Part shown: positions 1 to 64,000 of the stretch, piece after piece
Position numbering within the stretch: position 1 is the first letter of the stretch
How the letters are laid out: every line of letters starts with the position of its first letter
DNA from: an uncultured Chloroflexia bacterium
GTDB lineage: Bacteria > Chloroflexota > Limnocylindria > Limnocylindrales > CSP1-4
Length of the DNA: 64,000 nucleotides
Assembly (NCBI GenBank): GCA_963801445.1
Contig: CAWDEW010000010.1
Location: 21,338-85,337, forward strand
Direction of reading: 5' to 3'
Program-made: the position numbers and the translations under genes
The notes under the pieces: generated by a model
What the model was told of the DNA's origin: nothing
Database searches by the model: none
Seen by the model: the letters and a program-made list of their open reading frames with translations, nothing else

Positions 1-14
1 TGGCCCCGATCCTG

Positions 15-806
15 GTGGGAGCGTGGCTGGGCATGAAGGGACGGTGGTCGCTCGCGGGCGCGGTCACGGGAATCGGCCTCCTGATGAAGCTCACCGCGCT
101 GTACGGCCTGCTCGCCCTGCTCGTCCTCCAGGCAGTCCGCGTCGCGCTCCGATGGCGGTCCAGCCGGCGCATCGGCCGCGCCGAGATCCTGCCCACGGTC
201 GCGCTCCTCGGCTGGTTCGCCGTCGTCGGGGTCGGCGGGCTGGGGCTGCTGGACGCCCGGTTCTCGAGCTACACGTCGCCGATCGACCATCTTCGCCACA
301 TGGTCGAGTACGGGGCGTCCCTGACGAAGGCGCCGAACGCCCCGACCGGCGGCGGCGGTGCGATCGACAGCAAGCCCTGGGAGTGGGTCGTCAACGACGG
401 CCAGATCAACTACTTCCGGACCGTCGTGAACGTGAAGACCGGCGACACGATCGTGAGCTCCCGGCCAACCGTCGACTTCCGGGGTGCCGTGAACCCGATG
501 CTGGCCGGGGGCCTCGTCGTGGTCGCGCTGACCGTGGCGGCCTGGCTGGCCATCCGCAGGCGCAGCCAGCTCGCGCTCTGGGCGATCGTCTGGGCCGGAG
601 CGAACTGGCTGCCCTACGTGGCGCTCGCGATCCTCACGAACAGGATCCAGTACTTCTACTACTACCTGCCGGTCATCCCGGCGCTCGCGGTGGCGATGGC
701 GCTGCTCCTCCGCCGCTCCCGGCTTCCCGGCTTCGTCACGTGGGCCTATCTCGGGGCTCTCGTCGTCGGCTTCCTGGCCTACTTCCCGTTCCGCGAGCTC
801 CCCTGA
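15..806 (+). CDS. C-terminal part of a polytopic GT-C glycosyltransferase (dolichyl-phosphate-mannose protein mannosyltransferase, PMT/GT39-like); 5' end outside window
   Basis: Multiple TM helices; S-x-PWEW loop and 'QYFYYYLPVIP' resemble the C-terminal signature of bacterial PMT-like proteins (family knowledge). Confidence 0.65.
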   Translation: MGAWLGMKGRWSLAGAVTGIGLLMKLTALYGLLALLVLQAVRVALRWRSSRRIGRAEILPTVALLGWFAVVGVGGLGLLDARFSSYTSPIDHLRHMVEYGASLTKAPNAPTGGGGAIDSKPWEWVVNDGQINYFRTVVNVKTGDTIVSSRPTVDFRGAVNPMLAGGLVVVALTVAAWLAIRRRSQLALWAIVWAGANWLPYVALAILTNRIQYFYYYLPVIPALAVAMALLLRRSRLPGFVTWAYLGALVVGFLAYFPFRELP

Positions 807-1008
807 GCGGTCGGGCTGGGGCTCGTCGCCGACGGCAGGTCTGACCGCCGGAACCCACGCCTGCAGGCTGCCGGTCCCCGGGCCATGCTGCCCCGAATCG
901 GCGCGCCGCCCCGTCCTGCTGCGCCCGGCCGGTGGGCGGACACAGAAAGGCCACCGGGACCGCGCGGTCCCGGTGGCCCCTGGTTGCCTCGGGGGCAGCG
1001 ATCAGTCC

Positions 1009-2274
1009 CTAGCGGCGGCGGCTCCGCGCGGTCACGCTGGGGGTGAGAAGCAGGATGGCGGCGAGAAGGCCTGCGAGCAGGACCAGGGCGAACCGCCAGC
1101 TGTTCGAGGTCTGGCCGACCGGCTCGGAGCCGAGCGTGCTCGTGGGCGGCGGGGTGATCCGGGGCTTGCCCGTGGCGCCCTCGACGGTCTGCGAGTGCGT
1201 CGTGGTCGTCGTGGTGGACGGGTCCGTGGTCGTGGTGGACGTGTCCGCCGTCTTGGTGGACGTGTCCGCGGTGGTCGTCGTGGTATCAGCGGTCGTCGTG
1301 GTCGTGTCCGCTGTGGTCGTCGTGGTATCTGCGGTCGTGGTCGTCGTGTCCGCGGTCGTCGTGGTCGTGTCCGCCGTCGTCGTGGTCGTATCGGCGGTGG
1401 TGGTCGAGGAGGTCGTGCAGTTCTCGTCGTGGTTCTGGGCCGAGATGCTGCCGCTCTCGGACCCGCTCGAGCACCCTTCGGTGCTGGTCGAGGAGCTTTC
1501 CTCGGTGCTGGTCGAGGAGGTCGTGCAGTTCTCGTCGTGGTTCTGGGCCGAGATGCTGCCGCTCTCGGACCCGCTCGAGCACCCCTCGGTGCTGGTCGAG
1601 GAGGTCGTGCAGTTCTCGTCGTGGTTCTGGGCCGAGATGCTGCCGCTCTCGGACCCGCTCGAGCACCCCTCGGTGCTGGTCGAGGAGGTCGTGCAGTTCT
1701 CGTCGTGGTTCTGGGCCGAGATGCTGCCGCTCTCGGACCCGCTCGAGCACCCCTCGGTGCTGGTCGAGGAGGTCGTGCAGTTCTCGTCGTGGTTCTGGGC
1801 CGAGATGCTGCCGCTCTCGGACCCGCTCGAGCACCCCTCGGTGCTGGTCGAGGAGGTCGTGCAGTTCGACTCGTTGTTGTGCAGGGCGGAGACGTGTCCG
1901 CTCTCGGACCCGCTCGAGCACCCCTCGGTGCTGGTCGAGGAGGTCGTGCAGTTCGACTCGTTGTTGTGCAGGGCGGAGGCGTGTCCGCTCTCGGACCCGC
2001 TCGAGCACCCCTCGGTGCTGGTCGAGGAGGTCGTGCAGTTCGACTCGTTGTTGTGCAGGGCGGAGGCGTGTCCGCTCTCGGACCCGCTCGAGCACCCCTC
2101 GGTGCTGGTCGAGGAGGAGCCCGCCGATGAAGTGGCCGTGACCACGTGGTCGGGCGCCGGCTTGGTCGCGAGGGCGGTACCCACGCCCGGGCCCGCGAGG
2201 GCGAGGGCGGTCAGCCCCGCCACGGCGAGCCAGCCGACCCGCCGAAACACCTGTGACTTGGGTGTCGTGGACAT
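1009..2274 (-). CDS. Secreted/surface-anchored Ser/Thr/Cys tandem-repeat protein (about 421 aa) with C-terminal PPPTST-TM-basic tail
   Basis: ATG at 2274 (MSTTPKSQVFRRVGWLAVAGLTALALAGPGVGTALA = signal peptide), repeat body, then ITPPPTSTL...WRFALVLLAGLLAAILLL...RSRRR-stop. Confidence 0.85.
   Translation of the reverse strand: MSTTPKSQVFRRVGWLAVAGLTALALAGPGVGTALATKPAPDHVVTATSSAGSSSTSTEGCSSGSESGHASALHNNESNCTTSSTSTEGCSSGSESGHASALHNNESNCTTSSTSTEGCSSGSESGHVSALHNNESNCTTSSTSTEGCSSGSESGSISAQNHDENCTTSSTSTEGCSSGSESGSISAQNHDENCTTSSTSTEGCSSGSESGSISAQNHDENCTTSSTSTEGCSSGSESGSISAQNHDENCTTSSTSTEESSSTSTEGCSSGSESGSISAQNHDENCTTSSTTTADTTTTTADTTTTTADTTTTTADTTTTTADTTTTTADTTTTTADTSTKTADTSTTTTDPSTTTTTTHSQTVEGATGKPRITPPPTSTLGSEPVGQTSNSWRFALVLLAGLLAAILLLTPSVTARSRRR
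1240..1401 (-). repeat. Degenerate 21-bp repeat encoding (TTTTADT)n Thr-rich stalk
   Basis: About 8 copies in the translation; DNA copies differ at synonymous positions. Confidence 0.9.
1402..2116 (-). repeat. Intragenic tandem array: 5 x 84-bp units (one with a 24-bp insertion) and 3 x 87-bp units
   Basis: Unit starts (gcagttc) at 1417, 1525, 1609, 1693, 1777, 1861, 1948, 2035; encode TTSSTSTEGCSSGSESGSISAQNHDENC and TTSSTSTEGCSSGSESGH(A/V)SALHNNESNC. Confidence 0.97.
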
Positions 2275-2683
2275 CTCGATACGTACCCCCCGGAAGATCT
2301 GGCGGTGGAGAGGCCGCCTGGATGACTCCGCGCCGTCCGAACCGGTGGCGATAAGCGCCAGACCTTCACGCGTTCGGTCAACGAGGCCGTATCGTCCGCG
2401 ATCGGGACAGTACTCGTCCAGTACCTTTCTCTGGCAGAACCCATCCAGACCACACAATTCCGACCTCCTGGCTCGGGAATTGGTGCGCCGAGGCAACAGG
2501 AGGTCCTCCCCGACCCTGGTACTCCCGGGTCGGCGGCCCCGGGACCCTCGGCGCGAGCGGGTCGTGGGAGTTCGGTCGGCTACCATGGTCGCCGGGCGAC
2601 GGGGCCGGCGCGCGAACGGAGACGACGCGCTTCCTCCTGCCGGTCGTCCAGCGCTGCGCCCGTCCGCTTGCACCGGAGGTTCC

Positions 2684-4405
2684 GTGTCCGCCCCGTCCGC
2701 GCCAGATCCAGCCGGGCTCCTCGCCCCGCTCCGCGGCAGCGTCCGCCGCGCCCTCGAGGCCGCCTGGGAGCGCGCGATCGTCGCGGGCGCGCTGCCGCCG
2801 CTCGGCACGGCCGACCGGCCCGCGGTGGAGATCGAACGGCCCGCCAACCCCGAGCACGGCGACCTCGCCTCGAACCTGGCGATGAAGCTGGCCCGGCCCT
2901 GCCGGATGGCACCCCTGAAGGTCGCCGAGGCCCTCGCGGCCGAGCTGGCGGCCGACGTCGGCCGCCCCGGGGGCCCGGTCGGCGCGGTCAGCGTCGCGGC
3001 TCCCGGCTTCCTCAATCTCCGCGTCGCGGATGGGGCGCTCGAGGACCTCGTCGCCGGGATCGTGGCGGATCCCGCCGCCTGGGGCCGGGTCCGCGCGACG
3101 ACCCCTCGCCGCGTGAACGTGGAGTTCGTCTCCGCGAACCCGACCGGGCCGCTCCACATCGGGAACGCCCGCGGAGCGTTCGTCGGCGACCTCCTGTGCC
3201 GCGTCCTCGAGGCGGCCGGCCACCATGTCACGCGCGAGTACTACTTCAACGACTTCGGAGCCCAGGTCCGGAACCTCGGGGCGTCGGTGGTCGCGATCCA
3301 CCGCGGCGAGCCGCTTCCCGAGGAGGCCTACCGGGGCGCGTACGTCCACGACCTGGCCCGGGAGGTCCCGGCCGACGTCTGGAGCGCGGGCGAGGCGGCC
3401 GACGCGGCGGGAGCCGCTCACGATGCCGCCTGGGTCGTGGGCGAGTGGGCCTCGGAGCGCGTGCGGGCCGGCATCGAGGCCTCCCTGGCCCACCTCGGCG
3501 TCCGCTTCGACGTCTGGAAGTCCGAGAGCTCCCTGTACTCCGAGGGATGGGTCGCGCGGGCGGTGGAGCGGCTCCGTGCCGGCGGCCACCTGTACGAGCA
3601 GGACGGGGCGCTCTGGTTCCGCTCCACGGACTTCGGTGACGACAAGGACCGGGTCGTCCGCAAGTCGAGCGGCGATTTCACGTACTTCGGATCCGACGTC
3701 GGCTACGTCGTCGAGAAGTTCAGCCGACGGTACGACCGCCTGGTCTACATCTGGGGCGCCGACCACCACGGCACCGTGGCCCGGCTCCGGAATGCGGCCG
3801 GCGCCATGGGCTTCGAGCGCGACGCAGTGGAGGTCCTCCTGATCGCCTGGGTTCGCTTCGTCCGCGACGGCATGGAAGTCTCGATGTCCAAGCGGGCCGG
3901 CGAGTTCATCACCCTCGACGAGCTGCTGGCCGAGATCGGCGTGGACGCGGCCCGCTGGTTCTTCGCCGCCCGGGGGCACACGTCCGGGATCGACTTCGAC
4001 ATCGAGCTGGCCAAGAAGCAGTCTGCCGAGAATCCCGTCTATTACGTGCAGTACGCCCACGCCCGGATCGCCTCGATCCTCCGGAAGGCCGCCGAGGCCG
4101 GGCTCCAGCCCGCGACGTCGCTGGAGGGGTGGCTGGCCGGCGGTCCCGAGGCGGCGCTCGCGCGCGCCCTGGCCAGGTTCCCGGAGGTCGTGGAGGACGC
4201 GGCCGCGGCCGAAGAGGCGCAGGGCGTGACCGCGTTCGCGACGGACCTGGCGACGCAGTTCCATGCCTTCTACCGCGACGCCCGGGTCGTGGACCCGGCT
4301 GAGCCCGAACGGTCGCGGGCCCGGCTGGCCCTCGTGCTGGCGGCGCAGCAGACGCTGGCCAACGCCCTCGCGCTCCTGGGGATCGCGGCACCCGAGGCGA
4401 TGTAG
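2684..4405 (+). CDS. argS: Arginine--tRNA ligase
   Basis: VEFVSANPTGPLHIGN (HIGH motif), MSKRAGEF, YVQYAHARIASI; GTG 2684 preceded by GGAGG. Confidence 0.97.
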   Translation: MSAPSAPDPAGLLAPLRGSVRRALEAAWERAIVAGALPPLGTADRPAVEIERPANPEHGDLASNLAMKLARPCRMAPLKVAEALAAELAADVGRPGGPVGAVSVAAPGFLNLRVADGALEDLVAGIVADPAAWGRVRATTPRRVNVEFVSANPTGPLHIGNARGAFVGDLLCRVLEAAGHHVTREYYFNDFGAQVRNLGASVVAIHRGEPLPEEAYRGAYVHDLAREVPADVWSAGEAADAAGAAHDAAWVVGEWASERVRAGIEASLAHLGVRFDVWKSESSLYSEGWVARAVERLRAGGHLYEQDGALWFRSTDFGDDKDRVVRKSSGDFTYFGSDVGYVVEKFSRRYDRLVYIWGADHHGTVARLRNAAGAMGFERDAVEVLLIAWVRFVRDGMEVSMSKRAGEFITLDELLAEIGVDAARWFFAARGHTSGIDFDIELAKKQSAENPVYYVQYAHARIASILRKAAEAGLQPATSLEGWLAGGPEAALARALARFPEVVEDAAAAEEAQGVTAFATDLATQFHAFYRDARVVDPAEPERSRARLALVLAAQQTLANALALLGIAAPEAM

Positions 4406-4430
4406 CCGCCGGGGGCGCGGGATCGGGCGG

Positions 4431-5756
4431 TCAGCCCCGGAGCGCCGCCTGGAGCGCGTCGAGGAGCGAGGCGTTCGAGACGACCAGGACCGTGACGCCG
4501 GCGTGCCCGGACACGGTGGCCGGGCTGACGACGCGCGCGGCCCCGGGCAGCCCCTGCACCGCGAACCCGGCCGCGGCCGCGAACTCGTCGGCGTCCTTCT
4601 GGGTGTCCCAGGCGGTCACGATGGCCAGGGCATAGGCGCCGTTCGGGCCTCGGAGCAGGACGATCCGGTCCCCTCCCCAGCCGGCCGCGGCGGCGCTGCC
4701 GTCGGGGTGACCGCCGACCCCGTCGGCGCCCCGCGCCTGGAGCCAGGCCCGGATCTGGAACTCGCCGAGCGTGTCCTCGGGCGTCGCCTTCCAGCCGGCG
4801 CCCAGCCGGGCGGCCAGGGCCGCGCCTTCGAGCGGCACGGCGACGGGCTCCTCGCCGGCGGTCCACTTCTGCGGGTGGAGGACCTGCTCCGTCGAATCCG
4901 GCAGTCGCCCGAATGCGGCGTCGACGGCCGGCCATCCGCCCGACGAGTGCAGCCCGTTCACGAACGCGAAGCCGGCCGTATAGGGGAACGTGAGCGATTC
5001 GCGCAGGATCGCCGGGACCTTGTCCAGGGCGGCCTGGGCAGCCGGGTCGCCGGCGAGGATCTGGCCCAGCTCGGCCGGCGAGAGGTAGCCGACCATCCAC
5101 TGGCCCAGCACGAACGTGGCGTCACCCTCGACGAAGGCGCGGCGAGCGAGCATGAGGTCCCCCCGCCCGACCGGGGCGTCGAGGATCTTCTCGAGGTCGA
5201 AGCTCTGGTCCTGGAGGGCATGGTCGAACTCGTGGGCGAACGTGGCCTTCTCCGTCGGGCCGACGGTGCCGGTCCGGGCGACGACGTAGATCTGCTTCGC
5301 GGCCGGGTCGTAGAAGCCGGCGACCTGGGCGCCCATCAGGTCCAGGTAGAGCGTCTCGAGCGAGGCGTCCTGGGGCAGGAGGCCGAGGGCCTTGAGCTGC
5401 AGCTCCGACGTCGCGACCTGGTCGGGCGTGTTCTCCTGGGCGAACTGGGCGGTGAACTTCGCGCGCAGCTCCGCCTCGGAGAGGATCGTCGGGTCCAGGC
5501 GCTGCTTGAGGGGCAGGCCCCGGAGCGCGATGACCTGGTCCTCGATCTGGCGGTAGAGGGCGGTCAGCGTCGCGGCGTCGGAAGGACCGGGGGTCCGCCC
5601 TGCGGTCGGCGAAGGGCTCGCGGTCGGAAGCGCGGACGGAGCACCGGATGGCGCTGCCGTCGGTGTCGCGGACTGCGCCTGGCCGGTCGGCCCGGGCCCG
5701 CCGCAGGCGGCAAGGACCAGCGCGACGGCGAGCGCGAGCACGGACCGGCGGGCCAT
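4431..5756 (-). CDS. Lipoprotein with HExxH putative metallopeptidase motif (Hvo_1808/DUF6782-like)
   Basis: Lipobox LAAC, Ser/Pro/Thr linker, AHEFDHALQDQ and downstream EGDA. Confidence 0.7.
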   Translation of the reverse strand: MARRSVLALAVALVLAACGGPGPTGQAQSATPTAAPSGAPSALPTASPSPTAGRTPGPSDAATLTALYRQIEDQVIALRGLPLKQRLDPTILSEAELRAKFTAQFAQENTPDQVATSELQLKALGLLPQDASLETLYLDLMGAQVAGFYDPAAKQIYVVARTGTVGPTEKATFAHEFDHALQDQSFDLEKILDAPVGRGDLMLARRAFVEGDATFVLGQWMVGYLSPAELGQILAGDPAAQAALDKVPAILRESLTFPYTAGFAFVNGLHSSGGWPAVDAAFGRLPDSTEQVLHPQKWTAGEEPVAVPLEGAALAARLGAGWKATPEDTLGEFQIRAWLQARGADGVGGHPDGSAAAAGWGGDRIVLLRGPNGAYALAIVTAWDTQKDADEFAAAAGFAVQGLPGAARVVSPATVSGHAGVTVLVVSNASLLDALQAALRG

Positions 5757-6037
5757 GGCGGGATTGTGGCATGGTCCACCGAGGTAGCGGTTTCTTTACC
5801 GCGCAGCCCCTTTGGGATTCACCCGGCGCTCGTACTGTTCCGCAAGGACCTGCGGGACGATACCCTCCGACCACAGATCCATCCTCCCTCCCTCCGACCG
5901 GGGGCGCCGATTGGGCAGGCGCCCCCGGTTCCCTTTTCCGGGGTTGGCAGGGAGCCGCGCCGCTGGTCCGCAGGTCGTTGGACCACCCCCGCCACGGTTG
6001 AGCCGCGATCGAGCTGCGCGTGGCAGAATCGACGCAT

Positions 6038-6712
6038 ATGGAACTGACCTGGTATGGGCGCACCTGCGTCCGCCTCAAGGGCCGCGACGCGGTCGTGGTG
6101 AACGATCCCTACCAGTCCGTCGTCGGCCCGACCGGGCGTGGCATCACGGGCGACATCGTCACGTACAGCCACCCCGACGACGCTCCCCTCCCGAGAGCGA
6201 AGGGTCCCCAGACGCGGGACGGCCGGATCTACCTGCCGGCCAGCCTGGAGAGCGCCTTCATCCTGGAGGGTCCCGGCGAGTACGAGGTCAAGCACGTCCT
6301 GGTCAACGGAGTCCGGACGTTCCGCGACGATCGGCGGGGGGCAGACCGCGGTCGCAACGTCTGCTTCGTGGTGGAGCTCGACGGCGTCCACGTCGTGCAT
6401 CTCGGTGACGTCGCCCATGTGCTCACCGAGGAGAAGCTCGGCGAGATCGGGCCGGTGGACGTCGCCTGCGTCCCGATCGGCGGTCCGCTCGGCCCGACGA
6501 AGGCGGCGGAGCTGGTGTCCCAGCTGGACCCCAAGATCGTGGTGCCCATGGCCGTGTGCGAGGAGGAGGCGGACTGCGCGGAGGCGATGGCCCGGTTCCT
6601 CCACGAGATGGGCGCCATCGACCTGGCGCCCCAGGCCAAGCTCACGCTCACGCCCAGCGGCCTGCCCGAGGAGACGACGACCGTCCTGCTGGAGTCGCGC
6701 GGGAAGGTCTGA
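6038..6712 (+). CDS. MBL-fold metallo-hydrolase
   Basis: ITWYG-like start, DIVTYSHPDD, VHLGDVAH, IVVPM motifs. Confidence 0.85.
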   Translation: MELTWYGRTCVRLKGRDAVVVNDPYQSVVGPTGRGITGDIVTYSHPDDAPLPRAKGPQTRDGRIYLPASLESAFILEGPGEYEVKHVLVNGVRTFRDDRRGADRGRNVCFVVELDGVHVVHLGDVAHVLTEEKLGEIGPVDVACVPIGGPLGPTKAAELVSQLDPKIVVPMAVCEEEADCAEAMARFLHEMGAIDLAPQAKLTLTPSGLPEETTTVLLESRGKV

Positions 6713-6813
6713 CGGCGTCCCGGTTCCGTGCGTGTCGACGAGCGGTGCGCAGGGCGGAACGGAAGAGACGTCGGCCGGCCCGAGGAAGGCGCGGCCACGG
6801 GCGGCCGGGCACC

Positions 6814-8184
6814 TCAGCCGGGGCGAGCCTCCCTGCCGTGGACGACGCGCCCGCGGACCACGACCGAGCGCGCCAGCGCCGCGCCCGCCCAGTACGGGAT
6901 CTGGGCGTGGGTCGCCACGTTCCAGATCACCAGGTCCGCCCGGCGGCCGGCCTCCAGCACGCCGCGATCGGCAAGGTGGAGCGAGGCGGCGGCATTGACG
7001 GTCGTCGCGACGAGCGCCTCCGACGGCGAGATGCGCAGGGCGAGAGCCGCCACGGTCATCACGAGCGGAAGGCCGGCCACCGGGGAGGTGCCGGGGTTGA
7101 AGTCGGTCCCGAGCGCGACGGGCACGCCGGCATCCACCAGCTCGCGGGCGGGCTCCGTCGCGCCCAGGCCCAGGAACCATGGGACCGTCGGGAGGAGCGT
7201 CGCGACCACCGGCGAAGGACCGGCCGCGGCGCGGACCAGGGCGGCCAGTCCGTCGGTCGACGGGGCCCCGAGATGGTCAGCCGAGCAGGCACCCACCTCG
7301 ACCGCCAGCTCGGCCCCGCCCGACGCGGCGATCTCGTCCGCGTGGAGGCGCAACGCCAGGCCCGCGGCCCGCGCGGCGAGCAGGACCCGCCGGGCCTGGT
7401 CCGTCGTGAAGACGCCCCGCTCGCAGAAGACGTCCGCGAAGCGGGCGATCCCCTGGGCGGCGACCGCCGGCAGCTGCTCCTCGATCACGGACCGGACGTA
7501 GGCTTCGGTCGCGGCCTCCGGATCGCCTGGGTGGGCCGCCCGGACCTCCGCGGGCACCGCGTGGGCACCCAGGAAGGTCGGGATGACATCCACCGGCCCT
7601 TCGGCGGCAAGTCGCCCGGCGAGGGCCAGGAGGCGCAGCTCGGTCGCCACGTCCAGCCCGTAGCCGGACTTCGCCTCGACCGTCGTGCTGCCCTGGCGAA
7701 GCATCTCGCCCAGCCAGCGCCGCCCGTGGGCCAGGAGATCGGCCTCGCTCGCCGCCCGGGTCGCCGCCACCGTGGAGAGGATGCCCCCGCCCGCGGCGAG
7801 GATCTCGAGGTAGCTCGCTCCGCGCTGGCGGAGCCGGATCTCCGCCTCCCGGGACCCTGCGAAGAGGAGGTGCGTGTGCGGGTCGATGAGGCCCGGCGTG
7901 ACCGTGCCGCCGGACGCGTCGAGCTCCGCGATCACCGGAGCCGGATCCGGCGGCCCTTCGGCCGAGGCGGGCGAGGAGGCGTTCCGGAGCGCCTCCACGA
8001 GCATCTCGCGGGCGTCCGCCTCGTCGGCGACGGCCACGATCCGGCCGTCCAGGAGCGCGATCGCGCTGCCCGGCGGGGCGATCGCCGGATCGTCCTGCCC
8101 CGGACCACGTCGAAGCCCGCCGGCCAGCGTGGCCACCTCCGAAGCGCCCGTCACGAGGAGCGCGCGGGGAGCGGTCGGGGACAT
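6814..8184 (-). CDS. hutI: Imidazolonepropionase
   Basis: PGLIDPHTH, EAKSGYGL, FLGAHA, DVFCE, HADE, LGTDFNPG. Confidence 0.95.
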   Translation of the reverse strand: MSPTAPRALLVTGASEVATLAGGLRRGPGQDDPAIAPPGSAIALLDGRIVAVADEADAREMLVEALRNASSPASAEGPPDPAPVIAELDASGGTVTPGLIDPHTHLLFAGSREAEIRLRQRGASYLEILAAGGGILSTVAATRAASEADLLAHGRRWLGEMLRQGSTTVEAKSGYGLDVATELRLLALAGRLAAEGPVDVIPTFLGAHAVPAEVRAAHPGDPEAATEAYVRSVIEEQLPAVAAQGIARFADVFCERGVFTTDQARRVLLAARAAGLALRLHADEIAASGGAELAVEVGACSADHLGAPSTDGLAALVRAAAGPSPVVATLLPTVPWFLGLGATEPARELVDAGVPVALGTDFNPGTSPVAGLPLVMTVAALALRISPSEALVATTVNAAASLHLADRGVLEAGRRADLVIWNVATHAQIPYWAGAALARSVVVRGRVVHGREARPG

Positions 8185-8187
8185 CTC

Positions 8188-9150
8188 TCAGCCCCCGGCG
8201 AGGGAGCCGAGGCGCAGCTCCAGGGCCATGTCGGGCGACGCGCCGCGGAGGCGCAGGAAGCGACCGGCGGCCAGGACGCGCTCGCCCTCCGGGAGGTCGG
8301 GCCGGACTCCCGCCCTGTTCCCGACGTCGAGGAAGGCCGCCAGGGGCGCGAGGCCGATGAGCTCGGATTCGAGGATCTCGACCCCGTCCGCCGCCGCCTC
8401 CTCCGCGACCAGCTCCCAGACTCGCCAGATCGGCGTCCGGGCGAAGTCCAGCAGGTTCATCGAGACCTGGGCGCAGTCGGGCTCGTCGATCCGGAAGCCC
8501 TTCGCCTGGACCGCCGGCAGCCCGCCCGACGACTCGCGGACGCGATGCGCGATCCGCTTGGCGAGGTCGAGGTCGGTCGAGGCGAGGTTGATGTTCCAGG
8601 CGATCAGGAATGGGCGGGCCCCGACCGCGGTCGCGCCGCCCCGGGGGTGCATCCGGGCCGGCCCGAAGTCCGGCTCGCGGTCGGCCGTCGCGATCTCCGC
8701 CTTCAGGCCCTCGTACTGCCCGCGCCGGACGTCGGCCAGCCTGACCCGGTCCGGGCGGGTCGCGGCGGCGGCGTAGAGGTAGACGGGCAGGTCGAAGCGG
8801 TCGGCGATCCGGCGCCCGAACGCGCGGGCCAGGGCCACGCAGTCGTCGAGCGTGGTGGCGCCGAGCGGCACGAACGGCACCACGTCCACCGCGCCGATCC
8901 TCGGATGCTCCCCCTCCTGGGTCTCCATGTCGATCTCGGCCAGGGAGGCCGCCACCAGCCGTTCCAGCGCGTCGCCGACCGCGGCGGACTCCCCGGCGAG
9001 CGTGAAGACGCTGCGGTTGTGGCTCGCGTCGCTGGTCCGGTCCAGGAGGTGGGCACCCGGCACCGAGGACAGCGCCTCGGCCAGCCGGTCGACGACCTCG
9101 GGACGACGGCCCTCGGAGACGTTGGGGACGGATTCGACGAGCATGGCCAT
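8188..9150 (-). CDS. ftcD: Glutamate formimidoyltransferase
   Basis: VESVPNVSEGR, DASHNRSV, HPRIGAVDVVPFVP, RRGQYEGL, VSMNL. Confidence 0.93.
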   Translation of the reverse strand: MAMLVESVPNVSEGRRPEVVDRLAEALSSVPGAHLLDRTSDASHNRSVFTLAGESAAVGDALERLVAASLAEIDMETQEGEHPRIGAVDVVPFVPLGATTLDDCVALARAFGRRIADRFDLPVYLYAAAATRPDRVRLADVRRGQYEGLKAEIATADREPDFGPARMHPRGGATAVGARPFLIAWNINLASTDLDLAKRIAHRVRESSGGLPAVQAKGFRIDEPDCAQVSMNLLDFARTPIWRVWELVAEEAAADGVEILESELIGLAPLAAFLDVGNRAGVRPDLPEGERVLAAGRFLRLRGASPDMALELRLGSLAGG

Positions 9151-9247
9151 GGCTCAATCGTGCCACGGACGGCGACCGTGGCGCGGCCCGCCGGCGGCAG
9201 GCGGACGGCCGCGATCTGCCCCGCCCCGGTCGCGTATCGTGAGGATC

Positions 9248-10543
9248 GTGTCCGAGCCGATCGCCGCGCCCGTCCCCCTGACCCGCCACCCCGACTTCCT
9301 CAAGCTCTGGTCCGCCGACACGATCAGCCAGCTGGGGAGCCAGGTCAGCCAGCTCGCGATCCCGTTCGTCGCCCTGGACATCCTCAAGGCCACGACGTTC
9401 GAGATCGCGCTCCTGAACGTCGTGGAGATGCTCCCCTTCCTGCTCGTCGGCCTGGCGGCCGGCGTCTGGGTGGACCGGCTGCGGCGCCGCCCGATCCTCG
9501 TCGCCGCCGATCTCGGCCGCGCCGTGCTCCTGGCCACGATCCCGCTCGCCTTCCTGCTGAACGTCCTGACCATCGTCCAGCTCTACCTGGTGGGCGCGGC
9601 GGTCGGCGTCCTGACCGTCTTCTTCGACATCGCCTACCAGAGCTACCTGCCCTCGCTGGTCGACCATGAACAGATCCAGGAGGGCAACGCGAAGCTGGAG
9701 ATCAGCCGGTCCGGCGCCCAGGCCGTTGGCCCCGCCCTGGCCGGCATCCTGATCGGGCTGATCCGGGCGCCGTTCGCCGTGGCCCTCGATGCCCTGTCCT
9801 TCCTGGGCTCCGGAGTCTTCATCTGGTGGATCCGCCGCCCCGAGCCGCCGCCCGGGCGCCCCGTCACGGACGGCTCGCCGCGGCCCGGGTTCCGGGCCGA
9901 GATGGCCGAGGGGCTGCACTGGGTGCTCGGGAACCCGTACCTGCGCCGGATCGCGGCGTGCACCGGGAGCGGGAACCTCTTCAACTCGATCGCCTTCGCG
10001 GTCATCCTCGTGTTCGCGGTGCGCACGCTGGGCATGACCGCCGCCGGCATCGGCATCGGCTTCTCGATCGGCTCGCTCGGTGCGCTCCTCGGCGCCCTGA
10101 CCGCCAACCGGATCTCGATGCGCCTGGGCGTCGGCCGGACGATCGTCGCGTTCGCGGCCATCGGCGGGCCCCCGGTCGTCCTGTTCGGGCTGGCCCCCGA
10201 GGGCACGCCACAGCCCGTCCTGGTCGGCCTCGTCGCGCTGGTCGGGTTCGTCGGCGGGGTGAGCAACGTCGTCTACAACGTCGCCCAGGTCAGCTTCCGC
10301 CAGGCGATCACGCCGACCCGGCTCCAGGGCCGGATGAACGCGACGATGCGCTGGATCGTCTGGGGGACCATGCCCATCGGGGGCATCCTGGGCGGTCTCC
10401 TGGGGACCTTCATCGGCGTGCGCGAGACGATCCTCATCGGCGGGATCGGCGCGTCGCTGGCCTTCCTGCCGGTTCTCCTCGGGCCGGTACGCACCATCCG
10501 CGAGATGCCGAAGGCGGTCGAGGAGCCGGCCGAGCCGGCCTGA
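9248..10543 (+). CDS. MFS transporter (MFS_3/macrolide-efflux-like)
   Basis: DFLKLWSADTISQLG, GVWVDRLRRR, LQGRMNA; about 12 TM. Confidence 0.9.
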   Translation: MSEPIAAPVPLTRHPDFLKLWSADTISQLGSQVSQLAIPFVALDILKATTFEIALLNVVEMLPFLLVGLAAGVWVDRLRRRPILVAADLGRAVLLATIPLAFLLNVLTIVQLYLVGAAVGVLTVFFDIAYQSYLPSLVDHEQIQEGNAKLEISRSGAQAVGPALAGILIGLIRAPFAVALDALSFLGSGVFIWWIRRPEPPPGRPVTDGSPRPGFRAEMAEGLHWVLGNPYLRRIAACTGSGNLFNSIAFAVILVFAVRTLGMTAAGIGIGFSIGSLGALLGALTANRISMRLGVGRTIVAFAAIGGPPVVLFGLAPEGTPQPVLVGLVALVGFVGGVSNVVYNVAQVSFRQAITPTRLQGRMNATMRWIVWGTMPIGGILGGLLGTFIGVRETILIGGIGASLAFLPVLLGPVRTIREMPKAVEEPAEPA

Positions 10544-10623
10544 CCGGCGCCGCGCCCGACCGGCGCGCCCGGGTCCGCGGCCCCGCCCGGGGGCATCGGG
10601 CCCGGGGCCCCGGATGTGAGGCC

Positions 10624-12291
10624 CTACGCGTCCTCGAGCATCGGGATGTGGACGCCTCGCTCGCGCGCGACCTCGATCGCCCGTTCGTAGCCGGCGTCGA
10701 CGTGCCGGACGACGCCCATGCCCGGATCCGTCGTCAGGACCCGCTCCAGCTTGCGGGCGGCCAGGTCGGTCCCGTCGGCGACCACCACCATGCCCGCGTG
10801 CTGGCTGTACCCGATGCCGACGCCCCCGCCATGGTGGATCGAGACCCAGGTCGCCCCGGCCGCGGTGTTGACCAGCGCGTTGAGGAGCGGCCAGTCGGCC
10901 ACGGCGTCGGTCCCGTCGCGCATCGCCTCCGTCTCGCGGTTCGGCGAGGCGACGGAGCCGGAGTCGAGATGGTCCCTGCCGATCACGATCGGCGCGCTCA
11001 CGACCCCCGTCCGAACGAGCTCGTTGAAGGCGAGCCCCGCCTTCGCCCGCTCGCCGTAGCCCAGCCAGCAGATCCGGGCCGGCAGGCCCTGGAAGGGCAC
11101 CTTCGCCTCGGCCATCGCCAGCCAGCGGCGCAGCCCGGCGTCCTCCGGGAACAGGCGCAGGATCTCCCGGTCGGTCCGCCGGATGTCCTCCGGATCGCCG
11201 GATAGCGCGACCCACCGGAAGGGCCCCTTGCCCTCGCAGAAGAGCGGCCGGATGAACGCGGGCACGAATCCCGGGTAGTCGAACGCGTTCGCGACGCCGG
11301 CCTCCTGGGCCTGGGCCCGCAGGTTGTTGCCGTAATCGAAGACCACCGCGCCGGCCGCGCGCATGGCCAGCATCGCCCGGACGTGGGCCGCCATCCCCGC
11401 CTTCGAGCGCCGCTCGTAGACGTCGGGCTGCGTTCCCCGGAGCGTGATCGCGTCCTGGAGGGTCATCTCCGGGGGCACGTAGCCGCCCAGCGCATCGTGG
11501 GCCGAGGTCTGGTCCGTGACCACGTCGAAGCGCTCGCCGCGCCGGACCAGCTCCGGGTGCGTCTCGGCGGCGTTGCCGACGAGGGCGATGCTCAGCGCCT
11601 CGCCGGCGGACGCGGCGGCGCGGGCCAGCGCGAGGGCCTCGTCGAGGTCGTGGGTGAGGCGGTCCACGTAGCCGATCTCGTGGCGGCGCCGGGCCCGGGC
11701 CTCGTCCACCTCCACGCAGATCGCCACGCCCTCGTTCATCGTGACGGACAGGGGCTGGGCGCCACCCATCCCGCCGAGGCCCGCCGTGAGGGTCACGGTC
11801 CCCCGGAGGGTCCCTCCGAAGTGCTGGCGGGCGAGCTCCGCGAACGTCTCGTAGGTGCCCTGCAGGATCCCCTGGGTCCCGATGTAGATCCAGGAGCCGG
11901 CGGTCATCTGCCCGTACATCATCAGGCCGGCCCGCTCCAGCGCCCGGAAGTGCTCCCAGGTCGCCCACTTCCCGACCAGGTTCGAGTTGGCGATCAGGAC
12001 GCGGGGCGCCCACTCGTTCGTCCGGAAGACGGCGACCGGCTTGCCCGACTGGACGAGGAGCGTCTCGTCGTCCGCGAGCGTGCGCAGCTCGCGGACGATC
12101 GCATCGAACGCGTCCCAGCTGCGCGCCGCCCGGCCCGTGCCGCCGTACACGACGAGCGCGTCCGGATTCTCCGCGACCTCGGGGTCCAGGTTGTTCATGA
12201 GCATGCGCAGCACGGCTTCCTGCTGCCACCCGCGACAGGACAGCTCGGGGCCACGCGGCGCGCGCACCGGCCGGGGTCCGGCTCCGGTCAT
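10624..12291 (-). CDS. hutU: Urocanate hydratase
   Basis: [45 protein letters not shown]. Confidence 0.97.
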
Positions 12292-12643
12292 CCTCGTCCT
12301 CCTGCGGTCTTCGTCGTCGGGACGCGCGGCGGGCCCGGCGACCGGCCGGATCAGTCGGCGGACGCGAATCCCCTGCCGAGCCCCGGTTGGCCGCGGCCCT
12401 ACGGTAGCGCCGGGCCTGCCCAGGGGCAATCCGCGGGTCGGCACAATGGCGGCTCGCGGGTCGCGACACGGCTGGGGGCGCCGTCGCGGTACCCTGTCCG
12501 CTCGTATCCCCGAGCACGCCCGCTGCGCGGCCAGCGGGACCGGTTGCCGATCCGGCGGAGATCGCCGCGCTGGTCGCCATCCTGTCTCCGGTGAATCGTC
12601 ACCCTGCCGGATCGGCCATCGTCGCGGATGGCGGGAGGAATGC

Positions 12644-13967
12644 ATGAACGTGCTCACCCTGCGTCGCTGGGCGGAGGTCGAGGAGGGCGAGCGGGCCCGG
12701 ATCATGGGTCGCGCGACCAGCCAGATCCTCGATCCGGCGCTCCTCGCCTCGATCGGCCAGATCTACGCGGATGTCGCCGCCCGGGGCGACGAGGCCGTCG
12801 CGGACGCGACCCTCCGGTTCGACAAGGTCGCGATCTCGCCCGACGCGCTGTTCATCTCCCAGGCGGCCATCGACGCGGCCCACGACACCCTGGATCCGGA
12901 CCTGCTCGACGCGATCCGGGTGGCGATCGCCTCGGTCCGGGCGTTCAACGAGGCGCAGCTGGCGGCCAGCCCGGACTGGCGGCGCGAGATCCGGCCCGGC
13001 GTTGTCGTCGGCGAGCGGTCGCGGGCGATCCCGAGCGCAGGCCTCTTCGTCCCGTGCGGCAAGGGCTCGTTTCCCTCCGTCCTCGTGATGATCGGGGTGC
13101 CCGCGCTGGTAGCGGGCGTCCCCGAGATCACGGTCGTGGTCCCGCCTCTCCCCGGCACGGACCGGGTGGACCCGGGCGTGCTGGCAACCGCCCGGGAGCT
13201 GGGGATCACCCGGGTCCTGCGCGCGAACGGGCCGGCCGGCGTCGCGGCGGTCGTGCTGGGCACGAAGTCGGTGCCCCGGGTGGCCAAGATCGTCGGTCCC
13301 GGCGGCCCGGCCGTGACGGCCGCCCAGGTCCTGGCCCAGGTCCACGGCGTCGCCACGAACATGCTGTGCGGGCCGTCGGAGTCGCTGATCATCGCCGACG
13401 ACTCCAGTCGACCCGGTCCGCCTCGCGGCCGACCTGCTGAACGAGGCGGAGCACGGGCCCGACTCGGCGGCCCTGCTCGTCACGGACTCGCTGGAGACGG
13501 CCGAGCGGATCGACGCGGAGGTCGCCCGCCAGATCGCCGGGCTTCCCGAGCCGCGGGCCTCCTACGCGCGCTCGGCGCTCACCGACCTCGGCGGCGCGTT
13601 CCTGTTCGCCACGATGGACGAGGCGGTCGACTTCGCGGGCGCCTACGCCCCGGAGCACCTCCAGGTCGCCACCCGGGACGTCGAGGCCACGTTCGCCCGG
13701 CTGACCTACGCCGGGGAGGCGCTCCTCGGGCAGGACTCGCCGGTCAGCGCCGCGAACTTCACGATCGGCGTCCCGGCGACCCTCCCGACGGGCGGCTTCG
13801 CGCGGATCAACGGCGGGGTCACCGCCCGCACGTTCATGACCGTGACGTCGGTCGCGAAGCTCAGCGCCGCGGGGCTGGCCTCGCTGGCCCACGCGACGGT
13901 CACCCTGGCGGACCACGAGGGCTTCCCGGCCCACGGCGCCGCGATCCGGATCCGGGGCCTGGCATGA
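12644..13967 (+). CDS. Histidinol dehydrogenase-family protein (divergent HisD paralogue); +1 frameshift near 13406
   Basis: [16 protein letters not shown], then in the next frame [28 protein letters not shown]; removing one base at about 13406 joins both halves. Confidence 0.85.
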
Positions 13968-15112
13968 CCAGCGAGACGCCGGGAGGCAGCCCCGAGGCGG
14001 GCCTGTCCCCGACCCCGGGCGACCTGGGCATCGGCAGCGGGGCGCCCACGACACGCCCGCTCAACCTCCACGACTTCGAGCGTCTCGCGCTCGAGCGGCT
14101 GGACCCGGGCGTGGCCGGGTACTACGGGGGAGCCGCGGCGGACGAGGTGTCCCTCCGCGAGAGCGAGACCGCTTTCCTGCGCTGGCGCTTCGTGCCCCGG
14201 ATGGGCGCGGAGATCGCGGTGCGCGATGCATCCGTGGAGCTGCTCGGCCGGCGCTGGCCCTTGCCCGTCATGACGGCCCCGATGGCGCTGATGCGGATGG
14301 CCGACCCGGAGGGCGAGGTCGCGCTCGCCCGGGCCTGCGCGACACGCGGCCTGACGATGAGCCTGTCCACCGTCGCGAGCTCGACGATCGAGGACGTGGC
14401 CGCGACGGGAGCACCGCTCTGGTTCCAGCTCTACCTGCTGAGCGAGCCGGCCCGCAACCAGGAGCTCCTGGACCGGGCCGCGGCAGCCGGGTGCGAGGCG
14501 ATCATCCTGACCATGGATGCGCCCATCCTGGGGCGCCGCGAGCGCGACCTGCGGACTGGCTTCCGGCTCCCCGACGGCGTCGGGTACGCCAACATCAGGC
14601 GCTCCGGCGCCAGGCGCGGGGACACCTACGGCGACGACTCGTTCAAGGCCTCCAACACGTGGGCCGATCTCGCCTGGACCGTCGGCCATACCCGCCTTCC
14701 GGTGATCGTCAAGGGGATCCTGCACCCGGACGACGCGCGCCGGGCCCTGGCGGAGGGGGCCGCCGCGATCGACGTCTCGAACCACGGGGGCCGCCAGCTC
14801 GACCTGTCGATCGCGGCGCTCGACGCGCTGCCGGCCGTCGCCGAGGCCGTCGACGGGCGTGTCCCGATCCTCCTCGACGGGGGCATCCGGCGCGGCACCG
14901 ACGTGCTGGCCGCGCTGGCCCTCGGGGCGCGGGCCGTGATGCTCGGCCGGCCGCTCCTCTGGGCGCTCGCCTGGGGCGGCCAGGCCGGCGCCGGCCTGGC
15001 CCTGGACCTGCTCACCGCGGAGTACGACCTGGCCCTCGCGCTCTCCGGGGCGGTCCGCTCGTCCGACGTGCGCCACGACCTGCTGGTGCCGGCACCGGCG
15101 GCCCGGGGCTGA
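13964..15112 (+). CDS. FMN-dependent alpha-hydroxy acid oxidase
   Basis: WFQLY, VSNHGGRQLD, DGGIRRGTDVL; ATGA overlap with upstream stop. Confidence 0.92.
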   Translation: MTSETPGGSPEAGLSPTPGDLGIGSGAPTTRPLNLHDFERLALERLDPGVAGYYGGAAADEVSLRESETAFLRWRFVPRMGAEIAVRDASVELLGRRWPLPVMTAPMALMRMADPEGEVALARACATRGLTMSLSTVASSTIEDVAATGAPLWFQLYLLSEPARNQELLDRAAAAGCEAIILTMDAPILGRRERDLRTGFRLPDGVGYANIRRSGARRGDTYGDDSFKASNTWADLAWTVGHTRLPVIVKGILHPDDARRALAEGAAAIDVSNHGGRQLDLSIAALDALPAVAEAVDGRVPILLDGGIRRGTDVLAALALGARAVMLGRPLLWALAWGGQAGAGLALDLLTAEYDLALALSGAVRSSDVRHDLLVPAPAARG

Positions 15113-15176
15113 CGGCCGGACTCGGGCGGACCGGCGACTCGCCGCCCGGCCTGACGGCCTGCCGGCCGCCGAGCGG

Positions 15177-15863
15177 TCAGCCGCCGGGCAGGTTCGCCAG
15201 CATCTGGCGGCCCAGCATCTTCGGGCCGACCTCGAGGATCGACAGGATCGTCCGCCCGTCCGACCCGACGAGCGCGTGGTAGATCGTCGCCCCGCCGGCA
15301 CAGGCGGTGATCTCCACGTGGCGCCCGGCGATGACCTCGGTCCGGTTCGCGAGCGCACCCCCGGCCGGCTCGCAGCCCGACTTGTCGTAGTCGATCCGCC
15401 ACCGCGCGAAGTAGGCGACGACGTCGACCGCCGGCTTCGGGATGGCCAGGACGAAGGCCGCGATGTTCGCCCCGTTGTCCCCCACGACGCCCGTCTCGTA
15501 CGCGCTGAGGACCGCCGCCAGCTGGGGGTCGGTGGCCGCCTGCGCGGCGGCAGCCGCATCCTCGTGGACCGGCAGCCCGGCGACCTCGGCGGGAACGAGG
15601 GCGAGGAGCGCCGGGTCGATGATCCCGCTCCGGGTCGCCAGCGGCCCCGGCGCCGACGAGACGCCCGGGGCAGTCGATTCCCCGGCAGACGTCGCGGCCG
15701 CCGGACCCGAGGCCGACGCGCCGGGGAGCGCGCCCGTCGCAGGCCCGCTCGGGGCGGCAGGGCCGCATGCGCCCAGGAGCAGGAGCGCTCCGACCGCGAG
15801 CGCGCCGGCCCTCGCGGAGCCTCCGATCCGGCTGGGCCTGGTGGCCGGTCCGGGATCGGTCAA
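15177..15863 (-). CDS. Hypothetical lipoprotein
   Basis: TTG start overlapping upstream stop (TTGA); LLLLGAC lipobox, Ala/Ser/Pro linker, Cys pair in C-terminal domain. Confidence 0.6.
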   Translation of the reverse strand: MTDPGPATRPSRIGGSARAGALAVGALLLLGACGPAAPSGPATGALPGASASGPAAATSAGESTAPGVSSAPGPLATRSGIIDPALLALVPAEVAGLPVHEDAAAAAQAATDPQLAAVLSAYETGVVGDNGANIAAFVLAIPKPAVDVVAYFARWRIDYDKSGCEPAGGALANRTEVIAGRHVEITACAGGATIYHALVGSDGRTILSILEVGPKMLGRQMLANLPGG

Positions 15864-16636
15864 AGCTCGCGCCGCACGACCGGGAAGCGCTCGTCGTCGA
15901 CGACGACCCGGAACCCGGCCCGCGCCCAGAAGCGCGGCGTGGCGGCGCTGGTGGCGTCGGGCCGCGTCCGCGCCTCCGGGTACGCCTCCACGGCAGCGAA
16001 CCCGCGCCCCGCAAGGTCGTCGCACACCGCGTCGACGAGGCGCAGCGCGTGGCCGAGACCGCGAGCTTCGGCGGTCGTCGCCACGCAGGTGATCACCGCC
16101 GGCAGCGGGGCCCTGGGCAGCTGCGCGTAGAGCTCGCGAAGGCGCAACGCGCGCGGGTAGGCCGACAGGGGGCCGAACTGCGCATAGGCGACCGCGCGCT
16201 CGCCCGCCTCGTCTTCGACGAGCAGGACCCTGGCGTAGCTCCCGAAGACGGCGAGGCCGCGGCCCAGCAGCTCGAGCTTGCGCGGGCCGCCGGCGGTCGC
16301 GGACGGCGCTGCCGGCCGGCGCGGCGCGAACGGGTTGGCGGCCATCGGGTCAGCGGCCGGATCGGCGGCGAACGGGTTGGCGGTCGCGGACCGCGGCGGA
16401 GGCGCGAACGGGTTCGACGCGCTCCGCGACGGCGCGAACGGATTGTCCGATGCGCGCTCGGGCCCGGTCCTGGCGGGCTGTCCCGCGGCCAGCCAGCCGG
16501 CGCGATGAGCCTTCGAGCCCCGGTCCGCGTCCTCCCAGTAGTCGCACGTCCGGTGGTCGAAGGAGGGGTCCGCGCACGGTGGCAGCAGGCCGAAGGATGC
16601 TGCGTCGGTGACGTCGACGATCCGGAAGCGCGACAT
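15860..16636 (-). CDS. GNAT-family acetyltransferase with internal NPFA repeats
   Basis: ITCV...ARGLGHALRLVDAVCDDL...VEAYP, F.RAGF; related to DUF5624-like CxYW GNATs (family knowledge, tentative). Confidence 0.75.
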   Translation of the reverse strand: MSRFRIVDVTDAASFGLLPPCADPSFDHRTCDYWEDADRGSKAHRAGWLAAGQPARTGPERASDNPFAPSRSASNPFAPPPRSATANPFAADPAADPMAANPFAPRRPAAPSATAGGPRKLELLGRGLAVFGSYARVLLVEDEAGERAVAYAQFGPLSAYPRALRLRELYAQLPRAPLPAVITCVATTAEARGLGHALRLVDAVCDDLAGRGFAAVEAYPEARTRPDATSAATPRFWARAGFRVVVDDERFPVVRREL

Positions 16637-16807
16637 GGCGAGAGGGTAGCGCGGCGAGCGGCCGGGCGGGCGGTGCGCGGCCGGGCGGGCGGGGCGCGGC
16701 CGGCCGGCGCGGGTCCGGCCTCACGCAGCGCCCCCGGGCCGCCCGGCCGGTCGGAATCGGGCGACGCGGCACTCGCGGTCGCCCGGCCGGCGCGCAACCG
16801 TTCCGCC

Positions 16808-17549
16808 ATGTCGAACGTTGCCGCAGCCGATCCCATCCTGCCCGGCGCCGCGGGCCGCGCGCTGGACGTCGATCCGAACGACGACGGTGCGCCCGGCCGG
16901 ATGCCCGGGCCCGGGCTTCCGCCACCCCCCACGTTGAGCCCCGCGATGGCCCGCGCCTCGGAAGCCAGTCGGACGGCATTCCGGTGGGGCAACCGGTCGC
17001 TCATGGTCCCGCTTCACCGGGCGGGCCTCGCGGCGTGGCTGGGCAATCCACTGACCGGCTGGCAGCTGCTCCTCACGACGACCGGTCGCAAGAGCGGCCT
17101 GCCACGCCCGACGCCGCTCGGCTACCTCGTCGCAGAGGGAGCAGCCTGGGTCCTCGCCGGGTACGGCCCCGCGACGCTCTGGTATCGCAACCTGCTCGCG
17201 GAGCCGCGCGTGGAGGTGCTCCTTCCGGCGCGCCCGTTCGTTCGCGGCCCGCGCGGAGGAGGTCCTGGACCCGGAGGTCCGGGCGCGGATCATCCCGGCC
17301 CTGTGCCGATCCATGGCCCTGCCGGGCGCCCTGATCGGGGCCATGCCCGCGAACGCAAGCGACGAGAAGATCATGGAGCTGACCGCATGGGTCCCCCTGA
17401 TCGCCCTCCGGCCCGAGGTCGGACGCCTCGTCGCGGGTCCCGACGACCCAGGCGGCCTGGGCTGGATCCCGCGCCAGGTGGTGGCGACCGTGGCGGGCGC
17501 CTGGCTTCTTCGCCTCGTCGGCCGACTCGCGCGGCACCTCGCGGGCTGA
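16808..17549 (+). CDS. Deazaflavin (F420)-dependent nitroreductase-family oxidoreductase; frameshift near 17240
   Basis: LLLTTTGRKSGLPRPTPL, WYRNLLAEPRV; downstream half continues in another frame (AEEVLDPEVR...). Confidence 0.8.
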
Positions 17550-17650
17550 TTGCGCGCGAGCAGCGGGCCGGCTACGAACCCGGCGCCAGCGCCGAGCCCG
17601 GCGCCGTGGACGAGGCGCTCCCCTGGAGCGCCCCGTCGGGGCCGCGAGAC

Positions 17651-19320
17651 CTAGCTGACGTCCGGTTCGGCGAGCGCTCCGAGCGCGCCGTCCTGCACGA
17701 TCCGGAGCGCGGCCGCCAGGTCCGGGCCGGGCTCGCGGTCGACGCGGAGCCGGGGAATGGCCGACCGGATCCTCGCGTGGGCGGCGCGACGCCGGCGCCG
17801 GGCGCCGCGCCCGGCACGAGCTCGAGGCGCAGGTCAAGCGCCTGGGCTCCTGCCAGGAGCTCGATCGAGAGGATCCTCTCGACGTTGGCCAGGACGTCCC
17901 GGGCGTGCCGGGCGGCCGTCGCGCCCATCGAGACGTGGTCCTCCTGGTTCGCGCTGGTCGGGATCGAGTCCGCCGACGCGGGATGGACCAGGACCTTGTT
18001 CTCCGAGGCGAGGGCCGCGGCAGTGTACTGGTAGATCATCATCCCCGAGTTCAGGCCGCTCGCCTCGGCCAGGAACGGCGGGAGCCCGCCGCTCAGCCGA
18101 TGGTCGACGAGCAGCGCGATCCGGCGCTCCGAGATCGCGCCGAGCTCGGCGAGGGCGAGCTTCGCGAAGTCGAGCGCGAGGGCGATCGGCTCGCCGTGGA
18201 AGTTCCCGCCGGAGATCACGAGGCCGCCCCCGGTCGCGGCCACGTCGACGGCCGCAACCCCACCGCCCGGGAAGACCAGCGGGTTGTCCGTGGCGGCGTT
18301 CATCTCCACGTCCAGGACGCGGCGCAGGTAGTCGAGGGCGTCCCGGACGGCCCCATGGACCTGGGGCACGCAACGCAGCGAGTAGGGGTCCTGGACCTTG
18401 TGCATCGACCCGTGGTGGGAAGCCATCAACCCCGAATCGCGCAGGAGATGGCGCAGCTCGGCCGCGACGGCGACCTGGCCGGGATGGGGCCGGGCCAGCT
18501 GGTAGGCCGCCGCGAAGGCCACGTCGGTCCCGAGCAACGCTTCCACCGACAGCGCCGCCGCGACCGAGGCGGTCCGGGTCAGGCGGTCGGCATCCGCGAG
18601 CAGGAGGGCCCCGATCGCGCTCATCAGCTGGGTGCCGTTGAGAAGCGCCAGGCCTTCCTTCGCCTCCAGGACGAGGGGCTCCAGCCCGGCCTCGCGAAGC
18701 GCCACGAGCGCGGGGATCACCTGGCCGCCCATCTCCACCTCGCCGCGTCCGATGAGCGGGAGCGCGAGGTGCGCGAGCGGGGCGAGGTCGCCGGACGCGC
18801 CGACGCTGCCCTGGGCGGGCACGACGGGGTGGACGCCGGCTTCGAGGAACGCCAGGAGCCGGTCGACGATGAGCGGGCGACAGCCGGAGTGACCCAGCGC
18901 CAGCGTGTTCGCGCGGAGGAGGAGCATCGCCCGCACGACGTCGCGGGGCAGCGCCGGCCCCACGCCGACCGCGTGGCTGATGAGCAGGTTCTCCTGGAGC
19001 CGGCGCGTGTCCGCCGGCGGGATGTAGGTCGTGGCGAGGTCGCCGAACCCGGTCGTGATCCCGTAGACGACTGCCCCGGACGCGACGAGCCGCTCGACGA
19101 CTGCCCGCGCCTCGTCCATCCGGGCCCGGGCGTGGACATCCAGCCGGGCGAGGGCGCCGTGGCGGGCCACCGCCTCGAGCTCGACGATCGAGAGGTCGGC
19201 CCCGGTCAGGACCACGTCCGTCACGGGTTCGGGCAGGGCGACCCGCGGCGTGGCCGTCGCGGGCAGGTCCGCGGGGCGGTGATGCGGGCCGGACGGGTGG
19301 GAGGGCGGCTGGTCAGTCAT
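17651..19320 (-). CDS. hutH: Histidine ammonia-lyase; frameshift near 17785 (true stop probably TAG 17651)
   Basis: YGITTGFG, MIO motif GASGDLAPLAH, QDPYSLRCVPQVHG, GGNFHGEP, QEDHVSMG. Confidence 0.95.
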
Positions 19321-19430
19321 CGCCGCCGAGCATAGCCGGGGCGGTGGTCGGACGCGACCCGGAGCCCGGACGTGCTCGCCGCGAGCCGCCCCTTCCGCCC
19401 GACTCCGCGTCCCTCGCGTATCCTGCGCCC

Positions 19431-20109
19431 GTGCTTGCCTTCATCGACCAGATCGTCATCCCGTTCCTGAACAGCCTGTACGGGGCGGTCGGCTACCTCG
19501 GCGTCCTGATCGCGATGGCGATCGAGTCGGCGATGGTGCCCCTGCCCTTCCGAGCTGATCCTGCCCTACGCCGGCTTCCTGGTCTCCGACGCCTCCAAGC
19601 TCGAGCCGCTCACCAACGGGCCGTGGGGCTTCTGGATCGTGGTGGTCGTGGCCACGCTCGGGAACACGATCGGATCGCTGGTCGCGTACGCGATCGGCGC
19701 TTACGGCGGGCGCCCGTTCCTGGAGCGCTACGGGAAGTACCTGCTGATCCGTCCCCACGAGATCGAGATCGCGGATCGCTTCTTCCGGCGCTGGGGACCC
19801 CAGACGGCGTTCTTCAGCCGGCTCCTGCCGATCGTCCGGACGTTCATCAGCTTCCCGGCCGGCGTGGCGCGCATGCCCCTGGTCCCGTTCGTCGCCTACT
19901 CGACGGCCGGGGCGTTCCTGTGGTCGACCGTCCTGGTCTGGGCGGGCGTGCAGCTCGGGGCGAACTGGGTCCAGATCCGGCACGCGCTCCAGCCGTTCGA
20001 CCTCCTGATCGCAGCCCTGGTGGTCGTGGGCATCGCGGCCTTCATCTGGCTCCGCCTGGGCCGTCCGCTGCCGGGCCGGAAGCGCGGGCCCGACGTCGAC
20101 GCGGACTGA
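19431..20109 (+). CDS. dedA: DedA family protein; frameshift near 19550
   Basis: IESAMVPLP / SELILPYAG split across frames; FFSRLLPIVRTFISFPAG. Confidence 0.9.
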
Positions 20110-20208
20110 ACCTCCCCGGCGAAGGCAGCCCGGGCGACGCTCCGGGCGCCCCTCGCCGCTCCGTGCGCGGTCGACCGCGAAACTCCCAAGTCAACCCACC
20201 AATCGGCT

Positions 20209-20285
20209 GGCATGTGACGACATATGCCTTACGCATAGCGGGTACTACGGACCTATTGGCGCGTTTTGTAAGGATGGAGCATAAT
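20209..20285 (+). promoter_or_regulatory. Palindrome GGCATGTG-N4-CATATGCC plus candidate TTGGCG-18-CATAAT promoter
   Basis: Palindrome 20209-20228 (1 mismatch); -35 at 20256-20261, -10 at 20280-20285. Confidence 0.4.
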
Positions 20286-20353
20286 CACAGCGAACGGGCC
20301 GCTGGCCAGCGGCGGTCGGCCCCGCTCCCGTCATCGCGCGCAGGTACCCGCCC

Positions 20354-20470
20354 ATGTTCGAGATTGCCGCCCTGATCCTGCTCTTCATCGTCCTTGCCCT
20401 GCTGGCTCCGCGGACGATCAACACGTTCGATCGGATCGACCCCCGCCTCTACCCCTACATCCACCACTGA
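20354..20470 (+). CDS. Unannotated 38-aa small membrane protein MFEIAALILLFIVLALLAPRTINTFDRIDPRLYPYIHH
   Basis: Below ORF-track cutoff; host-like C/G-ending codons, one TM helix, promoter-like AT-rich region upstream. Confidence 0.55.
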   Translation: MFEIAALILLFIVLALLAPRTINTFDRIDPRLYPYIHH

Positions 20471-20611
20471 GGTCCCGCCCGGCGCGGCCGGGCAGTCAAC
20501 CTGCTCCTCGCTCCTGGACAAGGGCGCCGGCAACGGCGCCCTTGTCGATTCCGGGGTGCGGATCCGGGCCACCGCGCGGGCCAGCGCCGTCCGCGCCCAG
20601 GCGTGCCGGCT

Positions 20612-21283
20612 TCAGGCGCCGGGCGCGAGCTCCCACGGCGACTGGCCGGGCGCGGCAAGGTGCGACGTGTCGTTCGCGACGAGGAGCCGCCCGTCCTCGA
20701 CCGCGGTCGCCGTCGGCCAGCGGATCACCGTGAGGTTGGCCTGGCCCTGGGCGAAGCGGCGCCGGTAGTCGGCCACGTCCACGCCCATCGCAACGCACAG
20801 GAGCACCCGGTTGAACGTGCTGTGGGCGACGGCCAGCACGACCAGCTCCTCGGCGCCCGCCGGGGCCGCCCACTCGATCAGGTCGGACAGGAAGCCGCCG
20901 GCCCGGGTCGCGACGTCGTCGCCGGACTCGCCCCCGGGGCAGGCGTTCGTGGCCGGGTCCGCGACCCAGCGGGCGCGGCGGGCCGCGTCGCTTGCCTCGA
21001 TCTCCTCGTAGGTGCGACCCTCCCAGCGGCCGTAGTCCATCTCCACCAGGCGGGGGTCCAGCTCGACTCGCCGGCCACCGGCCACCGCGGCCGCCGTCTG
21101 GCGCGCGCGGAGGAGCGGGCTGGCGATGATCCGGTCGAATCGCTCGGCGCCGATCCGGCCGCCAAGCGCGGCGGCCTGTGCGACACCGGCGGCCGACAGG
21201 CCGATGTCGATGCCCTGGCCGAGGTGCTGCTCGGGATTCGAGCGGTCCGTGAGGCCGTGCCTGGTGAGGACGAGGGTCAGCAT
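20612..21283 (-). CDS. Histidine phosphatase (phosphoglycerate mutase-like) family protein
   Basis: LTRHG, SPLLRARQTA, EMDYGRWEG, LAVAH. Confidence 0.9.
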   Translation of the reverse strand: MLTLVLTRHGLTDRSNPEQHLGQGIDIGLSAAGVAQAAALGGRIGAERFDRIIASPLLRARQTAAAVAGGRRVELDPRLVEMDYGRWEGRTYEEIEASDAARRARWVADPATNACPGGESGDDVATRAGGFLSDLIEWAAPAGAEELVVLAVAHSTFNRVLLCVAMGVDVADYRRRFAQGQANLTVIRWPTATAVEDGRLLVANDTSHLAAPGQSPWELAPGA

Positions 21284-21377
21284 CGAGTGGACCATACTCC
21301 CCGGTGATGGGACAATCCATGCGACCGGGAAGCGCGGCCCGGGCCGCCACCGGGCGCGCATCCGCGACGAGGATTCG

Positions 21378-21617
21378 ATGAGCGAGACGACCCACGGGAC
21401 CGCGGCCAGCGGGCCACACGCGGAGGACCATGACGGCGGCGTGCGGCACGCGGCGGGCCCCGCTGACGCGCATGCGGACGCGGGCGACGTCCACGGCGCC
21501 CATGGCCCGGCGGAGGCCCTCGGGCCGATCGACTGGCGCGCCTGGGGCGCCGGCATCCTCGGGATCGCGGCCGGGCTGGCGGTGGCCGGAGCGCTGTTCC
21601 TGTCGACGCGGACCTAG
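21378..21617 (+). CDS. Small membrane protein with His/Asp-rich N-terminus
   Basis: 79 aa; polar His-rich arm then IDWRAWG plus one TM helix. Confidence 0.6.
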   Translation: MSETTHGTAASGPHAEDHDGGVRHAAGPADAHADAGDVHGAHGPAEALGPIDWRAWGAGILGIAAGLAVAGALFLSTRT

Positions 21618-21622
21618 ACCGC

Positions 21623-22160
21623 ATGCCGCGGACGCGCTTCGGCCCGAACAACACGGCGGCCAGCGCGTTCCTCGAGGCGCTCGAGCGCGTCAACACGCCC
21701 GAGCTGGTCTCGCTGGCCGCCGCCGGCGGGGGCAGCGTGGGCACGGCCCCCGACGATCCGTTCGTGACGCAGCGGGCAGAGCTGCGGGACAACCTGCGCG
21801 AGATCGCGGTTGCCGCGGGACGGCTGGATGCGATCCGCGAGATGGGCGACGAGGTCCAGCTGTGGGCCGGCAGCGCCCATCACTGGTTCCCGGCCGGGAT
21901 CGCCGGGAGCCAGGACCTGGCCGAGGGGCTGGGCCCGCGGATGGCCGCCCTGCAGATCGTCCTGGACGCCGCCTACGCGGTGGTCCTGGCCGACCAGCTC
22001 CACGACGACGAGATGGACCTGCTCCTGGGGCCGTGGCGCGAGGTCGTCGGAGACCCATTCACGACATCGACGGCGCGGGACCGCGAACAGGAGCACGAAG
22101 GCGAAACCGATCAGGATCGCGCCGCGGACGACGACCGCCGCCCCGACGAGATCCGACTAG
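21623..22160 (+). CDS. Hypothetical protein; own stop codon not found in frame (3' end uncertain)
   Basis: Coding-like codon usage to about 22055, then the frame runs antisense into fhs; an indel near 22060 is suspected. Confidence 0.5.
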
Positions 22161-23863
22161 AAGAGCCCGACGACGTTCCCGTTCGCGTCGAGATCGATGT
22201 TCTCGCCGCCGGGACGCGAGGGCAGGCCCGGCATCGTCCGCATCTCGCCGCACAGCGGGGTGAGGAACCCGGCCCCGGCCCGGAGCTGGACGTCCCGGAT
22301 CGGCAGCCGGAACCCGCGCGGCCGGCCCTTGAGCGCCGGGTCGTGGCTGAGGCTGTACTGGGTCTTGGCCATGCAGACCGGCAGGTTCCCGAAGCCGAGG
22401 TCCGTGTAGAGGGCGAGCGCCTTGGTGGCCGCCGGCAGCTCGTCCACCCCGGTCGCGCCGTAGATGCGCACGGCGATCGCCTCGATCTTGTCGCGCAGGG
22501 GCAGGTCGTCCGGGTAGAGCAGCTCGAAGCGGGCCTCCCCGCTGGTCGCAGCGTCCCAGACGGCGCGGGCGAGGGACTCGGCGCCCCGGCCGCCCTCCGC
22601 GAAATGGGTGGCCACGACGGCATCGCGGGCGCCGGCCTCGAGGGACACCTGGCGGACCGCCTCGACCTCGGCGTCCGTGTCGGTCGGGAAGCTGTTGATG
22701 CAGACGACGACCGGGACGCCGTAGGTGCGCACGATCTCGATGTGCGCGGCGAGGTTCGCGGCGCCACGCCGGACCGCCTCGACGTTCTCGGTCAGCAGCC
22801 CCGGGTCGAGCGGCTTGCCGGCCACGATCCTGCCGACCCCGCCGTGCATCTTGAGGGCCCGGATGGTGGCCACCACGACGGCCGCATCGGGCGCCAGGCC
22901 CGACGCCCGGCACTTGATGTCGAAGAACTTCTCGGCGCCCATGTCGGCCCCGAAGCCGGCTTCGGTGCACACGATGTCGTGGGTCGCGAGGGCGAGCCGG
23001 TCGGCCAGGATCGAGCTGTTGCCGTGGGCGATGTTGGCGAACGGACCGCAGTGGACGAAGGCCGCGCCGCCCTCGAGGGTCTGGAGCAGGTTCGGCTTGA
23101 GGGCGTCGCGCAGGAGGACGGCCATGGAGCCCGCGACGCGCAGGTCCTCGGTGGTCACCGGCTTGCCATCGCGGGTCGTGGCCAGGACGGCGCGCCCCAG
23201 GCGGGCCCGGAGGTCCGGCAGGCTCGAGGCGAGGGCGAGGATCGCCATCACCTCGGAGGCGACCGTGATCTGCCACTCGGTCTCGCGGGGAAGGCCGTTC
23301 TCGCGGCCGCCGAGGCCCACGATCGCGCGCCGGAGGGCCCGGTCGCTGATGTCGACGACCCGCGGCCAGAGCACGCCCAGGGGATCGATCCCCAGCGGGT
23401 TCCGGTGGTGGAGGCTGTTGTCGAGGAAGGCCGCGGCGAGGTTGTGGGCGGCCCCGATCGCGTGGACGTCGCCGGTCAGGTGGAGGTTGAAGTCCTCCAT
23501 CGGGATGACCTGGGAGTAGCCGCCGCCCGCGGCGCCGCCCTTGATCCCGAAGACCGGGCCGAGGGATGGCTGGCGGATCGTGGCCGCGGCCCGATGCCCG
23601 ATCCGGTTGAGGCCCTGGGTCAGGCCGATCGTGGTGGTCGTCTTGCCCTCGCCGAGGGGCGTGGGCGTGATGGCGGTGACCAGGACGTACTTGCCGACGG
23701 GCCGTGCCGCGCCGAGGCGTTCGATGGCGGCGAGGGTGACCTTGGCCTTGGTCGGTCCGTAGAGCTCCAGCTCCTCGGGCCCGATCCCGATCTCCGACGC
23801 CACCTCCCCGATGGGCCGGGGAGTGACGGAGCGGGCGATCTCGAGGTCGGAGGGGAAGCTCAT
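22157..23863 (-). CDS. fhs: Formate--tetrahydrofolate ligase
   Basis: TPLGEGKTTT, IKGGAAGGG, GPFANIAHGN, TEAGFGADMGAEKF, MAKTQYS. Confidence 0.98.
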   Translation of the reverse strand: MSFPSDLEIARSVTPRPIGEVASEIGIGPEELELYGPTKAKVTLAAIERLGAARPVGKYVLVTAITPTPLGEGKTTTTIGLTQGLNRIGHRAAATIRQPSLGPVFGIKGGAAGGGYSQVIPMEDFNLHLTGDVHAIGAAHNLAAAFLDNSLHHRNPLGIDPLGVLWPRVVDISDRALRRAIVGLGGRENGLPRETEWQITVASEVMAILALASSLPDLRARLGRAVLATTRDGKPVTTEDLRVAGSMAVLLRDALKPNLLQTLEGGAAFVHCGPFANIAHGNSSILADRLALATHDIVCTEAGFGADMGAEKFFDIKCRASGLAPDAAVVVATIRALKMHGGVGRIVAGKPLDPGLLTENVEAVRRGAANLAAHIEIVRTYGVPVVVCINSFPTDTDAEVEAVRQVSLEAGARDAVVATHFAEGGRGAESLARAVWDAATSGEARFELLYPDDLPLRDKIEAIAVRIYGATGVDELPAATKALALYTDLGFGNLPVCMAKTQYSLSHDPALKGRPRGFRLPIRDVQLRAGAGFLTPLCGEMRTMPGLPSRPGGENIDLDANGNVVGLF

Positions 23864-24789
23864 CGGGATGCCTCCACGCCGCGCGGGGCGGCGAGCGAGC
23901 GGGTGCCGAGGGCGAGGGTGCCCGCGGCCTGGTTGCGGGCAGCCCGCACGAGATGGGTGAGCAGGATCGCGTTGGTCAGCGGCCCCACGCCGCCCGGCAC
24001 CGGCGTGATCGCCGACGCCACGCGGGCGGCAGACTCGAAGTCGACGTCGCCGACGAGGCGACCATCGCGCACGTTGATCCCGACGTCGACCACGATGGCA
24101 CCCGGGGCGAGCATCTCGCCCGTGATCAATCCGGGGTGGCCGGCGGCGACAACCACGATCTCCGCTTCGCGCACCTGGCGGGCAAGGTCCACCGTGCGGG
24201 AATGGCAGATCGTGACGGTCGCGTGCTCCCGCAGCAGGAGGAGCGCAGCCGGCTTGCCCACCACGTTGCTGCGCCCCACGACGACGGCACGCTTGCCCGC
24301 CAGCGTGATCCCGGAGCGCAGCAGGATCTCGACCGCGGCGTGGGCGGTGGCCGGGAGGAACCCTTCGTAGCCGAGGGCCAGGAGCCCCGCGTTGAGCGGG
24401 TGGATCCCATCCACGTCCTTGGCGGGATCGAGCACGTCGATGACGGCCCGGAGCGGGATCCCGGCCGGGAGGGGCATCTGGACGATGATCCCGGCAACCT
24501 CCGGGTCCGCGTTCAGGGCGGCGACGGCGGCGGAGACATCGTCCGCCCGCGCCTGTTCGGGCATCTCCACCAGGCGATCGGTGATCCCGACCGTGCGGCA
24601 GCCGTCGAGGATCTTGTGCAGGTAGACCGTTGACGGCGCGTCGCGCCCCACGATCACGACGGCCAGGGCGGGGGCCCGACCATGCTCGGCCCGGAACGCG
24701 GCCACGTCCTGCGCGACCGAGGCGCGGACCTCGGTCGCGATCGGGCCGCCGCGCAGCAGGCGCGGCCCGTCGTCGGTGAGGAGCGTCAC
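23860..24789 (-). CDS. folD: Bifunctional methylene-THF dehydrogenase/methenyl-THF cyclohydrolase
   Basis: KDVDG, VGRSNVVGKP, DVGIN, PVPGGVGPLT; GTGA overlap. Confidence 0.95.
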   Translation of the reverse strand: MTLLTDDGPRLLRGGPIATEVRASVAQDVAAFRAEHGRAPALAVVIVGRDAPSTVYLHKILDGCRTVGITDRLVEMPEQARADDVSAAVAALNADPEVAGIIVQMPLPAGIPLRAVIDVLDPAKDVDGIHPLNAGLLALGYEGFLPATAHAAVEILLRSGITLAGKRAVVVGRSNVVGKPAALLLLREHATVTICHSRTVDLARQVREAEIVVVAAGHPGLITGEMLAPGAIVVDVGINVRDGRLVGDVDFESAARVASAITPVPGGVGPLTNAILLTHLVRAARNQAAGTLALGTRSLAAPRGVEASR

Positions 24790-25493
24790 GACGCCGCGCC
24801 GCCCGAACCGCCGCCGGACCGGGGCGCCGGGGGGACCTCCGGCTCGCGCGGCTCGCCCGCCTCGACGTAGGCGCGGCACGATTCCGCGAGCGCCTCGACC
24901 TCGGCGAGCAGGTCGCCGACCCGCCCCGTCATCGTCTCCGCGAGCGCGGGATCCCCGAGCGAAGGCAGGTTGACCAGGACGTTCTCGGCTGCGCCGTGCG
25001 CCGCAGCCTCGACGAGCCGGGAGGCGACGGCGAGGTCGCTCGCGGCGTTCCGGTTGCTGCGTCCGGCCAGTGCCTCCGCCGCCGCGACCACGTCCCGGCA
25101 TGCCTCGAGCGTGGCCAGGGGGACCTCGGCCGCGATCCGCGCGGCGGCCCGGATGGCGGCCGCTCGGGCGACCTTCTCGTCGTCGGTCGTCCGAGGCAGC
25201 TTCATCGCCGCGGCGAACGTCCCGTAGGCGGCCGAATCCTCGTCGGCGAGGGCGAGGAGAGCGGCCGCGAGCGCCCGTCCCTCTGCTCCGTGCCGGAGGT
25301 GGCTCTCGGCATGGAGCGCGTAGGCGGGGCGATCGGCGGAGAGTGCTGCGACCATCGCCACCAGGCCGGCGCCGAGCGCGGCAGCCACAGCAGACGCGCT
25401 CCCCCCGCCGGGGACCGGTTCGGCGGAGGCCAGGCGATCGACGAACGCGTCGAGCGTGAGCGACCCGAAGCGGGTCGATTCGAGATCAGGCAT
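24786..25493 (-). CDS. Formiminotetrahydrofolate cyclodeaminase/cyclohydrolase family protein
   Basis: LASAEPVPGGGSASA, DEDSAAY, NAASD, NVLVNL. Confidence 0.9.
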   Translation of the reverse strand: MPDLESTRFGSLTLDAFVDRLASAEPVPGGGSASAVAAALGAGLVAMVAALSADRPAYALHAESHLRHGAEGRALAAALLALADEDSAAYGTFAAAMKLPRTTDDEKVARAAAIRAAARIAAEVPLATLEACRDVVAAAEALAGRSNRNAASDLAVASRLVEAAAHGAAENVLVNLPSLGDPALAETMTGRVGDLLAEVEALAESCRAYVEAGEPREPEVPPAPRSGGGSGGAAS

Positions 25494-25790
25494 GGACCGA
25501 TTGTAGGAGGCGCGCGGCGCCCGGACAGCACCTCGGCGCCGCGCGGCCGCCGATCGAAGAGGTGGCCGGGCCCGGGACGGATGCAGTACCGGTGCGGCCG
25601 TCCCGGGCCCGAGGGGCGCCCGCCGGGGAGGAACGACGGGCGCGGGAACGTTGGCTGTTCGAGAGGACCGGCACCGCACCGTCCGCCTGCGCCCCCGCGC
25701 GCATCCGGGCCACGCGACCGTCCGACGTCCGGGCGGCAGGTCGACGCCGGGCGCGCCCGTCATCGGGCGCGACGCCGGGCGATCGCGACC

Positions 25791-26060
25791 TCAGGCGGCC
25801 CGCGCCACCTCGTCGCGCCCGATGACGATCCAGCGACGGCTGCGATGCCGGAACGTGAGGGCCAGGCGGACGTCGGCCGTGTCGACCTCGAACGTCGTGC
25901 GAGGTCCGGTCTCGACCGGATAGGCGGCTGTCTCCCGGCGGACGGCCGCGATCTTCGTGACGTGGAGGACCTGCTCGCCCCAGAGGATCTCCCGGGGACG
26001 TCCCGTGAGCCAGTTGGTCCGAACGCGGACCTCGACCGGCTCGAGGCGGGTCATTGCCAT
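25791..26060 (-). CDS. Small (about 88 aa) beta-rich protein, DUF6504-like, under a LexA-boxed promoter
   Basis: GRPREILWGEQVLHV...RWIV pattern; directly downstream of dinB; two SOS boxes upstream. Confidence 0.65.
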   Translation of the reverse strand: MAMTRLEPVEVRVRTNWLTGRPREILWGEQVLHVTKIAAVRRETAAYPVETGPRTTFEVDTADVRLALTFRHRSRRWIVIGRDEVARAA

Positions 26061-26113
26061 GATCGACGGCTCCTTTCGGTGGCTTCGCCGTCTCCCGGGG
26101 CACCACGGAGACA

Positions 26114-26166
26114 GAACGCGTGTTCGATTGGTTCGGATCGTAGATCGAACGCCTGTTCTGTGTCAA
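26114..26166 (-). promoter_or_regulatory. Sigma70-type promoter TTGACA-18-TACGAT with two LexA boxes
   Basis: GAAC-GCGT-GTTC at 26114-26125, GAAC-GCCT-GTTC at 26147-26158, -35 (tgtcaa on +) at 26161-26166. Confidence 0.85.
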
Positions 26167-26223
26167 CCCCACCCCCGGCGCTCGATGCGTGCACGATCGA
26201 GCCGCCCAGTGACAGCTACCCTG

Positions 26224-27525
26224 TCACGCCTCGTCGGGGTCGCGAGAGCCGGCATCCCCATCGTCGATCCCGTCGCGCTCCCCGGGCCGATCCGGGCTCG
26301 CCCCGGGCCTGGCCCGCCCCACGCGCCGGCCCTCGAGCGGCTGCATGGGGTCGCGCCCGGCCGCCCGGAGCGGGAGGTCCAGGAGTCGCGCGCGGGTCAC
26401 GGCCCGCTCCCCGAAGCGGCGGCGGAGCACGTCGGTCGCCTCTGTCGCCCGACGCAGCCGGTCGTCGTCCGGGGCGAACAGCCCGAGCTGGCCCGGCTCA
26501 CCCAGGCCGTGCACGCCGACGCCGACGAGGCGGATCCGCTTGCCGCGGACCTCCGGGCGGACCAGGTCGAGCGCCGTCCGCCAGATCGGGTCGGCGAGAT
26601 CCGTCGGCTCGCGGAGGGTCCGCTGGCGGGTCACCGTCCGGAAGGTGGAGTCGCGCACCTTGACCTGGACGGTGGAGCCGCGGACGCCGCCGGCCCGCAG
26701 GCGCGAGGCCACGCCTTCGGCGAGGGCGAGGAGCGTCCGCTCGATCACCTCCGGATCGCTGGTGTCCACGTCGAACGTGTGCTCATGGCTGACCGACTTG
26801 GCGGCCGCGTCGATGCCGACCGGCGTCGGGTCGATCCCGCGCGCCCGATCGACGAGCGTCCCCCCGTGCTGGCCGAGGCGGCGCACGAGGAGGGCCGGGT
26901 CGAGCCGGGCGAGGTCGCCGATCGTCGCGACCCCGTACTCCGCGAGCACCGCCCTGGTCTGGCCCCCGACGCCCCACAGCCGGGAGATCGGCAGCGGGGC
27001 CAGGAACGCCTCCTCGGTGCCGGGCGGGACGACGACGAGGCCATCCGGCTTGCGCAGGTCCGAGGCGATCTTCGCGACGAGCCTGGTGGTCGCGACGCCG
27101 ACGGACGCCGTCAGGCCGACGCTGTCGCGGACCTCGCGCCTGATCCGCCGGGCGATCTCCTCCGGGGACCCGAAGAGCGCCTCGGATCCGGCGACGTCGA
27201 GGAACGCCTCGTCGATCGAGACCTGCTCCACGAGCGGGGTGAAGCGGCGCAGGACGTCCATCACGCGCCGGCTGTCGCGCCGGTACTTCGCCCCGTCGAC
27301 GGGCAGGAAGACGCCAGCCGGGCAGAGGGCCGCAGCGGTCCGGAGCGGCATCGCGGAATGGACGCCGAAGCGGCGAGCTTCGTAGCTGGCCGCGCTCACC
27401 ACGCCCCGCGCGCCGGGGTCGCCGCCCACGATCACGGGACGCCCGCGGAGCTCCGGCCGGTCGCGCTGCTCCACGCTCGCGAAGAACGCGTCGAGATCGA
27501 CATGGAGGATGGTGGCGCCGTGCAC
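26224..27525 (-). CDS. dinB: DNA polymerase IV (Y family)
   Basis: ILHVDLDAFFASVEQ, SAASYEAR, SIDEAFLD, SDLRKPDG. Confidence 0.96.
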   Translation of the reverse strand: MHGATILHVDLDAFFASVEQRDRPELRGRPVIVGGDPGARGVVSAASYEARRFGVHSAMPLRTAAALCPAGVFLPVDGAKYRRDSRRVMDVLRRFTPLVEQVSIDEAFLDVAGSEALFGSPEEIARRIRREVRDSVGLTASVGVATTRLVAKIASDLRKPDGLVVVPPGTEEAFLAPLPISRLWGVGGQTRAVLAEYGVATIGDLARLDPALLVRRLGQHGGTLVDRARGIDPTPVGIDAAAKSVSHEHTFDVDTSDPEVIERTLLALAEGVASRLRAGGVRGSTVQVKVRDSTFRTVTRQRTLREPTDLADPIWRTALDLVRPEVRGKRIRLVGVGVHGLGEPGQLGLFAPDDDRLRRATEATDVLRRRFGERAVTRARLLDLPLRAAGRDPMQPLEGRRVGRARPGASPDRPGERDGIDDGDAGSRDPDEA

Positions 27526-27643
27526 GACGCCATCATCGCCCGCCGGGCACGCCCGCAGCGATCGGTTCGGTCGCGGGAGCCACGTCCCGCAGGGGCCTGC
27601 CCGACCAGGCCGGCAGGCCCGCCGGGCAACGGCGTTGAGTCGA

Positions 27644-28090
27644 TCAGCCCTTCGGCTCGACGATCACGGTGACCTCCGGCGTCATGCCCGAGTACACCTT
27701 CACCGCGACCTTGTACGTGCCCAGGGCCTTGAGCGGCTGATCCAGGTCGATCTTGTGCTTGTCGACCGTGATGCCGCGGCGGCCGAGCGCGTCGGCGATG
27801 TCCTGGGTCGTGATCGAGCCGTAGAGCTTGCCGCCGTCGCCCACCTTGACACCCATCGTGAGGGTCGTGGACGCGACGCGATTCGCCGCGATCTCGGCTT
27901 CACCGCGCTCGCGCTTGCGCTTCTCCTCGCGGTTCGCGATGTCGTGCTGCCAGGCGCGATAGGCGCCCCCGGACGCGGGCACGGCGAGACTCTGGGCGAT
28001 CAGGTAGTTGCGGGCGAAGCCGTCGGCGACATCCTTGAGCTCACCGCTCTTGCCGACCTTCGGAACGTCGCTCGTCAGAATGACCTTCAC
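27644..28090 (-). CDS. rplI: 50S ribosomal protein L9
   Basis: MKVIL..DV..VGK.G....VADGFARNYL, KLYGSIT. Confidence 0.97.
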   Translation of the reverse strand: MKVILTSDVPKVGKSGELKDVADGFARNYLIAQSLAVPASGGAYRAWQHDIANREEKRKRERGEAEIAANRVASTTLTMGVKVGDGGKLYGSITTQDIADALGRRGITVDKHKIDLDQPLKALGTYKVAVKVYSGMTPEVTVIVEPKG

Positions 28091-28629
28091 GCGGGGGAAC
28101 CCTCCTTGGTGATCCAGGCCCGCAGCCGGTGTCCCAGGGCCAGCTCGCGCGTCACGCGGCCGGCGGCATCCACCGTGGCGGGGAGTCGTTTGATGATCCG
28201 GCGGACCGGGCGGGGCACGGAGCGCCGTACGCGGACGCGATCCTCGTCGAACGCGGCGCGGGGGATGCCGATGGCCTCGAGCTTCTCGTCCAGCAGCGCC
28301 TCGGGCACGCCGGCGAGGAACAGCTCGAGCCCGATCACGGCGACGACGACGTCGTCCAGGACTCCCAGCAGCGGGATCCGATCCGGGATCAGGTCCAGTG
28401 GCGAGAGCGCATATCCGACGACGCCTGCGAGGAGCGCCTTTCGAGCGGCCGGGACGCGGGCGTCAGCCAGCAGCTCGACCGCCAGCCGGGCGTACGCAGG
28501 CAGTCGGCCGGCGATCGGCAGGAGGGCGAGCGCGGTGAGCGAGCGTCCGACGAGCACGGCCCGGCTGCTCCGCCGACCCTTCCTCACCGTCCGCTCCGTT
28601 CCGGCGTGCCGCCGGTCCTGAAGTCCCAT
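28087..28629 (-). CDS. YkvA/DUF1232 family membrane protein
   Basis: YALSPLDLIPDRIPLLGVLDD. Confidence 0.85.
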   Translation of the reverse strand: MGLQDRRHAGTERTVRKGRRSSRAVLVGRSLTALALLPIAGRLPAYARLAVELLADARVPAARKALLAGVVGYALSPLDLIPDRIPLLGVLDDVVVAVIGLELFLAGVPEALLDEKLEAIGIPRAAFDEDRVRVRRSVPRPVRRIIKRLPATVDAAGRVTRELALGHRLRAWITKEGSPA

Positions 28630-28846
28630 CCGCCGCGTGGATCCTCGCTGGGTCCGGTCCGCCGGACGCGTGCGCACGCGAGGGGAACCAGAACGCCGAG
28701 TGTACCAGCCCGGCGCCCGGCGCCGACATCGCCTCGCCGGGCGCGCGCCGACCGGCCAGGACGGCCACGGCGGCGGAGCGGACCCGCGTGGCGGTACGAG
28801 GACGCGCGCAGGCGCGGACAATCGCCGGAGCGCACGCGACGGCAGG

Positions 28847-29269
28847 TCAGGCCGTCGCGCCGGAGGCGATCGCCCCGTGCGCCGGGCTGTCGCGGAGCGC
28901 CTGCTCGATCGCGTCCGCGAGACGGGCCCCGGTCGGCCGTCCAACCAGCGGCGTGACCCCATGGCACCCGGCCGTCTCGATCCAGGACGGCTCCATGCCG
29001 CTCGCCACGAGCACGATCGGGACATCCGGGTGCATCTCGCGCATCCCCTCGACGAGCGCCCGGGCGCCGTCGGGCTCGCCGGTCATGAACGCGTCGTAGA
29101 CGAGGACGTCCGCCTGCTCCGCGAGCTCGCAGGGGAGGCCCGAGAGGATCGGGCAGCGGGCGCCGATCGGGCCGAGGCACTGGCGCGCGTCGTACCCCCT
29201 CCGCCGCAAGCTGTCGACTTCCTGGTCACAGAGGTCGATGTCGTGGTGGACGACAAGGACGCGGGTCAA
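28847..29269 (-). CDS. Atypical stand-alone receiver-like domain with Cys insert
   Basis: RVLVVHHD, DVLVYD, PDVPIVLV pattern; TTG start with GGAGG; divergent from lexA. Confidence 0.6.
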   Translation of the reverse strand: MTRVLVVHHDIDLCDQEVDSLRRRGYDARQCLGPIGARCPILSGLPCELAEQADVLVYDAFMTGEPDGARALVEGMREMHPDVPIVLVASGMEPSWIETAGCHGVTPLVGRPTGARLADAIEQALRDSPAHGAIASGATA

Positions 29270-29362
29270 CGCTGCACCTCCTGGGCTGGAGTGGTCTGCG
29301 GATCGTCACCCCGTCCGGCCCGCCGCGACAGTGCCGAAGGGCACGACGGCTCCCGCTTCGTC

Positions 29363-29391
29363 TTGACAATCGAACACCCGTTCTGTACAGT
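29363..29391 (+). promoter_or_regulatory. lexA promoter TTGACA-17-TACAGT with LexA box in the spacer
   Basis: TTGACA 29363-29368, GAAC-ACCC-GTTC 29372-29383, TACAGT 29386-29391. Confidence 0.9.
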
Positions 29392-29420
29392 CCCGGCAAC
29401 GGCCCGGAAAGGAGCGTCAC

Positions 29421-30071
29421 GTGACCAGGCACGACGCGGAGCGCAAGCGCAGGATCCTCGACTACATCGCGGCCATGATCCGGGCGACCGGCGTGCCGCC
29501 GTCTGTCCGGGAGATCGCACGCGCCGTCGGCCTCGCCTCCACGTCGGCGGTCCATCACCACCTCCGGGCTCTCGAGGAGGACGGCTACCTGGAACGGGGC
29601 GCGGCCCAGTCGCGCATGATCCGCCTCACTCCCAAGTCCGCGCTGTTGATGGGCCTCTCGTCGGAGCTGACGCCCCAGGGGATGGCATCCGAGGCGCACA
29701 TGCTCCCGGTGATCGGCGAGATCGCCGCAGGCGGGCCAATCGAGGCCTACCAGAACCCCGAGGAATACCAGGCGATCCCGGACCTGCTGGCTCCTTCGGG
29801 CGACGCCTACCTCCTCCGCGTCCGCGGCGACTCCATGATCGAGGCCCACATCGCCGACGGTGACTACGTCGTCATCCGCCCGCAGCAGACCGCCCGGAAC
29901 GGGGACATCGTGGTCGCCCAGGTCGAGGAGAACGCGGTCACGCTGAAGCGGTTCTTCCGGGAGGAAGGGAAGGTTCGCCTGCAACCCGCGAACCCCGCCT
30001 ACCCGCCCCAGTTCTACGACGACGTGCGCGTCCAGGGCAAGCTGATCGGGGTCATCCGCCGGCTCGACTGA
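29421..30071 (+). CDS. lexA: SOS repressor LexA
   Basis: PPSVREIA wHTH, IAAG cleavage site, GDSM (Ser), TLKRF (Lys). Confidence 0.97.
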   Translation: MTRHDAERKRRILDYIAAMIRATGVPPSVREIARAVGLASTSAVHHHLRALEEDGYLERGAAQSRMIRLTPKSALLMGLSSELTPQGMASEAHMLPVIGEIAAGGPIEAYQNPEEYQAIPDLLAPSGDAYLLRVRGDSMIEAHIADGDYVVIRPQQTARNGDIVVAQVEENAVTLKRFFREEGKVRLQPANPAYPPQFYDDVRVQGKLIGVIRRLD

Positions 30072-30072
30072 G

Positions 30073-30147
30073 CCGTCCACAGTCAATCCACGGCGCGGGT
30101 CGATTGCCCGGGGCTGCCGGTGGACAACTCGCGGAGTTCGTGGACAT
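30073..30147. promoter_or_regulatory. Four degenerate DnaA-box-like 9-mers upstream of dnaB
   Basis: ccgtccaca 30073, caatccacg 30084, and inverted ttgtccacc 30119-30127, atgtccacg 30139-30147. Confidence 0.45.
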
Positions 30148-30215
30148 CCCGCTTCCCTGGCCCGCTCCGGTCGGCGACCATGACAGGAGCCCTCGCCCCC
30201 GAATCCGGAGTTCGC

Positions 30216-31577
30216 GTGTCCCTCGATCGCCTGCCGCCCCAGAACATCGAGGCGGAGCAGTCCGTCCTCGGCGCCCTCCTGATCGACCGCGACGCGATCA
30301 TCGAGGTCGCTGACGTCCTGAAGTCGGACGACTTCTACCGCCAGGCGCATGGCCGGATCTACGCCGCCATGATCGACCTCTGGGAGCGGCGCGAGCCGAT
30401 CGACATCGTGACGGTGTCGGAGGTCCTCGAGCGCAACGGCGATCTCGAGCAGGTCGGCGGCAGGGCCTACCTGTCGTCGCTCTCGGAGCAGACGCCGACT
30501 GCCGTCTTCGCCTCGCAGTACGCCCGGATCGTCGAGCGCAAGTCCGTCCTCCGGAACCTCATCGCTGCCGCCGGCCGGATCGCGGGGATCGGGTACGAGG
30601 ATGGTCCCGAGGTCCAGGAGGCGATCGACCGCGCGGAGTCGGAGCTGTTCGCCGTCTCGGAGCGGCGCCTGTCGGCCGGCTTCTCGCCGCTCAAGGCGCT
30701 GCTCCACGAGGCATTCGACAGGCTCGACTACCTGCACACGCATCGCGGAGAGATCAGCGGGATCCGGACCGGGTTCCCCGACCTCGACACGCTGACCGCC
30801 GGGCTCCAGCCGTCGGACCTGGTCGTCCTGGCTGCCCGCCCGTCGGTGGGCAAGACGAGCCTTGCCCTGAACATCGCCGAGTTCGCCGCCATCCGCAACA
30901 CGCCGCGCAAGGCGGTCGGGATCTTCAGCCTCGAGATGAGCAAGGAACAGCTCGTCCTTCGCCTGCTCAGCTCCGTCGGCAACATCGACAGCCAGCGCCT
31001 GCGCTCCGGCTTCCTCGACGAGATGGACTTCGTCGGCGTCAGCCGGGCGATGACCGGCCTCTCGGAGGCCCCGATCTACATCGACGACACGCCGAACATC
31101 AGCACGATGGAGCTCCGCACGAAGGCCCGCCGGCTGCAGGCGGAGGTCGGCCTGGACCTCGTCATCGTCGACTACCTCCAGCTGATGCAGGCGTCCTCGA
31201 CCAGCCGCGACGCCAACCGGGTCCAGGAGGTGAGCGAGATCAGCCGCGGCCTCAAGGCCCTTGCGCGCGAGCTGAAGGTGCCCGTGCTGGCGCTCTCGCA
31301 GCTGTCGCGCCAGCCCGAGATGCGCGAGTCGAAGGAGCCCCGCCTCTCGGACCTGCGCGAGTCCGGCGCCATCGAGCAGGACGCGGACCTGGTGCTGTTC
31401 CTGTGGCGAGAGAAGGAACGGGCGGGCGAAGAGGTCGACGCCGACGGCGAGGTCGTGAAGCTCCGCCTGGCCAAGCACCGCAACGGCCCGACCGGCGAGG
31501 TCGACCTCTGGTTCAAGAAGTCGCAGACGCGCTTCGTCAGCTATGCCGGGGAACGGTTCGCGGGCGCAGCACCGTAG
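30216..31577 (+). CDS. dnaB: Replicative DNA helicase
   Basis: LPPQNIEAEQSVLG, ARPSVGKT, VDYLQLM, SDLRESGAIEQDAD. Confidence 0.98.
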   Translation: MSLDRLPPQNIEAEQSVLGALLIDRDAIIEVADVLKSDDFYRQAHGRIYAAMIDLWERREPIDIVTVSEVLERNGDLEQVGGRAYLSSLSEQTPTAVFASQYARIVERKSVLRNLIAAAGRIAGIGYEDGPEVQEAIDRAESELFAVSERRLSAGFSPLKALLHEAFDRLDYLHTHRGEISGIRTGFPDLDTLTAGLQPSDLVVLAARPSVGKTSLALNIAEFAAIRNTPRKAVGIFSLEMSKEQLVLRLLSSVGNIDSQRLRSGFLDEMDFVGVSRAMTGLSEAPIYIDDTPNISTMELRTKARRLQAEVGLDLVIVDYLQLMQASSTSRDANRVQEVSEISRGLKALARELKVPVLALSQLSRQPEMRESKEPRLSDLRESGAIEQDADLVLFLWREKERAGEEVDADGEVVKLRLAKHRNGPTGEVDLWFKKSQTRFVSYAGERFAGAAP

Positions 31578-31749
31578 CCGGCGCTCGCCGTCGCCGCCCG
31601 GGCGCGCCCTGGCTGCCCGAGCTCGGTCTCGGCGCGTCTCGTCGGGCAGGACCGGCCGGTTCCGGCGCCGCTCCGTGGTCTGAGCTGAGTCCGGACCAGT
31701 CTCGGCAGGCGAATCTGCGCATGCTCTGCGCGCCGTCCGCGTCGGCCCA

Positions 31750-31778
31750 TTGCCAGCCCGCGGGGCCGTCCCTATAGT
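31750..31778 (+). promoter_or_regulatory. Sigma70-type promoter TTGCCA-17-TATAGT
   Basis: -35 at 31750-31755, -10 at 31773-31778; followed by an about 110-nt hairpin-rich leader. Confidence 0.6.
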
Positions 31779-31893
31779 GCCGCGAACGGTTGCGAATTGG
31801 TGACATGACCGGCAGCCGGGCCCGGATCGCCGGGCACCAGCCGGCCCCGGGAGTCGCACCCGGATCCACCGAGGGAGAGGGTTGGCACCAGCC

Positions 31894-32190
31894 GTGTACG
31901 AAGACCGGACCCTGCAGTGTCGCGACTGCGCGGAGAGCTTCATCTTCTCGACCGGGGAGCAGGCGTTCTTCGCCAGCAAGGGGCTCCAGAACGTGCCCCA
32001 GCGCTGCCCGACCTGTCGAGCGGCTGCGCGGCGCGCTCGCACGACCGGCGGACCCCGCGAGTTCCACGCCGCGGTATGTGCCTCGTGCAGCGGCCAGGCC
32101 GTCGTCCCCTTCGCCCCACGATCGGACAAGCCGGTCTACTGCAGCGCCTGCTTCGAGAAGATGCGACCGGCACCCTCGGCGCTCGCCTAG
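31894..32190 (+). CDS. Zinc-ribbon / CxxC-x17-CxxC domain protein
   Basis: EDRTLQCRDC..FIFSTGEQAFF..KG...P.RCPTC and VCASC...VPF.P...KPVYCSACF. Confidence 0.9.
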   Translation: MYEDRTLQCRDCAESFIFSTGEQAFFASKGLQNVPQRCPTCRAAARRARTTGGPREFHAAVCASCSGQAVVPFAPRSDKPVYCSACFEKMRPAPSALA

Positions 32191-32239
32191 ACTCCGTCAA
32201 CCGGCAGACGGACTCGGCCGGTTGGCACGGAGGAAACGA

Positions 32240-32446
32240 ATGGGCGTGATCATCATCCGCGAGATGGTCGGGACCAGCCCGGCTTCGTGGAGCGACGCGG
32301 CGCGCCAGGCCGTCGCCACCGCTTCACGGACGGTCCGCAACATCCGGACCGTGGAGGTCGTGAAGTCCACGGCGATCGTCGAGAACGGGGAGATCGTCGA
32401 ATACCGCGTCGATCTGAAGATCGGCTTCGAGTACGAGGGGGCCTGA
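32240..32446 (+). CDS. Dodecin-family protein
   Basis: EMVGTSPASWSDA..QAV..AS.TVRNI...EYRV.LKIGF; GGAGG RBS. Confidence 0.85.
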   Translation: MGVIIIREMVGTSPASWSDAARQAVATASRTVRNIRTVEVVKSTAIVENGEIVEYRVDLKIGFEYEGA

Positions 32447-32542
32447 GACAGAGGCGACGCCCAGCCGGCGCCGGGTCGCGACTGCGCCGCGCGAGGGTCG
32501 AAGATAAGCCCGTGGTGAGCGTGGTCCGGCAGGATCGCGGCC

Positions 32543-35500
32543 ATGGCTCACGCGGGCTCCGACCTCACCCTCCGCACCGGTCGCACCGCCGCCGTTCCCG
32601 ACGGCTCGCGATCGCTCGCGCCCTCGCAGCGCGAGCCCCGCCTCGTGGCCGTCGGGCCGGGCCCAGCGATCCCGGACCAGTCGCCCGTGTTCGGCTCGAC
32701 GATGCAGGTGCACGAGTACCCCGTCCAGGACGGCAAGATCCAGCCACCGCTCCTCCCCGAGGAGACGCTCCAGCGCGACCGCCTGCTCGACTGGCTGCAC
32801 GCAAAGGTCCGCGGGCGGCTCGTGCTGATCCTCGCGGACGCCGGCTACGGCAAGACGACGCTGCTGGCCGACTGGACGCGTCGGACGAGGGTGCGAGCGC
32901 TCTGGTATCGCCTGGACGAGCACGACCGGGATTGGCCGGTGTTCATCCGCCACATCGTCGCGGCCGGGCGCGAGATCGACCCGGGCTTCGCACCCCAGAC
33001 GGAGGCGCTCCTGCGCGAGCTGGGCACCCCGCTCACGGATCGCCCGACCGTCGTTCGGACCCTCCAGGGAGAGCTGCAGGCGTGGGCGACCACCGGAACC
33101 GCGCTCGTCCTGGATGATTGGCACGCCGTCGACGACGTGCCCGAGATCCGCGACATCGTCCGGGAGCTGATCCTCCGCGGCCCGGATCGGCTGACCGTCG
33201 TCATCGCCTCCCGGCGACGCCCCACGCTCCCGGTCGCTCGCCTGCGCGCGATCGGCGAGGCCGCGGAGATCAGCACCGACGATCTCCGATTCGACCGCGA
33301 CGAAACCGAGCGTCTCTTCCGCGACAGCTACAAGCACCCGCTCGAGCGAGACCTGCTCGACGATCTGGCGCGCACGACCGACGGCTGGGCCGCGACGCTG
33401 CGCCTCGTCGAGTCGGCCGTTCGCGGCCGACCGCGCGAGGAGGTGCGCGCGGTGATCCGCAGCCTGTCCGGACGCCACGGCGACCTGCACGACTACCTGG
33501 CCGAGGAGGTCGTGGGGCGCATGTCCCTGGAGCAGCAGTCGTTCGTCGAACGGTGCTCGATCCTCGGGGTCGCGACCGCCGAGCTCGCCGCCGTCGCCGC
33601 CCAGGTCTCGGGCGATGAGGCGCGGTCCCACCTCGACGCCGCCGAGTCCTACGGCCTGCTCGCGCGCCGCGGTCGGACCGGTCAGGCCGGCCGACTCTTC
33701 CACCCGCTGGTCCGCACGTTCCTGGAGGGAAGGCTGCAGGACGCCGTCGGCGACGCGGAGGTCCGGGCCACCCACGCGCGGGTCGCCCGCGCTGCCGAGG
33801 CAGTCTCGTGGGCCGTCTCCGGTCACCATTACGCCGCGGCCGGCCTCAACACCGACGTCGCGCGCGTCCTCGCCGCCGCCGTCCCGACCATCCTCGGATC
33901 GGGCGCTCACGAGGAGGCCCGGCATCTTGAAGAGTACCTAGGCGGATCCCACCCAGGCGCGTGGTCCTACGTTCTGGAGGCGCACCGGAAGCTCCGGCTC
34001 GGCGATGTCGCCGGGGCGATCAACGCGGCTAACGCCATTGCACCTCTCCTAGAGTCCGGCGACATGTCCGTTAGCCGTCCCGTCGCGGCGACAGCTCGGA
34101 TGAATGCCTACTACGGCGCCGGCGAGTTCGAGATGGCATACCTCGAGGCCAAGTCAATCGAGTCGGATGGCAGCGAAGAGATCCCCGCGGAGCTTGCCCA
34201 GTCTGTCGTACTTCTGACCGAGTCGATGGTCGATGGTGATTTGAACGTGACTCTCCGGACGTGTCGCGAATTGGCGCGACGGATGTCGCTGCGGGGGCTC
34301 CACCACTACGAGGGGATCTCGTGGGTTAACGCGGGCTGGATCTGCCGAGTCCTGTTCGACTCCGCTGGAGCGAGAGAAGCCGGGCTCAGGGCCGTCGAAT
34401 GTCTGAGCTTCCACATCGTCCGGCCCTGAGATCAGTACCGCGCTCGCGGTCGCGGCGTGGGCCATGGCCCACTCGGGAGATACCAGCGGCGCAGGAGCCA
34501 CTCTGGCGAGAAGTCTGGAAGGTCAGTTCTGGAGCGCTCGGTTCGAGAGCCTTGTCGAGGCCGCCGACGTCCACAGTCCATATGGAGACGCGACCGAGGC
34601 GCGGCGGTTGCTCGACGACGCGGCCCGGGTTCAGGCGCCGAACCCGCGGCAGCGGCTGTTCCACGACTTGGTCAATGGCGAACACCTTGTTCGGGAGGGC
34701 GACCCGAAGGCGGCGCTTTCGATGCTCGACACCATCGCACATGGCACGCCAACCGGTTACCCGGGCTTCTACGTTCGCCTAGAGCTCGCGAGAGTCCACG
34801 CCCGCGTCCGTCTTGGCTGCCTCTCACGCGAGGACGCCGAGAAGGCAGAGCGGCGAGCCCGGCAGCAAGGGGCGGAGGCGGTGTTACCGCTCCTGCACGG
34901 CTTGATTGCCGTCGCCTGGGACAAGGCAGCACATCTTGACTCGCGAATTATGAGACTCGCTGAGACAGAGCCGGCGCTCGTGACCACGTTTGCCGAGGCA
35001 ATCCTGGACCGCAGCGACAGCTTGTCGGAATCCACTATGTCTGAGCTCGCGCGTGTCGCCCAAGTATTCCCCGAGCGATGGCGGCATGCGGCGAGATGCT
35101 CGATCGCAGATCCCGCGCCGAGCGTCCAGGCCAAGGCCGGATTGCTCCTCGAGGCAGTCGGGGATCGATCGGATGTGGCCAGGCTTCGGGAGCTCAGCCG
35201 ACAGCTTAGGGCGCCCTTTGCGAACCCGGACCTTGGGCGCAAGCTCGCGAGGCGCGTGGCCGACCGCGTAGTGGTTGAGGACCTCGGGCGAGTGTCGGTC
35301 CACGTTGGATCCCGAACCATCTCTGGCAGTTCCATTCGCCGAAAGGCTCTGGCACTCCTCTGCTTTCTCGTCTCTCAAAGAGGCTTTGCTGCCTCAAGAG
35401 ATCAGGTCCTGGAGGCAATGTGGCCCGAGTTTGAGCCCGATCAGGCCCTCAATTCCCTACACCAGACGGCGTACTTCCTCCGCCGCGTATTCGAGCAGCC

Positions 35501-35976
35501 ATTCAGTGAGGACACATCGCCCGGGTATTTGCGCACCTGACGGTGAACTCATCTGGCTCGACAGCGAATTGGTGCAGTCACAGAGCAGAACCTTCCGGGA
35601 TCTGATCACAAGCCAGGGTGGAGAAGACGATCCGATCCTCGTGGACAAGATCACGCTGCTCTATGGTGGCCGCTTCGCTCTCGACTTCCTCTATGACGAG
35701 TGGGCGCGGCCTGCGAGAGAGTCGATGCACACCCGCTACGTGGAGGTGGTAGAGCGGTCAGTCACGTCCGATATGAGGTCCGGCCACTTCGGGAGGGCCA
35801 TCACGATCGCAGGACGGGCTCTGGAAGTGGACCCGAGCTTGGACGAGATGGAGAAGAACCTGGTCAAGCTCTACCAGCTGTCCGGCGCACATCGTGCCGC
35901 GGCTGAGCAGTACGCGCATTACGCAGAGACCATGCGCGAGTTGGGCCTCGAGGTCCCGCCGCTGGATCTTCTTTGA
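32543..35976 (+). CDS. Large MalT-like STAND transcriptional regulator: NTPase, helical/TPR-like sensor, C-terminal wHTH plus BTAD; frameshifts near 34410 and 35537
   Basis: KIQPP..LQRDRLL, ADAGYGKTT, LVLDDWH, GWAATLRL, DYLAEEV; C-terminal LGRVSV..RKALALLCFL..SRDQVLEAMWP and LY.G.F..D..YDEW..AR; single-base removals join three ORF-track pieces (about 1140 aa). Confidence 0.85.
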
Positions 35977-36026
35977 GGGGATCGGTAATCTACGAGCGGT
36001 CCAGTGTGCCTAGGTAGGGTTCCGTA

Positions 36027-36056
36027 TTGACCGAGTAGGAGAACAGTACCTACTGT
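36027..36056 (+). promoter_or_regulatory. Promoter TTGACC-18-TACTGT with inverted repeat AGTAGG-N9-CCTACT
   Basis: TTGACC 36027-36032, AGTAGG 36034-36039, CCTACT 36049-36054, TACTGT 36051-36056; UUCG hairpin CTAGTAC-TTCG-GTACTAG at 36068-36085. Confidence 0.6.
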
Positions 36057-36099
36057 CGCGATGACCACTAGTACTTCGGTACTAGGAGGCCGTGATAGG

Positions 36100-36179
36100 T
36101 TCTTCGGGCGCGATGATGCCCGTCCCTGAACTGGGCACTTAGGGGACGGACGGAGCGGCTAGTGCAACCGACCGGCGAA
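36100..36179 (+). ncRNA. Cyclic di-GMP-II riboswitch aptamer
   Basis: P1 TTCTTCGG/CCGGCGAA; ATGATG kink-turn strand; stem CCGTCCCT/AGGGGACGG; loop GGGCACTT pseudoknotting with AGTGC; GAG; TAGTGCAACCGACC; CGC/GCG pairing where the C. acetobutylicum aptamer has AAC/GUU (recalled consensus). Confidence 0.88.
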
Positions 36180-36200
36180 TAAGCAGGTCGGTTTTCGTGT
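36166..36200 (+). terminator. Intrinsic terminator overlapping the riboswitch 3' end
   Basis: AACCGACC (36166-36173) / GGTCGGTT (36186-36193) stem followed by TTCGTGTT. Confidence 0.7.
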
Positions 36201-36292
36201 TGGGGGGTCACGGAAACCCATTGGAGGGCACACGATGGGTCCCGAGTTCAGCGTCAAGCCCTGGTAGCACGGCAAGCAGCGAGTCTTATCGA

Positions 36293-36385
36293 ATGATGAA
36301 GACGCGATTGCTACAGGTCCTCGCGACCATGGCAACCCTCGCCGCCGCCGTGTTGGCTGGTGGCGCGTCGCTGAGGGGTTTCTAG
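36293..36385 (+). CDS. 30-aa putative signalling peptide precursor MMKTRLLQVLATMATLAAAVLAGGASLRGF
   Basis: Basic N-terminus, hydrophobic core, AGGA, short polar tail; sole ORF between riboswitch and HD-GYP gene. Confidence 0.75.
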   Translation: MMKTRLLQVLATMATLAAAVLAGGASLRGF

Positions 36386-36459
36386 GTACCGAAGTCCCAT
36401 TCCGGCCCGGTACGCTCCCGGCTAGCATCATGACGGGTAGCCGCTGACGCCGAGGACGG

Positions 36460-37840
36460 ATGTCTAGATCCCTCAAGCTATACCTCACGGCGCTCGTGAC
36501 CATAGGCGGTCTTGTGATCGTGGTCACGAGCGTTGTGATTCAGCCCGACCAGCGAATCGCGATCGACCTTTCCGGCTCGAGCGCGGTCAATGTTGCGCTC
36601 GGGCTCGGCTTTTGGACCGTCGTGACTCTCGCCGCCTCGGCGTTCCCTGTCACAATGCCCCGCGGCTCCGTCGTGAGTACGTCGATCGCGCCGATGGTGG
36701 CGGTCATGTACCTCGGAGGTCCAGCGGCTGCTGCGATCGTGGCGACCCTTGGGACGACCGAATTGCGAGAGCTGCGAGGTCGCGTCCCCTGGTATGGAAC
36801 GCTGGCAAACCATATCGGGGTCGCTGTTCCGGCAATAGCCGGTGCCGCGGTGATTCGTTGGATTGGCGGGCCGGGTGCGCCCGGGTTGCACGATTTCGCG
36901 GCGACCCTGTTGGGCGGGCTGGTGTTCCATTCGATGAACATCACGCTCTGCCGCCATCAGTGTTGCTCTGCGCCGCGATGAAGGCGTGGCTGGAGTCGTT
37001 CTCGCCGACCTTCGACTCTACTTCCTGTCGGGACTCGCGATTGTCCCTCTGGCTTGGTTGATGGCCCAGCTCTACAACATCGCCGGCGTCGGCTGGTGGG
37101 CGGTACTGCTCGTTGTTCTTCCTGTCTACGTGATGCGGCTAGCCTTGCGACAAGTCGTCGAGATGCGGGAGATGTTCACCCAGACCATTGGGGCGCTCGC
37201 CGGGGCGGTGGATGCGCGGGATGTCTACACGTCGAACCACAGCCATCGGGTCCAGACGATCGCGGTGGACATCGGGCGCGTGATGAAGCTTCCGGAGCAC
37301 GAGATCGAGGCCCTGGAGTGGGGCGGCCTGCTCCATGACATCGGGAAGATCGGGGTGCCGGACAGCGTCCTGCTCAACCCGGGGAAGCTCACCAAGGAAG
37401 AGCGGGCCTCGATGAACGCGCATCCCGTGAAGGGAGCCAAGATCGTCGCGAAGGTCGAGAAGCTGGCGCCGGAGCTGCCGATCATTCGCCACCACCACGA
37501 GTGGTACAACGGGTCCGGGTACCCGGACCGGTTGATGGGCGACGAGATCCCCAAGCTCGCCCGGGTCCTGCACGTCGCCGATGCTTTCGAGGCGATGATC
37601 GCCCAGAGACCCTACCGGATGAGCCCGTTGACGCATGAGCAGGCGATCGCTGAGCTGCGCAAGTTCTCGGGGATCCAGTTCGACCCGGTCGTCGTCGACG
37701 CCTTCGTCAAGACGAAGTGGGCCGACGGGTTCGGGGATTTCAACCGCTCGCACCCGATGCGAACCGTGCCCTACCTCGCCCAGGCCGCGAGCCGGATGGC
37801 GCCGCCGCCCGGGGACGCGGCTCCAGCCGACGCCTCCTGA
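36460..37840 (+). CDS. Membrane-anchored HD-GYP c-di-GMP phosphodiesterase; +1 frameshift near 36950
   Basis: About 6-7 N-terminal TM helices; HSHRV, LHDIGKIG, HHHEWYNGSGYP, ARVLHVADAFEAM; GAGGA RBS; dropping one T in ctc-t-gcc gives ITLAAISVALRRDEGVAGVVLAD. Confidence 0.92.
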
Positions 37841-37852
37841 GCTCGACCGCGA

Positions 37853-39880
37853 GTGCTGTTCGCGGCTCTGATCGTCGGGTTCCTGGCCGGGATCGCGGCC
37901 GGCGGCAAGGTCGACAACCTTCTCGCGGTCCGCCTGCGCTGGGCGCTGGTGATCTTCGGCGCGGTCGCGCTCCGCCTCGGCACCGAGGCCGCGCTCTCTC
38001 GAGGCATCGCCGTCGCCGACCAGCTGCGGGTGCCGCTGCTGGGTGCCGCGTACCTCGTGCTGGCCGTCGGCCTCTGGGTGAACCGATCGCGCCCGGGGAT
38101 GACCCTGGCCCTCGTCGGGATCGGTGCCAACGCGTTCGCGATCCTGGTGAACGGCGGCTACATGCCGGTCTGGAGCGCCAGCCTCATCGCGGCGGGCTTC
38201 CCGGCCGACGAGCCGCTCTCGGCGATCCACAAGGTCCTCTCGGCGGCCGACGTGAGCTTCCTGACGTCGGCGGGGCCACTGGGCGACATCATCCCGATCG
38301 GCCTGGCGCCCCTCCGGAACGTCCTCTCGATCGGCGATGTGCTGCTGGCCGCGGGCCTGGCCTTCTTCCTGTTCGCGAGCCTGGTCCGCCGCCCGGGCGA
38401 GCTGGAGACGCTCGCCGAGCGCGTCCGCACGGGGCCGCTCCCGGCCCGCCCCGTCGCCCTCGGCGGAGTGGTCGCAGACGAGGCGTCACGCACGGTACGG
38501 CCCGGGACCGGGCTGGCCGGCGGGGTGCTGGACGCGGCGTCGGCCATGGACCGCCCGATGATGCTCGGCGGCTCGGGGGCCGGGATCGCCGTGCCGTCGC
38601 CGACCCGGGCCGTGGTGCTCCGCCGGCCGGTCGGGATCCGGGAGCGGGCGCTGCGCCACCCGTACGTGCGGCTGGCGTTGAACGGACCCTTCACCGCGCT
38701 CTGGACGGGCCAGGTCGTCAGCCTGTTCGGGGATCGGGTACACCAGATCGCCCTGGCCGCGCTGGTGCTCGGGACGACCGGGTCGGCGCTGGCGGCGGGC
38801 CTCGTGTTCGCGGCTGCCGCCCTCCCGAACCTCCTGTTCGGTCCGTTCGCCGGCGTGCTCGTGGACCGCTGGAACCAGAAGCACGTGATGATCGCCAGCG
38901 ACCTCATCCGGGCCGCGATCGTGCTGTCCATCCCGGCCAGCACGGCAATGAACGTCACCCTGGTCTATCCGCTGGTCTTCGTGCTCACGACCGTCTCGAT
39001 CTTCTTCCGCCCCGCGCGGACCGCCGTGATCCCGCGCCTCGTGCGGGAGGACGAGCTGACCGCCGCGAACTCCGCGACGTGGATCGGCGAGACCCTCGCC
39101 GATGTCGCGGGCTACCCGATCGCCGGGCTGTTCGTGGGGGTCCTCGGCGGTGCGGTGGCGGTGGCCTTCTGGGTCGACTCGGCGACCTACGTCGCGTCGG
39201 CCGCGCTGATCGCGGTGACGGCCATCCCGCCCGTGGTGCGGACGCTGGCTGATGCCGGCAAGGGCATCGCGGGCTTCCGCCGTGACCTGGTCGCCGGCTG
39301 GACCTTCCTCCGTCACGAACCCGTCCTGCTCGCGAACACGCTCCAGGCGATCGTCGGGCAGGCGACGATCGGCGTCGCGATCACGCTCGTGCCCGTCTTC
39401 GCCCGGGACGTCCTGAGGGATTCCTCGCTCCCGTGGGAGACCACCTACGCCTACATGGAGGCGGTCCTCGGGATGGGCAACCTGATCGGCGGCTTCTTCA
39501 TCGGCCTGCTGGGCGCCCGGCTCGCGAAGGGGCGGATGGTGATCGTCGGCTACGTCGCCTACGGCCTGCTCGTCGCCGGCTTCGCATTCGCCGGCAACGT
39601 GGCCATCGCGATCGGGCTCTCGTTCGGGATGGGGATCGCGAACATGGTGTTCGTCATCCCGACCCAGACGCTCTTCCAGGAGCGAACCCCGAACGAGCTC
39701 CTGGGGCGAGTCGTGAGCTTCCGCTTCTCGGCGGTCTTCGGCGCGATGACGCTCGCGATGGCGGTCGGGGGGATCCTCGGCGAGGCGTTCGGTGCGCCGC
39801 TCGTCCTCGGGGCGTTCGGCCTCCTGACCGCGTTCGCCGGGCTGGCCGGCACGGCAAGTCGCCCACTGCGCGACGCGTAG
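37853..39880 (+). CDS. DUF5317 domain fused to an MFS transporter
   Basis: N-terminal GIGAN..ILVNGGYMPV and LGDIIP...VLSIGDVLL (DUF5317 hallmarks); C-terminal FTALWTGQVVSLFGD, GVLVDRWN, LLGRVVS (12-TM MFS). Confidence 0.85.
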   Translation: MLFAALIVGFLAGIAAGGKVDNLLAVRLRWALVIFGAVALRLGTEAALSRGIAVADQLRVPLLGAAYLVLAVGLWVNRSRPGMTLALVGIGANAFAILVNGGYMPVWSASLIAAGFPADEPLSAIHKVLSAADVSFLTSAGPLGDIIPIGLAPLRNVLSIGDVLLAAGLAFFLFASLVRRPGELETLAERVRTGPLPARPVALGGVVADEASRTVRPGTGLAGGVLDAASAMDRPMMLGGSGAGIAVPSPTRAVVLRRPVGIRERALRHPYVRLALNGPFTALWTGQVVSLFGDRVHQIALAALVLGTTGSALAAGLVFAAAALPNLLFGPFAGVLVDRWNQKHVMIASDLIRAAIVLSIPASTAMNVTLVYPLVFVLTTVSIFFRPARTAVIPRLVREDELTAANSATWIGETLADVAGYPIAGLFVGVLGGAVAVAFWVDSATYVASAALIAVTAIPPVVRTLADAGKGIAGFRRDLVAGWTFLRHEPVLLANTLQAIVGQATIGVAITLVPVFARDVLRDSSLPWETTYAYMEAVLGMGNLIGGFFIGLLGARLAKGRMVIVGYVAYGLLVAGFAFAGNVAIAIGLSFGMGIANMVFVIPTQTLFQERTPNELLGRVVSFRFSAVFGAMTLAMAVGGILGEAFGAPLVLGAFGLLTAFAGLAGTASRPLRDA

Positions 39881-39982
39881 GGGCGGCCCTCCGCTACACT
39901 CAGCGGCCGGAGCGCACCTCGCCTCGCGAGAGCAGCGCGCACGTCGCTGGACGGCGACGACCACGGAGGAGTGACGCACGCG

Positions 39983-40567
39983 ATGACCGAGCGGGACGAC
40001 CGCGCGCCGGGCGACGAGCCCGAGGAGGCGCAGGACGGCGAGGCGCTCGAGGCCGGGGCCGAAGGCGAAGGTGAAGGCGAAGGCGACGAGGGCATCGACG
40101 AGACGGCCCCCGTCGATGAGACGGGCTGGGAGGCGGAGGACGCCGCCGTCGAGCAGGCGAGCGCCGGCGAGCGCCCCCGGCCGACCGGCCGCTCGCGGCG
40201 TGGCATGCCGGTCGTCGCGCCCGCACCCACCGCCTCCGACGTCGCGGTCCACATCGACGACCGGGTCTCCAAGGGGTTCGTGATCGCGGTCGCGGCGCTG
40301 TTCGTGCTGGCCTTCCTGTACCCGCTGTTCCTGGGCCACGGCGGCCTCTTCACGCCGATCGTCACGCCTGCTCCGACGGCCGTGCCCGCGATAGAAACGC
40401 CACCCCCGACCGCATCGCCTGCGCCCTCGGCAACGGCCTCCGCGTCGCCCGCCGTCTCGGGTTCGCCTGCAGCGTCGGCGGCGGCGTCCACGTCGCCGGC
40501 TCCATCTGCCTCGGCGACCGCCTCCAGGTCGCCGGCGCCGTCCCCGTCGGGTTCCAAGGCTCCCTAA
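39983..40567 (+). CDS. Bitopic membrane protein: acidic N-terminus, one TM, Ser/Ala/Pro/Thr-rich C-terminus
   Basis: Translation; GGAGGA upstream. Confidence 0.65.
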   Translation: MTERDDRAPGDEPEEAQDGEALEAGAEGEGEGEGDEGIDETAPVDETGWEAEDAAVEQASAGERPRPTGRSRRGMPVVAPAPTASDVAVHIDDRVSKGFVIAVAALFVLAFLYPLFLGHGGLFTPIVTPAPTAVPAIETPPPTASPAPSATASASPAVSGSPAASAAASTSPAPSASATASRSPAPSPSGSKAP

Positions 40568-40667
40568 GCGCCGACGCAGGGGGCGGGCGCCGCAGGGGGC
40601 GCGGACCCGGGGTGGGCGCCGACCCAGGGGCAGGGGCGCCGGCGCGCCCGGGGTCTATGCTCGCGGC

Positions 40668-41321
40668 GTGAGCGCCACGCGCGATCCATACGCGGCCGAG
40701 CGCGCCGCGATGCTCGCCCAGCTCCGCGCCCGCGGCCTGACCGACCGTCGGGTGCTGGACGCCATGGACAGCGTGCCCCGCGAGGAGTTCGTCGAGCCGG
40801 GAGACCGGCCGCGGGCGTATGCGGACGCGGCAATCCCCATCGCCGCGGGGCAGGCGATCAGCCAGCCCCTGATGGTCGCGATCATGACCGAGCTGCTGCG
40901 GGTCGAGCCGGGCATGCGAGTCCTGGAGATCGGCACCGGGTCGGGGTACCAGGCCGCCATCCTCGCGGTCATGGGCTGCCAGGTCACCGGGATCGAGCGC
41001 CTGTCCGGGCTGGCGACGACCGCCCGGGCCCGAATCGCCGCGCTGGGCCTGGGCGAGCGGGTGGATGTCCGGGTGGGCGACGGCACCCTCGGCGCCCCCG
41101 ACGGCGCCCCCTGGCCGAGGATCCTGGTCACGGCGGCCGCGCAGCGGATCCCCCAGGCGCTGGCCGGCCAGCTGGCCGAGGGCGGCCGAATCGTGATCCC
41201 GGTCGGCACGCGCTGGGAGCAGGACCTGCTCGTCGGCGAGCGCCGCGGCACGGATCTCGAGATCAGCAGCCACGGCGGGTGCGTGTTCGTCCCGCTCGTC
41301 GGCGAGGGCGGCTGGCGCTGA
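40668..41321 (+). CDS. pcm: Protein-L-isoaspartate O-methyltransferase
   Basis: VPREEF, QAISQP, VLEIGTGSGYQAA, ILVTAAA, FVPLVG. Confidence 0.95.
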   Translation: MSATRDPYAAERAAMLAQLRARGLTDRRVLDAMDSVPREEFVEPGDRPRAYADAAIPIAAGQAISQPLMVAIMTELLRVEPGMRVLEIGTGSGYQAAILAVMGCQVTGIERLSGLATTARARIAALGLGERVDVRVGDGTLGAPDGAPWPRILVTAAAQRIPQALAGQLAEGGRIVIPVGTRWEQDLLVGERRGTDLEISSHGGCVFVPLVGEGGWR

Positions 41322-41367
41322 GCGGCCGCGCCTTCGGCCCAGGCCTCGACGGTATACTCGCCGCGCC

Positions 41368-42444
41368 ATGACCCACGTCTTCGTCGCCCCCCACCCCGAC
41401 GACGTCGCCCTCTCGTGCGGCGGGCTGGTCGCCAGCCTGCGCGAGATCGGCCAGAACGTCACGATCATCACGGTCTTCTCCGGGAACGGCGCGTCGAGCG
41501 CGCTCAGCCCGTACCAGCGCGAGGCGCTCGGCTTCGGGAGCAAGGCGATCTGGCCGACCACGGAGGCCTTCAATCGGGCCAACATCGCGGCGGACGAGCC
41601 GCTGGACCCGGGGGCGACCGCGCCGTACTTCGCCCAGAAGGATCGGCTCGACGCGACGCAGGCCGAGGCGGACGCGGCGGCGAAGCGCTTCTGGCAGCGC
41701 TCCTCGTGGTACCGGCGGGCCGACATCCACAGCCGCTCGCTCGCCGGCCAGGCGCTGATGGACGACGTGCCCCAGGCCGGCGCACTCCTGACCGACGCGC
41801 TGGTCGAGGCAAGGGCAGCCGGGGACCTGATGGCCGCCCGACGGCTCGAGGACGAGGCGTACGCCTACTTCGCCGAGGCGTCGATCGTCTTCCTGGACCA
41901 GCCGGATGCGGTCTTCCGCGGCTACGAAGGAGATGAGCAGCTCCTGGCCAGGCCGCGCGACGACGATCGCGCGCCCCTCGACCTCCTCGTCAGGGAGATC
42001 GCCCGGCTCGAACCCCAGAAGGTCTACCTCCCGCTGGGCATCGGTGACCACGTGGATCACCAGCTCATGCGCGAGGTGGGCGTGGCGCTCCTGGAGCTCG
42101 GTCGGCGCTGGGTGATGCCCGGGCCGGAGTACGCCGGGATCGTCACGTACTACGAGGACTTCCCGTACGCGTGGTGGAACGGGTTCGACCGGCTGGGGGA
42201 CCTGCCGGCCGGCGCGTTCGCGGGGCTCCCGCCCGACATCGGGATCACGCCCGAGTACGCGGACATCGGCGACATGCTCGACCGCAAGATCACCGGCATC
42301 GCGCTCTACGAGAGCCAGCTTGACCGGCTGTTCGGCGGCCGCGATGCGATGGCGGATGCCGTCCGCGGGTACGGCGCGAAGGTCGCGGGGCTCGCCGGTC
42401 GTGGCGGTGCCGCGGAGCGCTACTGGGCGAGCTCGAGGATCTGA
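41368..42444 (+). CDS. PIG-L/LmbE family deacetylase
   Basis: APHPDDVALSCGG, RRLED, HVDHQL, YYEDFPY. Confidence 0.85.
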   Translation: MTHVFVAPHPDDVALSCGGLVASLREIGQNVTIITVFSGNGASSALSPYQREALGFGSKAIWPTTEAFNRANIAADEPLDPGATAPYFAQKDRLDATQAEADAAAKRFWQRSSWYRRADIHSRSLAGQALMDDVPQAGALLTDALVEARAAGDLMAARRLEDEAYAYFAEASIVFLDQPDAVFRGYEGDEQLLARPRDDDRAPLDLLVREIARLEPQKVYLPLGIGDHVDHQLMREVGVALLELGRRWVMPGPEYAGIVTYYEDFPYAWWNGFDRLGDLPAGAFAGLPPDIGITPEYADIGDMLDRKITGIALYESQLDRLFGGRDAMADAVRGYGAKVAGLAGRGGAAERYWASSRI

Positions 42445-42512
42445 CGACGGCGCGGGCGGCAGCGCGTGAGGGCGGCCGATCGCCAGGGCAATACGGCGCC
42501 CTCGTCGCTGCG

Positions 42513-43742
42513 GTGCTCGCGCTCGCCCTGAGCGTCCTCCGGAGGCCGGAGACCGTTCTCCGCCCCCAGTTCTTCAACGAGGATGGCCAGGTCTTCTACA
42601 TCGCGACGTACTTCGACAACGTGTGGAATGTCGTGATGCGCCCCTACGCGGGGTACCTCCACCTGGCCCCGCGCGTCGGGGCCTACGTTGCCCGGGCCGT
42701 TCCGGTCGCGGACGCCCCGCTCGTGGCGAATGCCTTCGCGCTGCTCATCACGGTTGCCGTCGCCTCGTATGCCGGCAGTGCCCGGATGTCCCGACTCGTC
42801 GGCGACTGGCGCCTCCGGGTGGTCCTGGGAGCATCAGTCGCGCTCGTCCCCGCGAGCGTGGAGACGCTGGGGTCACTGACCTATGTCCAGTGGTACCTCG
42901 CGATCTGGCTCGTGCTGTTCGCATGCTCGACGCCCGCCCCGGACCGGCGTTGGGCGGCACTCGACGTCCTCCTCGTGGCGACGGCGTGCTTCAGTGGCCC
43001 ATTCGCCGTGCTCTTCGCGCCGCTCATCGTCGTTCGCCTCGTCGGCTCGCGGGGCATTGGACGGCTGGCACCGGCGATCGGGCTGGTAGGGAGTGGCGTC
43101 CAGGCGCTCCTGTTCGTGGGTGCCCAGCGACTCTCGGCCGCGCACGGCATCGACGGTCCGGGGGCGCTCCTCGTGGTGCTCTACCGGGGGATCGTCGGCT
43201 CGGTGCTCGGTCCGACGATCTCCACCCTTGCCCTTCCGCAACCTGCCTGGACCCTGCCTGTCGTCGCAGCGGCCATCGGGCTGGCTGGTCTCGTCGCGAT
43301 CTCGATGTGGGCCATTCCGTTCGAGTCGCGCTGGAGACTGCTGTGGGCAGCCGGAGCGGTCGTGGCGGGTGGCATCCTCGCCCAGACATCGGGCACCCAG
43401 GCACTGCTCGCAGATTCGTTCGCCGGTTCGCGCTACTTCCTCGTGCCCGGGTTCGTGGCGATGGCGGTGGCTGTCGGTGCGCTCGGTCGCGCGGGGCCGC
43501 GCGTGCGCGCCAGCACGCTCGTCCTGGCGGCGCTGCTCACCATCGGCACCGTCTTCGACTTTCGCCTGGCGCCCCAGCCGGACCTGCACTGGCCCACGGC
43601 CAGCGCGTGCATCGGGGGCGCTGATCCATGCTCAGTTCCCGTCCACTACGTCGAGGCCTGGACGATCAGGTGGCCCGGTGCCGGCGCGCCGTATTCCCAG
43701 CCGTCAACGAATGGGACTGGCCAGGGAACCTCGAGCCCGTGA
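42513..43742 (+). CDS. Polytopic membrane protein, probable GT-C glycosyltransferase
   Basis: RRP....PQFFNEDG..F, PYAGYLHLAPR, RYF; about 11 TM; start uncertain. Confidence 0.55.
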   Translation: MLALALSVLRRPETVLRPQFFNEDGQVFYIATYFDNVWNVVMRPYAGYLHLAPRVGAYVARAVPVADAPLVANAFALLITVAVASYAGSARMSRLVGDWRLRVVLGASVALVPASVETLGSLTYVQWYLAIWLVLFACSTPAPDRRWAALDVLLVATACFSGPFAVLFAPLIVVRLVGSRGIGRLAPAIGLVGSGVQALLFVGAQRLSAAHGIDGPGALLVVLYRGIVGSVLGPTISTLALPQPAWTLPVVAAAIGLAGLVAISMWAIPFESRWRLLWAAGAVVAGGILAQTSGTQALLADSFAGSRYFLVPGFVAMAVAVGALGRAGPRVRASTLVLAALLTIGTVFDFRLAPQPDLHWPTASACIGGADPCSVPVHYVEAWTIRWPGAGAPYSQPSTNGTGQGTSSP

Positions 43743-43829
43743 CACCCGACCGCAATCGGTCGGCACATCGCGGGTCGGCACATCGCGGGTCGGGCACGCC
43801 GCGAGGCTCGCGGAGCGTCGACGGCGCAC

Positions 43830-44655
43830 TCACGCCGGTGCGCTGGGCCGCCGGAGGAGGCGCCGCAGCCGCCCGACGAACGCCGCGCGGTACCAGCGCA
43901 GGTAGTGGGGCAGCCACTTGCGCAGCCGGAAGCGGCTCTCCCCGCCGGTCCGGTCACGCCAGGTCGTGGGTATCTCGGCCAGTCGCCGACCCTGGAGGGT
44001 GGCCTTGACCGTCAGCTCGAGGCCCAGCTCGAAGCCGGCCTCGCTCTCGATGGTGGTGGCATCCAGGAAGCGCCGGCTGTAGAGCTTGAAGTTGTTCGTG
44101 GCGTCGTGGACGGGCACGCCGGCAAGCCAGTGGAGCGAGAGCCCGGCGAGCCGTGACAGGGTCCGCTTGAGGAGCGGGCCCCCGACCTGGTGACCGCCGC
44201 GGACGTACCGGCTGGCAGCCACGACGTCGGCGCCGGCCCGCGCGAGCTCCAGCATCCGGTCCACGTGCCCGTACTCGTCGGAGCCGTCGGCCATCGTGAC
44301 CAGGACGTAGGGAGCCCGGGCGGCGGCGATCCCGGAGCGCATCGCGTTGAGGACGCCCTTGCCGAGGTCGTTGCGGTGCGCCCGGAGCCCGGGGATCTCG
44401 TCCGCGAGGCGGGCCACCACGGGAACCGTCGTGTCCTCGGGCATGTCGTACACGACCAGCAGCTCGCAGGGCGCCCGGACCGCCGCCGCGAACGCGCGCA
44501 ACGTCGGCACCACCCGCTCGCCCTCGTTCCAGACGGGCATCACCACGGTCAGCGCGGGCGCCAGCGGAACCGCGCGCCGCCGGCGCCACGGAACCGCCGG
44601 GCGCCACGGAGCCGCCCGGCGCGGCCGGAGTGGTCGACCCGAGCTCAGCGCCCAC
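43830..44655 (-). CDS. Glycosyltransferase family 2; probable frameshift near 44570
   Basis: VVMPVWNEG, VYD..ED.T, MADGSD, ASRYVRGG, DATNNFKLY. Confidence 0.85.
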
Positions 44656-44658
44656 GGA

Positions 44659-45681
44659 TCAGATCCGGCCCGCCAATTCCTCGGCCCGGATCCAGGGGAT
44701 CACCTCGTCCAGCATCTCGGAGAGGCTCGTGGAGGCGGCGAAGCCGAGGACCGCGGTCGCCTTGCGCACGTCCGGCACGCGGTGCTGCACGTCGTGCTCG
44801 AAGGGCGGGTCGGACACCGTGCGGAAGGGGCGGTCCGGGCCGTTGACCTTGCGCCAGATCAGCTCGGCCAGCTCCAGGACCGTCGTGCTCGTCGGGGTGG
44901 ACAGGTTGAAGTCCTGGTTGACCGCGGCCGGCGACTCCATGGCCACGCGGATCCCGTGGGCCAGGTCGCCGCCGTACGTGTAGCAGCGCACCTGCGAGCC
45001 GTCCCCCAGGATGTGCAGCGGATCCTGGCCCCGGAGCACCTTGAGGACCAGGTCGGGAACGACGTGGCTGAGGGCCAGCTTCACGTTCCCGCTCATGACG
45101 TCCGTGTCGCGGACGGCCCGGCGCTCGCCGATCCCGACGCAGTTGAACGGCCGCAGGATCGTCCAGGGGAGCTGGTACTGCTCCCAGGCGCCCTTGGCGA
45201 AGTACTCCGAGGCGAGCTTCTGGAAGCCGTACGTCGAGAGCGGCGGGGGCGAGGTCCGCTCCGCGCCCTCGGGGGTCGGGAACACCGAGGCGGACTCGTA
45301 GACCATCGAGGACGAGAGGACCACGATCCGCTGGAGACGACCGGAACGATGCGCCTCGATCGCGGCGTCGAAGGTGGAGGCCAGGATCCGCTCGTTCTCC
45401 GCCAGCAGGTCATAGGCGAACTCGTGGAAGTAGCTGATCCCGCCGATCATCGCGGCCGCCGCAACGACCTGGTCGCAGCCGGCGATGAGCTCGCCCAGGA
45501 GGGACCCGTCCTTCGCATCGCCCTCGACGAGACGGTAGCGCGGGTGGTCGTCGTAGCTCCGGCGCGCCGGACCGTACTTGGAGAAGTTGTCGAGGCCCAC
45601 CACCTCGTGGCCGGCCTCCAGGAGCTCCGGGACGAGGTATCCACAGATGAACCCCGCGGCGCCCGTGACGAGGACGCGCAT
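44659..45681 (-). CDS. NAD-dependent epimerase/dehydratase
   Basis: VTGAAGFIC, SSSMVYE, YGFQK, RPFNCVG. Confidence 0.92.
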   Translation of the reverse strand: MRVLVTGAAGFICGYLVPELLEAGHEVVGLDNFSKYGPARRSYDDHPRYRLVEGDAKDGSLLGELIAGCDQVVAAAAMIGGISYFHEFAYDLLAENERILASTFDAAIEAHRSGRLQRIVVLSSSMVYESASVFPTPEGAERTSPPPLSTYGFQKLASEYFAKGAWEQYQLPWTILRPFNCVGIGERRAVRDTDVMSGNVKLALSHVVPDLVLKVLRGQDPLHILGDGSQVRCYTYGGDLAHGIRVAMESPAAVNQDFNLSTPTSTTVLELAELIWRKVNGPDRPFRTVSDPPFEHDVQHRVPDVRKATAVLGFAASTSLSEMLDEVIPWIRAEELAGRI

Positions 45682-46880
45682 CAGAGCACGATCCCGGCGC
45701 CGAGCGCGCCCCAGACGTCCACGACCTCGCGACCGCCCAGGTCGAGCTTCCGGTAGGCCCGGTGGGGCACGCCGAGGACCAGGATCTCGGCCTCGTCAAG
45801 CACGACCTCGAGCGGAACCAGCCGCCGGTCCTCCACGTACGGGTCCGTGCACAGCACGCGGGCTCCCGCCCAGGCCAGCAGCTTGCGGAGCTTGTAGCTG
45901 AGCGACGCCCGGTTGTCGTCGGATTCCGCCTTGAAGGCCATCCCCAGGATCCCGACCGACCGGCCGCGCAGCGATCCGTAGCGGCGCTCCATGGCGCCGA
46001 CCATGTAGGCCGGCATCCCCTCGTTGACCTGCATGGCCGACTGGCCCATCGGGAAATGGTCGCTCGTGAAGGCGGCCAGCTGCATCGCGTCCTTGAAGAG
46101 GCAGGGACCCGCGGCGAAGCCGGGGCCGGGCAGGTCCGCGGCACGCGGGTAGTCGCGCCGGATCGCGTCGAGGACGTTCGCGTAGTCGACGCCGGCCTGG
46201 TGGGCGACCATGAAGAACTGGTTGGCGATGGCGAACTTCATGTAGCGCCACGTGTTCGTGAACAGCTTCGCCAGCTCGGCCTCCTTGGTGGAGGTCCGGA
46301 TGATCAGGCTGGTGAGGCGCCGGAAGAGCGCCTCGGCGCGATCCCCGACGGCCGGGTCGTCCGCGCCCACCACCTGGGGCAGGGTGCGGAACTCCTCCAG
46401 GGCGTGGCCCTCCGCGATCCGCTCCGGGCAGAACGCCACGTCGGCGCGGCGACCGCGGGCCGCCAGCGCCTGCGCGACATAGGCGGTCGTGCCCGGGTAG
46501 ACGGTGCTCCGGAGCACGAGCAGCGCGCCGTCCCGGAGGTGGGGCGCGATCTGGTCCACGGCGCTCTCGAAGATCGTCATCGACGGGCCCAGGAACTCGT
46601 CCACCGGCGTCCCGATGACGATGATCACCGTGTCAGCCCGGCCGATCATCGCGCCGTCGGCGGAGAGCTCCAGGCGGCCGGTCGGAAGCACCGCCGCCAG
46701 CAGCTCGTCCGCGCCACTCTCGCGGAAGGGCATCTGCCCGGCCGCGATCCGGGCCAGCGTCGCCTCGTTCGTGTCGAAGATGCCCACCCGGAGGCCGGCC
46801 GCGGCGAAGGCGAGGCTCAGCGGGAGGCCGACGTGGCCTCCGCCGCCCAGAACGACAAGGTCCAGCGGTGTCTCGGTCAT
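45681..46880 (-). CDS. Nucleotide-sugar dehydrogenase (UDP-GlcNAc/ManNAc dehydrogenase family)
   Basis: GGGGHVGLP, LRSTVYPGTT, CPERI, AELAKL, GPCLFKD. Confidence 0.92.
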   Translation of the reverse strand: MTETPLDLVVLGGGGHVGLPLSLAFAAAGLRVGIFDTNEATLARIAAGQMPFRESGADELLAAVLPTGRLELSADGAMIGRADTVIIVIGTPVDEFLGPSMTIFESAVDQIAPHLRDGALLVLRSTVYPGTTAYVAQALAARGRRADVAFCPERIAEGHALEEFRTLPQVVGADDPAVGDRAEALFRRLTSLIIRTSTKEAELAKLFTNTWRYMKFAIANQFFMVAHQAGVDYANVLDAIRRDYPRAADLPGPGFAAGPCLFKDAMQLAAFTSDHFPMGQSAMQVNEGMPAYMVGAMERRYGSLRGRSVGILGMAFKAESDDNRASLSYKLRKLLAWAGARVLCTDPYVEDRRLVPLEVVLDEAEILVLGVPHRAYRKLDLGGREVVDVWGALGAGIVL

Positions 46881-46892
46881 GGGTCGACTCTA

Positions 46893-48342
46893 TCAGCCAC
46901 CAGGCACGGCGACGACGCCGACGTCGTCCGCATACTCGATCACCCAACCGGACCCGGACGCGCTCACCGTGGCGACGAGGGCCGCCTGGCGTGCCCGGTC
47001 GGCGACGATGACTGTCGCCCCCACCGCGCGGAGCCTCGCCAGGGCCTCGCTCCCGCCCGCGGCGATCGCGACGTAGTCGTCCCAGGTCGCCGCCGGGATC
47101 AGCTCGAACCGGCTGTCGACCATGACCGGGATCCCGGGCGCGGCCCACTCGAACCACGAGGCCCAGCGCTGCGCCACGACCACGCGATCCGCAGCGGACG
47201 CACGCCTCGAGACCGCCGCGGCAAGCCCGACCGGCGCATCCGTCAGCAATCCCTCGGGACCCGCGATGGTCCGCGACGGCTGCCAGGTCGGCTGCAGCAG
47301 CGCGACGAGGGCGCCGAGGGCGAGCGCGATCCCCACGTTGAGCCTTCGAAGGCCCATCGGCTCCGCGCGAACCTCGCGGGGGCCCGTGGTCGCCGACGCG
47401 GGCAGCAGGCGGGCCAAGCGCGGGCGCGACCACGGCCGGGGCGCCGAACGCCCACCACACCACGCCGCGCTCTGCCCACGCGCCCACCACCAAGAGGCCG
47501 GCCAGCCAGAGCAGGCCGGCCAGGGGTGGCCGGCCTGCGGCGCGGCGATGTCCGGCGACCACGCCCGCGGCGACCAGGCCCGCGGTCGCGTAGAACAGGC
47601 CGCCCTCGAACGTGAGGGGGTTCGTGCGCTGCCACTCCGACACCAGGAGGGCCACGTCGCCGTTCGTCGAGAGCCCGACGGCATAGGCCCAGACAGCCGG
47701 GCCGAATGGCGTCGCGATGCTGGCGGCGACGCTCAGGGCCAGGATGGCGGCGCTCCGCCTGGCGCTGCGGTCCGGAGGTCGAAGGTCCGCGAGCAGCGCG
47801 AGAGCCGCCGCGCCGACCCCCAGGAAGAAGCTTCCGTGCAGGTTGGCCCAGGCCAGGATGACCAGCGGCACGAGGAGCGCGAGCCGTGGATGGCGCCGCC
47901 GCTCCACGAGCAGCGCGATGACGACGACGAAGCAGACGATCCCGAACAGCTGCGCCCGGAGCGCCAGGGAACCGATCCCGACGAAGAACGCCCCGAGCGC
48001 GAGCATCGCCGCGGGCCGCACCGGCAGCCATCGTCGCGCCGTCCAGAAGACGACGGCGACGATCACGCCGACCAGCACCGAGCGCAGGAGGGCGAGCCCC
48101 GCCCACCCGCCGACGGAGTAGCCCAGCGAGAGGAGCACGCCGGCCAGCCACTGCTGGTTGAGCCACGGCTGGCCCGCCGCCGTGAACGTCAGCGAGTCCA
48201 CGCGCAGGACGGTGCCCGACGCGCGCATCAGGTCCCCGACGTGCACCTGGTAGGCAAGGTCCACGGTGGAGATCGGGGCGATGGTGGCGCCCAGGACCGG
48301 GAGCAGGACGGCCAGCACCATCCAGAGGCGTTCGCGGCTCAT
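46893..48342 (-). CDS. Polytopic membrane protein, probable GT-C glycosyltransferase; frameshift near 47420
   Basis: DLAY.V..G.......D.LTFT..GQPWLNQQWL, WANLHGSF, S.WQ..P. Confidence 0.65.
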
Positions 48343-48467
48343 GGACGGGCCGGCCCGATCGTGGACTGGCACAGCGGCGCGCTCATGAGCACGGACTGTA
48401 TCAGCGCAGGGGCGCCACCCGACCGCGCTCGGGGGGCGCGTCGCCGGTCGCGCCGCGCGGCCAGGAC

Positions 48468-49709
48468 CTATCCCCGCGCGGCGAGTCCGCCGCCGGAGCC
48501 GATCGCCGTCGCCACCTGTCGCGCCGTGCCCCGCACCGCCACCGCCCCCTCGTCGTAGAGGGTCTCGATCGCGCGGACCATCAGCTCCAGGCAGAAGCGC
48601 TCGTGGACCAGGTCGTGGCCGGCCCGGGCCAGCATGTCGGCCAGCGGGTGATCCACGAGGAGCCGGGTGATCGCCGCGGCGAGCGCGTCCGGGTCGTGGG
48701 GCGGGACCAGCAGCCCGGTCCGCCCGTCCTCGACCATCTCGGGGATGCCGCCCACGTTGGAGGCCACGACCGGCCGCGAGAGCGCCATCGCCTCGAGGAT
48801 CGTGAGGCCCTGCGCCTCGCGGTAGGAAGGCAGGACCGCCACGTCGAGGGCGGCCGTGACGCTCGGGACGTCGTCGCGCCGGCCCGTGAAGATGACCCGG
48901 CCGGTGATCCCGAGGTCGCGGGCCTGCTCCTCGAGCGCCTCGCGCCGGCTGCCCTCGCCGACGACCAGCAGGTAGGCGTTGGGCACCGCACGCAGGACCG
49001 CCGGCCAGGCGTCCAGCAGCGTCGGGTGGCCCTTCTCGTGCTCGAGGCGACCCACGGCGCCCACGATCTGGGAGCCCTCCTCCAGGCCGTATTCCTCGGG
49101 CAGCGTGCAGCACGCCTCGGTCCGGTCGTAGCGGTTCAGGTCCACCCCGTTGTAGATGAGCGAGACGGGCGTCGCGCTGGGGCGCTCCTCGGCGATCTTG
49201 TGGACGATCGCCCGGCTCACCGCGACGAGGTGGTTCATCCGGGTCGTGAGGTGGCGGAGCACCTCGCGATCGTCGACCGACCGGATCCGGCTCGAGTGGA
49301 CGGTCCCGATGACCCATGGCCGGGGGTGGCCGGCCTCGCCGAGGGCGATCGCGGCCCGCGTCCCCACCAGCTCCGCCCGGTACATGTGGTTGTGGACGAC
49401 CTCGGCGCCCACGTCGGCGAGGTGGGCGGCCAGGGCGCCGACGGCGATCGCATCGTCGGGCTCGTCGAAGACGGTGACCGGGATCCCCAGCCGCCGGATC
49501 GCCCGCTCGGCGCTGCCCGGGGAGAGCGACACGACGCTCGGCTCGTACCGGCTGCGGTCCATGCGCGAGAGCAGGGAGAAGACGTGCTCCTGGGCGCCCC
49601 CGTTCGTGCCCGTGGCCATGACCTCCACCACGCGCAGCGGACGGCCGCCCGGGACCGGCGGTCGGTCGGGCAGGGAGGAACAGGGGTCGCCGGGGAGCGG
49701 GGCGCTCAT
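48468..49709 (-). CDS. Glycosyltransferase family 4
   Basis: GGAQEH, VGRLEHEKG, LPSYREAQGLTILEAM, GGIPE. Confidence 0.92.
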   Translation of the reverse strand: MSAPLPGDPCSSLPDRPPVPGGRPLRVVEVMATGTNGGAQEHVFSLLSRMDRSRYEPSVVSLSPGSAERAIRRLGIPVTVFDEPDDAIAVGALAAHLADVGAEVVHNHMYRAELVGTRAAIALGEAGHPRPWVIGTVHSSRIRSVDDREVLRHLTTRMNHLVAVSRAIVHKIAEERPSATPVSLIYNGVDLNRYDRTEACCTLPEEYGLEEGSQIVGAVGRLEHEKGHPTLLDAWPAVLRAVPNAYLLVVGEGSRREALEEQARDLGITGRVIFTGRRDDVPSVTAALDVAVLPSYREAQGLTILEAMALSRPVVASNVGGIPEMVEDGRTGLLVPPHDPDALAAAITRLLVDHPLADMLARAGHDLVHERFCLELMVRAIETLYDEGAVAVRGTARQVATAIGSGGGLAARG

Positions 49710-49710
49710 C

Positions 49711-50928
49711 TCAGCCGATGGTTCGCACGACGAGCAGGCGCTGGATGGGCTCATCGGCCGCGCCCCACTCGTACTTGTAGGGCTCGTCGCCGCGGAGGTA
49801 GTCGAAGCGCCGGCAGCCGTCGGCGATGGCGGCCTCGATCGCCTTGGCCGAGAGCAGGACCCCGGGCGACAGCTCGCGCGCGTCGGAGTCCACGCCGGCG
49901 TTGAAGAAGTAGACGGCGTTCGCATCCTCGAACCAGACGCCGGCCGCGATCCGGCGACCGGCGACCGTGAGGAAGCGCATCTGGATCGTCCCGTCGGGCC
50001 CGGCCAGCTCGAACAGGCGGCGGAAGAAGAGGCGGCTCTGCGCGCCGCCCGGCGTCGCGGGGAAGAGCCCGTCCGCCCCCCAGCGCTTCTGGTGGAGATC
50101 CACGAACGCGTCCAGGTCGGCGACCGGGTCGGGCGACCGGAGCAGCTCCACGGCGCCGGCGGCCTCGGCGCGGCGCAGCTTCCGGCGCACCTCGTGGCGC
50201 TCCTTCTTGCCCAGGGAGCCCAGGTACCCCTCGAAGTCCGCGTCCCGGTCGATCGTGACGACCGGGCAGACGTCCTCGCGCTCGCGCGTGGTGGTCCAGC
50301 CGTGGCCGGCGCGCGCCCCGAAGGCAGCGGCCAGGGCATCGGCGGCCGGATCGCCACAGCGGAAGCGGCGGAGGTCGATGACGTCCCAGGGCGTCGGATC
50401 GGCGTCGCCGTGCGCGGCCGGGTCGGCCAGGGCCGCGGCCAGGGCCTCGGCGGCCGCGCCGAGGTCAGCGGGGGCGGCGAGGAGCGTCGCATAGTCCGCG
50501 TGGTAGGTCGCGCCCATGAAGACGGCCTTCGCGCTCGCGGCCACGGCCGTCGGGTGGGCCTCGGGATCGGCGCGGAGGCGCGTGTGCAGGATCGCGTCGT
50601 CCGGCTCCACCTCGTGGCGGTGCATGAGGGGCAGGATCGCGACCGGCTCGGCCTCATCCGGGCCGGCGGCGGGGACCACCACGAACGTCTGCTCGTGGGC
50701 GTTGGCGCCGTAGGCGTCCCACCAGGCCCGCTGGAAGGCCCAGCCGGAGAACGGCGTGGCCCACGGGTTGGCCGCCGCGAGGCGGTCCCAGGTGGCGCGG
50801 TCGATGGCGTCGAACGGGCGACGGACGGCGCGCAGGCGCCCGGCGCCGGGACCGGGTGCGGCGCCCGGCTGTTCGCCGGACGCGGGCGGACAGGGCGGGT
50901 CGAGGTCCGGGGATGTGGCGACGGTCAC
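49711..50928 (-). CDS. GNAT-family protein (CelD/BcsL, FemAB-like)
   Basis: PF..W.FQ.AWW, DY..LL, SPGVLL..K.IE.A...G..RFDYLRGDEPYKYEWG. Confidence 0.85.
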   Translation of the reverse strand: MTVATSPDLDPPCPPASGEQPGAAPGPGAGRLRAVRRPFDAIDRATWDRLAAANPWATPFSGWAFQRAWWDAYGANAHEQTFVVVPAAGPDEAEPVAILPLMHRHEVEPDDAILHTRLRADPEAHPTAVAASAKAVFMGATYHADYATLLAAPADLGAAAEALAAALADPAAHGDADPTPWDVIDLRRFRCGDPAADALAAAFGARAGHGWTTTREREDVCPVVTIDRDADFEGYLGSLGKKERHEVRRKLRRAEAAGAVELLRSPDPVADLDAFVDLHQKRWGADGLFPATPGGAQSRLFFRRLFELAGPDGTIQMRFLTVAGRRIAAGVWFEDANAVYFFNAGVDSDARELSPGVLLSAKAIEAAIADGCRRFDYLRGDEPYKYEWGAADEPIQRLLVVRTIG

Positions 50929-50959
50929 GCCGGCGAGAATAGCACCGGTGGTTGCGGAG

Positions 50960-51980
50960 TCACGGAATGGCCGGCCGCCCCTTCGAGTCGACCATGCCGT
51001 CGGACGAGCGATCTGGCGCCAGGAGCACGAGGACGAGCGCGAGCGCGCCCGCGACATAGAGCGACCAGAGGGCCACGATCCCCAGCGCGGCGACGATGAG
51101 CGCGCGTCGCGGCTCGCGCCGGGCAAACGCAGGCAGAAGGGCGAGTGGCAGGATCGTCGAGTAGAGGCCCACGTAGGTTCCGGCGAACGTCCCGGCGATC
51201 GCAGCGGCCAGCTGACCCGAACGACGACGAACCACCACGACCGCGAGGAGCGCGGTCGCCGCCCAGGCGATTGCCCCGCCAAGCGGCCAGAGGTAGGAGA
51301 GTCCGGAGTTGCCGACGAAGCGTCGGTGAGACACCCGCGACGACCACCTGCGCGAACCGTTCGTACGTCGCGGGCCCCGTCGCCACGATCCCGACGATGG
51401 TCACGATGGTCAGGCCGAGGAAGACGCCGGCGAAGGAGCGGGGTCGGTTGACCAGGATCCAGACGAGCAGGAGAAGGAACATCGGCTTGGGCACCGCACC
51501 AAGCGCGAGGCCGAACGGGACACCCAGGGCAACTCGGTCCGCCCTCATTGCCAGGACCGCCAGGCCGACAAGCGCGACTGTCACGTTCCCGAGGGTCACG
51601 TCGCTCAAGACGCCGGGCCACGTGACGGCGACCAGGAGGGCAAGGGGCAACCGCGGGGCCAGCAGCGCGGCAACGGCCAGCTCGACGGCTGCCCACACGA
51701 TCCAGGCGTCGCGTGAGAGCAGGGATCCGAGGAGAACCATCGGCGGCGCATACAGGAACCCGCCGACCGCGTAGGGGTCCGTTCCGGCTCGCCACGCTGC
51801 GCCCGCATCGACGACGCGCCCGAAGTCCAGGCCGACCCACTCCCACGGCCGCCACGTCGCGAACAGGGCGAGGCCTCCGACGATCGAGATCACCGCCAGG
51901 ACTCGCCAGGGCAGGTCCAGGGCGCCGCGCGCGCGGGGTCCCGTCGACGGCTGCGGCAGCTCGGCCGGGTCAAGGCTCAT
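50960..51980 (-). CDS. GT87/DUF2029-like membrane glycosyltransferase; frameshift near 51330
   Basis: DF.....A..AWRAG.DPY....FLYAPP, LGNVT, KP. Confidence 0.7.
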
Positions 51981-52126
51981 GCTGTCGTCCAGCCAGGCGT
52001 GGAGGCCCCGTCGCCGGGCCACGGGCCGACGGCCACGTCCAGGCATGCGTTCGACCACACAGGGGATCCGCTTCTCGAGCTCGGGTGTCACCGGACGGCG
52101 ACAGTGCTGGAGCGTAGCATTGGCCG

Positions 52127-52622
52127 ATGCGGCCAAGTGCGTCCGGGACACCCAGCAGCGAGGGGCAGCTCGAGGGGCCGCAGGATCATCTCGCGTCGGG
52201 ATGGCCCGTCAGGCTCTACGTCCGCCACCGGGAGCAGGTGCTCTACCTCGTGGTCGGTGGCTGGAACACGGTCTTCGGGTACGGTGCCTGGGCGCTCATG
52301 CAGTTCGTCCTCGGCGACCACCTTCACTACCTCGCCATCGTGGTCCTGTCCTGGCCGATCGCCGTGCTGAACGCCTACCTTGGCTATCGCTACATCGTGT
52401 TCCGGAGCCGGGGTTCGGTGCTCAGGGAGCTTCCCCGCTTCTCGCTCGTCTACCTCGCGACGCCTCGTGGCGAACCTCGCGCTGCTGCCGGTCGCCCTGC
52501 GGCGTGCTGCCGTTCAACATCTACGTCGTCCAGGCGCTCTTCACCGGCGTCGTGGTCGTCTGCAGCTACCTGGGCCACAAGTACTTCAGCTTCGGCGGCG
52601 GGCACCGCGGCGACTCCGCTGA
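52127..52622 (+). CDS. GtrA family lipid-linked sugar translocase; frameshifted near 52470-52500, end uncertain
   Basis: YLVVGGWNTVFGY, NAYLGYRYIVFRS, RFSLVY, SYLGHKYFSF. Confidence 0.75.
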
Positions 52623-52694
52623 CCCGCCCTTCCACGATCCCAGCTGCCGTATCGAGAGGATTGACCGGTGCCCCGACCGGCGAAGGGAACCGCA

Positions 52695-53637
52695 ATGCCC
52701 CTGCTGACCGTCCTGACGCCGTGCTTCAACGAAGAAGGGCAACGTCCGCGAGGTCTACGAGCAGGTCAAGGCGGCGATGCAGACCCTGCCGGGCTACGAC
52801 TACGAGCACCTGTTCATCGACAACGCCTCGACGGACCGGACGGTCGACGATCCTGCGCGAGCTCGCGGCCGCGGACAAGCGCGTCAAGGTCATCGTGAAC
52901 ACGCGCAACTTCGGCCACGATCCGCTCTCCGTACCACGCGTTCCTGCAGGCGCGCGGGGATGCGGTCATGAGCTGTGTCGCCGACCTGCAGGACCCCCCG
53001 GAGCTGATCCCCCAGTTCGTCAGGAAGTGGGAGGAGGGCTACAAGGTCGTCATCGGCGTGAAGGCGGGCAGCCAGAGACTCCTGGCTCATGTCGCGCACG
53101 CGGAAGTTCTACTACTGGCTCGTCGCGAAGCTCTCGTCGGACGTGGAGCTCGTCCACAACTTCACGGGGTTCGGCCTCTACGACCGCGAGGTCGTCGAGC
53201 AGTTCCGCAGCACGGACGAGCAGTACCCGTACTTCCGGGGTCTCGTCAGCGACTTCGGCTATGAGCGCGGCCGAGATCGCACTACGTGCAGCCCGCCCGA
53301 ACGCGCGGCAAGACCAAGAACAACTTCTTCAGCCTCTACGACATGGCGATGCTGGGCATCACGAACCACTCCAAGGTGCCCCTGCGCATCGCCGACGATG
53401 GCTGGCTTCGCCATCTCCATTCTCAGCCTGCTGGTGGCTCTCGGGTACCTGGTCGCCAAGCTCATGTTCTGGAATGAGCTGCAGCTCGGCACCGCGCCGC
53501 TCCTGATCGGCATCTACTTCTTCGGCGCCGTGCAGCTCTTCTTCATCGGGGTGCTCGGCGAGTACATCGGCTCGATCCACACCCAGGTCCACAAGCGACC
53601 GCTGGTGGTCGAGAAGGAGCGGATCAACTTCGACTGA
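52695..53637 (+). CDS. GtrB-like polyprenyl-phosphate glycosyltransferase (GT2); multiple frameshifts
   Basis: [51 protein letters not shown] pieces in different frames. Confidence 0.85.
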
Positions 53638-53677
53638 CCGCGGACCTCGGCGACGGCGGAGCATGGGCCGTGACCGC

Positions 53678-54887
53678 CTATGCGCTCGCGCGCCTCTCGG
53701 GCGGCATCGCGTAGAGCACGGTGTCGAAACCCTCGCCCGCATGTGGGCGCAGGAACAGGCGGTAGTCCGCCACCATGTCGTGAACGAGGCGCGGCAACTC
53801 CCAGAGATCCGCCTGCTTGTGGTACGCGGCCACGGCAAGCAGGGGTCGCCCTTCGCGGATCACTCTCCTCGATCCCGCCAGCGCGGCCGAATTCGGCGCC
53901 TTCGATGTCCATCTTCACGAAGGTCGGGGTGAACCTCGGCCAGCACGTCGTCGATCGCGACGCAGCTGACCTCGTACGCTCCCGGCGACGGAAAGCTTGG
54001 CCGACCCGCAGGCCCGTGGCGTTGAACCGCGCGGTGCCGCGGCGATCCGAAGTGGCAGCCCGATGGAGATGGACCCGTTCGCCGAGTGGCGCCGGGAGGG
54101 ACGCCACGGCAGCCTGCAGTGCCTCGTACGACGCCGGGTCCGGCTCGAAGGCGTGGTAGGCCCGCCACGAGGCGACCCGCCTGGCCACGTCGAGCAACGT
54201 GTCGCCGGTGAAGGCGCCGCAGTCGACGAAGACCTCATCCGGCCCGACCCGCACCAGGCCGTCCGCGAAGTACTGGTTCGGCTCTGCCGGCGACAACGCC
54301 GCAAAGTCGCCGGACAGGCGCCAGCGGACCTGGCCCACGTACTCGCGGAGCGAGCGCTCGTCCGACCACAGCTCCGTCGCGGCCAGCACGTCGTCCCTCG
54401 CGTCGAGCACCCTCGTCGGCAGGTCGATCGTGATGTAGGGCAGGGCATCGGTGCCATAGCCCCAGAACAGCGGGATGAAGGATTCGACGCGCCGCCAGCC
54501 GCGCGTCCTCAGGTCGTCGCGCGTGACCAGGAAGTCATGTCCGCCTTCGGCCCGCCAGATCGTGACGACGGCCAGCCCGTCGACCGCGAATCGGGCGGAT
54601 GCGTCCGCCGGCGAGAGCACTTCTGCGCCATCGACCGTGCTGCCCCAGAGGTTGCGGTCGTTGTCGATGAACGCGGCAGCGTCCCGCCCGTGAGCGCGCA
54701 GAAGGGCGAGCGTGCGGCGACCGAGATTCCCCGCGCCGAAGAGGACGATCGGCATGTCCGGGTGCGCAGCCAGCTCGGCGAGCAGCCGTCCCTCGCGCTC
54801 CCGCGCGTTCGAAGGCGCCTCGTCCAGCATCGCGCGGAGCTCCTCGACGAGCGCCTCCCGCCCGGCTCCCTGCCCGGCGGCCGTCAA
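53678..54887 (-). CDS. FkbM family methyltransferase; frameshifts near 53990 and 53870
   Basis: FVDCGAFTGDT, FEPDP, FVKMDIEGAE, VAAYHKQADLWELP. Confidence 0.85.
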
Positions 54888-55970
54888 AGCCCGCGCTCCA
54901 GGATCACGCGCTTCAGGTCGTCATTGTTGGCGTACGGGCTGTCGATGTCGTCGATGCGGATGGGCTGGTGCGCCGGCACGTCGCGCATGACGCACCTCGC
55001 CGCGCATCAGCTCGCGGCAGGAGATCTGGCCCTTCTGCAGCGGGATGGCCAGGTAGACGTCGTCGTCCCGCAGCGCGTGGCCGGCGGGAAGGTCGCGCGC
55101 CGCGTAGACGCCCCGCACGAGGGCGTCCAGGTACTCGATCTCGCCGGCGGGAGCGCACCTTCCATGCCTCGCCTGGCGCCCCGCACATCTCCTTGGCCTG
55201 TCTTCCACGCCTTGAACCAGGTGTCCACCTGCTCCGGCAGCGAGCAGTAGGGCGACACCGCGATGCCGCCGTCCTCGATGTCGACGTGGCGCTCGAACGT
55301 CCGGGCGCCCTTGGCGTAGGCGATCGTGATCGAGGAGGTCCAGTCCTGGTACTCGTGGGTCGAGAAGCCGATGGTGTGGTTCGGGTAGCGGCGCGATCAG
55401 GAAGTCGATCTGGTTGAGCTGCAGGTCGCTCGTTCTCGCTGGGATAGAGCGAGACGCAGTGATTGATGGCCAGCGGGATGTTGCGGTTCTCGAAGAAGGT
55501 GACGAGGTCGTCGATGTCCTTGAGCGAGCTGCCCCCGGTGGAGACGATGACCGGCTTGCGGGTCGTCGCGATCTTCTCGATCAGCATCCAGTCGTTCAGG
55601 TCGGAGCTCGCGATCTTGATGATCTGGACGCCCAGCTCCTGGCACAGGTCGACCGAGGCCTCGTCGAACGGCGTCGCCATCGTCATGCAGCCGGCCTTGC
55701 GGATGGCCTCGACCAGGGTCGCCGTAGTCCTCGGCGCTCATCTGCGTGTCCAGGGTCTTCTTGATGTAGCGGATGTCCGTCCGGCTCCCGGAAGTCCCGG
55801 TGGATGAACCGGTCCACGTCCCGGAACTGGAGCTTCATCGCCGCGCGGACGTTGTTGAAACGCACGATGCGCGAGTACGTGGTGATGATCTTGAGGCCGC
55901 GCTCGACGCTGCCCCAGTGGTTGTTGGCAACCTCGAGGACGAAGAGGTCTTCGAAGATGTCACGGTTCAC
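54884..55970 (-). CDS. N-acetylneuraminate synthase (NeuB/SpsE) family protein with SAF domain; multiple frameshifts
   Basis: EVANNHWG, KLQFRD, TPFDEAS, IKIASSD, HCVSLYP, GFSTHE, FERH, RGVYAARDL; GGAGG RBS. Confidence 0.88.
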
Positions 55971-56656
55971 GAATTCCTCCCGGGGCCGTCGCCAGATACG
56001 AACGCAGACACGTCCGCCAGGCAGTCGGCCTCCTCGCATCTCTCGTCGAGAGGCGCACGGGTCAGGGGACCGGCGCCAGATGTCACTGCGATGAACGCCA
56101 TGTTCCACGATGCCGCCATGGCTGCATCGTGGTTCGAGTCCCCGACGACCACCGTCCGGTTCGGGTCCAGACCGGCGCGCTCGAGGCAGCGCCCCGCCAG
56201 CACCGCCTTGAGGAGCGGCTCTCCTGCGTCCGGCTGCCCCACGATCGCCTCGAAATACCGGGCGAGCTGGAGATGCTCGAGAAGCCGGCTCGCCGCGCCG
56301 GTCCGCTTGTTGGTGACCACGAAGAGCCGCACCCCAGCGGCGAGCAGGTCACGCAGGCACTCCTCCGCTCCCGGGTACACGTCGGCCATCTCCCAGCTGG
56401 CGGAATCGTAGTGTCTTCGGAAGGCAGCGGACAACTGCCGTCGAAGGGCCGGCGGAGCCGCCGGGTCCACGCTGCCGATCATCTCCTCGAGCGGCAAGCT
56501 GAGATCGGCCCGCTCCGTCCCGGAGTCGCTCCCGGTCACTTCCGCGAAGGCCGCCGCAACGGCTGCCCGCATGCCCGGCCGCGTGTCGACAAGCGTTCCG
56601 TCGAGGTCGAAGAGCGCCGCCCTCCAGCGCCGCGGCTCATACCGCTCCCGTTTCAC
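55967..56656 (-). CDS. HAD-superfamily hydrolase (phosphatase)
   Basis: FDLDGTLVDT, VTNK, VGDSNHD; GTGA overlap. Confidence 0.9.
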   Translation of the reverse strand: MKRERYEPRRWRAALFDLDGTLVDTRPGMRAAVAAAFAEVTGSDSGTERADLSLPLEEMIGSVDPAAPPALRRQLSAAFRRHYDSASWEMADVYPGAEECLRDLLAAGVRLFVVTNKRTGAASRLLEHLQLARYFEAIVGQPDAGEPLLKAVLAGRCLERAGLDPNRTVVVGDSNHDAAMAASWNMAFIAVTSGAGPLTRAPLDERCEEADCLADVSAFVSGDGPGRNS

Positions 56657-58489
56657 GTGGCCCTCGCCCACTCCACCGGTCCACCCTCTCGGGAGGGCAT
56701 GTTGCGAGCGAGCTCGTCACGATCGAGGAACGGATACATGTCTTCCAGGGCGGGAGAGACGATCGTTCCGTCGGGCATCGCGCGCGACCTGACACGCGGC
56801 TCGAAGCCCTGATCCGGATCGAGGATGACCTGGCACAGGACCGGACCGTCGGCCTCCAGCACGTCGACGATGGTCTGGTCAAGAAGCTCCGGCTCGATGA
56901 GGCGCATCGCAGGGATGCCATAGCCGGCCGCAACTGCGGAATAGTCAGGGAACGACACACCGTCGGCAGGTCCCGACCCGATCGTCGCGCCGAAGAAGTT
57001 CTGCTGCGTGCTGCGGATGGAGAGGTACCCCTGGTTGTCCATGACGAACAGCTTCACGGGGAGCTGGTGATGGCGGACGGTCTGCAACTCCTGGATGTTC
57101 AGCTGCAGGCTGCCGTCGCCCGCCAGGCAGACGACGCGGCCGCCCCGCCGAGCCACGGCGGCGCCCACGGCCGCCGGCAGATCGTAGCCCATGCTTGCTG
57201 AGCCAGAGTTCGAGAACATCCGCTGGCCGCGCTGCAGGCGCGCCGCCTGGAACGGCACGATGGTGGCCGACGCGTTGCCGCAGGCCACCACGTCGTCCGC
57301 GGCCAGGTGCTCAAAGAGCCTCTCGACGAAGTGGTACGGATTGATCGGCGCTCGGCTCGAGCGCTGCTCGGGACGGACTGGAGGGTAGAGCCCGACCAGC
57401 CCTCGACACCAGGCGAGCCAATCGGCGTGCTGCTCGCGCCGGTAGCCGGTGCTCTGCAACGCTTCGGCGAGCTCGGTCAGGAAGCGGCCGGCATCGGCCT
57501 TGATCGGCATGTCGATGCGCACGAAGGGCCGCTTGAACTCTGCCTCGTCGACGTCGACCACGATCTTGTGGGCCCCCGGAGCGAACGCCTGCCAGTTGTA
57601 GCCGACCTGCCGGACGGTGAGCCTCGCGCCGACCACGACCAGCAGGTCGGCGTTCTGAACCGTCAGGTTTCCGGCTCGGGTGCCGATCGTCCCCTGGCGG
57701 CCGCAGAAGTGCGGATCGTCAGTGGCGATGAGATCGTGCGTCCAGGCTGTGGTCACCGGGATGCCGAGTCGCTCCACGACGGCCTCGAACGCGTCGAGGG
57801 CGCCGGCCAGCCGCACGCCCGTGCCGGCCAGGAGCACGGGCCGGCTGGCCCCGGCCAGCCGATCGACGACCTCGCGCACGCCCCGCTCCAGCGTGTCGCC
57901 CGCGGCCGCGATCGTGGAGACCGGCGGGGTGAATCCGGAAAGCCGCTCCGGGTCGATCGAGGCCGACTGCACGTCGATCGGCACGTCGAGCCACACGGGT
58001 CCGGGACTGCCGTTTCGCGCCTCGTACCAGGCGCGCTCCAGGCAGTACCGGGCCTTCCCGGGTTCGTCGATGGTGGCGGCGTACTTGGTAATGCCCGCGA
58101 ACGAGGCTGATGATGTCGGCTTCCTGGTCGCCGAGCTGTCGCATGCCCAGATCCGGGTATGAGGGGGCGCACATCTCGCGCTTGACCTGGCCAGAAACGA
58201 CGACCATCGGGATCGAGTCGGTCCAGGCGCCGAAGACGCCGTTCAGGGCGTTGATGCCACCCGGGCCGGTGGTGACGCACACCACGCCGGGCAGGCCGGA
58301 CACACGTGCATGTGCCTCGGCGGCCATGGCCGCGGCCTGCTCGTGATGGCAGCACAGGGGCCGCATGCGGTCCTGCCTGCGGAGCGCGTCGTCGAGGAAC
58401 ATCGCGCCGCCCCCGGTCACGAGGAAGACGTCCTCGATGCCGTGATCGGCCAGGAACCTGAAGACGTAGTCGGCTACCGTCGTGGCCAT
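56653..58489 (-). CDS. Thiamine pyrophosphate-dependent enzyme (AHAS/YerE-like); frameshifted near 58040-58090
   Basis: HHEQAAAMAAE, TTGPGG.NA, SGQVKR, SMGYDLPAA.G, GDGSLQLNIQEL, DNQGYLSI. Confidence 0.9.
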
Positions 58490-58516
58490 CGCCACCCTCC
58501 TCGCACCGTCAGGATC

Positions 58517-59410
58517 CTACTTGTCGACGAGCAGCGCGGAGCGGTCGACAACCGAGATGTTGGCCGCGTACCAGTCGTAGAGAGCATCGATCGCGGCGTC
58601 CACGGGCGTGAAGCGCACATCGGGGAGCTCGCGCCGGAGCCGTTGGTTGCTGGCGGAGTAGGCCAGGCCGCTTCCGGGTGCATCGACGACGATCGGCAGG
58701 TCCTTCCCCGAGCGACGCCGCACTCGCTCGGCCAGCTCGTACAGGTCGTCCGTCCAGTCGGGGACGACGTTGTAGGCCGCCTCGGCATGGAACCCGGTGA
58801 GGAACCGCTCGACGATCGGCCCCAGATCGCTCACGTAGAGGTAGCTGAAGGTCCGGTCCTGGCGAAGCGTGATCGGAAGGTCGTAGAGGGTCTTGCAGAT
58901 CGCGTTGGACACGAAGCGGATGGCGTAGTCCTCGTACTTGCCGAACACGCCGAACAGGCGGAGCTCGACCACGTCGGCTGCGCCGCCGCGGTGGGCCCGG
59001 TCCAGGTATTGGGCGATGGCGTACTTTGACAGGCCGTGTTCGTCCGCCGGCAGCGACTCGCCCAGCTGCTCCTCGGCGACGCGATGGAGCGGGCGTGCGA
59101 TGTCGTACACGGCACCCGAGCTCAGGAAGACCAGCCTGCCGAAGCGATGCGAATTGCGCATCAGCCCGAAGAACATCCGCAGGTTGGACCAGAGCTGGCG
59201 TGACGGATCGGGTGCGTTCCGGTGCCCCGGCCGAACGGCTCCGTGGACGACTGCGTCGACCTCGTGGCCGGCGAACCACCGATCCAGGGCGTCCGGGTCG
59301 GCCAGGTCGAGCTCGGCGCGCGACGGCGCGAGCACGTCGTGGGAGAGCGACAGGTGCTCGGCGAGGTTGCGGCCGATGAAGCCGCTGCCGCCGGTCAGCA
59401 GGATCCTCAT
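58517..59410 (-). CDS. NAD-dependent epimerase/dehydratase (extended SDR)
   Basis: TGGSGFIG, SSGAVY, (Y>H)GLSK, RLFGVFG. Confidence 0.88.
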   Translation of the reverse strand: MRILLTGGSGFIGRNLAEHLSLSHDVLAPSRAELDLADPDALDRWFAGHEVDAVVHGAVRPGHRNAPDPSRQLWSNLRMFFGLMRNSHRFGRLVFLSSGAVYDIARPLHRVAEEQLGESLPADEHGLSKYAIAQYLDRAHRGGAADVVELRLFGVFGKYEDYAIRFVSNAICKTLYDLPITLRQDRTFSYLYVSDLGPIVERFLTGFHAEAAYNVVPDWTDDLYELAERVRRRSGKDLPIVVDAPGSGLAYSASNQRLRRELPDVRFTPVDAAIDALYDWYAANISVVDRSALLVDK

Positions 59411-59416
59411 CGCGAC

Positions 59417-60111
59417 CTACTCCCAGGCATCGGTGCGAATGCTGTCAGGGGATGCACCGTGCCCGCGCAGCTGCGCCGTGAGCGCGCCGAGCATCGCCGG
59501 GGGGCCGCTCAGGTAGAAGACGGGGCTGTGCAGCTCCGTGATGGCCGGCCAGGCCGCGTCTACCGCAAGGCGGCCGTCGGTCGCCTCGCAGACCAGGCGG
59601 CAGGTCAGGGAGGGAACCTCGCGCGCGCGGGCCTCCGCGAGAGGACCGTAGACGAAGAGGTTCGGCGTGCGGGCGCCGTAGAAGAGCAGGACGCGGGGCG
59701 CCCGGCCGGCCTCCAGCGACCGCGAGGAATGCCGTGAACGCCGTGATGCCGGTGCCGCCTGCGAAGAGCACCGCGTCCCGTGTTGGATCGACGATGAATT
59801 CGCCGTACGGCAGCTTGACCCAGACATCGAGCCCCGCAGCCAGCTCGCGCTCCATGCGCGTCGTGAAGGCGCCCTTGACCGCGTAGGTGATCGCGAGCCG
59901 GTCCCGTTCCGCGGGTGAGCTGGCGATCGAGAACACGCGCGAGTCCGGCCAGAAGCCGCCGGGCAGGTAGGGGTCGAGGGCGAGGTGCAGGAACTGTCCG
60001 GGCGTGAAGCGCGGCACCGGCTGCGGACGGGGCGAGCTCCACCGTGTAGACGTGCTCGCCGTGATCGGTCACGGCGCGGACCGCGCAGGGGATCCTGCGA
60101 ACGACGGCCAC
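59417..60111 (-). CDS. FAD/NAD-binding ferredoxin-reductase-type oxidoreductase (E3/AscD-like, no Fe-S domain); frameshifts near 60020 and 59720
   Basis: FTPGQFLHL, RVFSIASSP, LFAGGTGITAF, FYLSGPP, IRTDAWE. Confidence 0.8.
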
Positions 60112-60118
60112 GCGCGCC

Positions 60119-61495
60119 TCAACGCTCCGCGGACAGCGGCGCGCCGCCGGCCGCGGCGTCGGACGGCGTTCGCTCGCCGGCCATGAAGCGCCCGAACGCC
60201 GCGACCATGTAGTCCAGGCGGGCGTCGTCGATGCCGGGGTAGACACCGACGAAGAACGTGCGCTCCATGACGGCGTCCGTGGTCGCCAGGTCGCCGACGA
60301 CCCGCCGCTCGATGCCCTCGAAGGCTGGGTGCCGCAGCAGGTTGCCGCTGAAGAGGGCGCGCGTCTCGATCCGGCTGGCCTCGAGGAAGGCCGTCAGCTC
60401 CTGGCGCGAGAAGCCGGCGCCTTCGCGCACGGTGATCACGAAGCTGAACCACGACGGATCGGTGTTCGGCGGCGCAACCGGCAGGATGAGTCGGTCCTCG
60501 AACGGCCTCAGCGCCTCGAGCAGGCGCGCGTGGTTGCGCTTGCGAGCCGCGATGAACCCGTCGAGGCGCGCCAGCTGGGCGCAGCCGACGGCGGCCTGCA
60601 TGTCGGTCGCCTTCAGGTTGTAGCCGAGATGGCTGTAGACGTACTTGTGGTCGTAGCCGTGCGGCAGGCTTCCGAACTGCTGGCCGAAGCGCTTGCCGCA
60701 GGTGTTGTTCTCGCCGCCCGCGCAGTAGCAGTCGCGGCCCCAGTCGCGCACGGAGCGGGCGATCCGGGCCAGCTCGTCGTCGTCGGTCACCACCATGCCG
60801 CCCTCGCCGGTCGTGATGTGGTGGGCCGGGTAGAACGACGACGTCGCCAGGTGGCCGAACGTCCCGGTCAGGCGGTCGCGGTAACGCGCGCCCAGGGCGT
60901 CGCAGTTGTCCTCGACGAGCCACAGGTCGTGCTTCTCGACCAGCTCCATGACCGTGTCGAGGTCGAAGGGCACGCCCAGCGTGTGGGCCAGCATGATCGC
61001 GCGCGTGCGGCCCGAGACTGCTGCGCGCAGCTGGTCCGGATCTGCGTTGTAGTCGCCCAGGCGGACGTCGACGAAGACCGGCACCAGGCGGTTCTGGATG
61101 ATCGGGGCCACGGTGCTGGGAAAGCCCGCCGCCACCGTGATCACCTCGTCGCCGGGCTGGAGGCGGCGCTCGCCGAGCCTGGGCGAGGTGAGCGTGGTGA
61201 GGGCCACGAGGTTCGCGGATGAGCCGGAGTTGACGAACAGGGCGTCGGAGAGCCCGAGGTAGTCGGCGACGCCCGCCTCGAACTCCTCGGTGAAGCGGCT
61301 TGCGGTGAGATAGAAGTCGAGGCTCGAATCGACGAGGGAGCGCAGCTCCTCTTCCCCGAAGACGCGGCCCGCGTAGCGCACCGGGTCGCGGTCCGGGTCG
61401 AACGGCGGCGGCGCATGGCGCTCGCGGTAGTACCTGCTCACGAGCTCGAGGATCTCGCGACGGGTGTCCGCGGCGTCGTGGCGCGTGCCTGTCAC
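60119..61495 (-). CDS. rfbH: CDP-4-keto-6-deoxyglucose 3-dehydratase (E1, RfbH/DdhC)
   Basis: SFYPAHHITTGEGG (His in place of Lys), WGRDCYC...NTC, YDHKY, GYNLKATDMQAA. Confidence 0.95.
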   Translation of the reverse strand: MTGTRHDAADTRREILELVSRYYRERHAPPPFDPDRDPVRYAGRVFGEEELRSLVDSSLDFYLTASRFTEEFEAGVADYLGLSDALFVNSGSSANLVALTTLTSPRLGERRLQPGDEVITVAAGFPSTVAPIIQNRLVPVFVDVRLGDYNADPDQLRAAVSGRTRAIMLAHTLGVPFDLDTVMELVEKHDLWLVEDNCDALGARYRDRLTGTFGHLATSSFYPAHHITTGEGGMVVTDDDELARIARSVRDWGRDCYCAGGENNTCGKRFGQQFGSLPHGYDHKYVYSHLGYNLKATDMQAAVGCAQLARLDGFIAARKRNHARLLEALRPFEDRLILPVAPPNTDPSWFSFVITVREGAGFSRQELTAFLEASRIETRALFSGNLLRHPAFEGIERRVVGDLATTDAVMERTFFVGVYPGIDDARLDYMVAAFGRFMAGERTPSDAAAGGAPLSAER

Positions 61496-62610
61496 CTGGT
61501 CGACCTGCCCTCGTCCGCAGCGGCCCATGGAAGCCCCGCCGAGCGGGCATCGTCCTGGTAGGCCTGCAGCTGGTGCTCCACCAGCTCGCGGCCCCTGGCC
61601 GCTGCCCGGTGGTACTCGCGGTACCAGGAGGCCGTCTGGCGGACCGCCGTCCGGGCATCCCAGACCGGCGCCCACCCGAGCTGCTCCCGCGCCTTGGCGC
61701 TGTCGAGGCTGAGGTGGTGGGCTTCGTGCGGCTGGCGCCCGGCGTCGGCCGGCGTGGTCCAGGAGCCCGAGCCCCACTCCTCCACGAAGCGCTCGACCAG
61801 CCAGCGCACCGGCTTGTCGCCGCCCTGGTCCGGGGGGCCGAAGTTCCAGGCACCTTCGTACCGGCCACGATCGCGCAGCATGCAGGCCGCCAGCCAGAGA
61901 TAGCCCGAGAGCGGCTCGAGAACGTGCTGCCAGGGTCGAACGGCGTCGGGGTTGCGGACGACGATGGGCTCGCTCGCGACCAGGGCCCGCACGCAGTCCG
62001 GCACGATCCGGTCGGCGGCCCAGTCACCCGCGCCGATGACGTTGCCTGCGCGAGCCGAGGCTACCGCCGCTCCGTCGGCGAAGAAGCTCTCGCGGTAGGC
62101 CGCCGTGACCAGCTCGGCGCAGCCCTTGCTGGCGCTGTACGGGTCGCGGCCGCCCATGGCGTCCGTCTCGCGGAAGGGCCGGCCGGTCTCGAGGTTCTGG
62201 TAGCACTTGTCGCTGGTGACGACGACGACGGCGCGCACCGAAGGGCAGGCGCGGGCGGCCTCCAGCACGTTGACGGTCCCCATGACGTTGGTCTCGAACG
62301 TCTCGCGCGGCTCGGCGTACGCCCGTCGGACGAGCGCCTGGGCGGCGAGATGGAAGATCACGGAGGGCTGCGAGGCCCGCACCTCGGCCACGAGGCGATC
62401 ACGATCCCGGACGTCGGCGACGACGTGGCGCAGGCGGGCGCCCAGGTCGATCGCCGAGAAGAGGTTGGGCGTGGTGGGCGGCTCGAGGGCGTAGCCGGTG
62501 ACCTCGGCGCCCAGCGTCGTCAACCACTCGGCGAGCCACGCCCCCTTGAACCCGGTGTGGCCGGTGACGAAGACCCGTCGCGCGCGGTAGGTGTCGGCGA
62601 AGGCGGGCAT
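61492..62610 (-). CDS. rfbG: CDP-glucose 4,6-dehydratase
   Basis: TGHTGFKG.WL, HLAAQALV, TSDKCY, DPYSASK, RPWQHVLEPL. Confidence 0.96.
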   Translation of the reverse strand: MPAFADTYRARRVFVTGHTGFKGAWLAEWLTTLGAEVTGYALEPPTTPNLFSAIDLGARLRHVVADVRDRDRLVAEVRASQPSVIFHLAAQALVRRAYAEPRETFETNVMGTVNVLEAARACPSVRAVVVVTSDKCYQNLETGRPFRETDAMGGRDPYSASKGCAELVTAAYRESFFADGAAVASARAGNVIGAGDWAADRIVPDCVRALVASEPIVVRNPDAVRPWQHVLEPLSGYLWLAACMLRDRGRYEGAWNFGPPDQGGDKPVRWLVERFVEEWGSGSWTTPADAGRQPHEAHHLSLDSAKAREQLGWAPVWDARTAVRQTASWYREYHRAAARGRELVEHQLQAYQDDARSAGLPWAAADEGRSTR

Positions 62611-63828
62611 TCAGTACATCAGGATGAGGGGCGTGTCCGGTCCGAACAGGCCCCGGGCCGAGTTCGCGATGGCCGTCTGGCTGACCGCCGAGGCGACCAG
62701 GATCGGCACGTCCAGCCGCTCGACCGCCGCCGGCTCGACCACCGTCCTGCCAGCCAGGAGTCTCCCAGCGTAGTGGGGGTTCGAGTCGATGAAGCCGACG
62801 ATGTTGCAGTCTGCCAGCCGGGACGTTGCCAGCAGGTGCAACGCGTGGGTGCCGGTGCCCCAGACGTAGATGGGGCTCTGCCCTTCCGCGAGCTCGGCGA
62901 TCCTCGCCAGGACTGCTCTCTCCTTCTCGGCGCTGCGCGCGATGTATGCGCTCAGGGCGTCGGCCCCCTCCAGGTCGCGATCCACGGCCAGGCGTCGATC
63001 ACTTCGGCGGCACAGCACCTCGACGCCCGACAGCTCAGCGTCATCGCTCTGCTTCACGACGACCGTTCGCTCGACCACCACCTCCAGGCTCACGGACGCG
63101 AGCAGGTTCCTGAGCGAGGCGGGCGTGAAGTAGTTGATGTGCTCCACGCTGAACTGCTGGTACGGCGCGTCCACGTGATCCGGGAACCGGGCGGCGTCGG
63201 GCACGTGCAGGTAGAGCACGCCATCCGGGCTGAGCAGCTCGGCGATCTCGCGCGTCGCGGCGCCGGGGTTGACCAGGTGCTCGAGAACGGCGACCAGGCT
63301 CACGACCGAGAACCCGACGCCCCACGACCTGGCGGTTCGTGCGTCACCGGCGATGACATCGAGACCGTGGGTCTCCCTCGCCACCCGTGCGGCGTCGGGC
63401 GACGGTTCGACACCATGGACGCTGCTGAACCCGAGATCCCGCAGTGCCACAAGGAGCGCGCCGGTCGCCGTCCCGATGTCCAGGACCGGCGCGGCGCGGT
63501 CGAGAACGTTGGCGGCGATGAACCGCGCCTCGTCCGAGAACCGCTCGGCATCGAATGAGGACAGCTCGGCGCCTGCCGCGCTCAGGTCGTACTTGGACGA
63601 CTGATCGTAGTACTCGGAGAACCGCCCCTGGCCGGGCAGGCCCGAGGCGAAGCACATCCCGCACTCGCGACAGGCAACGACATCGTAGCCGTCGGTGATG
63701 CTGCCGGCCGCGAAATGCTCGAAGCGCTGTCGATACAGGACCTCGTGTCGCAGGGAGCCGCAGACGGGACACGGCCGCACCGCTGGCCCGCCGCGCGCCG
63801 GACCTGCCTGGGACGCCGCGGCGGTCAT
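62611..63828 (-). CDS. Class I SAM-dependent methyltransferase with N-terminal CxxC/CxxC Zn motif (sugar C/O-methyltransferase-like)
   Basis: [41 protein letters not shown]. Confidence 0.8.
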
Positions 63829-64000
63829 GTCCTCGTCCATACGGCCCACGGTGCTTCGCCCGAAGCCCACAGAGCCTCGAGCGTGCGCAGGTCGCGCAGG
63901 GCGTCCATGGGCTGCCAGAAGCCGCGATGGCGGAAGGCCCGCAGCTCGCCGTCGGCGGCGAGGCTCTCGAGCGGGGCGCGCTCGAAGGGCATGTCGTCGC
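63825..64000 (-). CDS. rfbF: Glucose-1-phosphate cytidylyltransferase, C-terminal fragment
   Basis: Translation [57 protein letters not shown]-stop. Confidence 0.9.

What the first reader, a model, noticed from the sequence alone, without database searches (positions are those of the whole stretch)
32543..39880. Candidate undescribed peptide-signalling system wired into c-di-GMP turnover
Seen: five co-oriented elements in a row - a STAND/BTAD regulator, a c-di-GMP-II riboswitch with terminator, a 30-aa signal-like peptide, a membrane-sensor HD-GYP phosphodiesterase and a DUF5317-MFS fusion. Established: regulator-then-peptide order with a helical-repeat sensor is the layout of RRNPP quorum sensing, and peptide-plus-maturase-plus-membrane-sensor is the layout of agr and ComQXP; HD-GYP domains degrade c-di-GMP. 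Inference: the peptide is matured and exported by DUF5317-MFS, sensed by the HD-GYP membrane domain and/or the STAND regulator, and the output is c-di-GMP level rather than a histidine kinase. I know of no characterised system with this architecture, but I could not run a literature or database search.
Basis: partly seen in the sequence, partly recalled or inferred. Interest (0 to 1): 0.92.

Follow-up and report, generated by a model that had tools for sequence, protein, structure and literature searches.

The report
c-di-GMP-gated small membrane peptide module
Behind a c-di-GMP riboswitch sits a real, conserved 29-residue membrane peptide gene. Across many bacterial phyla this peptide is linked to the unknown-function membrane protein DUF5317 and to MASE9-type membrane sensors, which points to an undescribed signalling module, though its mechanism is still only inferred.

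Summary
The riboswitch scores 61.8 bits against a cut-off of 53.5. In this assembly the regulator carries two single-base frameshifts and the HD-GYP gene carries one; their orthologues are intact.

The main result is that the small ORF is a genuine gene. It is always 29 codons long in about 42 Limnocylindria loci. It shows a coding pattern of substitution (entropy at codon positions 1/2/3 = 0.96/0.50/1.49). It belongs to a family of about 90 unannotated protein clusters.

The peptide family (basic N-terminus, one membrane helix, tail A-[AGS]-G-A-x-x-[K/R]-[W/F]) sits next to DUF5317 in at least 10 lineages, with the gene order shuffled between them. It usually also sits next to a MASE9 sensor, whose output can be HD-GYP, HD-GYP-GGDEF or a histidine kinase. 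In at least 8 lineages the peptide ORF directly follows a c-di-GMP-II or c-di-GMP-I-GGC riboswitch.

The STAND/BTAD regulator is not part of the conserved core. It recurs only in one Anaerolineales locus.

My best reading is that c-di-GMP turns on the peptide, and the peptide, together with DUF5317, acts on the MASE9 domain of the phosphodiesterase to give negative feedback. An agr-like exported signal is not excluded. Membership of RRNPP, agr, ComQXP or the LspA family is not supported. I found no prior description.

The parts
32543..35976 (+). STAND-type NTPase (AAA_16) - TPR-like repeats - winged helix (Trans_reg_C) - BTAD regulator. It is split over three frames by single-base frameshifts near 34407 and 35525. 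It is conserved upstream in Limnocylindria but is not part of the cross-phylum core.
   Evidence: domains; the L001 and L004 orthologues are single ORFs of 1174-1198 codons, stop to stop. (frameshift junctions). (homologue upstream of pep-pep-DUF5317 in L093).
36027..36056 (+). Promoter-like block: TTGACC (-35), an 18-nt spacer, then TACTGT (TATAGT in relatives), preceded by the conserved TAGGTAGGGTT. Read from the alignment only.
   Evidence: block conserved in about 40 loci. (the consensus scan does not call it in the window because the -10 is weak).
36068..36085 (+). Conserved 5' leader hairpin CTAGTAC-TTCG-GTACTAG.
36097..36182 (+). c-di-GMP-II riboswitch aptamer (RF01786).
   Evidence: 61.8 bits, gathering score 53.5, full-length match. 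(present in 43 of 58 related loci; 10 of the 15 without a hit lack the upstream region).
36166..36202 (+). Intrinsic-terminator-like hairpin (AACCGACC ... GGTCGGTT) plus UUUUCGUGUU. Its 5' arm lies inside the 3' side of the aptamer, so a bound aptamer and the terminator exclude each other. I infer an ON switch.
   Evidence: the hairpin is in the minimum-free-energy and centroid folds. (GGTCGGTTTTCGTG conserved, with a longer stem in relatives).
36223..36267 (+). Shine-Dalgarno GGAGG plus a 10-codon mini-ORF, MGPEFSVKPW* (ATG at 36235). Family consensus: M-A-P-E-x-x-h-K-G-[W/F/Y]*.
   Evidence: found in 40 of 48 intergenic regions, always 10 codons; Pro3 has a free third base; Lys8 is invariant; the last residue is W, F or Y through TGG/TTC/TAY; the stop lies 0-33 nt before the peptide ATG in loci where both ORFs are intact..
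36296..36385 (+). 29-aa peptide gene, MKTRLLQVLATMATLAAAVLAGGASLRGF*. It has a basic N-terminus, one hydrophobic helix, an invariant A-G-G-A and the tail S-L-[K/R]-G-F.
   Evidence: 42 loci, always 29 codons. (codon-position entropy 0.96/0.50/1.49; pN/pS 0.47; all three stop codons used). (family of about 90 clusters, best E = 2e-11). (all 76 profile hits lie within 3 kb of DUF5317).
36460..37840 (+). MASE9-like membrane domain plus an HD-GYP (HD_5) c-di-GMP phosphodiesterase. One frameshift near 36949. The HD and GYP motifs are intact.
   Evidence: HD_5 130-132 bits; MASE9 18.2 bits here, 27.5-34.5 bits in orthologues against a cut-off of 24.3..
37853..39880 (+). DUF5317 (residues 26-173) fused to an MFS_3/MFS_1 transporter (residues 279-665). 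The ORF is intact.
   Evidence: DUF5317 83 bits, MFS_1 110 bits, MFS_3 92 bits. (invariant N93, NGGYMP, D145, SxGD; AF2 model with pLDDT 95).

Best explanation
The unit is a c-di-GMP-induced operon: promoter, leader hairpin, c-di-GMP-II riboswitch, 10-codon mini-ORF, 29-aa peptide, MASE9-HD-GYP phosphodiesterase, DUF5317-MFS.

Proposed mechanism:
1. When c-di-GMP is high, the aptamer folds and holds the 5' arm of the terminator, so transcription reads through. This ON direction is inferred from the sequence.
2. The 29-aa product is a single-pass membrane peptide, N-terminus in and C-terminal tail out. This topology is inferred from charge and hydrophobicity.
3. Together with DUF5317, whose invariant residues lie in the loop predicted to face outwards, the peptide forms the input for the MASE9 membrane domain and switches the attached HD-GYP enzyme.
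4. Rising c-di-GMP therefore produces its own phosphodiesterase and that enzyme's activating ligand or partner. The result is negative feedback.

Shown: the peptide is a real gene. Peptide, DUF5317 and MASE9 are genomically coupled across phyla. The riboswitch targets the peptide directly.

Inferred: the direction of the switch, the topology, which protein binds the peptide, and the sign of the effect on the enzyme.
For: The peptide gene is real:
- Fixed length of 29 codons, third-position variation, three different stop codons and Shine-Dalgarno sites.
- About 90 clusters in the protein collection, best E = 2e-11.

Coupling to DUF5317:
- 30 of 42 non-orthologous DUF5317-anchored loci carry the peptide on the same strand. 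Five of the other 12 are cut by contig ends.
- All 76 profile hits among about 12,000 small ORFs lie within 3 kb of DUF5317.
- 5 of 6 peptide-anchored contexts have DUF5317 next door.

Coupling to MASE9:
- The N-domains of the neighbouring HD-GYP proteins and histidine kinases are homologous (hhalign probability 97.2%, E = 4e-11).
- The output domain changes between lineages while the peptide and DUF5317 stay.
- Galperin and Chou argue that MASE9 binds its ligand within the membrane (bioRxiv 10.1101/2021.11.05.467447).

The riboswitch targets the peptide:
- c-di-GMP-II (window, L101, L105) or c-di-GMP-I-GGC (L063, L067, L099, L100, L102) lies directly 5' of the peptide ORF.
- In L067, L099, L100 and L101 only the peptide lies behind the riboswitch. 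The enzyme and DUF5317 genes are upstream of it.

ON switch: the terminator arm overlaps the aptamer.

The invariant A-G-G-A / S-G-A-G small-residue run at the end of the helix fits helix-helix packing in the membrane. This last point is inference.
Against: - There is no experimental or structural evidence of any contact.
- Gene neighbourhood cannot say whether the partner is MASE9, DUF5317 or the MFS.
- 12 DUF5317 loci have neither the peptide nor MASE9 nearby.
- Three peptide loci use GGDEF-EAL proteins whose N-domain did not test as MASE9.
- Five Limnocylindria loci keep the peptide but lack the riboswitch.
- In this window the phosphodiesterase and regulator genes are frameshifted, so the local copy may not be functional.
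- The conserved extracytoplasmic tail and the linked MFS fit an exported product just as well.
Confidence: 0.4

Rival explanations
1. Agr/Phr-like diffusible signal. The peptide inserts with its tail outside. DUF5317 (invariant Asp, Asp, Ser and Asn residues in the outward-facing loop) cuts near A-G-G-A and releases a 5-7-residue tail (for example SLKGF, or xKW in other lineages). The MFS_3 protein exports or re-imports it. The MASE9 sensor, and in some lineages the STAND-TPR regulator, detects it. Neighbouring cells would then learn each other's c-di-GMP state.
For: - The three-part layout is conserved.
- The most conserved part of the peptide is the tail that is predicted to face outside.
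- A small-residue run precedes the tail, as at signal-peptidase sites. This is read from the sequence.
- MFS_3 is fused to DUF5317 or adjacent to it in several lineages.
- TPR-containing STAND regulators lie directly upstream of peptide genes in Limnocylindria, L093 and L127.
- Tandem peptide paralogues occur in L063, L089, L093, L107 and L126.
Against: - The tail is conserved across a whole class and beyond. It does not diversify with its receptor as pheromones usually do.
- DUF5317 shows no detectable relation to any known peptidase. hhalign against LspA gives probability 1.8%. Foldseek finds no PDB neighbour with E below 1. No AgrB hit appeared.
- Many loci have no MFS at all, for example the Chloroflexales loci.
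- No oligopeptide permease was seen in the loci examined.
- In L127 the STAND gene sits beside BrxC/BrxD and helicase genes, so it may be a defence gene rather than a peptide sensor.
Confidence: 0.25
2. Accessory subunit or substrate of DUF5317(-MFS) only. The peptide would be a small membrane subunit in the manner of KdpF or AcrZ, or a cargo of a DUF5317/MFS transport or envelope function that c-di-GMP switches on. The MASE9 enzymes would be merely co-regulated neighbours.
For: - Peptide-DUF5317 is the tightest pair. Loci L092, L093 and L129 have the peptide and DUF5317 but no MASE9.
- The DUF5317-MFS fusion shows a physical link between DUF5317 and a transporter.
Against: - The neighbouring sensor keeps the same MASE9 input domain while its output domain changes. 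This is the signature of a signalling input, not of chance co-regulation.
- Most loci have no transporter.
Confidence: 0.15
3. Membrane-active effector peptide. This would be a toxin or surfactant, like phenol-soluble modulins or type I toxins, made when c-di-GMP is high. DUF5317 and the MFS would provide export or immunity.
For: - The size, hydrophobicity and lack of a classical cleaved domain fit.
- A dedicated transporter is nearby in some lineages.
- c-di-GMP control fits a biofilm or surface function. This last point is inference.
Against: - A conserved specific tail motif and the invariant small-residue run argue for a specific protein partner.
- The constant link to a sensor domain is not expected for a toxin.
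- No antisense or antitoxin feature was seen.
Confidence: 0.1
4. Purely regulatory leader ORFs. On this view, what matters is the act of translating the mini-ORF and the 29-codon ORF (coupling or attenuation), not their products.
For: - The mini-ORF has a strong Shine-Dalgarno site and stops 0-33 nt before the next ATG.
- Both ORFs lie in a long leader behind a riboswitch.
Against: - In L067, L099, L100 and L101 no co-oriented module gene follows the peptide ORF.
- In L063 the peptide ORFs are on the opposite strand.
- The hydrophobic helix keeps its character while its sequence changes, and the family keeps one tail motif across phyla and across different gene orders.
- This reading may still hold for the 10-codon mini-ORF alone.
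Confidence: 0.05

Closest known systems
agr quorum sensing (AgrD peptide, AgrB membrane peptidase, AgrC membrane sensor kinase)
   Same: Both have a small peptide gene, a roughly 180-190-aa multi-pass membrane protein and a polytopic membrane sensor as a linked cassette. In Chloroflexales the sensor is even a histidine kinase.
   Different: - No homology. DUF5317 gives no AgrB hit.
- The peptide has no conserved Cys for a thiolactone.
- The sensor domain is MASE9, and its output is often HD-GYP or GGDEF.
- The peptide is gated by a c-di-GMP riboswitch, not by an AgrA-type autoregulated promoter.
RRNPP systems (Rap/Phr, PlcR/PapR, Rgg/SHP, AimR/AimP)
   Same: In Limnocylindria and L093 a regulator with TPR-like repeats is followed by a short peptide gene. 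The peptide size and its basic-then-hydrophobic design recall SHP and ComS.
   Different: - The regulator is a roughly 1100-1200-aa STAND ATPase with a wHTH+BTAD C-terminus, not a 300-450-aa TPR receptor.
- It is absent from most lineages that have the module.
- There is no Opp importer and no pherotype-like diversification.
Small membrane-protein modulators of membrane sensors or enzymes (MgrB-PhoQ, SafA-PhoQ, PmrR-LpxT, AcrZ-AcrB)
   Same: A peptide of about 30 aa with a single membrane helix, induced by the pathway it feeds back on, acting inside the membrane on a polytopic partner. This is the mechanism I favour.
   Different: - No sequence relation.
- Those proteins act alone, without a DUF5317-like third component.
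- To my knowledge none is controlled by a riboswitch or acts on a c-di-GMP enzyme.
c-di-GMP riboswitch regulons (class II ON switches such as the one upstream of pilA1 in Clostridioides difficile; class I switches such as Vc1, Vc2 and Bc2)
   Same: A bona fide class II aptamer with a terminator platform that turns genes on when c-di-GMP is high.
   Different: Here, and in the c-di-GMP-I-GGC cases, the first and sometimes only regulated product is a conserved peptide of about 30 aa tied to c-di-GMP enzymes. The known targets are adhesins, pili, flagella or regulators (from my own knowledge).
MASE9-HD-GYP proteins (TM1467 of Thermotoga maritima; HdgA/HdgB of Streptomyces venezuelae)
   Same: The same domain architecture as the window's phosphodiesterase.
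   Different: No input signal is known for them. The Streptomyces study found no phenotype and suggests that activating signals were missing under the conditions tested (PMC6205966). The peptide/DUF5317 link found here is a candidate input. I did not check whether it is present beside hdgAB.

Membership tests
c-di-GMP-II riboswitch (RF01786) | Covariance-model score at or above Rfam's gathering score over the full model | tested here: met
   61.8 bits against 53.5, model positions 1-84 of 84.
c-di-GMP-II riboswitch (RF01786) | An expression platform that competes with the aptamer | tested here: met
   the terminator 5' arm AACCGACC lies inside the 3' side of the aptamer and a U-tract follows. 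The ON direction is inferred.
c-di-GMP-II riboswitch (RF01786) | Binds c-di-GMP | not testable with these tools
   Needs in-line probing or ITC.
HD-GYP phosphodiesterase (PF13487) | HD_5 domain with HD and GYP motifs | tested here: met
   130-132 bits; HDIGK and GSGYP are present.
HD-GYP phosphodiesterase (PF13487) | Uninterrupted reading frame | tested here: not met
   a frame change near 36949. Orthologues are single ORFs. Whether this is an error or decay could not be resolved.
MASE9 (PF20972) | Pfam score at or above the cut-off of 24.3 bits | tested here: inconclusive
   The window protein with the frame repaired scores 18.2 bits. Orthologues score 27.5 (L004) and 34.5 (L013), and L059 scores 40.6. 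Profile-profile comparison links them.
DUF5317 (PF17248) | Pfam score at or above the cut-off, and the family's invariant residues | tested here: met
   83 bits against a cut-off of 25. N93, NGGYMP, D145 and SxGD are present.
MFS_3 / MFS_1 transporter | Pfam score at or above the cut-off | tested here: met
   MFS_1 110 bits, MFS_3 92 bits.
RRNPP quorum sensing | A receptor that is a TPR-type protein of about 300-450 aa without an NTPase domain | tested here: not met
   AAA_16/STAND - TPR - Trans_reg_C - BTAD, about 1100-1200 aa.
RRNPP quorum sensing | Receptor and peptide genes are inseparable neighbours | tested here: not met
   a regulator homologue was found only in the Limnocylindria orthologous loci (including L105/L125) and L093/L122. 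It is absent from the other peptide lineages.
RRNPP quorum sensing | The peptide is secreted, processed and re-imported by an oligopeptide permease | not testable with these tools
   No opp genes were seen in the loci examined. Secretion and processing need experiments.
agr | AgrB-family peptidase and a Cys-containing AgrD | tested here: not met
   (no AgrB match among DUF5317 members). (no conserved Cys).
ComQXPA | ComQ isoprenyl transferase next to the peptide gene | tested here: not met
   no polyprenyl-synthase domain in any locus. The conserved C-terminal Trp is replaced by Phe in Limnocylindria.
Signal peptidase II (Peptidase_A8, LspA) | Detectable sequence or fold homology, including the catalytic Asp motifs | tested here: not met
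   (weak hits in 7 of 44 members, best E = 0.0016). (hhalign probability 1.8%). (no LspA among the Foldseek matches). (no LspA in the PDB sequence search).
SARP / AfsR-like regulators | wHTH plus BTAD DNA-binding module, with an NTPase and TPR | tested here: met
   The domain order is reversed relative to AfsR: the NTPase is N-terminal and the SARP module is C-terminal. The AfsR order is from my own knowledge.

The most novel reading that the evidence does not exclude
The peptide is the precursor of a diffusible signal whose synthesis is licensed by intracellular c-di-GMP through a riboswitch. DUF5317 would be a new kind of outward-facing membrane maturation enzyme. MASE9 would be the receptor. 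Populations would then share their c-di-GMP (sessile or motile) state through a peptide: a quorum-sensing system unrelated to agr, ComQXP or RRNPP and spread over many phyla.
Probability: 0.2. Interest if true: 0.95.

Novelty: categorically new. Interest (0 to 1): 0.82.

Why it matters
- It would give the first candidate input for MASE9 sensors. Their signals are unknown, including for the Streptomyces HdgA/HdgB proteins, which showed no phenotype.
- It would give a first functional context for DUF5317, a family of about 7,900 clusters at 50% identity whose predicted fold has no solved neighbour.
- It would be a new class of riboswitch target: a microprotein that feeds c-di-GMP levels back onto c-di-GMP enzymes or forward onto kinases.
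- It also shows that two different riboswitch classes converge on the same 30-residue peptide.
- The hypothesis can be tested directly with three or four genes in a heterologous host.

Tried and rejected
- **DUF5317 as an LspA-like aspartyl peptidase.** The lead came from a source annotation ("lipoprotein signal peptidase"), weak Peptidase_A8 hits and the lipobox-like L-A-G-G in the peptide. I rejected it. hhalign gave probability 1.8%, the PDB profile search found no LspA, and Foldseek on a pLDDT-95 model found nothing with E below 1.
- **Read-level check of the three frameshifts.** No run holds the sequence; at most 9% of its words were found.
- **Distant DUF5317 scan with alignment A2.** No stretch was conserved enough to search with.
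- **Peptide search with a 29-aa first sequence.** Solved by putting the 62-aa window ORF first in the alignment.
- **Natural peptide-DUF5317 fusions.** The N-terminal extensions of 10 representatives look like over-extended ORFs, not fused peptides.
- **GGDEF-EAL N-domain as MASE9.** Not significant.
- **Consensus promoter and terminator scan of the leader.** Nothing was called, although the alignment and the fold show both.
- **Literature.** DUF5317 gave 0 papers. MASE9 gave only the domain description. No paper links c-di-GMP riboswitches to such a peptide. The paper that defined c-di-GMP-I-GGC could not be read.

Full report
**Observation.**
- The regulator (32543-35976) has AAA_16/STAND, TPR-like, Trans_reg_C and BTAD matches.
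- The c-di-GMP-II riboswitch is a full-length match above Rfam's cut-off (36097-36182, 61.8 against 53.5 bits).
- A small ORF ends at 36385.
- An HD-GYP gene with a multi-pass N-terminal domain follows (36460-37840).
- A DUF5317-MFS fusion comes last (37853-39880).

Three of the reading frames are broken here. tblastn with the intact L001 orthologues gives seamless junctions at about 34407 and 35525 in the regulator and at about 36949 in the HD-GYP gene. In short-read and other MAGs these are single ORFs of about 1150-1200 and 465-480 codons. No public run holds this sequence, so I cannot tell sequencing error from decay. Clean single-base junctions, and similar breaks in related long-read MAGs, make error the likelier explanation.

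**Local anatomy.** An alignment of the roughly 480-nt intergenic region from about 42 related loci shows these features in order:
- a promoter-like block (TTGACC, 17-18 nt, TATAGT) and a leader hairpin;
- the aptamer;
- a hairpin plus U-tract whose 5' arm (AACCGACC) is part of the aptamer's 3' side;
- a strong Shine-Dalgarno site with a 10-codon mini-ORF;
- the 29-codon ORF, followed about 75-90 nt later by the HD-GYP start.

The terminator hairpin is in the minimum-free-energy and centroid folds. Because it shares bases with the aptamer, ligand binding should prevent termination. I infer an ON switch. In several orthologues the HD-GYP stop abuts the DUF5317-MFS frame, which suggests one operon.

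**The small ORF is a gene.**
- It was recovered by a strict tail pattern in 42 of 48 intergenic regions, always 29 codons long; remnants are visible in others that look frameshifted.
- Across 38 distinct sequences the entropy at codon positions 1/2/3 is 0.96/0.50/1.49.
- Codons 21-24 (A-G-G-A) never change at positions 1 and 2 but use all third bases.
- TAG, TGA and TAA are all used as stops, and pN/pS is 0.47.
- Many copies have a GGAGGA site upstream.
- A profile of the family finds about 90 clusters (E at most 1e-3, best 2e-11) among 5.8 billion proteins. Most are 29-45 aa; some longer ones look like over-extended calls. Those that carry a source name are called "hypothetical", and none has a Pfam domain.
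- Pfam and NCBIfam have no model for the peptides.

**The mini-ORF.** It is present in 40 of 48 intergenic regions and is always 10 codons: M-A-P-E-x-x-h-K-G-[W/F/Y]. Pro3 has a free third base. Lys8 is invariant. The last residue stays aromatic through TGG, TTC or TAY. The stop lies 0-33 nt before the peptide ATG in loci where both ORFs are intact. It is probably translated and may couple translation into the peptide ORF. I cannot explain why it ends in the same K-G-aromatic motif as the peptide.

**What travels with what.** The 58 Limnocylindria loci share synteny from DnaB to the isoaspartyl methyltransferase gene. That conservation alone says little about function, so I looked outside this group.
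- Stand-alone DUF5317 homologues and their contexts were collected.
- Two further genome scans added more loci.
- This gave 42 non-orthologous DUF5317 loci. They come from Chloroflexales, Anaerolineae, Ardenticatenales, Thermomicrobiales, Thermoleophilia, Bacillota, Ignavibacteriales, Fraserbacteria, Bipolaricaulota and a deltaproteobacterium.
- Thirty of them carry a peptide of the same design on the same strand: a basic N-terminus, about 20 hydrophobic residues and a tail such as L-A-[AS]-G-A-x-x-[KR]-W. Five of the remaining 12 are cut by contig ends.
- All 76 significant profile hits among about 12,000 small ORFs lie within 3 kb of DUF5317, and none lies elsewhere.
- Starting instead from the peptide, 5 of 6 contexts have DUF5317 next door.
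- Gene order is shuffled between lineages. Examples are pep-sensor-DUF5317, DUF5317-pep-sensor, sensor-DUF5317-riboswitch-pep, and divergent arrangements. Shuffled order with kept linkage is the classical sign of functional coupling.

**The sensor.**
- The gene beside the pair is usually a protein with a MASE9-like N-terminal membrane domain. Outputs include HD-GYP (12 unique loci), HD-GYP-(GAF)-GGDEF (L103, L107, L126) and HisKA kinases in Chloroflexales (14 loci; 16 counting the peptide-anchored L131 and L132).
- The kinase and HD-GYP N-domains are homologous (hhalign probability 97.2%, E = 4e-11 over 176 columns). Pfam MASE9 scores range from sub-threshold to clear.
- Three loci instead have GAF-GGDEF-EAL proteins whose N-domain did not test as MASE9.
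- Galperin and Chou, who defined MASE9, argued from its conservation pattern that its ligand is bound within the membrane.

**Riboswitch logic.** A c-di-GMP riboswitch lies directly 5' of the peptide ORF in many independent lineages.
- Class II: the window, 43 Limnocylindria loci, L101 and L105.
- Class I-GGC: L063, L067, L099, L100 and, in tandem, L102.
- In L067, L099, L100 and L101 the enzyme and DUF5317 genes lie upstream of the riboswitch, so only the peptide is gated.
- In L063 the riboswitch and two peptide genes are divergent from the MFS-DUF5317-GGDEF/EAL operon.

The peptide is therefore the c-di-GMP-controlled component. Chloroflexales loci have no Rfam match at this position. Instead they have a conserved block with an anti-Shine-Dalgarno pairing.

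**DUF5317.**
- The family is large: 7,923 clusters at 50% identity with E at most 1e-3.
- Its invariant residues are N93, N100-G-G-Y-M-P105, D145 and S159-x-G-D162.
- The AF2 model is confident (pLDDT 95). It shows five helices and a beta-rich loop at residues 100-159.
- The positive-inside rule, together with the C-terminal fusion to an MFS (whose N-terminus is cytoplasmic), places that loop outside. This is the same side as the predicted peptide tail. The topology is inference.
- The fold has no PDB neighbour.
- A lead to signal peptidase II did not hold up.

**The regulator.**
- It is conserved upstream in Limnocylindria.
- A 31%-identical STAND-TPR-BTAD protein directly precedes pep-pep-DUF5317 in the Anaerolineales locus L093.
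- An unrelated HTH_3-NB-ARC-TPR protein precedes a peptide gene in L127, but it sits beside BrxC/BrxD and helicase genes.
- The regulator is absent from all other lineages.

It may activate the promoter or sense the peptide in some lineages. It is not a core part, and it does not meet the RRNPP definition.

**Mechanism.** I commit to the following, with confidence 0.4.
1. High c-di-GMP opens the riboswitch.
2. The peptide is made and inserts in the membrane.
3. With DUF5317 it acts on the MASE9 domain and raises HD-GYP activity, which gives negative feedback. In other lineages the same input drives GGDEF proteins or kinases.

The main rival, at 0.25, is an agr-like exported signal cut by DUF5317. 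The conserved outward-facing tail, the MFS and the tandem paralogues fit it. The lack of any peptidase signal and the lack of tail diversification count against it. Minor rivals are a transporter subunit (0.15), a membrane-active effector (0.10) and pure leader ORFs (0.05).

**Novelty.** I found no family model, no paper and no structural neighbour for the peptide or for DUF5317. The parts are not homologous to agr, ComQXP, RRNPP or LspA systems. I rate the module categorically new as a system. All functional steps beyond gene reality and genomic coupling remain inferred.

Noticed in passing
window 36223-36267: A 10-codon mini-ORF (MGPEFSVKPW*) with a GGAGG Shine-Dalgarno site lies between the terminator and the peptide gene. 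It is conserved in 40 of 48 related intergenic regions with a fixed length. Its K-G-aromatic-stop ending mirrors the peptide's tail.
   Followed up: yes
window ~34407, ~35525, ~36949: Three single-base frameshifts split the regulator (two) and the HD-GYP gene (one). Their orthologues are intact. The neighbouring DnaB, DUF5317-MFS and methyltransferase genes are unbroken.
   Followed up: partly
L068:3060-3192, L069:1862-1994, L076:6419-6551 and 12 more: A conserved RNA block (GCCCGAAGCGGAGCGGAGGGGACCC ... AGCGAAGAAAGGGGTCTCC-ATG) lies 5' of the peptide gene in Chloroflexales loci. It has a predicted anti-Shine-Dalgarno helix with some compensatory changes, and no Rfam match. It is a candidate new riboswitch at the position where other lineages have c-di-GMP riboswitches.
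   Followed up: partly
L068 2342-3001; L069 981-1631; L131 4021-4683; L132 4121-4780: A conserved cytoplasmic protein of about 216-220 aa with no Pfam match always sits between DUF5317 and the peptide gene in the kinase-type (Chloroflexales) version of the module.
   Followed up: partly
L102 117-208 and 323-414: Two tandem c-di-GMP-I-GGC riboswitches with identical scores precede the peptide gene in an Anaerolineae MAG.
   Followed up: no
L096 3467-3551 (minus strand): A c-di-GMP-I-GGC riboswitch (75.9 bits), convergent with a DUF5317 gene, controls a 185-aa protein that looks secreted rather than a peptide of this family.
   Followed up: no
window 36027-36085: A conserved promoter-like block (TAGGTAGGGTT..TTGACC..TACTGT) and a perfect leader hairpin (CTAGTAC-TTCG-GTACTAG) lie upstream of the aptamer. 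The upstream repeat-like block could be the binding site of the SARP-type regulator.
   Followed up: no
window 39971-40567: An Ala/Pro/Ser/Thr-rich 198-aa protein with one hydrophobic segment and no Pfam match is conserved downstream of DUF5317-MFS in Limnocylindria synteny only.
   Followed up: no
window 29421-32446: LexA, DnaB, a CxxC zinc-ribbon ORF (31882-32190) and a dodecin-like ORF lie upstream. DnaB and the dodecin-like ORF recur in the same order in the related loci (LexA and the zinc-ribbon ORF were not checked there), so conserved order within this class is not by itself evidence of function.
   Followed up: partly
L127 1-4857: The HTH_3-NB-ARC-TPR STAND protein that precedes a peptide-family gene sits next to BrxC/BrxD-like and DEAD-helicase genes. 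This hints at a defence context for that STAND protein.
   Followed up: no

Follow-up and report, generated by a model that had tools for sequence, protein, structure and literature searches.

Two old, exchangeable allelic modules as the probable basis of a low-GC segment in a conserved c-di-GMP locus of Candidatus Limnocylindria

In the agr locus of Staphylococcus, a hypervariable block runs from the 3' end of agrB through agrD to the 5' end of agrC, and the ComQXP and ComCD pherotypes of Bacillus and Streptococcus (PMC5629823) are comparable. These systems, all from Firmicutes, have discrete, deeply diverged allele classes within a species, a variable block made up of a small peptide ORF and the adjacent half of a membrane sensor, breakpoints within genes at domain borders, conserved output domains and flanks, and alleles that are reshuffled by recombination, and their receptors signal through a histidine kinase. 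Fungal and plant NOD-like receptors, which act in cell death and allorecognition and undergo repeat shuffling, likewise combine a conserved NOD with old, highly diverged sensor alleles that have been exchanged between lineages, a case of balancing selection and trans-species polymorphism (PMC13449251, PMC12222747). MalT of E. coli (8BOB) has the order NOD, helical-repeat sensor and DNA-binding domain, the last being an HTH of the LuxR type. In AfsR-type SARPs, a single large activator brings together a wHTH and BTAD, TPR-like repeats and a STAND NTPase, the SARP module of AfsR being N-terminal. We know of no sensor-domain dimorphism among MalT-like regulators.

The locus described here comes from an uncultured member of the Chloroflexota and lies in a stretch of 64,000 nt that was analysed as a whole (the window). 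It shares with agr, ComQXP and ComCD the discrete, deeply diverged classes, a variable block made of a small ORF and the neighbouring half of a membrane sensor, the intragenic breakpoints at domain borders, the conserved output and flanks and the reshuffling of alleles. It differs from them in its output, an HD-GYP c-di-GMP phosphodiesterase, in a second, independent allelic module within a cytoplasmic STAND regulator, and in a c-di-GMP-II riboswitch placed between the two modules. In contrast to the NOD-like receptors, the protein concerned is a bacterial transcription activator, and whole, non-repetitive domains are replaced. The features are as follows.

32543 to 33982, plus strand: N-terminal half of the regulator, a MalT-type STAND NTPase (NOD, with NBD, helical and winged-helix parts); conserved, with AAA_16 and Walker A
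33983 to 35976, plus strand: allelic block 1, the TPR-like sensor, wHTH (Trans_reg_C) and BTAD of the regulator; from collinearity with intact orthologs and Pfam
36027 to 36085, plus strand: start of the leader, with a -35-like TTGACC (36027-36032) and a hairpin (36068-36085); kept in all aligned loci, function putative
36097 to 36182, plus strand: c-di-GMP-II riboswitch aptamer; RF01786, 61.8 bits, E 1.9e-12
36168 to 36199, plus strand: terminator-like stem CCGACC...GGTCGG, then TTTTCGTG; read from the sequence
36235 to 36267, plus strand: conserved 10-aa uORF, MGPEFSVKPW and stop, behind an SD-like GGAGG; from alignments
36293 to 36385, plus strand: 30-aa ORF, MMKTRLLQVLATMATLAAAVLAGGASLRGF and stop; in block 2, kept as an ORF in all loci examined
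36460 to 37140, plus strand: multi-pass membrane (MASE9-like) N-terminal half of the HD-GYP protein; collinear with orthologs
37141 to 37840, plus strand: HD-GYP catalytic domain (HDIGK ... GSGYP); HD_5 132 bits, HD 79 bits
37853 to 39880, plus strand: DUF5317-MFS fusion; Pfam DUF5317, MFS_1 and MFS_3; conserved flank

The regulator is a MalT-type STAND protein of about 1140 aa, and its true start is likely near 32699. Residues 12-380 of an ortholog (P0003) match MalT 8BOB over about 370 aa (phmmer, E 2.5e-33), and WHD_MalT is listed among the precomputed domains. The NTPase carries the Walker A motif GYGKTT, although its AAA_16 match (25.5 bits) is under the Pfam cut-off. The NOD is homologous to that of MalT, the order of domains is the same, and the allelic breakpoint falls just past the NOD, at what we take to be the point where the MalT sensor domain begins. 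The C-terminus is of another kind: a LuxR-type HTH was absent in the Pfam search, which instead gave Trans_reg_C (23.7-25.8 bits, just below the cut-off of 26.2) and BTAD (34.5 bits, cut-off 22.1), corresponding to the OmpR-type wHTH followed by BTAD of the SARPs. Unlike in classical SARPs this module is C-terminal, an order inverted relative to AfsR, and it is joined to an NTPase of the MalT type. Block 1 of the window is collinear, across three frames, with intact orthologs of 1150-1194 aa; its allele is a singleton that lacks a close relative, the best match anywhere being 40% identical at the amino acid level.

A conserved promoter and the c-di-GMP-II riboswitch separate the two blocks. 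The leader hairpin is a perfect 7-bp stem with a UUCG loop (CTAGTAC-TTCG-GTACTAG). The covariance model of the aptamer has a gathering threshold of 53.5 bits, and 12/12 relatives have the riboswitch at the same place (61.9-68.7 bits). Overlapping its 3' end, the terminator-like stem is a candidate expression platform. Block 2 (about 36255-37140) takes in the end of the uORF, the 30-aa ORF and the MASE9-like membrane half of the HD-GYP phosphodiesterase; its left edge lies in the last codons of the uORF, which ends in KPW in allele a and KGF in allele b, and its right breakpoint at aa 226-241 of the HD-GYP protein. The 30-aa ORF, whose counterpart in locus L036 is called as a gene of 29 aa, has a hydrophobic core that differs between alleles a and b and a conserved tail. 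The membrane half in the window belongs to class a (the 460-aa type) and is collinear, in two frames, with intact orthologs of 439-531 aa. MASE9 (PF20972, cut-off 24.3 bits) was matched by the family member P0197 (32.3 bits); P0145 reached 17.3 bits, below the cut-off, and P0143 (allele a) and the window piece gave no match. Both HDIGK and GSGYP were found within 36986-37840, and an HD_5/HD domain with HD and GYP motifs makes this protein a predicted c-di-GMP phosphodiesterase.

Three apparent frameshifts occur in the window copy, all within the blocks: two in block 1 (near 34405-34410 and 35521-35531) and one in the membrane half (near 36945-36953). Given these, the window copy may be inactive. 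The regulator of another genome, G002, is interrupted by an IS element.

The initial annotation had described a lower-GC segment at 33900-37200 with its boundaries inside genes, on the strength of hand counts that we could reproduce, both for GC (32/60 at 34201-34260 and 35341-35400, against 45/60 at 33781-33840 and 47/60 at 38461-38520) and for codons ending in A or T (8/20 at 36781-36840 versus 3/19 at 37381-37440). The segment 33983-37140 has a GC content of 63.0%, compared with a genome mean of 72.6% (sd 2.5%, same-sized windows; z = -3.83), and ranks in the lowest 0.34% among 7307 equal-sized genome windows. Its edges do lie inside genes, and the breakpoints mapped from other genomes (33923-34034 and about 37140-37185) are within about 100 nt of those first proposed. 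The dip is mainly at codon position 3: GC3 in the regulator is about 0.91 in the NTPase part versus 0.68-0.76 in the sensor, wHTH and BTAD parts, and in the HD-GYP gene it is 0.72 in the membrane half versus 0.89 in the HD domain. As a control for the GC3 of membrane proteins at the locus we used the adjoining gene, DUF5317-MFS; it keeps a high GC3 (0.94-0.95 in the window, 0.93-0.97 across the loci examined), so that membrane coding alone does not lower GC3. The trough is present at the same locus in 14/14 genus relatives and in 73/74 other Limnocylindria genomes, among which the membrane half has a GC3 of 0.73 versus 0.91 for the HD domain (73/74) and the sensor 0.69 versus 0.83 for the NTPase (42/44). 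In short-read contigs, GC3 is 0.65-0.77 in the blocks versus 0.86-0.93 outside.

Sequence identity follows the same boundaries. Within the genus, nucleotide identity is 72-80% over the NTPase half and drops to 43-57% in block 1; the fall between these two ranges occurs exactly at 33850-35200 and again at 36400-37000, with the wHTH and the riboswitch standing out as conserved peaks in the low-identity region, and the HD-GYP domain is 75-87% identical. Four independent pairs place the left breakpoint of block 1 at aa 481 (nt 33983), and the block ends at the regulator stop codon. Metagenome contigs have flanks that are 99-100% identical and blocks that are only about 50% identical. Over the 130 nt that precede the regulator and roughly its initial 1260-1350 nt, loci L035 and L121, from different samples, are 99-100% identical; identity is about 50% from there to the regulator stop codon, and it is 99% beyond; L122 and L123 have the same pattern, and the steps from 99-100% to about 50% and back each take less than 100 nt. 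Between L035 and L037 the flanks are 90-99% identical, block 1 45-54%, the riboswitch island 98% and block 2 36-68%. At the protein level, regulators with N-termini that are 100% identical have sensors that are 23-50% identical, and membrane halves of different classes are 41-54% identical next to HD domains that are up to 100% identical.

The sensors fall into four classes with stems of 0.45-0.8 substitutions per site, and these are interleaved on the NTPase tree (12 class changes versus 3). The membrane-half classes are bimodal, with 19 changes versus 3 on the flank tree. AU tests gave p values of 6e-5 to 1e-48 for the sensor and 2.6e-4 for the membrane half, for allele groups that were named after the trees had been viewed. 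Classes A/B and 1/2 each occur on several NTPase backgrounds. The blocks assort independently, the combinations A-a and B-b being found beside a recombinant A-b (L039). Discrete classes, sharp intragenic breakpoints and incongruent domain trees occur together with independent assortment of both modules. Within classes, dN/dS is 0.12-0.17 for the sensor, 0.04-0.07 for the DBD and about 0.2 for the membrane half, demonstrating purifying selection on the alleles of each class. Within-class dS of the blocks is 1.3-3.6 times that of the flanks and dN about three times; between classes, dS is saturated, and flank dS is 0.25. Classes cross flank lineages and allele divergence is far above flank divergence, as in trans-specific polymorphism. 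The exchangeable hypervariable unit between conserved domains that had been proposed at the outset is upheld by classes reshuffled against both the NTPase and the HD-GYP domain, with breakpoints inside genes; the domain-wise phylogenies then suggested as a check are strongly incongruent, and divergence is not uniform. The proposal of a single segment has to be revised to two modules, which are split by the promoter/riboswitch island and inherited independently.

Several other explanations deserve consideration. A GC content below that of the genome is a classic signature of a foreign island, and a low-GC segment could also arise from a chimeric join in the MAG, as had been recognized in the initial annotation. 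A trough that relatives have in common does not, however, stem from a recent island or from a join in the assembly. The synteny LexA-DnaB-dodecin-regulator-HD-GYP-MFS recurs, with the trough, in every relative examined; the edges carry no mobility genes and lie inside genes that continue collinearly; exact pieces of the blocks, 156 nt and 47 nt long, were present in an independent run; and no closer allele exists outside the lineage. We rejected this explanation as extremely improbable. Uniformly fast or relaxed evolution without exchange, with low GC resulting from weak constraint or pseudogene decay, would fit the faster within-class evolution of the blocks, the confinement of the three frameshifts to them and the interrupted regulator of G002. 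It is nevertheless already contradicted by the sharp identity steps, bimodal identities and incongruent trees, and by short-read contigs that have intact ORFs, purifying selection and the same GC3 trough, and we regard it as very improbable.

Two further explanations concern what the alleles recognize. The initial annotation drew on agr and ComQXP to propose pherotype diversity, in which the 30-aa ORF would yield a secreted signal whose variants pair with matching membrane-sensor alleles and so form signalling groups. As at pherotype loci, discrete classes between conserved flanks take in the 30-aa ORF together with the membrane half of the sensor protein, and the two share one allelic block and co-vary. 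The tail of the ORF also varies at the genus level (SLKGF, SLRGF, SLNGF, SLKGL, SLRAF), with SLNGF/L accompanying the distinct membrane allele of L029, L030 and L032. Yet alleles a and b, the best-sampled pair of membrane-sensor alleles, encode one and the same tail, AGGASLKGF, even though about 55% of the membrane half differs between them; this weakens the inference of a peptide-receptor pherotype, although it speaks against a difference in mature signal between these classes only if the tail is the signal. Unlike agr, ComQXP and ComCD, the locus has no maturase in the block, and no gene for a maturation or export enzyme lies between 33983 and 37140, the DUF5317-MFS gene being conserved flank. 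One peptide-receptor unit also does not predict that block 1, in a cytoplasmic regulator, is equally polymorphic but independently assorting. Pherotype diversity is therefore unsupported, and we think it rather improbable that the locus works in this way. Alternatively, phages, toxins or other antagonists that bind the two sensors may have imposed negative frequency-dependent selection and so driven their diversification, with signalling specificity playing no part in it; the membrane sensor would be exposed on the cell surface, and the STAND sensor would resemble the sensor domain of NLR and Avs proteins. Old, discrete alleles in the recognition domains of two proteins, one a STAND NTPase and the other in the membrane, next to output domains that are conserved, are consistent with such an arms race, as is the analogous sensor-domain balancing selection in fungal NLRs (PMC13449251). 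However, the C-terminal module of the regulator (wHTH-BTAD) is that of a transcription activator and not a killing effector, within-class dN/dS is well under 1, and no defence genes adjoin the locus in the loci examined; this explanation appears unlikely.

We consider it probable that the low-GC segment marks a pair of neighbouring allelic "input modules" of great age, within a c-di-GMP signalling locus that is conserved in Candidatus Limnocylindria (Chloroflexota). The first module would be the sensor and DNA-binding half of the MalT-type STAND regulator, and the second the end of the leader uORF, the 30-aa membrane-peptide ORF and the MASE9-like membrane sensor half. The conserved output parts (the NTPase, the promoter with its c-di-GMP-II riboswitch, the HD-GYP domain and the DUF5317-MFS gene) may act as homology arms, in which homologous recombination would move whole modules between genomes and thereby produce near-identical genomes with alleles differing at about half of their nucleotides. 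Presumably, balancing or frequency-dependent selection acts on what both sensors recognise and so maintains the classes; we use the term balanced polymorphism on the basis of the depth and sharing of the alleles. A link between recombination and GC3 has been reported in bacteria (PMC4450053). If diverged alleles undergo less recombination than the flanking sequence, GC-biased gene conversion would also reach them less often, which in a genome of 73% GC could account for the GC3 trough; the same pattern would result if the low-GC segments had been subject throughout to another mutational or selective regime.

With input modules of this kind, the STAND-SARP regulator could activate the riboswitch-gated operon and the HD-GYP enzyme could lower c-di-GMP, and what would distinguish strains is the set of signals reaching a c-di-GMP homeostat that they have in common. 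A more speculative suggestion, which we hold to be doubtful, is that the locus is a two-key system of social or environmental discrimination wired into c-di-GMP, in which conspecific strains of Limnocylindria would be sorted into signalling or recognition groups by the receptor modules that they carry, these being interchangeable. One key would lie in the cytoplasm, as the STAND sensor together with the DNA-binding half joined to it, and the other would be the membrane sensor with its co-evolving mini-protein. If true, this would take pherotype-like polymorphism for the first time beyond the quorum sensing of Firmicutes, and for the first time to a riboswitch-gated HD-GYP phosphodiesterase. 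Searching whole genomes of high-GC bacteria for intragenic GC3 troughs could then reveal balanced alleles in which recombination is suppressed.

The segment between 33983 and 37140 contains 63.0% GC compared to 72.6% for the 3.70 Mb genome (z = -3.83, in the lowest 0.34% of same-size windows), and frame-resolved composition revealed that the dip is chiefly a lower GC content at codon position 3 (GC3). In the regulator gene, GC3 is 0.91 in the NTPase part and 0.68-0.76 from about 33900 onward, while in the HD-GYP gene it is 0.72 in the membrane half versus 0.89 in the HD domain, and the next gene, DUF5317-MFS, has a GC3 of 0.94-0.95. The non-coding leader of about 480 nt between the regulator and HD-GYP genes (61% GC) completes the trough. 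The initial annotation had proposed a lower-GC segment with boundaries inside genes, based on six hand counts of GC and A/T-ending codons; all six were exact on recount, and recounting of GC and GC3 together with breakpoint mapping confirmed the segment and its intragenic edges. The lowest GC content of the whole genome is found elsewhere, on contig C9 of the same assembly (~6-19 kb), where a stretch of about 13 kb has 52-61%, much less than the studied locus.

Features of the locus (window positions; strand where assigned)
Upstream of the regulator: LexA, DnaB and dodecin genes, in synteny
29421-30068, + strand: LexA
30216-31553, + strand: DnaB
32543-35976: regulator, one gene of about 1140 codons, with a MalT-type N-terminal STAND NTPase half (NOD), TPR-like sensor, OmpR-type wHTH and BTAD
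Leader upstream of the HD-GYP gene: -35-like TTGACC
36068-36085: perfect 7-bp hairpin with UUCG tetraloop (CTAGTAC-TTCG-GTACTAG), just 5' of the riboswitch
36097-36182: c-di-GMP-II riboswitch (61.8 bits)
Overlapping the riboswitch 3' end: terminator-like stem and U run
36235-36267: conserved 10-aa uORF, preceded by a strong SD-like GGAGG, downstream of the terminator-like stem
36293-36385: conserved 30-aa ORF, downstream of the terminator-like stem
36460-37840: HD-GYP gene (predicted c-di-GMP phosphodiesterase), its MASE9-like membrane half in a different frame from the HD part
37853-39880: DUF5317-MFS

The regulator is a single ORF of 1090-1194 aa in six MAGs of the genus and in every short-read contig examined, and its NOD, queried with an ortholog, matched MalT (8BOB, E 2.5e-33). 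HD-GYP orthologs are likewise intact (439-531 aa). The stem at 36068-36085 is kept in all relatives, and might stabilise a 5' terminus or serve as an operator. The - strand at 29226-32129 also reads as a 967-aa ORF without Pfam matches, a shadow of the genuine LexA and DnaB genes on the + strand. The literature searched contained no mention of DUF5317.

The trough was present in 14 of 14 orthologous loci of the genus, and is thus a feature of the locus rather than of the window's genome alone. In every genome of the genus, GC3 was low at two places, the first part of the sensor (0.67-0.82) and the membrane half (0.65-0.81); the rest of the regulator was either low (0.61-0.78) or high (0.80-0.95) according to the allele. 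Short-read metagenome contigs had GC3 values of 0.65-0.77 in the two blocks defined below, compared to flanking values of 0.86-0.93, while GC1 and GC2 hardly changed. In 74 further Limnocylindria genomes, GC3 of the membrane half was below that of the HD domain in 73 of 74 cases (0.73 versus 0.91), and GC3 of the sensor was below that of the NTPase in 42 of 44 (0.69 versus 0.83). This recurrence excludes a recent foreign island, a chimeric assembly join, and decay within the window's genome as the cause of the trough.

Mean pairwise nucleotide identity along a DNA alignment of 15 genomes was 72-80% in the NTPase, 43-57% in the sensor (33850-35200), 74% in the wHTH, 59-66% in BTAD, 84% in the riboswitch, 51-70% across the uORF, peptide and membrane half, and 75-87% in the HD domain, such that the low-GC trough and the hyperdivergent segments coincide. 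We refer to the sensor and wHTH-BTAD half of the regulator as block 1 (33983-35976), and to the segment from the uORF end through the membrane half as block 2 (~36255-37140).

The regulator family has more than 1000 members in public assemblies, and full-length proteins were used for comparison. Correcting the reading frames of genus MAGs against a reference was unreliable in block 1 of three loci (L024, L028, L034), where it yielded spurious stops, and the allele analysis was switched to intact proteins of short-read assemblies. Protein pairs such as P0003/P0006, P0001/P0002, P0013/P0017 and P0041/P0048 were 93-100% identical in the NOD (30-aa windows), whereas their sensors shared 13-50% and their DNA-binding halves 33-83%. 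At the nucleotide level, two loci from different samples (L035 and L121) shared 99-100% identity from 130 nt upstream of the regulator to ~1260-1350 nt into it, about 50% from there to its stop codon, and 99% immediately beyond; L122 and L123 showed the same pattern of identical flanks and a divergent block. Left breakpoints fell within 33923-34034, and in four independent pairs exactly at aa 481 (nt 33983). In one pair (P0049/P0050) the sensor alone was swapped (aa ~498-840), the DNA-binding halves being 97.6% identical. Sensors formed four classes on long stems (0.45-0.8) that were interleaved on the NOD tree, requiring 12 class changes versus a minimum of 3, and AU tests rejected monophyly of sensor classes, as groups named post hoc from the trees (p 6e-5 to 1e-48; log-likelihood gaps 119-432). 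The divergence is thus allelic, not gradual.

A similar structure was observed in block 2. Among 118 intact HD-GYP proteins, HD identities of at least 97% were accompanied by membrane-half identities of either ~0.45-0.47 or at least 0.87. Class a (460 aa, which includes the window's allele) and class b (465 aa) were 41-54% identical in the membrane half, with HD domains up to 100% identical. Mapped on the HD tree, the membrane-half classes required 19 changes versus 3 (AU p 2.6e-4), and identity was regained at aa 226-241, corresponding to window positions ~37140-37185.

The identity steps, breakpoints and incongruent trees provide unusually sharp support for the earlier proposal of an exchangeable cassette with intragenic boundaries, but the single cassette then envisaged resolves into two modules with a conserved riboswitch island between them. 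Comparison of L035 (regulator allele A, membrane allele a) with L037 (B, b) revealed flanks 90-99% identical, a sensor at 45-54%, wHTH/BTAD at 59-73%, a promoter and riboswitch at 98%, and then 36-68% from the last uORF codons through the end of the membrane half, followed by 80-96% beyond. L039 carries regulator allele A together with membrane allele b, and in three other loci (L113, L078, L024) A-like regulators occur with still other membrane classes. Within the genus, L025 and L026 share a divergent block 1 though their flanks nest both among other loci, and L029 and L030 (and L032) share a distinct block 2. We also classified 80 further genome loci; most are from other genera, where the sensor alleles are unrelated (~30% aa identity), and they hold little linkage information beyond additional combinations of A with other membrane classes.

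Within classes, dN/dS was 0.12-0.17 for the sensor, 0.04-0.07 for the DNA-binding half, about 0.2 for the membrane half, and 0.06-0.10 for the NOD. Within-class dS of the blocks exceeded that of the adjacent NOD by a factor of 1.3-3.6, and between-class dS was saturated compared to a flank dS of 0.25, indicating that the alleles coalesce far deeper than the surrounding sequence. These substitution patterns show that the alleles are functional and old, and such deep coalescence would be expected of long-maintained alleles with flanks homogenised by recombination.

Several causes of the low GC3 were considered. Membrane-protein composition is ruled out by DUF5317-MFS, with a GC3 of 0.93-0.97; expression-linked codon selection, by the difference of 0.2 within one ORF; and foreign origin, by the universality of the trough at this locus. 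The simplest account would be that recombination is rarer in diverged alleles than in the flanks, and that the alleles may therefore experience less GC-biased gene conversion (gBGC), a process for which the hypothesis and genome-wide evidence have been presented (PMC4450053). Class 1, which is the most frequent class of regulator in one clade, has the highest GC3 (0.80-0.95), consistent with this account. The locus could thus serve as a natural experiment on GC3, in which the same transcript has ~0.9 where alleles would recombine freely and ~0.7 where they would be unable to, a contrast predicted by gBGC and not by expression-linked codon selection.

The window's block-1 allele had no relative closer than 40% aa identity among 5.8 billion proteins, and hence its class is unassignable. 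All three frameshifts of the window's copy lie inside the blocks, at 34405-34410 and 35521-35531 (leaving the regulator split over three frames) and at 36945-36953 in the HD-GYP gene; the eight flanking genes are intact, with zero frameshifts in more than 8 kb of flanking coding sequence. We lean slightly toward consensus error as their origin, since most of the relatives are 'MFD' MAGs from long reads, in which even conserved flank genes have frameshifts, and a Logan contig of 90% identity from another run, spanning the third site, lacks one base at 36949. Real inactivation is suggested by the clustering of the three shifts within the blocks and by a real IS-element interruption of the regulator in another genome, G002: at locus L022, a 1.64-kb insertion (contig C2, 4537-6177) encodes, on the opposite strand, a DDE_Tnp_1_4 transposase (191 bits), and lies at aa 787 of a B-type regulator otherwise 95.5% identical to P0006. 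A search of public read runs for the whole stretch or block 1 found none, and low-depth Logan contigs, with cover that excludes the block-1 frameshift sites, were the sole public-run match. The main conclusion of swappable allelic modules is unaffected by the origin of the frameshifts. None of the three sites is a homopolymer and each contains CTG (GTCTGAGCT, CACCTGACGG, GCTCTGCCGC), which could reflect a systematic base-calling context or coincidence. Elsewhere in this assembly, a STAND regulator paralog on contig C9 (29296-30232) is another split gene, in two adjacent pieces whose open frames cover 172 and 523 aa, and at least five further STAND regulator paralogs are present.

The initial annotation had also postulated pherotype diversity, for which we found no support. 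The 30-aa products of alleles a and b (MKTRL(I/L)QLL(A/V)T...AAAALAGGASLKGF and MKTRLLRLLAVASTIGAAV(I/L)AGGASLKGF) have identical tails and different hydrophobic cores, and genus-wide the tail varies only slightly (K/R/N at -3; F/L at the end). A secreted pherotype signal is unlikely, and a membrane mini-protein that co-evolves with the membrane domain fits this pattern at least as well. The uORF ends in ...KPW* in allele a versus ...KGF* in allele b. In most genomes the uORF and the 30-aa ORF both end in K-G-F-stop, so that AAGGG(C/G)TTCT(A/G)(A/G) is repeated, and this repeat might be an RNA or protein-binding element instead of, or besides, a coding feature.

A few quorum-sensing loci of Firmicutes provide the textbook examples of allelic specificity cassettes whose breakpoints lie within genes. 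The same population-genetic architecture is now seen in an uncultured Chloroflexota class of soil and freshwater, but the signalling chemistry differs, being c-di-GMP turnover downstream of a riboswitch, and two blocks lie next to each other, one of them affecting a STAND transcription activator in its sensor half. We found no description of polymorphism at this locus in the literature searched; the polymorphism is of a known kind, and its lineage and signalling context are new. Alleles that differ solely in the input domain provide a testable handle on what orphan sensors recognise, and intragenic edges of a composition trough may mark balanced polymorphism, not horizontal transfer.

Follow-up and report, generated by a model that had tools for sequence, protein, structure and literature searches.

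An uncultured member of Chloroflexota carries a c-di-GMP-II riboswitch aptamer ahead of two micro-ORFs, an HD-GYP phosphodiesterase gene and a transporter gene, and this arrangement has been kept across the class Limnocylindria. The aptamer is real and under selection. Its 3′ part shares nucleotides with a candidate intrinsic terminator (hairpin T), and a second, covarying hairpin (H2) lies directly after that candidate. The most coherent reading of the locus is that of an ON switch that would act by anti-termination and provide negative feedback on c-di-GMP, which we consider probable, if not by a wide measure. All positions refer to the window, which is the whole 64,000-nucleotide (64-kb) stretch of DNA that was analyzed.

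Riboswitches of the c-di-GMP-II class were already known, as were their ON logic and their link to c-di-GMP turnover genes (PMC12564702, PMC11477304). According to reviews, they occur mainly in Clostridia and Deinococcus (PMC9495176), and no paper in the literature searched names both 'c-di-GMP-II' and 'Chloroflexi'. Studies of the class have been confined almost entirely to Clostridia, in connection with adhesins, pili and a signaling system. New here are the fixation of the riboswitch across Limnocylindria, a covarying second hairpin that pairs the U-tract, and two micro-ORFs as the first cistrons. An aptamer that is fixed across a class of uncultured soil and freshwater Chloroflexota, ahead of an enzyme that degrades its own ligand, would amount to a direct RNA-based homeostat. 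The locus offers a simple test case for riboswitch feedback and a platform with an unexplained second helix. It is also an entry to c-di-GMP biology in a lineage that has no cultured model, and one in which two strongly conserved micro-proteins precede the enzyme.

Rfam cmscan, run at gathering thresholds over the whole 64-kb window, returned RF01786 (c-di-GMP-II) as its sole hit. The match (36097–36182, + strand) scores 61.8 bits against a gathering threshold of 53.5 (E = 2.4e-11) and is full-length, covering model positions 1–84 of 84. An earlier reading of this DNA, made from the sequence alone (hereafter the sequence-only reading), had assigned the class from its signature motifs and had named the RF01786 covariance model as a check. 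Both the motifs and the model score bear out that assignment. The RNA has the helices P1, P2 and P3 and the pseudoknot GGCAC/GUGC, with the motifs GATGATG at 36118–36124, TGGGCACTT at 36132–36140 and TAGTGCAACCGACC at 36160–36173. P1 is formed by GGTTCTTCGG and CCGGCGAAT with one mismatch.

A profile search that retained one genome per species yielded 80 related loci, nearly all of them labelled Chloroflexota, Limnocylindria or Limnocylindrales. The leader signature GGGCAC...GTGCAACCG is present upstream of the HD-GYP gene in 74 of the 80, and four of the six loci that lack it have too little upstream DNA. RF01786 scores above gathering in 14 of 16 related loci tested, the remaining two being cut by contig ends, and the aptamers of relatives reach 57–69 bits. 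A DUF5317-MFS gene lies downstream in 77 of the 80 loci and a match containing BTAD lies upstream in 68, with synteny on the same strand. The family order is a STAND/BTAD regulator gene, a promoter, a 5′ hairpin, the aptamer, T, H2, ORF1, ORF2, a spacer, the MASE9/HD-GYP gene and the DUF5317-MFS gene. Thus, the grouping of peptide gene or genes, HD-GYP phosphodiesterase and MFS transporter that had been proposed for this one genome holds across Limnocylindria loci.

Sequence comparison supports each part of the aptamer fold. Among 76 distinct aptamer sequences, 95.6% of cells in the helices can pair and 12 of 22 pairs have changed on both sides, with compensatory change at 8 of 9 pairs in P3. 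None of 500 shuffles reached these pairing and covariation values. In the pseudoknot between GGCAC(U) of the P3 loop and (A)GUGC, four pairs are invariant across the same sequences, and the fifth (U-A) shows one A-U swap (in locus L066) and two U-G pairs. The GCAACCG segment is likewise invariant in all 76, and the window has its AACCG at 36166–36170.

This segment is of interest for ligand recognition. In the c-di-GMP-II structure of PDB 3Q3Z, A69, A70 and G73 contact the ligand (PMC13715770), and by our mapping these nucleotides would correspond to the window's AACCG at 36166–36170. The RNA in that structure, from Clostridium acetobutylicum (PMC13715770), has P1, P2, P3 and the pseudoknot in common with the aptamer described here, and GCAACCG is kept both in the family and in the window. 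However, the window departs from it at two places. It carries G at 36108 and at 36158, where 72 and 73, respectively, of the 75 other distinct sequences carry A. These positions would correspond to A13 and A61 of 3Q3Z, the adenines that stack below and above the ligand, so that both are G in the window and A in nearly all relatives. Closer relatives, with 66–72% protein identity, have the canonical A/A. The G/G/C combination of the window recurs in locus L041, and wherever G occurs at 36108 (four sequences), position 36159 is a pyrimidine. Because of this recurrence and the pyrimidine that accompanies every G at 36108, the window's G/G may be a tolerated variant.

The protein genes around the riboswitch bear on whether this particular copy works. 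Upstream on the + strand, at 32543–35976, lies a gene for a STAND NTPase/wHTH/BTAD regulator (Pfam AAA_16, Trans_reg_C and BTAD). It is spread over three frames, with breaks near 34405–34410 and 35521–35531. In relatives, the regulator is one gene of ~1090–1150 aa, and in a tblastn search the L082 orthologue hits the window in frames 2, 3 and 1. Downstream on the + strand, at 36460–37840, is the gene for a MASE9-type membrane sensor joined to an HD-GYP phosphodiesterase. It is represented by two ORFs, 36460–36981 (membrane) and 36986–37840 (HD_5), the latter matching Pfam PF13487 at 2.2e-38. Its homologues are 460 aa long, and their full length can be aligned to the two window ORFs once these are fused. 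The motifs HDIGK and HHHEWYNGSGYP are invariant in the homologue alignment, and MASE9 is matched in the membrane part of some homologues. DNA alignment to close relatives places a +1-nt frameshift near 36944–36950. The HD-GYP frame is therefore broken in this assembly, either by mutation or by assembly error. The next gene, at 37853–39880 (+), starts 12 nt after the HD-GYP stop and encodes a DUF5317-MFS fusion transporter (Pfam DUF5317, MFS_1 and MFS_3; NCBIfam H+ antiporter and efflux-type families). Its DUF5317 part (37853–38400) is fused to the MFS N-terminus, and fusion or adjacency of the two is seen in 77 of 80 loci.

The two frameshifts in the regulator and the one in HD-GYP fall within 2.6 kb, and all three lie inside a lower-GC block (34000–38000; 63–64% GC, versus 70–76% elsewhere). 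It is conceivable that the locus of this genome is decaying or mis-assembled and does not function as a switch with a phosphodiesterase, whatever the rest of the family does. The clustered breaks, the G for A substitutions at 36108 and 36158, and an unstable copy of the spacer hairpin described below are all in keeping with this possibility. However, ORF1, ORF2, T, H2, the promoter and the transporter gene are all intact, the aptamer scores above gathering, and its G/G/C combination is found again in L041, as a tolerated variant would be. In addition, a transcriptome contig 97% identical to the window covers 36024–36226. Assembly of metagenome bins, moreover, often introduces single-base indels where strains vary. 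On balance, we regard a locus that has lost its function as somewhat unlikely.

Transcription of the leader would begin near 36063. A sigma-70-type promoter is found at 36027–36063 (+), with a -35 element TTGACC at 36027–36032, an 18-nt spacer and a -10 element TACTGT at 36051–36056. Aligned upstream regions give the family consensus CGTATTGACCGG-N18-TATAGTCC, with TATAGT as the -10 of the leader promoter. Shortly after the start, both the sequence and the aligned upstream regions suggest a 5′ stem-loop at 36066–36086 (+), CTAGTAC-TTCG-GTACTAG, whose family form is CTTCCYAGTAC-N4-GTACTRGGAAG. A further conserved element surrounds the promoter itself. The heptamer ATAGGTA lies upstream of the -35 element and its reverse complement TACCTAT overlaps the -10 element (window 36010–36060). 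The pair flanks the promoter in all loci, ~100–150 nt upstream of the aptamer. These heptamers could be bound by a repressor or an activator, perhaps the STAND/BTAD regulator encoded alongside.

RNA data for this lineage come from contigs of close relatives in metatranscriptomes of soil, peat and sediment. The window's own genome is in none of them, and sequencing runs match no more than 0.09 of its sampled DNA words. Such contigs cannot establish that an RNA is absent, their depth is an unreliable guide to abundance, and contamination by DNA is possible. In one run, an organism identical to locus L005 across the leader has a 5′ end, marked by an Illumina adapter junction (depth ~123), at L005 position 3602, which is 8 nt past the -10 hexamer. 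A 159-nt contig, 96% identical to the window, spans window positions 36063–36220 and so runs from the predicted start to 2 nt after H2. Other contigs extend further. One from L005 (3660–4011) joins the aptamer, ORF1, ORF2, the spacer and the start of HD-GYP, another reaches from H2 to 258 nt into HD-GYP, and additional runs also contain read-through contigs. These data confirm the promoter call and reveal an abundant leader that, in relatives, is co-transcribed with the peptide genes and HD-GYP. In several soil metatranscriptomes the leader ranks among these organisms' more abundant transcripts, which indicates that it is active in nature.

The part of the leader that would confer control begins at the 3′ edge of the aptamer. 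Hairpin T (36166–36201, +) is a candidate ligand-controlled intrinsic terminator that pairs AACCGACC at 36166–36173 with GGTCGGTT at 36186–36193, contains an inner 2-bp stem, and leads into the U-rich tract TTTTCGTGTT, in which TTTT at 36192–36195 is followed by CGTGTT. Its 5′ arm (36166–36173) is made up of the 3′ junction of the aptamer and a strand of P1, and in the family consensus the P1 3′ strand (CCGACCG) lies entirely within that arm. Because T and the aptamer share 36166–36173, the two folds are mutually exclusive. The sequence-only reading had proposed both this stem and its competition with the aptamer for these nucleotides, and on both points we arrive at the same result.

Folding calculations agree that T is a strong structure. 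An unconstrained fold of 36090–36215 contains it together with P3. When nascent RNAs were cut at the U-tract, T was within the minimum-energy fold in 68 of 73 loci, with a mean energy of -39.2 kcal/mol versus -28.1 kcal/mol when the T 3′ arm was blocked; T alone averages -14.5 kcal/mol. The family form is AACCGACCGAC...GTCnGGTCGGTT followed by TTTTCGTG. Among 64 sequences, 98.3% of cells in T pair and no covariation is found, since both arms are nearly invariant. The pairing of T is thus supported by conservation alone. A simple terminator scan does not list T, whose 12-nt loop is outside the 3–8 nt limit of the scan.

The U-tract requires separate comment. As UUUUCGUGUU, with 7 U in 10 nt, it is short, and it also serves as the 5′ arm of H2. 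The four U residues after T are almost invariant while their partners in H2 alternate between A and G, a pattern suggesting that the U run is selected for in its own right. The 64-kb window contains just four TTTT sites on its + strand and none on its - strand, and the copy after T is the only non-coding TTTT site in the window that is preceded by a stable hairpin. No other non-coding hairpin-plus-U terminator was found in these 64 kb, and this genome appears to make almost no use of canonical intrinsic terminators. This scarcity counts against assuming that T stops the host polymerase.

Despite that reservation, the overlap of T with the aptamer, the conserved U-tract, the rarity of TTTT in the window and the C. 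difficile precedent, in which class II c-di-GMP riboswitches act as transcriptional ON switches (PMC11477304), together make an ON switch the most coherent model. The transcript would start near 36063 and proceed through ORF1 and ORF2 into MASE9/HD-GYP and presumably DUF5317-MFS. When no ligand is present, AACCGACC would pair with GGTCGGTT, and the resulting hairpin followed by UUUUCGUGUU would stop RNA polymerase. With c-di-GMP bound, the shared strand would be held in the aptamer, T would be blocked, and polymerase would read through. High c-di-GMP would then induce the peptides, a c-di-GMP hydrolase and the transporter, which would constitute negative feedback. Given that the HD-GYP frame is broken here, the feedback arm of this scheme may not work in this particular genome. 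The sequence-only reading had predicted the same ON switch. Its structural basis, the exclusion between T and the aptamer, has been retained. The sign of the switch is less secure because T is without covariation, no discrete end is seen at the U-tract, and a discrete 3′ end occurs after H2. Like this sign, the binding of c-di-GMP and the stop of polymerase at T are inferred.

The hairpin that follows T, which the sequence-only reading had missed, complicates this picture. H2 (36190–36218, +) pairs GGTTTTCGTG with CACGGAAACC and was recovered as an RNAalifold consensus with covariation. The family form is GGTTTTCGTGyy...rrCACGRRGGCC, and the L005 copy lies at 3727–3757. H2 overlaps the last 4 nt of the T 3′ arm (36190–36193) and the entire U-tract. 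Of its cells, 97.1% are paired, and 5 pairs and 37 cells have changed on both sides, values that 0 of 500 shuffles reached. It is therefore a second covarying hairpin placed directly after the candidate terminator, and statistically it is better supported than T. What follows H2 is GCGAGGAGG or CAUUGGAGG, with no U-tract.

Metatranscriptome contigs also mark H2. In another strain, an adapter junction (depth ~50) places an RNA 3′ end 1–2 nt after H2, and the data show that a discrete, stable leader species ends there. No discrete RNA 3′ end was seen at the U-tract of T in the relatives' contigs, which cannot show absence. These observations lower our confidence in the ON model and keep a role for H2 as the effector helix open. 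By that account, T competes for the bottom GGUU of H2, c-di-GMP would block T and so let the full 13-bp helix form, and the transcript would be terminated or cleaved just past it, which would make the RNA an OFF switch or a switch of RNA processing or stability. The clear covariation of H2 is consistent with such a role, as are the competition between T and full H2 for 36190–36193 and the abundant discrete 3′ ends that relatives as well as a window-like strain show 1–2 nt after H2. The depths of leader contigs are 60–270, versus ~12 for one downstream contig that comes from a different relative.

Several features nevertheless make it quite improbable that H2 is the effector. There is no U-tract after H2, and intrinsic termination in that setting would be non-canonical. 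T removes only 4 of the 13 H2 pairs. An end 1–2 nt past a stem resembles exonuclease trimming or endonuclease cutting rather than termination, and the depth of the leader may merely reflect the stability of a structured RNA. Furthermore, the conserved U run is left unexplained by this account. A further, though improbable, reading is that the abundant ~158-nt leader RNA, from the transcription start to H2, is itself a stable c-di-GMP-binding RNA. Translational control by sequestration of the Shine-Dalgarno (SD) sequence was also considered and rejected as the main architecture. The SD is 30–35 nt past T and only 2–7 nt from H2 in either state, and it is not complementary to any switching strand.

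The closest known counterparts of the proposed ON switch are the class II riboswitches of C. difficile, such as the one upstream of the type IV pilus operon (PMC11477304). They belong to the same RF01786 family, and in them, too, a hairpin with a U-tract has a 5′ arm that reaches into the 3′ part of the aptamer. The present RNA differs in its host, which belongs to Limnocylindria within Chloroflexota and has ~72% GC, and in possessing a second covarying hairpin that pairs the U-tract. The genes differ as well. In C. difficile they encode adhesins, pili and CmrRST, whereas here they are two micro-ORFs, HD-GYP and DUF5317-MFS. A loose precedent for a c-di-GMP riboswitch followed by two consecutive hairpins is Bc1 of Bacillus thuringiensis (PMC11218506). 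Bc1 has a long platform with two hairpins, of which just the first is ligand-responsive, and this response can be masked by the second (PMC11218506). However, Bc1 belongs to class I and both of its hairpins are typical terminators with U-tracts, whereas the second hairpin here has no U-tract and overlaps the first.

Immediately past H2 lie the two micro-ORFs. The first, ORF1 (36235–36267), is preceded by an SD sequence, GGAGGG, the two together occupying 36223–36267 (+), and encodes the decapeptide MGPEFSVKPW. ORF1 with a strong SD is present in 70 of 75 loci and has 10 codons in 62 of those 70. Its conserved residues are P3, K8, G/P/A9 and W/F/Y10. The second, ORF2 (36293–36385, +), translates as MMKTRLLQVLATMATLAAAVLAGGASLRGF. 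Its likely start is at 36296, which would give (M)MKTRLLQVLATMATLAAAVLAGGASLRGF, a product of ~29 aa that is predicted to be a signal-peptide-like or single-pass micro-protein. Once variant tails are allowed, ORF2 is present in essentially all loci. Its entropy by codon position is 0.53 / 0.33 / 1.60, and at each position of its invariant G-G-A all four synonymous codons are used. Together, these values are a coding signature and indicate purifying selection. No Pfam or NCBIfam model matches either ORF, and both prefer a TAG stop.

ORF1 and ORF2 also have similar tails (x-K/R-G-F/W) that co-vary across loci. The last five residues match between the two ORFs above shuffled pairings (0 of 5000), by a statistic that ignores relatedness, and in 11 of 63 pairs the tails are identical over 5 residues. 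In the window they differ, being SVKPW in ORF1 and SLRGF in ORF2. In several respects, ORF2 is like Phr, PapR and SHP, the small exported pro-peptides of Gram-positive quorum sensing. It has ~29 aa with a basic N-terminus, a hydrophobic core, an AGGA small-residue motif and a conserved 5-residue tail, and it adjoins a gene for a large repeat-containing regulator and an exporter-like gene. However, there is no sequence homology to those pro-peptides, which moreover have no counterpart of the leaderless 10-aa ORF1 with its matching tail, and the peptides described here are known from sequence alone.

One can speculate about an undescribed peptide layer on top of c-di-GMP control. The ORF2 product might leave the cell and be processed to its last five or six residues (SLRGF here), while ORF1 might act as a leaderless decapeptide with a co-varying tail. 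One or both might be read by the MASE9 sensor or by the STAND/BTAD regulator, with DUF5317-MFS involved in processing and export. If true, the level of c-di-GMP would set signal production, and the signal would tune c-di-GMP hydrolysis. We consider this arrangement improbable.

Between ORF2 and HD-GYP is a spacer of ~80 nt (36386–36459, +), in which the window has TAGCAT at 36423–36428 (TAGAGT in the family). The spacer keeps TAGTAC at the ORF2 stop and TA[GCA]AGT ~40 nt before the HD-GYP start, and the rest is variable. The spacer of most relatives forms a long hairpin (mean z -2.8; 35 of 50 loci below -2), with an outer stem GUACGUU / AACGUAC that runs from the ORF2 stop codon to beside the HD-GYP SD and with TAGAGT near the apex. 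The window's copy is unstable (z +0.39), and RNAalifold found no consensus structure for the spacer on a MAFFT alignment. This hairpin could couple the translation of HD-GYP to that of ORF2, or could hide or harbor a promoter. Similarly, TA[GCA]AGT could act either as an internal promoter's -10 or within an RNA element.

If the spacer did contain a promoter, the riboswitch might mainly control the micro-ORFs, and HD-GYP and the transporter would be expressed largely from their own start site, such that feedback on c-di-GMP would be weak or indirect. The resemblance of TA[GCA]AGT to the leader -10 TATAGT, and its conservation in a variable spacer, would fit this idea. However, the motif has no conserved -35 partner and no TG extension, and it resides in the apical part of a stable hairpin in most loci, as would be expected of an RNA element, for example one for translational coupling. 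RNA contigs also cross ORF2, the spacer and HD-GYP unbroken. We therefore think it unlikely that a spacer promoter is the chief source of the enzyme and the transporter, and we retain the ON model, in which a single transcript would extend from the leader into HD-GYP. The sequence-only reading had envisaged an operon of one peptide, a phosphodiesterase and an exporter. A small peptide gene, HD-GYP and an MFS gene do lie downstream, and RNA from the aptamer to HD-GYP exists in relatives. The single peptide gene has to be replaced by two micro-ORFs, which come first, with HD-GYP third behind the ~80-nt spacer.

Some loci of the family depart from the common plan. In L049 (3726–3799) and L066 (3726–3794), the aptamer is kept and both T and H2 are absent. 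Another hairpin is present directly before the SD in these two loci, a sign that expression platforms have turned over within the family. Locus L071 (2843–4000) has a duplicated ORF2 and ~850 nt of extra sequence between the riboswitch and HD-GYP.

Follow-up and report, generated by a model that had tools for sequence, protein, structure and literature searches.

The locus described here raises one question: what does the tiny reading frame do that lies between a c-di-GMP-II riboswitch and the gene for a MASE9-HD-GYP phosphodiesterase? Enzymes of c-di-GMP metabolism and kinases commonly receive their input through MASE-type membrane sensor domains. For MASE9, Galperin and Chou proposed that the ligand is bound within the membrane and predicted an unknown intramembrane ligand, and the paper that defined the domain names none (bioRxiv 10.1101/2021.11.05.467447); searched as text, that paper mentions neither DUF5317 nor a riboswitch and has no passage about a small peptide linked to the domain. 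The reading frame, called ORF2 below, supplies a candidate partner for the sensor. It also provides a first functional handle on DUF5317, a domain with neither an assigned function nor a solved relative that is encoded downstream.

Within the window (the whole 64,000-nucleotide stretch of DNA analysed), positions 36293..36385 of the forward strand read ATGATGAAG...GGTTTCTAG, with the translation MMKTRLLQVLATMATLAAAVLAGGASLRGF* taken directly from the letters. The features surrounding this frame are collected in Table 1.

Table 1 Features of the ORF2 locus, in window coordinates
Feature	Coordinates	Strand	Evidence
STAND-type regulator (AAA_16 NTPase, helical region, wHTH Trans_reg_C, BTAD)	32543..35976	+	Pfam
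Palindrome/hairpin CTAGTAC-TTCG-GTACTAG, just 5′ of the aptamer	36068..36085	+	sequence
c-di-GMP-II riboswitch aptamer (RF01786)	36097..36182	+	61.8 bits vs gathering score 53.5, E 1.9e-12
Terminator-like hairpin AACCGACC...GGUCGGUU, then UUUUCG	36166..36199	+	RNAfold -16.6 kcal/mol
uORF1, 10-aa mini-ORF MGPEFSVKPW*	36235..36267	+	strong SD GGAGGG at 36223-36228
ORF2, 29-aa membrane micropeptide MKTRLLQVLATMATLAAAVLAGGASLRGF*	36296..36385	+	sequence and comparative data
Structured spacer, long irregular hairpin	36383..36459	+	per-sequence RNAfold
MASE9-HD-GYP c-di-GMP phosphodiesterase gene	36460..37840	+	HD_5 at 2.2e-38 (Pfam)
DUF5317 (residues 1-~180) fused to MFS_1/MFS_3 transporter	37853..39880	+	Pfam

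ORF2 is a conserved gene for a predicted membrane peptide

Judged by comparative sequence data, ORF2 is a genuine gene under strong conservation, and it encodes a predicted membrane peptide of 29 residues. The initial annotation had named a lack of ORF conservation at orthologous loci as the finding that would count against the peptide; instead, a 29-codon ORF ending in AGGAS-L-[KR]-G-F-stop occupies the same place in 65 of 72 Limnocylindria-type (Chloroflexota) loci, a count that took in only orthologous loci including the upstream DNA. Searching 185,579 species genomes with the DNA pattern of the ORF2 C-terminus identified more than 119 loci, all in MAGs labelled Chloroflexota, and the flanking genes are those of the same cassette at each of the 116 new loci analysed. 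The length is fixed at 29 codons across Limnocylindria-type loci, and the start is ATG or GTG in 59/66, with a TTG one codon upstream in four more. Both ATGs are usable in the window, and the upstream one at 36293 gives the 30-residue product first described; the ORF itself is exactly as described, but the preceding codon is a non-start in most relatives, and the conserved start is therefore 36296. Similarly, the frame is indeed the tail of a 62-aa ORF (36197..36385), as had been noted, but the start of that ORF is GTG, and the TTG then taken as its start is the second codon.

Codon positions 1, 2 and 3 of ORF2 have entropies of 0.90, 0.57 and 1.60 bits across 58 distinct loci. In the same set G22 and G23 are invariant and A21, A24 and S25 nearly so, while third-position entropy reaches 1.5-1.96 bits; such invariant residues with near-saturated third-codon variation demonstrate that ORF2 is under coding selection. 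The near-invariant A21, G22, G23 and A24 bear out the predicted (L/I)-A-x-G-A core upstream of orthologous HD-GYP genes. The variable tail predicted alongside it was not found; the tail is conserved, with S-L-[KR]-G-F retained in about 90% of 110 distinct peptides and LRGF or LKGF in 91 of them. Gene callers usually pass ORF2 over, it is short, and its Shine-Dalgarno sequence in the window is weak (GAG about 12 nt upstream), all of which would suit a chance ORF in a GC-rich intergenic region. That reading has next to no probability left, being already refuted by the comparative data; conservation and codon statistics rule it out.

The peptide contains the parts that had been assigned to it: K/R within the first seven residues, a hydrophobic body, and AGGA followed by a five-residue tail. 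Residues 8-26 form the hydrophobic stretch (Kyte-Doolittle 19-residue mean 1.85), and 111 of 114 ORF2 peptides have a net charge of +2 or +3 at the N-terminus. Small membrane regulators are shorter than 50 aa and have one transmembrane helix, and with its 29 residues, hydrophobicity and charge ORF2 matches them in size and predicted build. Conservation along the helix has no significant helical periodicity (p 0.44), so we make no claim of a conserved packing face. On inspection of the sequences, all lineages have a signal-peptide-like n/h/c layout with small residues at -1/-3 (A-x-G-A), which is compatible with cleavage after G-G-A or at a lipobox-like site between the two glycines of L-A-G-G. 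ORF2 has no Cys, and the lipobox Cys at +1 is absent, L-A-G-G-A-S having Gly there in 58/58 loci. One Bacillota member of the peptide family gives a sub-threshold match to the LptM signal sequence.

Neither Pfam nor NCBIfam holds a model that matches the peptide, a homologue search of protein collections with a 40-aa query returned no candidate, and we found no paper on this peptide family. Exact look-ups recovered some 29-aa orthologues annotated as 'hypothetical protein', the label under which gene callers report the peptide only now and then; it adds a family to the poorly annotated small proteins.

A riboswitch and two tiny ORFs in the operon leader

The leader begins with a palindrome that is kept as (C)TAGTAC-N4-GTACTAG(GAAG) in an alignment of 59 loci and could be an operator or a 5′ stem-loop. 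The riboswitch aptamer scores above the Rfam gathering threshold in 16/16 relatives (54.4-68.8 bits), and its core motifs are present in 106 of 108 Limnocylindria-type loci. Both the terminator-like stem and the U-tract are conserved in the locus alignment. Since the 5′ arm of this hairpin re-uses the 3′ conserved ACCGACC of the aptamer, it is predicted to be the expression platform of an ON switch, and we infer the ON logic from this overlap. Clostridial c-di-GMP-II riboswitches are ON switches that precede pilus and adhesin genes. The switch described here shares with them the aptamer class RF01786 and the terminator-type platform that follows. It differs in belonging to Chloroflexota, in preceding an enzyme that degrades c-di-GMP, a predicted negative feedback, and in having two conserved tiny ORFs between riboswitch and enzyme gene.

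ORF2 is the second of these tiny ORFs, and uORF1, the first, is new. The initial annotation of ORF2 contained neither uORF1 nor the cross-phylum link to MASE9 and DUF5317. uORF1 is present in 63/66 loci, 10 codons long in 49 of them, with the consensus M-x-P-[ED]-x-x-x-K-[GAP]-[WFY]-stop; its start is GTG in 50/63 and its stop TAG in 51/63, and the codon of P3 varies at its third position. In two loci (L010 and L012) it contains three repeats of a [ST][VI]TKG[FW] unit. The ending K-G-[WF]-TAG is common to uORF1 and ORF2, and uORF1 has no membrane segment; a purely membrane-subunit role for ORF2 leaves this common ending unexplained. No uORF1-like mini-ORF was found in the other phyla sampled. 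Metatranscriptome contigs, all from relatives, cover the riboswitch and uORF1, and one extends across the expected position of ORF2; public reads from relatives neither resolve the frameshifts of the window nor show ORF2 directly. The body of uORF1 does not pair consistently with the ribosome-binding site of ORF2 (mean 1.9 of 17 nt), and the short gap between the two (4-33 nt) is the one feature that suggests coupling.

A structured spacer separates ORF2 from the HD-GYP gene. Its hairpin runs from the stop codon of ORF2, or just past it, to the Shine-Dalgarno sequence of the HD-GYP gene, and in per-sequence folds the Shine-Dalgarno window is mostly paired, with partners that peak at -3..+14 around the ORF2 stop. 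This coupling hairpin is predicted in about 60% of loci and is weak in the window (1.8 of 9 nt). RNAalifold gave no consensus structure for the spacer, so support for the hairpin is partial and comes from the per-sequence folds. On the basis of these models, translation of ORF2 probably also unmasks the ribosome-binding site of the HD-GYP gene. The idea that read-through or frameshifting fuses ORF2 to the N-terminus of the enzyme was rejected, as spacer lengths modulo 3 are spread 11/23/17.

Could ORF2 be a purely cis-acting leader ORF, working by coupling or through a stalling K-G-F-TAG nascent chain, with a released peptide that has no function? The predicted pairing of the HD-GYP Shine-Dalgarno sequence with the ORF2 stop region would agree with this, as would the K-G-[WF] ending of both tiny ORFs, the enrichment of TAG stops (51/58 ORF2 loci vs roughly 27% among long ORFs) and the added constraint at the nucleotide level over the final three codons of ORF2, where third-position entropy falls to 0.83, 1.07 and 0.74. 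Nevertheless we regard a cis role alone as very improbable. Selection acts on the amino acids of the N-terminal K/R and of the whole A-G-G-A-S block while synonymous change is free, and a cis role explains neither the hydrophobic helix nor the fixed length. Conservation is not confined to tunnel residues and cis context, as in a leader peptide, but includes the N-terminal K/R and the hydrophobic body; moreover, a chain of 29 residues would still be within the exit tunnel at termination and thus could not monitor membrane insertion by force. Homologues persist in phyla that have no riboswitch, no uORF1 and different spacers, and one duplicated copy (ORF2b of L149) is without any leader of its own. 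A cis coupling role in addition to a peptide function is possible.

Neighbouring genes

Wherever a Limnocylindria-type locus extends far enough, the STAND-type regulator is found upstream of the cassette; it is absent from Actinomycetota L197, the non-Limnocylindria locus included in this check. The window has it split over three reading frames; in L001 and L042 it is a single frame. The MASE9-HD-GYP gene is likewise frameshifted, between about 36952 and 36961, into ORFs 36460-36981 and 36986-37840. Its L014 ortholog is a single 472-aa protein that matches window frame 1 and then frame 2, and its N-terminus scores 30.2 bits against Pfam MASE9 (PF20972; cutoff 24.3). A Bacillota member (L207) reaches 49 bits, L011 has no match, and the window's own frameshifted 173-aa piece matches no Pfam model at E<=0.01. 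The MASE9 N-termini compared with PF20972 all align and have V55, N110 and N156 as common invariant residues. The enzyme downstream of ORF2 probably has the MASE9-HD-GYP architecture of the T. maritima phosphodiesterase TM1467 and S. venezuelae HdgA (bioRxiv 10.1101/2021.11.05.467447).

DUF5317-MFS is syntenic in 77/80 loci, and essentially all Limnocylindria-type loci have MASE9-HD-GYP and DUF5317-MFS downstream. In Actinomycetota L197 the DUF5317 and MFS parts are encoded by separate neighbouring genes, and in several lineages with peptide, MASE9 and DUF5317 no MFS was detected. An AF2 model of DUF5317 (pLDDT 94.5) has five helices and a beta region, and the invariant residues N93, M104, P105, D145, S159, G161 and D162 cluster where helix 4 ends, within the beta region and where helix 5 begins. 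Among the Pfam matches of DUF5317 members, Peptidase_A8 ranks second in frequency, though below threshold (4/46, best E 0.0016, best score 19.1 bits vs a cutoff of 25), and the alignment falls on the catalytic half of the Peptidase_A8 model. A Foldseek search of the DUF5317 model against the PDB gave no match at E<=0.001 and no similarity to LspA, a presenilin-type or any further solved protease, and a PDB sequence search with DUF5317 found nothing. An LspA-like assignment was rejected on these negative searches, the Pfam matches being sub-threshold only.

The peptide accompanies MASE9 and DUF5317 across phyla

MASE9 genes in Actinomycetota, Coriobacteriia, Bacillota and Chloroflexia are directly preceded by genes for related peptides of 24-35 aa. 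These peptides begin with basic residues, contain a single hydrophobic helix and an A-x-G-A motif, and end in a K/R-W/F tail. In the Chloroflexia members MASE9 is fused to a histidine kinase. An HMM built from Limnocylindria ORF2 sequences only was run on 13,667 ORF tails from other phyla, and its top five hits (best E 1.8e-5) are all directly upstream of MASE9. An ATG start and a good Shine-Dalgarno sequence are present in 13/13 family members examined. No riboswitch was found in L197, L200 or L201.

Among MASE9 loci the peptide is present in 13/15 with DUF5317 vs 1/28 without (Fisher p 3.8e-8), counts of raw loci that ignore phylogeny. L206 (Sumerlaeota) and L232 have MASE9 and DUF5317 and no detectable peptide. 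The peptide gene is immediately upstream of MASE9 even when DUF5317 lies 1-2 kb off on the other side (L201, L284-L286). In L149 the unit is duplicated, with ORF2a and a stand-alone MASE9 followed by ORF2b and MASE9-HD-GYP. A micropeptide that occurs with MASE9 and DUF5317 in at least three phyla is a testable candidate input of this sensor class.

Because the presence of the peptide tracks DUF5317 rather than MASE9 alone, ORF2 could be an accessory subunit of the DUF5317-MFS transporter, comparable to AcrZ or KdpF, with MASE9-HD-GYP merely a co-regulated neighbour; the conserved parts of peptide and DUF5317 would also both lie at the outer face of the membrane. This assignment seems improbable to us. 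The gene always stays next to MASE9, the L149 duplication took the peptide with MASE9 and not with DUF5317, and MFS went undetected in the lineages mentioned above. In addition, L202 and L203 have DUF5317 without MASE9, and have no peptide.

A proposed membrane partner or ligand of the sensor

The initial annotation had offered, as an alternative to a released pentapeptide, a membrane-resident modulator of the HD-GYP sensor, and this proposal fits the comparative data best. The peptide travels with MASE9-HD-GYP and DUF5317, which makes it a good candidate for the missing partner or ligand of the sensor, and it sits upstream of MASE9 when DUF5317 is nearby, so that the three most likely act together in the membrane. 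We favour, as probable on balance, a peptide that inserts into the membrane as partner to, or ligand of, MASE9 and DUF5317 and that is, in this lineage, under riboswitch control and translationally coupled to the enzyme. The linkage of peptide and sensor is genetic: position directly upstream of MASE9, co-duplication in L149 and co-occurrence with DUF5317.

ORF2 would be translated as a single-span peptide, its basic N-terminus predicted to be cytoplasmic and its A-G-G-A-S-L-[KR]-G-F end at the outer face of the membrane. There the peptide would serve the MASE9 sensor as its partner or as a self-made ligand, while its conserved outer-leaflet motif would be bound, positioned or processed by DUF5317. 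When c-di-GMP is high, the terminator is predicted to be blocked and the leader transcribed, after which uORF1 and then ORF2 would be translated. On completing ORF2, the ribosome is predicted to open the hairpin over the ribosome-binding site of the HD-GYP gene, whereby the phosphodiesterase would be made together with the peptide and lower c-di-GMP. Stacked in one leader, the riboswitch, the tiny ORFs and a ribosome-binding site that is probably masked would make a compact c-di-GMP feedback controller.

MgrB and SafA, which act on PhoQ in E. coli and Salmonella, are small bitopic membrane regulators of sensor proteins. By analogy, ORF2 would be a single-span peptide of fewer than 50 aa with a short functional extracytoplasmic end that acts on a membrane sensor, and its expression would respond to the signal that it modulates, giving feedback. 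It has no sequence relation to either, lies immediately upstream of its presumed target and is riboswitch-controlled; it co-occurs with a third membrane protein, DUF5317, and the presumed target is MASE9 (in an HD-GYP enzyme, or in a kinase in Chloroflexia) rather than PhoQ.

Could the peptide instead be an exported signal?

The contrary view treats ORF2 as an exported signal precursor of the Phr or Agr type, a minimal pre-peptide that is cut so that a tail of 5-7 residues (SLRGF/GASLRGF) is sensed by MASE9. Cleavage could be by signal peptidase I after A-x-G-A, or by DUF5317, as an aspartyl peptidase, between the glycines of L-A-G-G; the fused MFS might help export, and the tail would act as an autoinducer to set c-di-GMP hydrolysis. 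In its arrangement the peptide matches a textbook Sec signal peptide, with small -1/-3 residues in every lineage, and the sub-threshold Peptidase_A8 matches would suit a processing role for DUF5317. uORF1 has the K-G-[WF] ending and no membrane segment, and in L010 and L012 it contains this unit three times, reminiscent of multi-copy precursors. We nonetheless consider this view doubtful. Unlike known pheromones, the tail hardly varies throughout a whole class and is similar in other phyla; ORF2 has no pro-region, and without Cys neither thiolactone formation nor lipid modification is possible. The DUF5317 model resembles no solved protease in Foldseek, the PDB sequence search was empty, and the periplasmic loops of MASE9 are poorly conserved according to those who described it (bioRxiv 10.1101/2021.11.05.467447).

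The parallel with Agr is one of parts: a small peptide (AgrD), a polytopic protein of about 180 aa with catalytic-looking residues, here two invariant Asp (AgrB), and a polytopic sensor (AgrC). The parts themselves differ. ORF2 has no Pfam match at all and hence none to AgrD, and DUF5317 members match DUF5317 and not the AgrB family. The peptide offers no Cys or Ser for a thiolactone or lactone ring, its tail is conserved rather than hypervariable, its N-terminus is a signal-anchor where AgrD has an amphipathic helix, and the output is HD-GYP.

Phr precursors are 38-57 aa long and have a pro-region. In common with the Rap-Phr systems of Bacillus, ORF2 has a body that resembles a signal peptide and, after it, a basic pentapeptide at the C-terminus, but it is 29 aa long, and its tail comes directly after the c-region and is not polymorphic. 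No Rap/TPR receptor gene is present at the locus, where the neighbours are MASE9-HD-GYP, DUF5317-MFS and the STAND/BTAD regulator, and the family is found in Chloroflexota, Actinomycetota and Bacillota beside MASE9/DUF5317. The likeness to Phr first proposed is thus not supported, as the pro-region, a receptor gene of Rap/RRNPP type and a variable tail are all missing; release of a pentapeptide as such would be compatible with the sequence.

Enterococcal sex pheromones are cut from lipoprotein signal peptides by LspA plus Eep. ORF2 has L-A-G-G where the lipobox has L-A-G-C, and a hydrophobic fragment might be active inside the membrane. It differs in having no +1 Cys and no mature lipoprotein, and the candidate processor, DUF5317, has sub-threshold Peptidase_A8 matches and no fold match.

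A more speculative combination, which we think unlikely, makes the trio a self-contained peptide-signalling circuit in c-di-GMP turnover, in which DUF5317 cuts the ORF2 pre-peptide and the product is the MASE9 ligand. DUF5317 would then be a new family of membrane aspartyl peptidases, with a fold not in the PDB, that cuts L-A-G-G-A between the glycines, and the ligand would be the K/R-W/F tail once released, or else the helix left behind. The Limnocylindria circuit could be nested in the feedback of the c-di-GMP-II riboswitch, with uORF1 as a leaderless copy of the tail that MFS could export.

Experiments on the peptide family appear feasible, since one carrier is apparently a cultured species: the Coriobacteriia members include a MAG labelled Slackia heliotrinireducens (L226).

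Conservation of ORF2 at the protein level

The translation of window positions 36293–36385 (+), the stretch that holds the tiny ORF2, is MMKTRLLQVLATMATLAAAVLAGGASLRGF with a TAG stop, in exact agreement with the initial annotation. That annotation had called the peptide the tail of a 62-aa TTG ORF; in the ORF list it does lie only within a 62-aa ORF (36197–36385), but this ORF starts with GTG, TTG being its second codon. For comparison, HD-GYP orthologues of 62–75% identity were collected from the genomes of 80 species, almost all of which carry a Limnocylindria/Limnocylindrales or 'uncultured Chloroflexia' label. An ORF ending GG[AG][ST]xxx[FW]-stop sits at an equal distance from the enzyme gene in 65 of the 72 loci with upstream DNA, near-variants occur in 6 further loci (several from long-read assemblies with indels elsewhere), and ORF2 is absent from one. 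Its length is constant at 29 codons, and it starts with ATG in 55 of 66 loci, GTG in 4 and a TTG one codon upstream in 4. Because the codon 5′ of the conserved ATG is a non-start in most relatives, the conserved gene comprises the 29 codons from 36296; the window and its closest relatives have GTG-ATG, making the extra 5′ codon usable there too.

Among 58 distinct sequences, residues G22 and G23 never vary and A21, A24 and S25 hardly do, and the third positions of these codons are near random (1.5–1.96 bits), which indicates that ORF2 is under purifying selection at the protein and not the RNA level. Over the whole ORF, codon positions 1, 2 and 3 have entropies of 0.90, 0.57 and 1.60 bits. The consensus, M-K-x-R-[LVFI]-x-R, 12 variable hydrophobic or small residues and [LI]-A-G-G-A-S-[LF]-[KR]-G-F, contains the (L/I)AxGA core predicted for orthologous HD-GYP loci; the variable tail predicted with it is not seen, S-[LF]-[KR]-G-F being conserved instead. 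The sequence would allow a Phr-like release of SLRGF, but besides having no variable tail the peptide is without a pro-region, and there is no Rap-type receptor. A degenerate nucleotide pattern for the C-terminal end matched more than 119 loci in 185,579 species genomes, all of them in Chloroflexota-labelled MAGs, and the flanking genes of the same cassette are present at 116 of 116 newly analysed loci.

Leader and neighbouring genes in Limnocylindria-type loci

Features of the cassette in the window
Feature	Position	Strand	Remarks
Palindrome	36068–36085	+	CTAGTAC-TTCG-GTACTAG; perfect; directly 5′ of aptamer; kept in relatives
c-di-GMP-II riboswitch aptamer	36097–36182		Rfam scan, 61.8 bits (gathering score 53.5)
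uORF1	36235–36267	+	MGPEFSVKPW*; between riboswitch terminator and ORF2; alignment of 59 leaders
ORF2–enzyme spacer	36386–36459	+	
DUF5317	37853–38422		Part of a 675-aa protein

The riboswitch was found in all 16 relatives tested by Rfam, and its core motifs in 106 of 108 loci. The 3′ conserved ACCGACC of the aptamer serves a second time, as the 5′ strand of a −16.6 kcal/mol hairpin with UUUUCG after it, and this terminator-like arrangement is preserved across the leader alignment. Since ACCGACC is common to both structures, binding of c-di-GMP should prevent termination, making the element a putative ON switch. The palindrome may serve as an operator or as a hairpin that stabilises the 5′ end. 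Its half-site, CTAG(G)TAC, reappears at the ORF2 stop codon.

The membrane HD-GYP gene and then a DUF5317-MFS fusion lie 3′ of ORF2, and a STAND/wHTH/BTAD regulator lies 5′ of the cassette, all syntenic in essentially every locus. The orthologous HD-GYP is a single protein of roughly 470 aa, and in one locus (L014) its N-terminal membrane domain passes the Pfam MASE9 threshold (30.2 vs 24.3 bits). In the window, the MASE9-HD-GYP gene occupies two frames (frameshift near 36952–36961) and the regulator three (breaks at 34429–34464 and 35275–35540), whereas the orthologues of both are intact single genes; assembly indels are the probable cause, the alternative being recent pseudogenisation. Soil metatranscriptome contigs of close relatives (runs X9 and X11) span the riboswitch, terminator and uORF1 (window 36024–36258), and one of 513 nt extends about 255 nt past the leader, through the ORF2 position. 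These contigs give weak evidence for transcription and no evidence for translation.

A second tiny ORF and the ORF2–enzyme spacer

The 10-aa uORF1, preceded by a very strong SD (AAGGAGGA), was found in 63 of 66 loci, with 10 codons in 49, a GTG start in 50 and a TAG stop in 51. Within its consensus, M-x-P-[ED]-x-x-x-K-[GAP]-[WFY], the third position of the Pro codon is free to vary, so that uORF1 is also selected as a peptide. Both uORF1 and ORF2 end in K-G-W/F followed by TAG, and the unit [ST][VI]TKG[FW] occurs three times in uORF1 of two loci, L010 and L012; this ending and the triple repeats keep alive the idea of a short active tail. The expansions (L010, 1216–1290; L012, 3186–3272) consist of three repeats of SSVTKGF or [AS]ITKGW, and in L012 the repeat motif is preserved and the linkers have diverged. 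The gap from uORF1 to ORF2 is 4–33 nt, and the ORF2 ribosome-binding site shows no consistent pairing with uORF1.

In per-sequence folds, a long hairpin fills the ~75-nt spacer that separates the enzyme gene from ORF2, and in many loci the enzyme SD pairs with the last ORF2 codon and stop (UUCUAG, then GUAC). In a set of 51 diverse loci, the bases that pair with the SD window lie most often at −3 to +14 from the ORF2 stop, with at least 3 of 9 nt paired there in 61%. Such pairing would explain both why third positions vary less in the last three ORF2 codons and why TAG is preferred (51 of 58 loci, against roughly 27% among long ORFs). RNAalifold gave no consensus structure for the spacer, and the window itself has a low SD-pairing score at the ORF2 stop, so that the predicted link between the stop region and the enzyme SD has partial support. 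In the window and relatives, the spacer also holds an inner hairpin with a conserved SD-like GGAGGGATTAGAGT in its loop (TAgAGT conserved) and arms that covary by eye; this may represent an RNA element of a kind not yet characterised.

A peptide family associated with MASE9 and DUF5317

Stand-alone DUF5317 homologues, and then further scans, provided the route to other phyla. An Actinomycetota cassette has the order 35-aa gene (MADFLGKHPRTGRVVLLACFVVSFALASGAGKKWH), MASE9-HD-GYP, DUF5317 and MFS, with no riboswitch detected. Similar peptides lie directly 5′ of MASE9 genes in other Actinomycetota, some of which have a tandem pair of copies, in Bacillota (for example MKTTFIRVLIALACLILAGGATYKW) and in Coriobacteriia, among them a Slackia heliotrinireducens MAG. 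They are also found in this position in Chloroflexia, where the MASE9 domain is joined to a histidine kinase in place of HD-GYP. In four Roseiflexaceae-type loci (L201, L284, L285 and L286), a peptide of this family (MKW...AAGA[ND]xKWG) precedes a MASE9-GAF-histidine kinase-receiver protein, and DUF5317 sits 1–2 kb upstream. The module is thus not tied to c-di-GMP output.

With an HMM of Limnocylindria ORF2 alone, five MASE9-adjacent peptides were the top five among 13,667 ORF tails (best E 1.8e-5). The family core comprises a basic N-terminus, one hydrophobic helix and [LVA]-A-[GSA]-G-A-x-x-[KR]-[WG], ending within 0–3 residues; an ATG start and a good SD are present in 13 of 13 non-Limnocylindria members examined, and Pfam and NCBIfam gave no match for any of the peptides. 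Outside Limnocylindria, the peptide occurs in 13 of 15 MASE9 loci with DUF5317 vs 1 of 28 without (Fisher p 3.8e-8, without correction for phylogeny), and it is missing where DUF5317 occurs without MASE9. A role as a leader that acts only in cis leaves the preservation of the peptide at the protein level across phyla unaccounted for. The best reading makes the ORF2 peptide a membrane-inserted part of a module of three, the others being MASE9 and DUF5317; in Limnocylindria, c-di-GMP would control its production jointly with that of the enzyme that it probably regulates.

One locus, L149, carries a diverged tandem duplication in which a peptide and a stand-alone MASE9 are followed by a peptide and MASE9-HD-GYP. 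The order there (reverse strand; 3706–5500 after reverse complement) is riboswitch, uORF1, ORF2a, the 226-aa stand-alone MASE9, ORF2b overlapping its stop, and MASE9-HD-GYP.

The defining paper on MASE9 proposes an intramembrane ligand (bioRxiv 10.1101/2021.11.05.467447); a search of its text found neither DUF5317 nor a riboswitch, and nothing about a small peptide that accompanies the domain. Our literature search returned no other publication on MASE9 and none on DUF5317.

DUF5317 as a candidate membrane enzyme

The AF2 model of DUF5317 is confident (pLDDT 94.5), with five helices, the fourth and fifth of which are separated by a beta region. Foldseek with this model against the PDB gave no significant solved relative and no LspA match, and a PDB sequence search found no match. 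Pfam Peptidase_A8 appears below threshold in 4 of 46 members; with no fold or PDB relative beside it, a peptidase role is possible but unsupported. Residues G18, N93, M104, P105, D145, S159, G161 and D162 are invariant in the 46-member alignment, and the two Asp together with N93, M104 and P105, in a confident model that has no PDB match, make DUF5317 a candidate for a new membrane-enzyme fold. By the positive-inside rule, these invariant residues and the conserved end of the peptide would both lie on the external face of the membrane.
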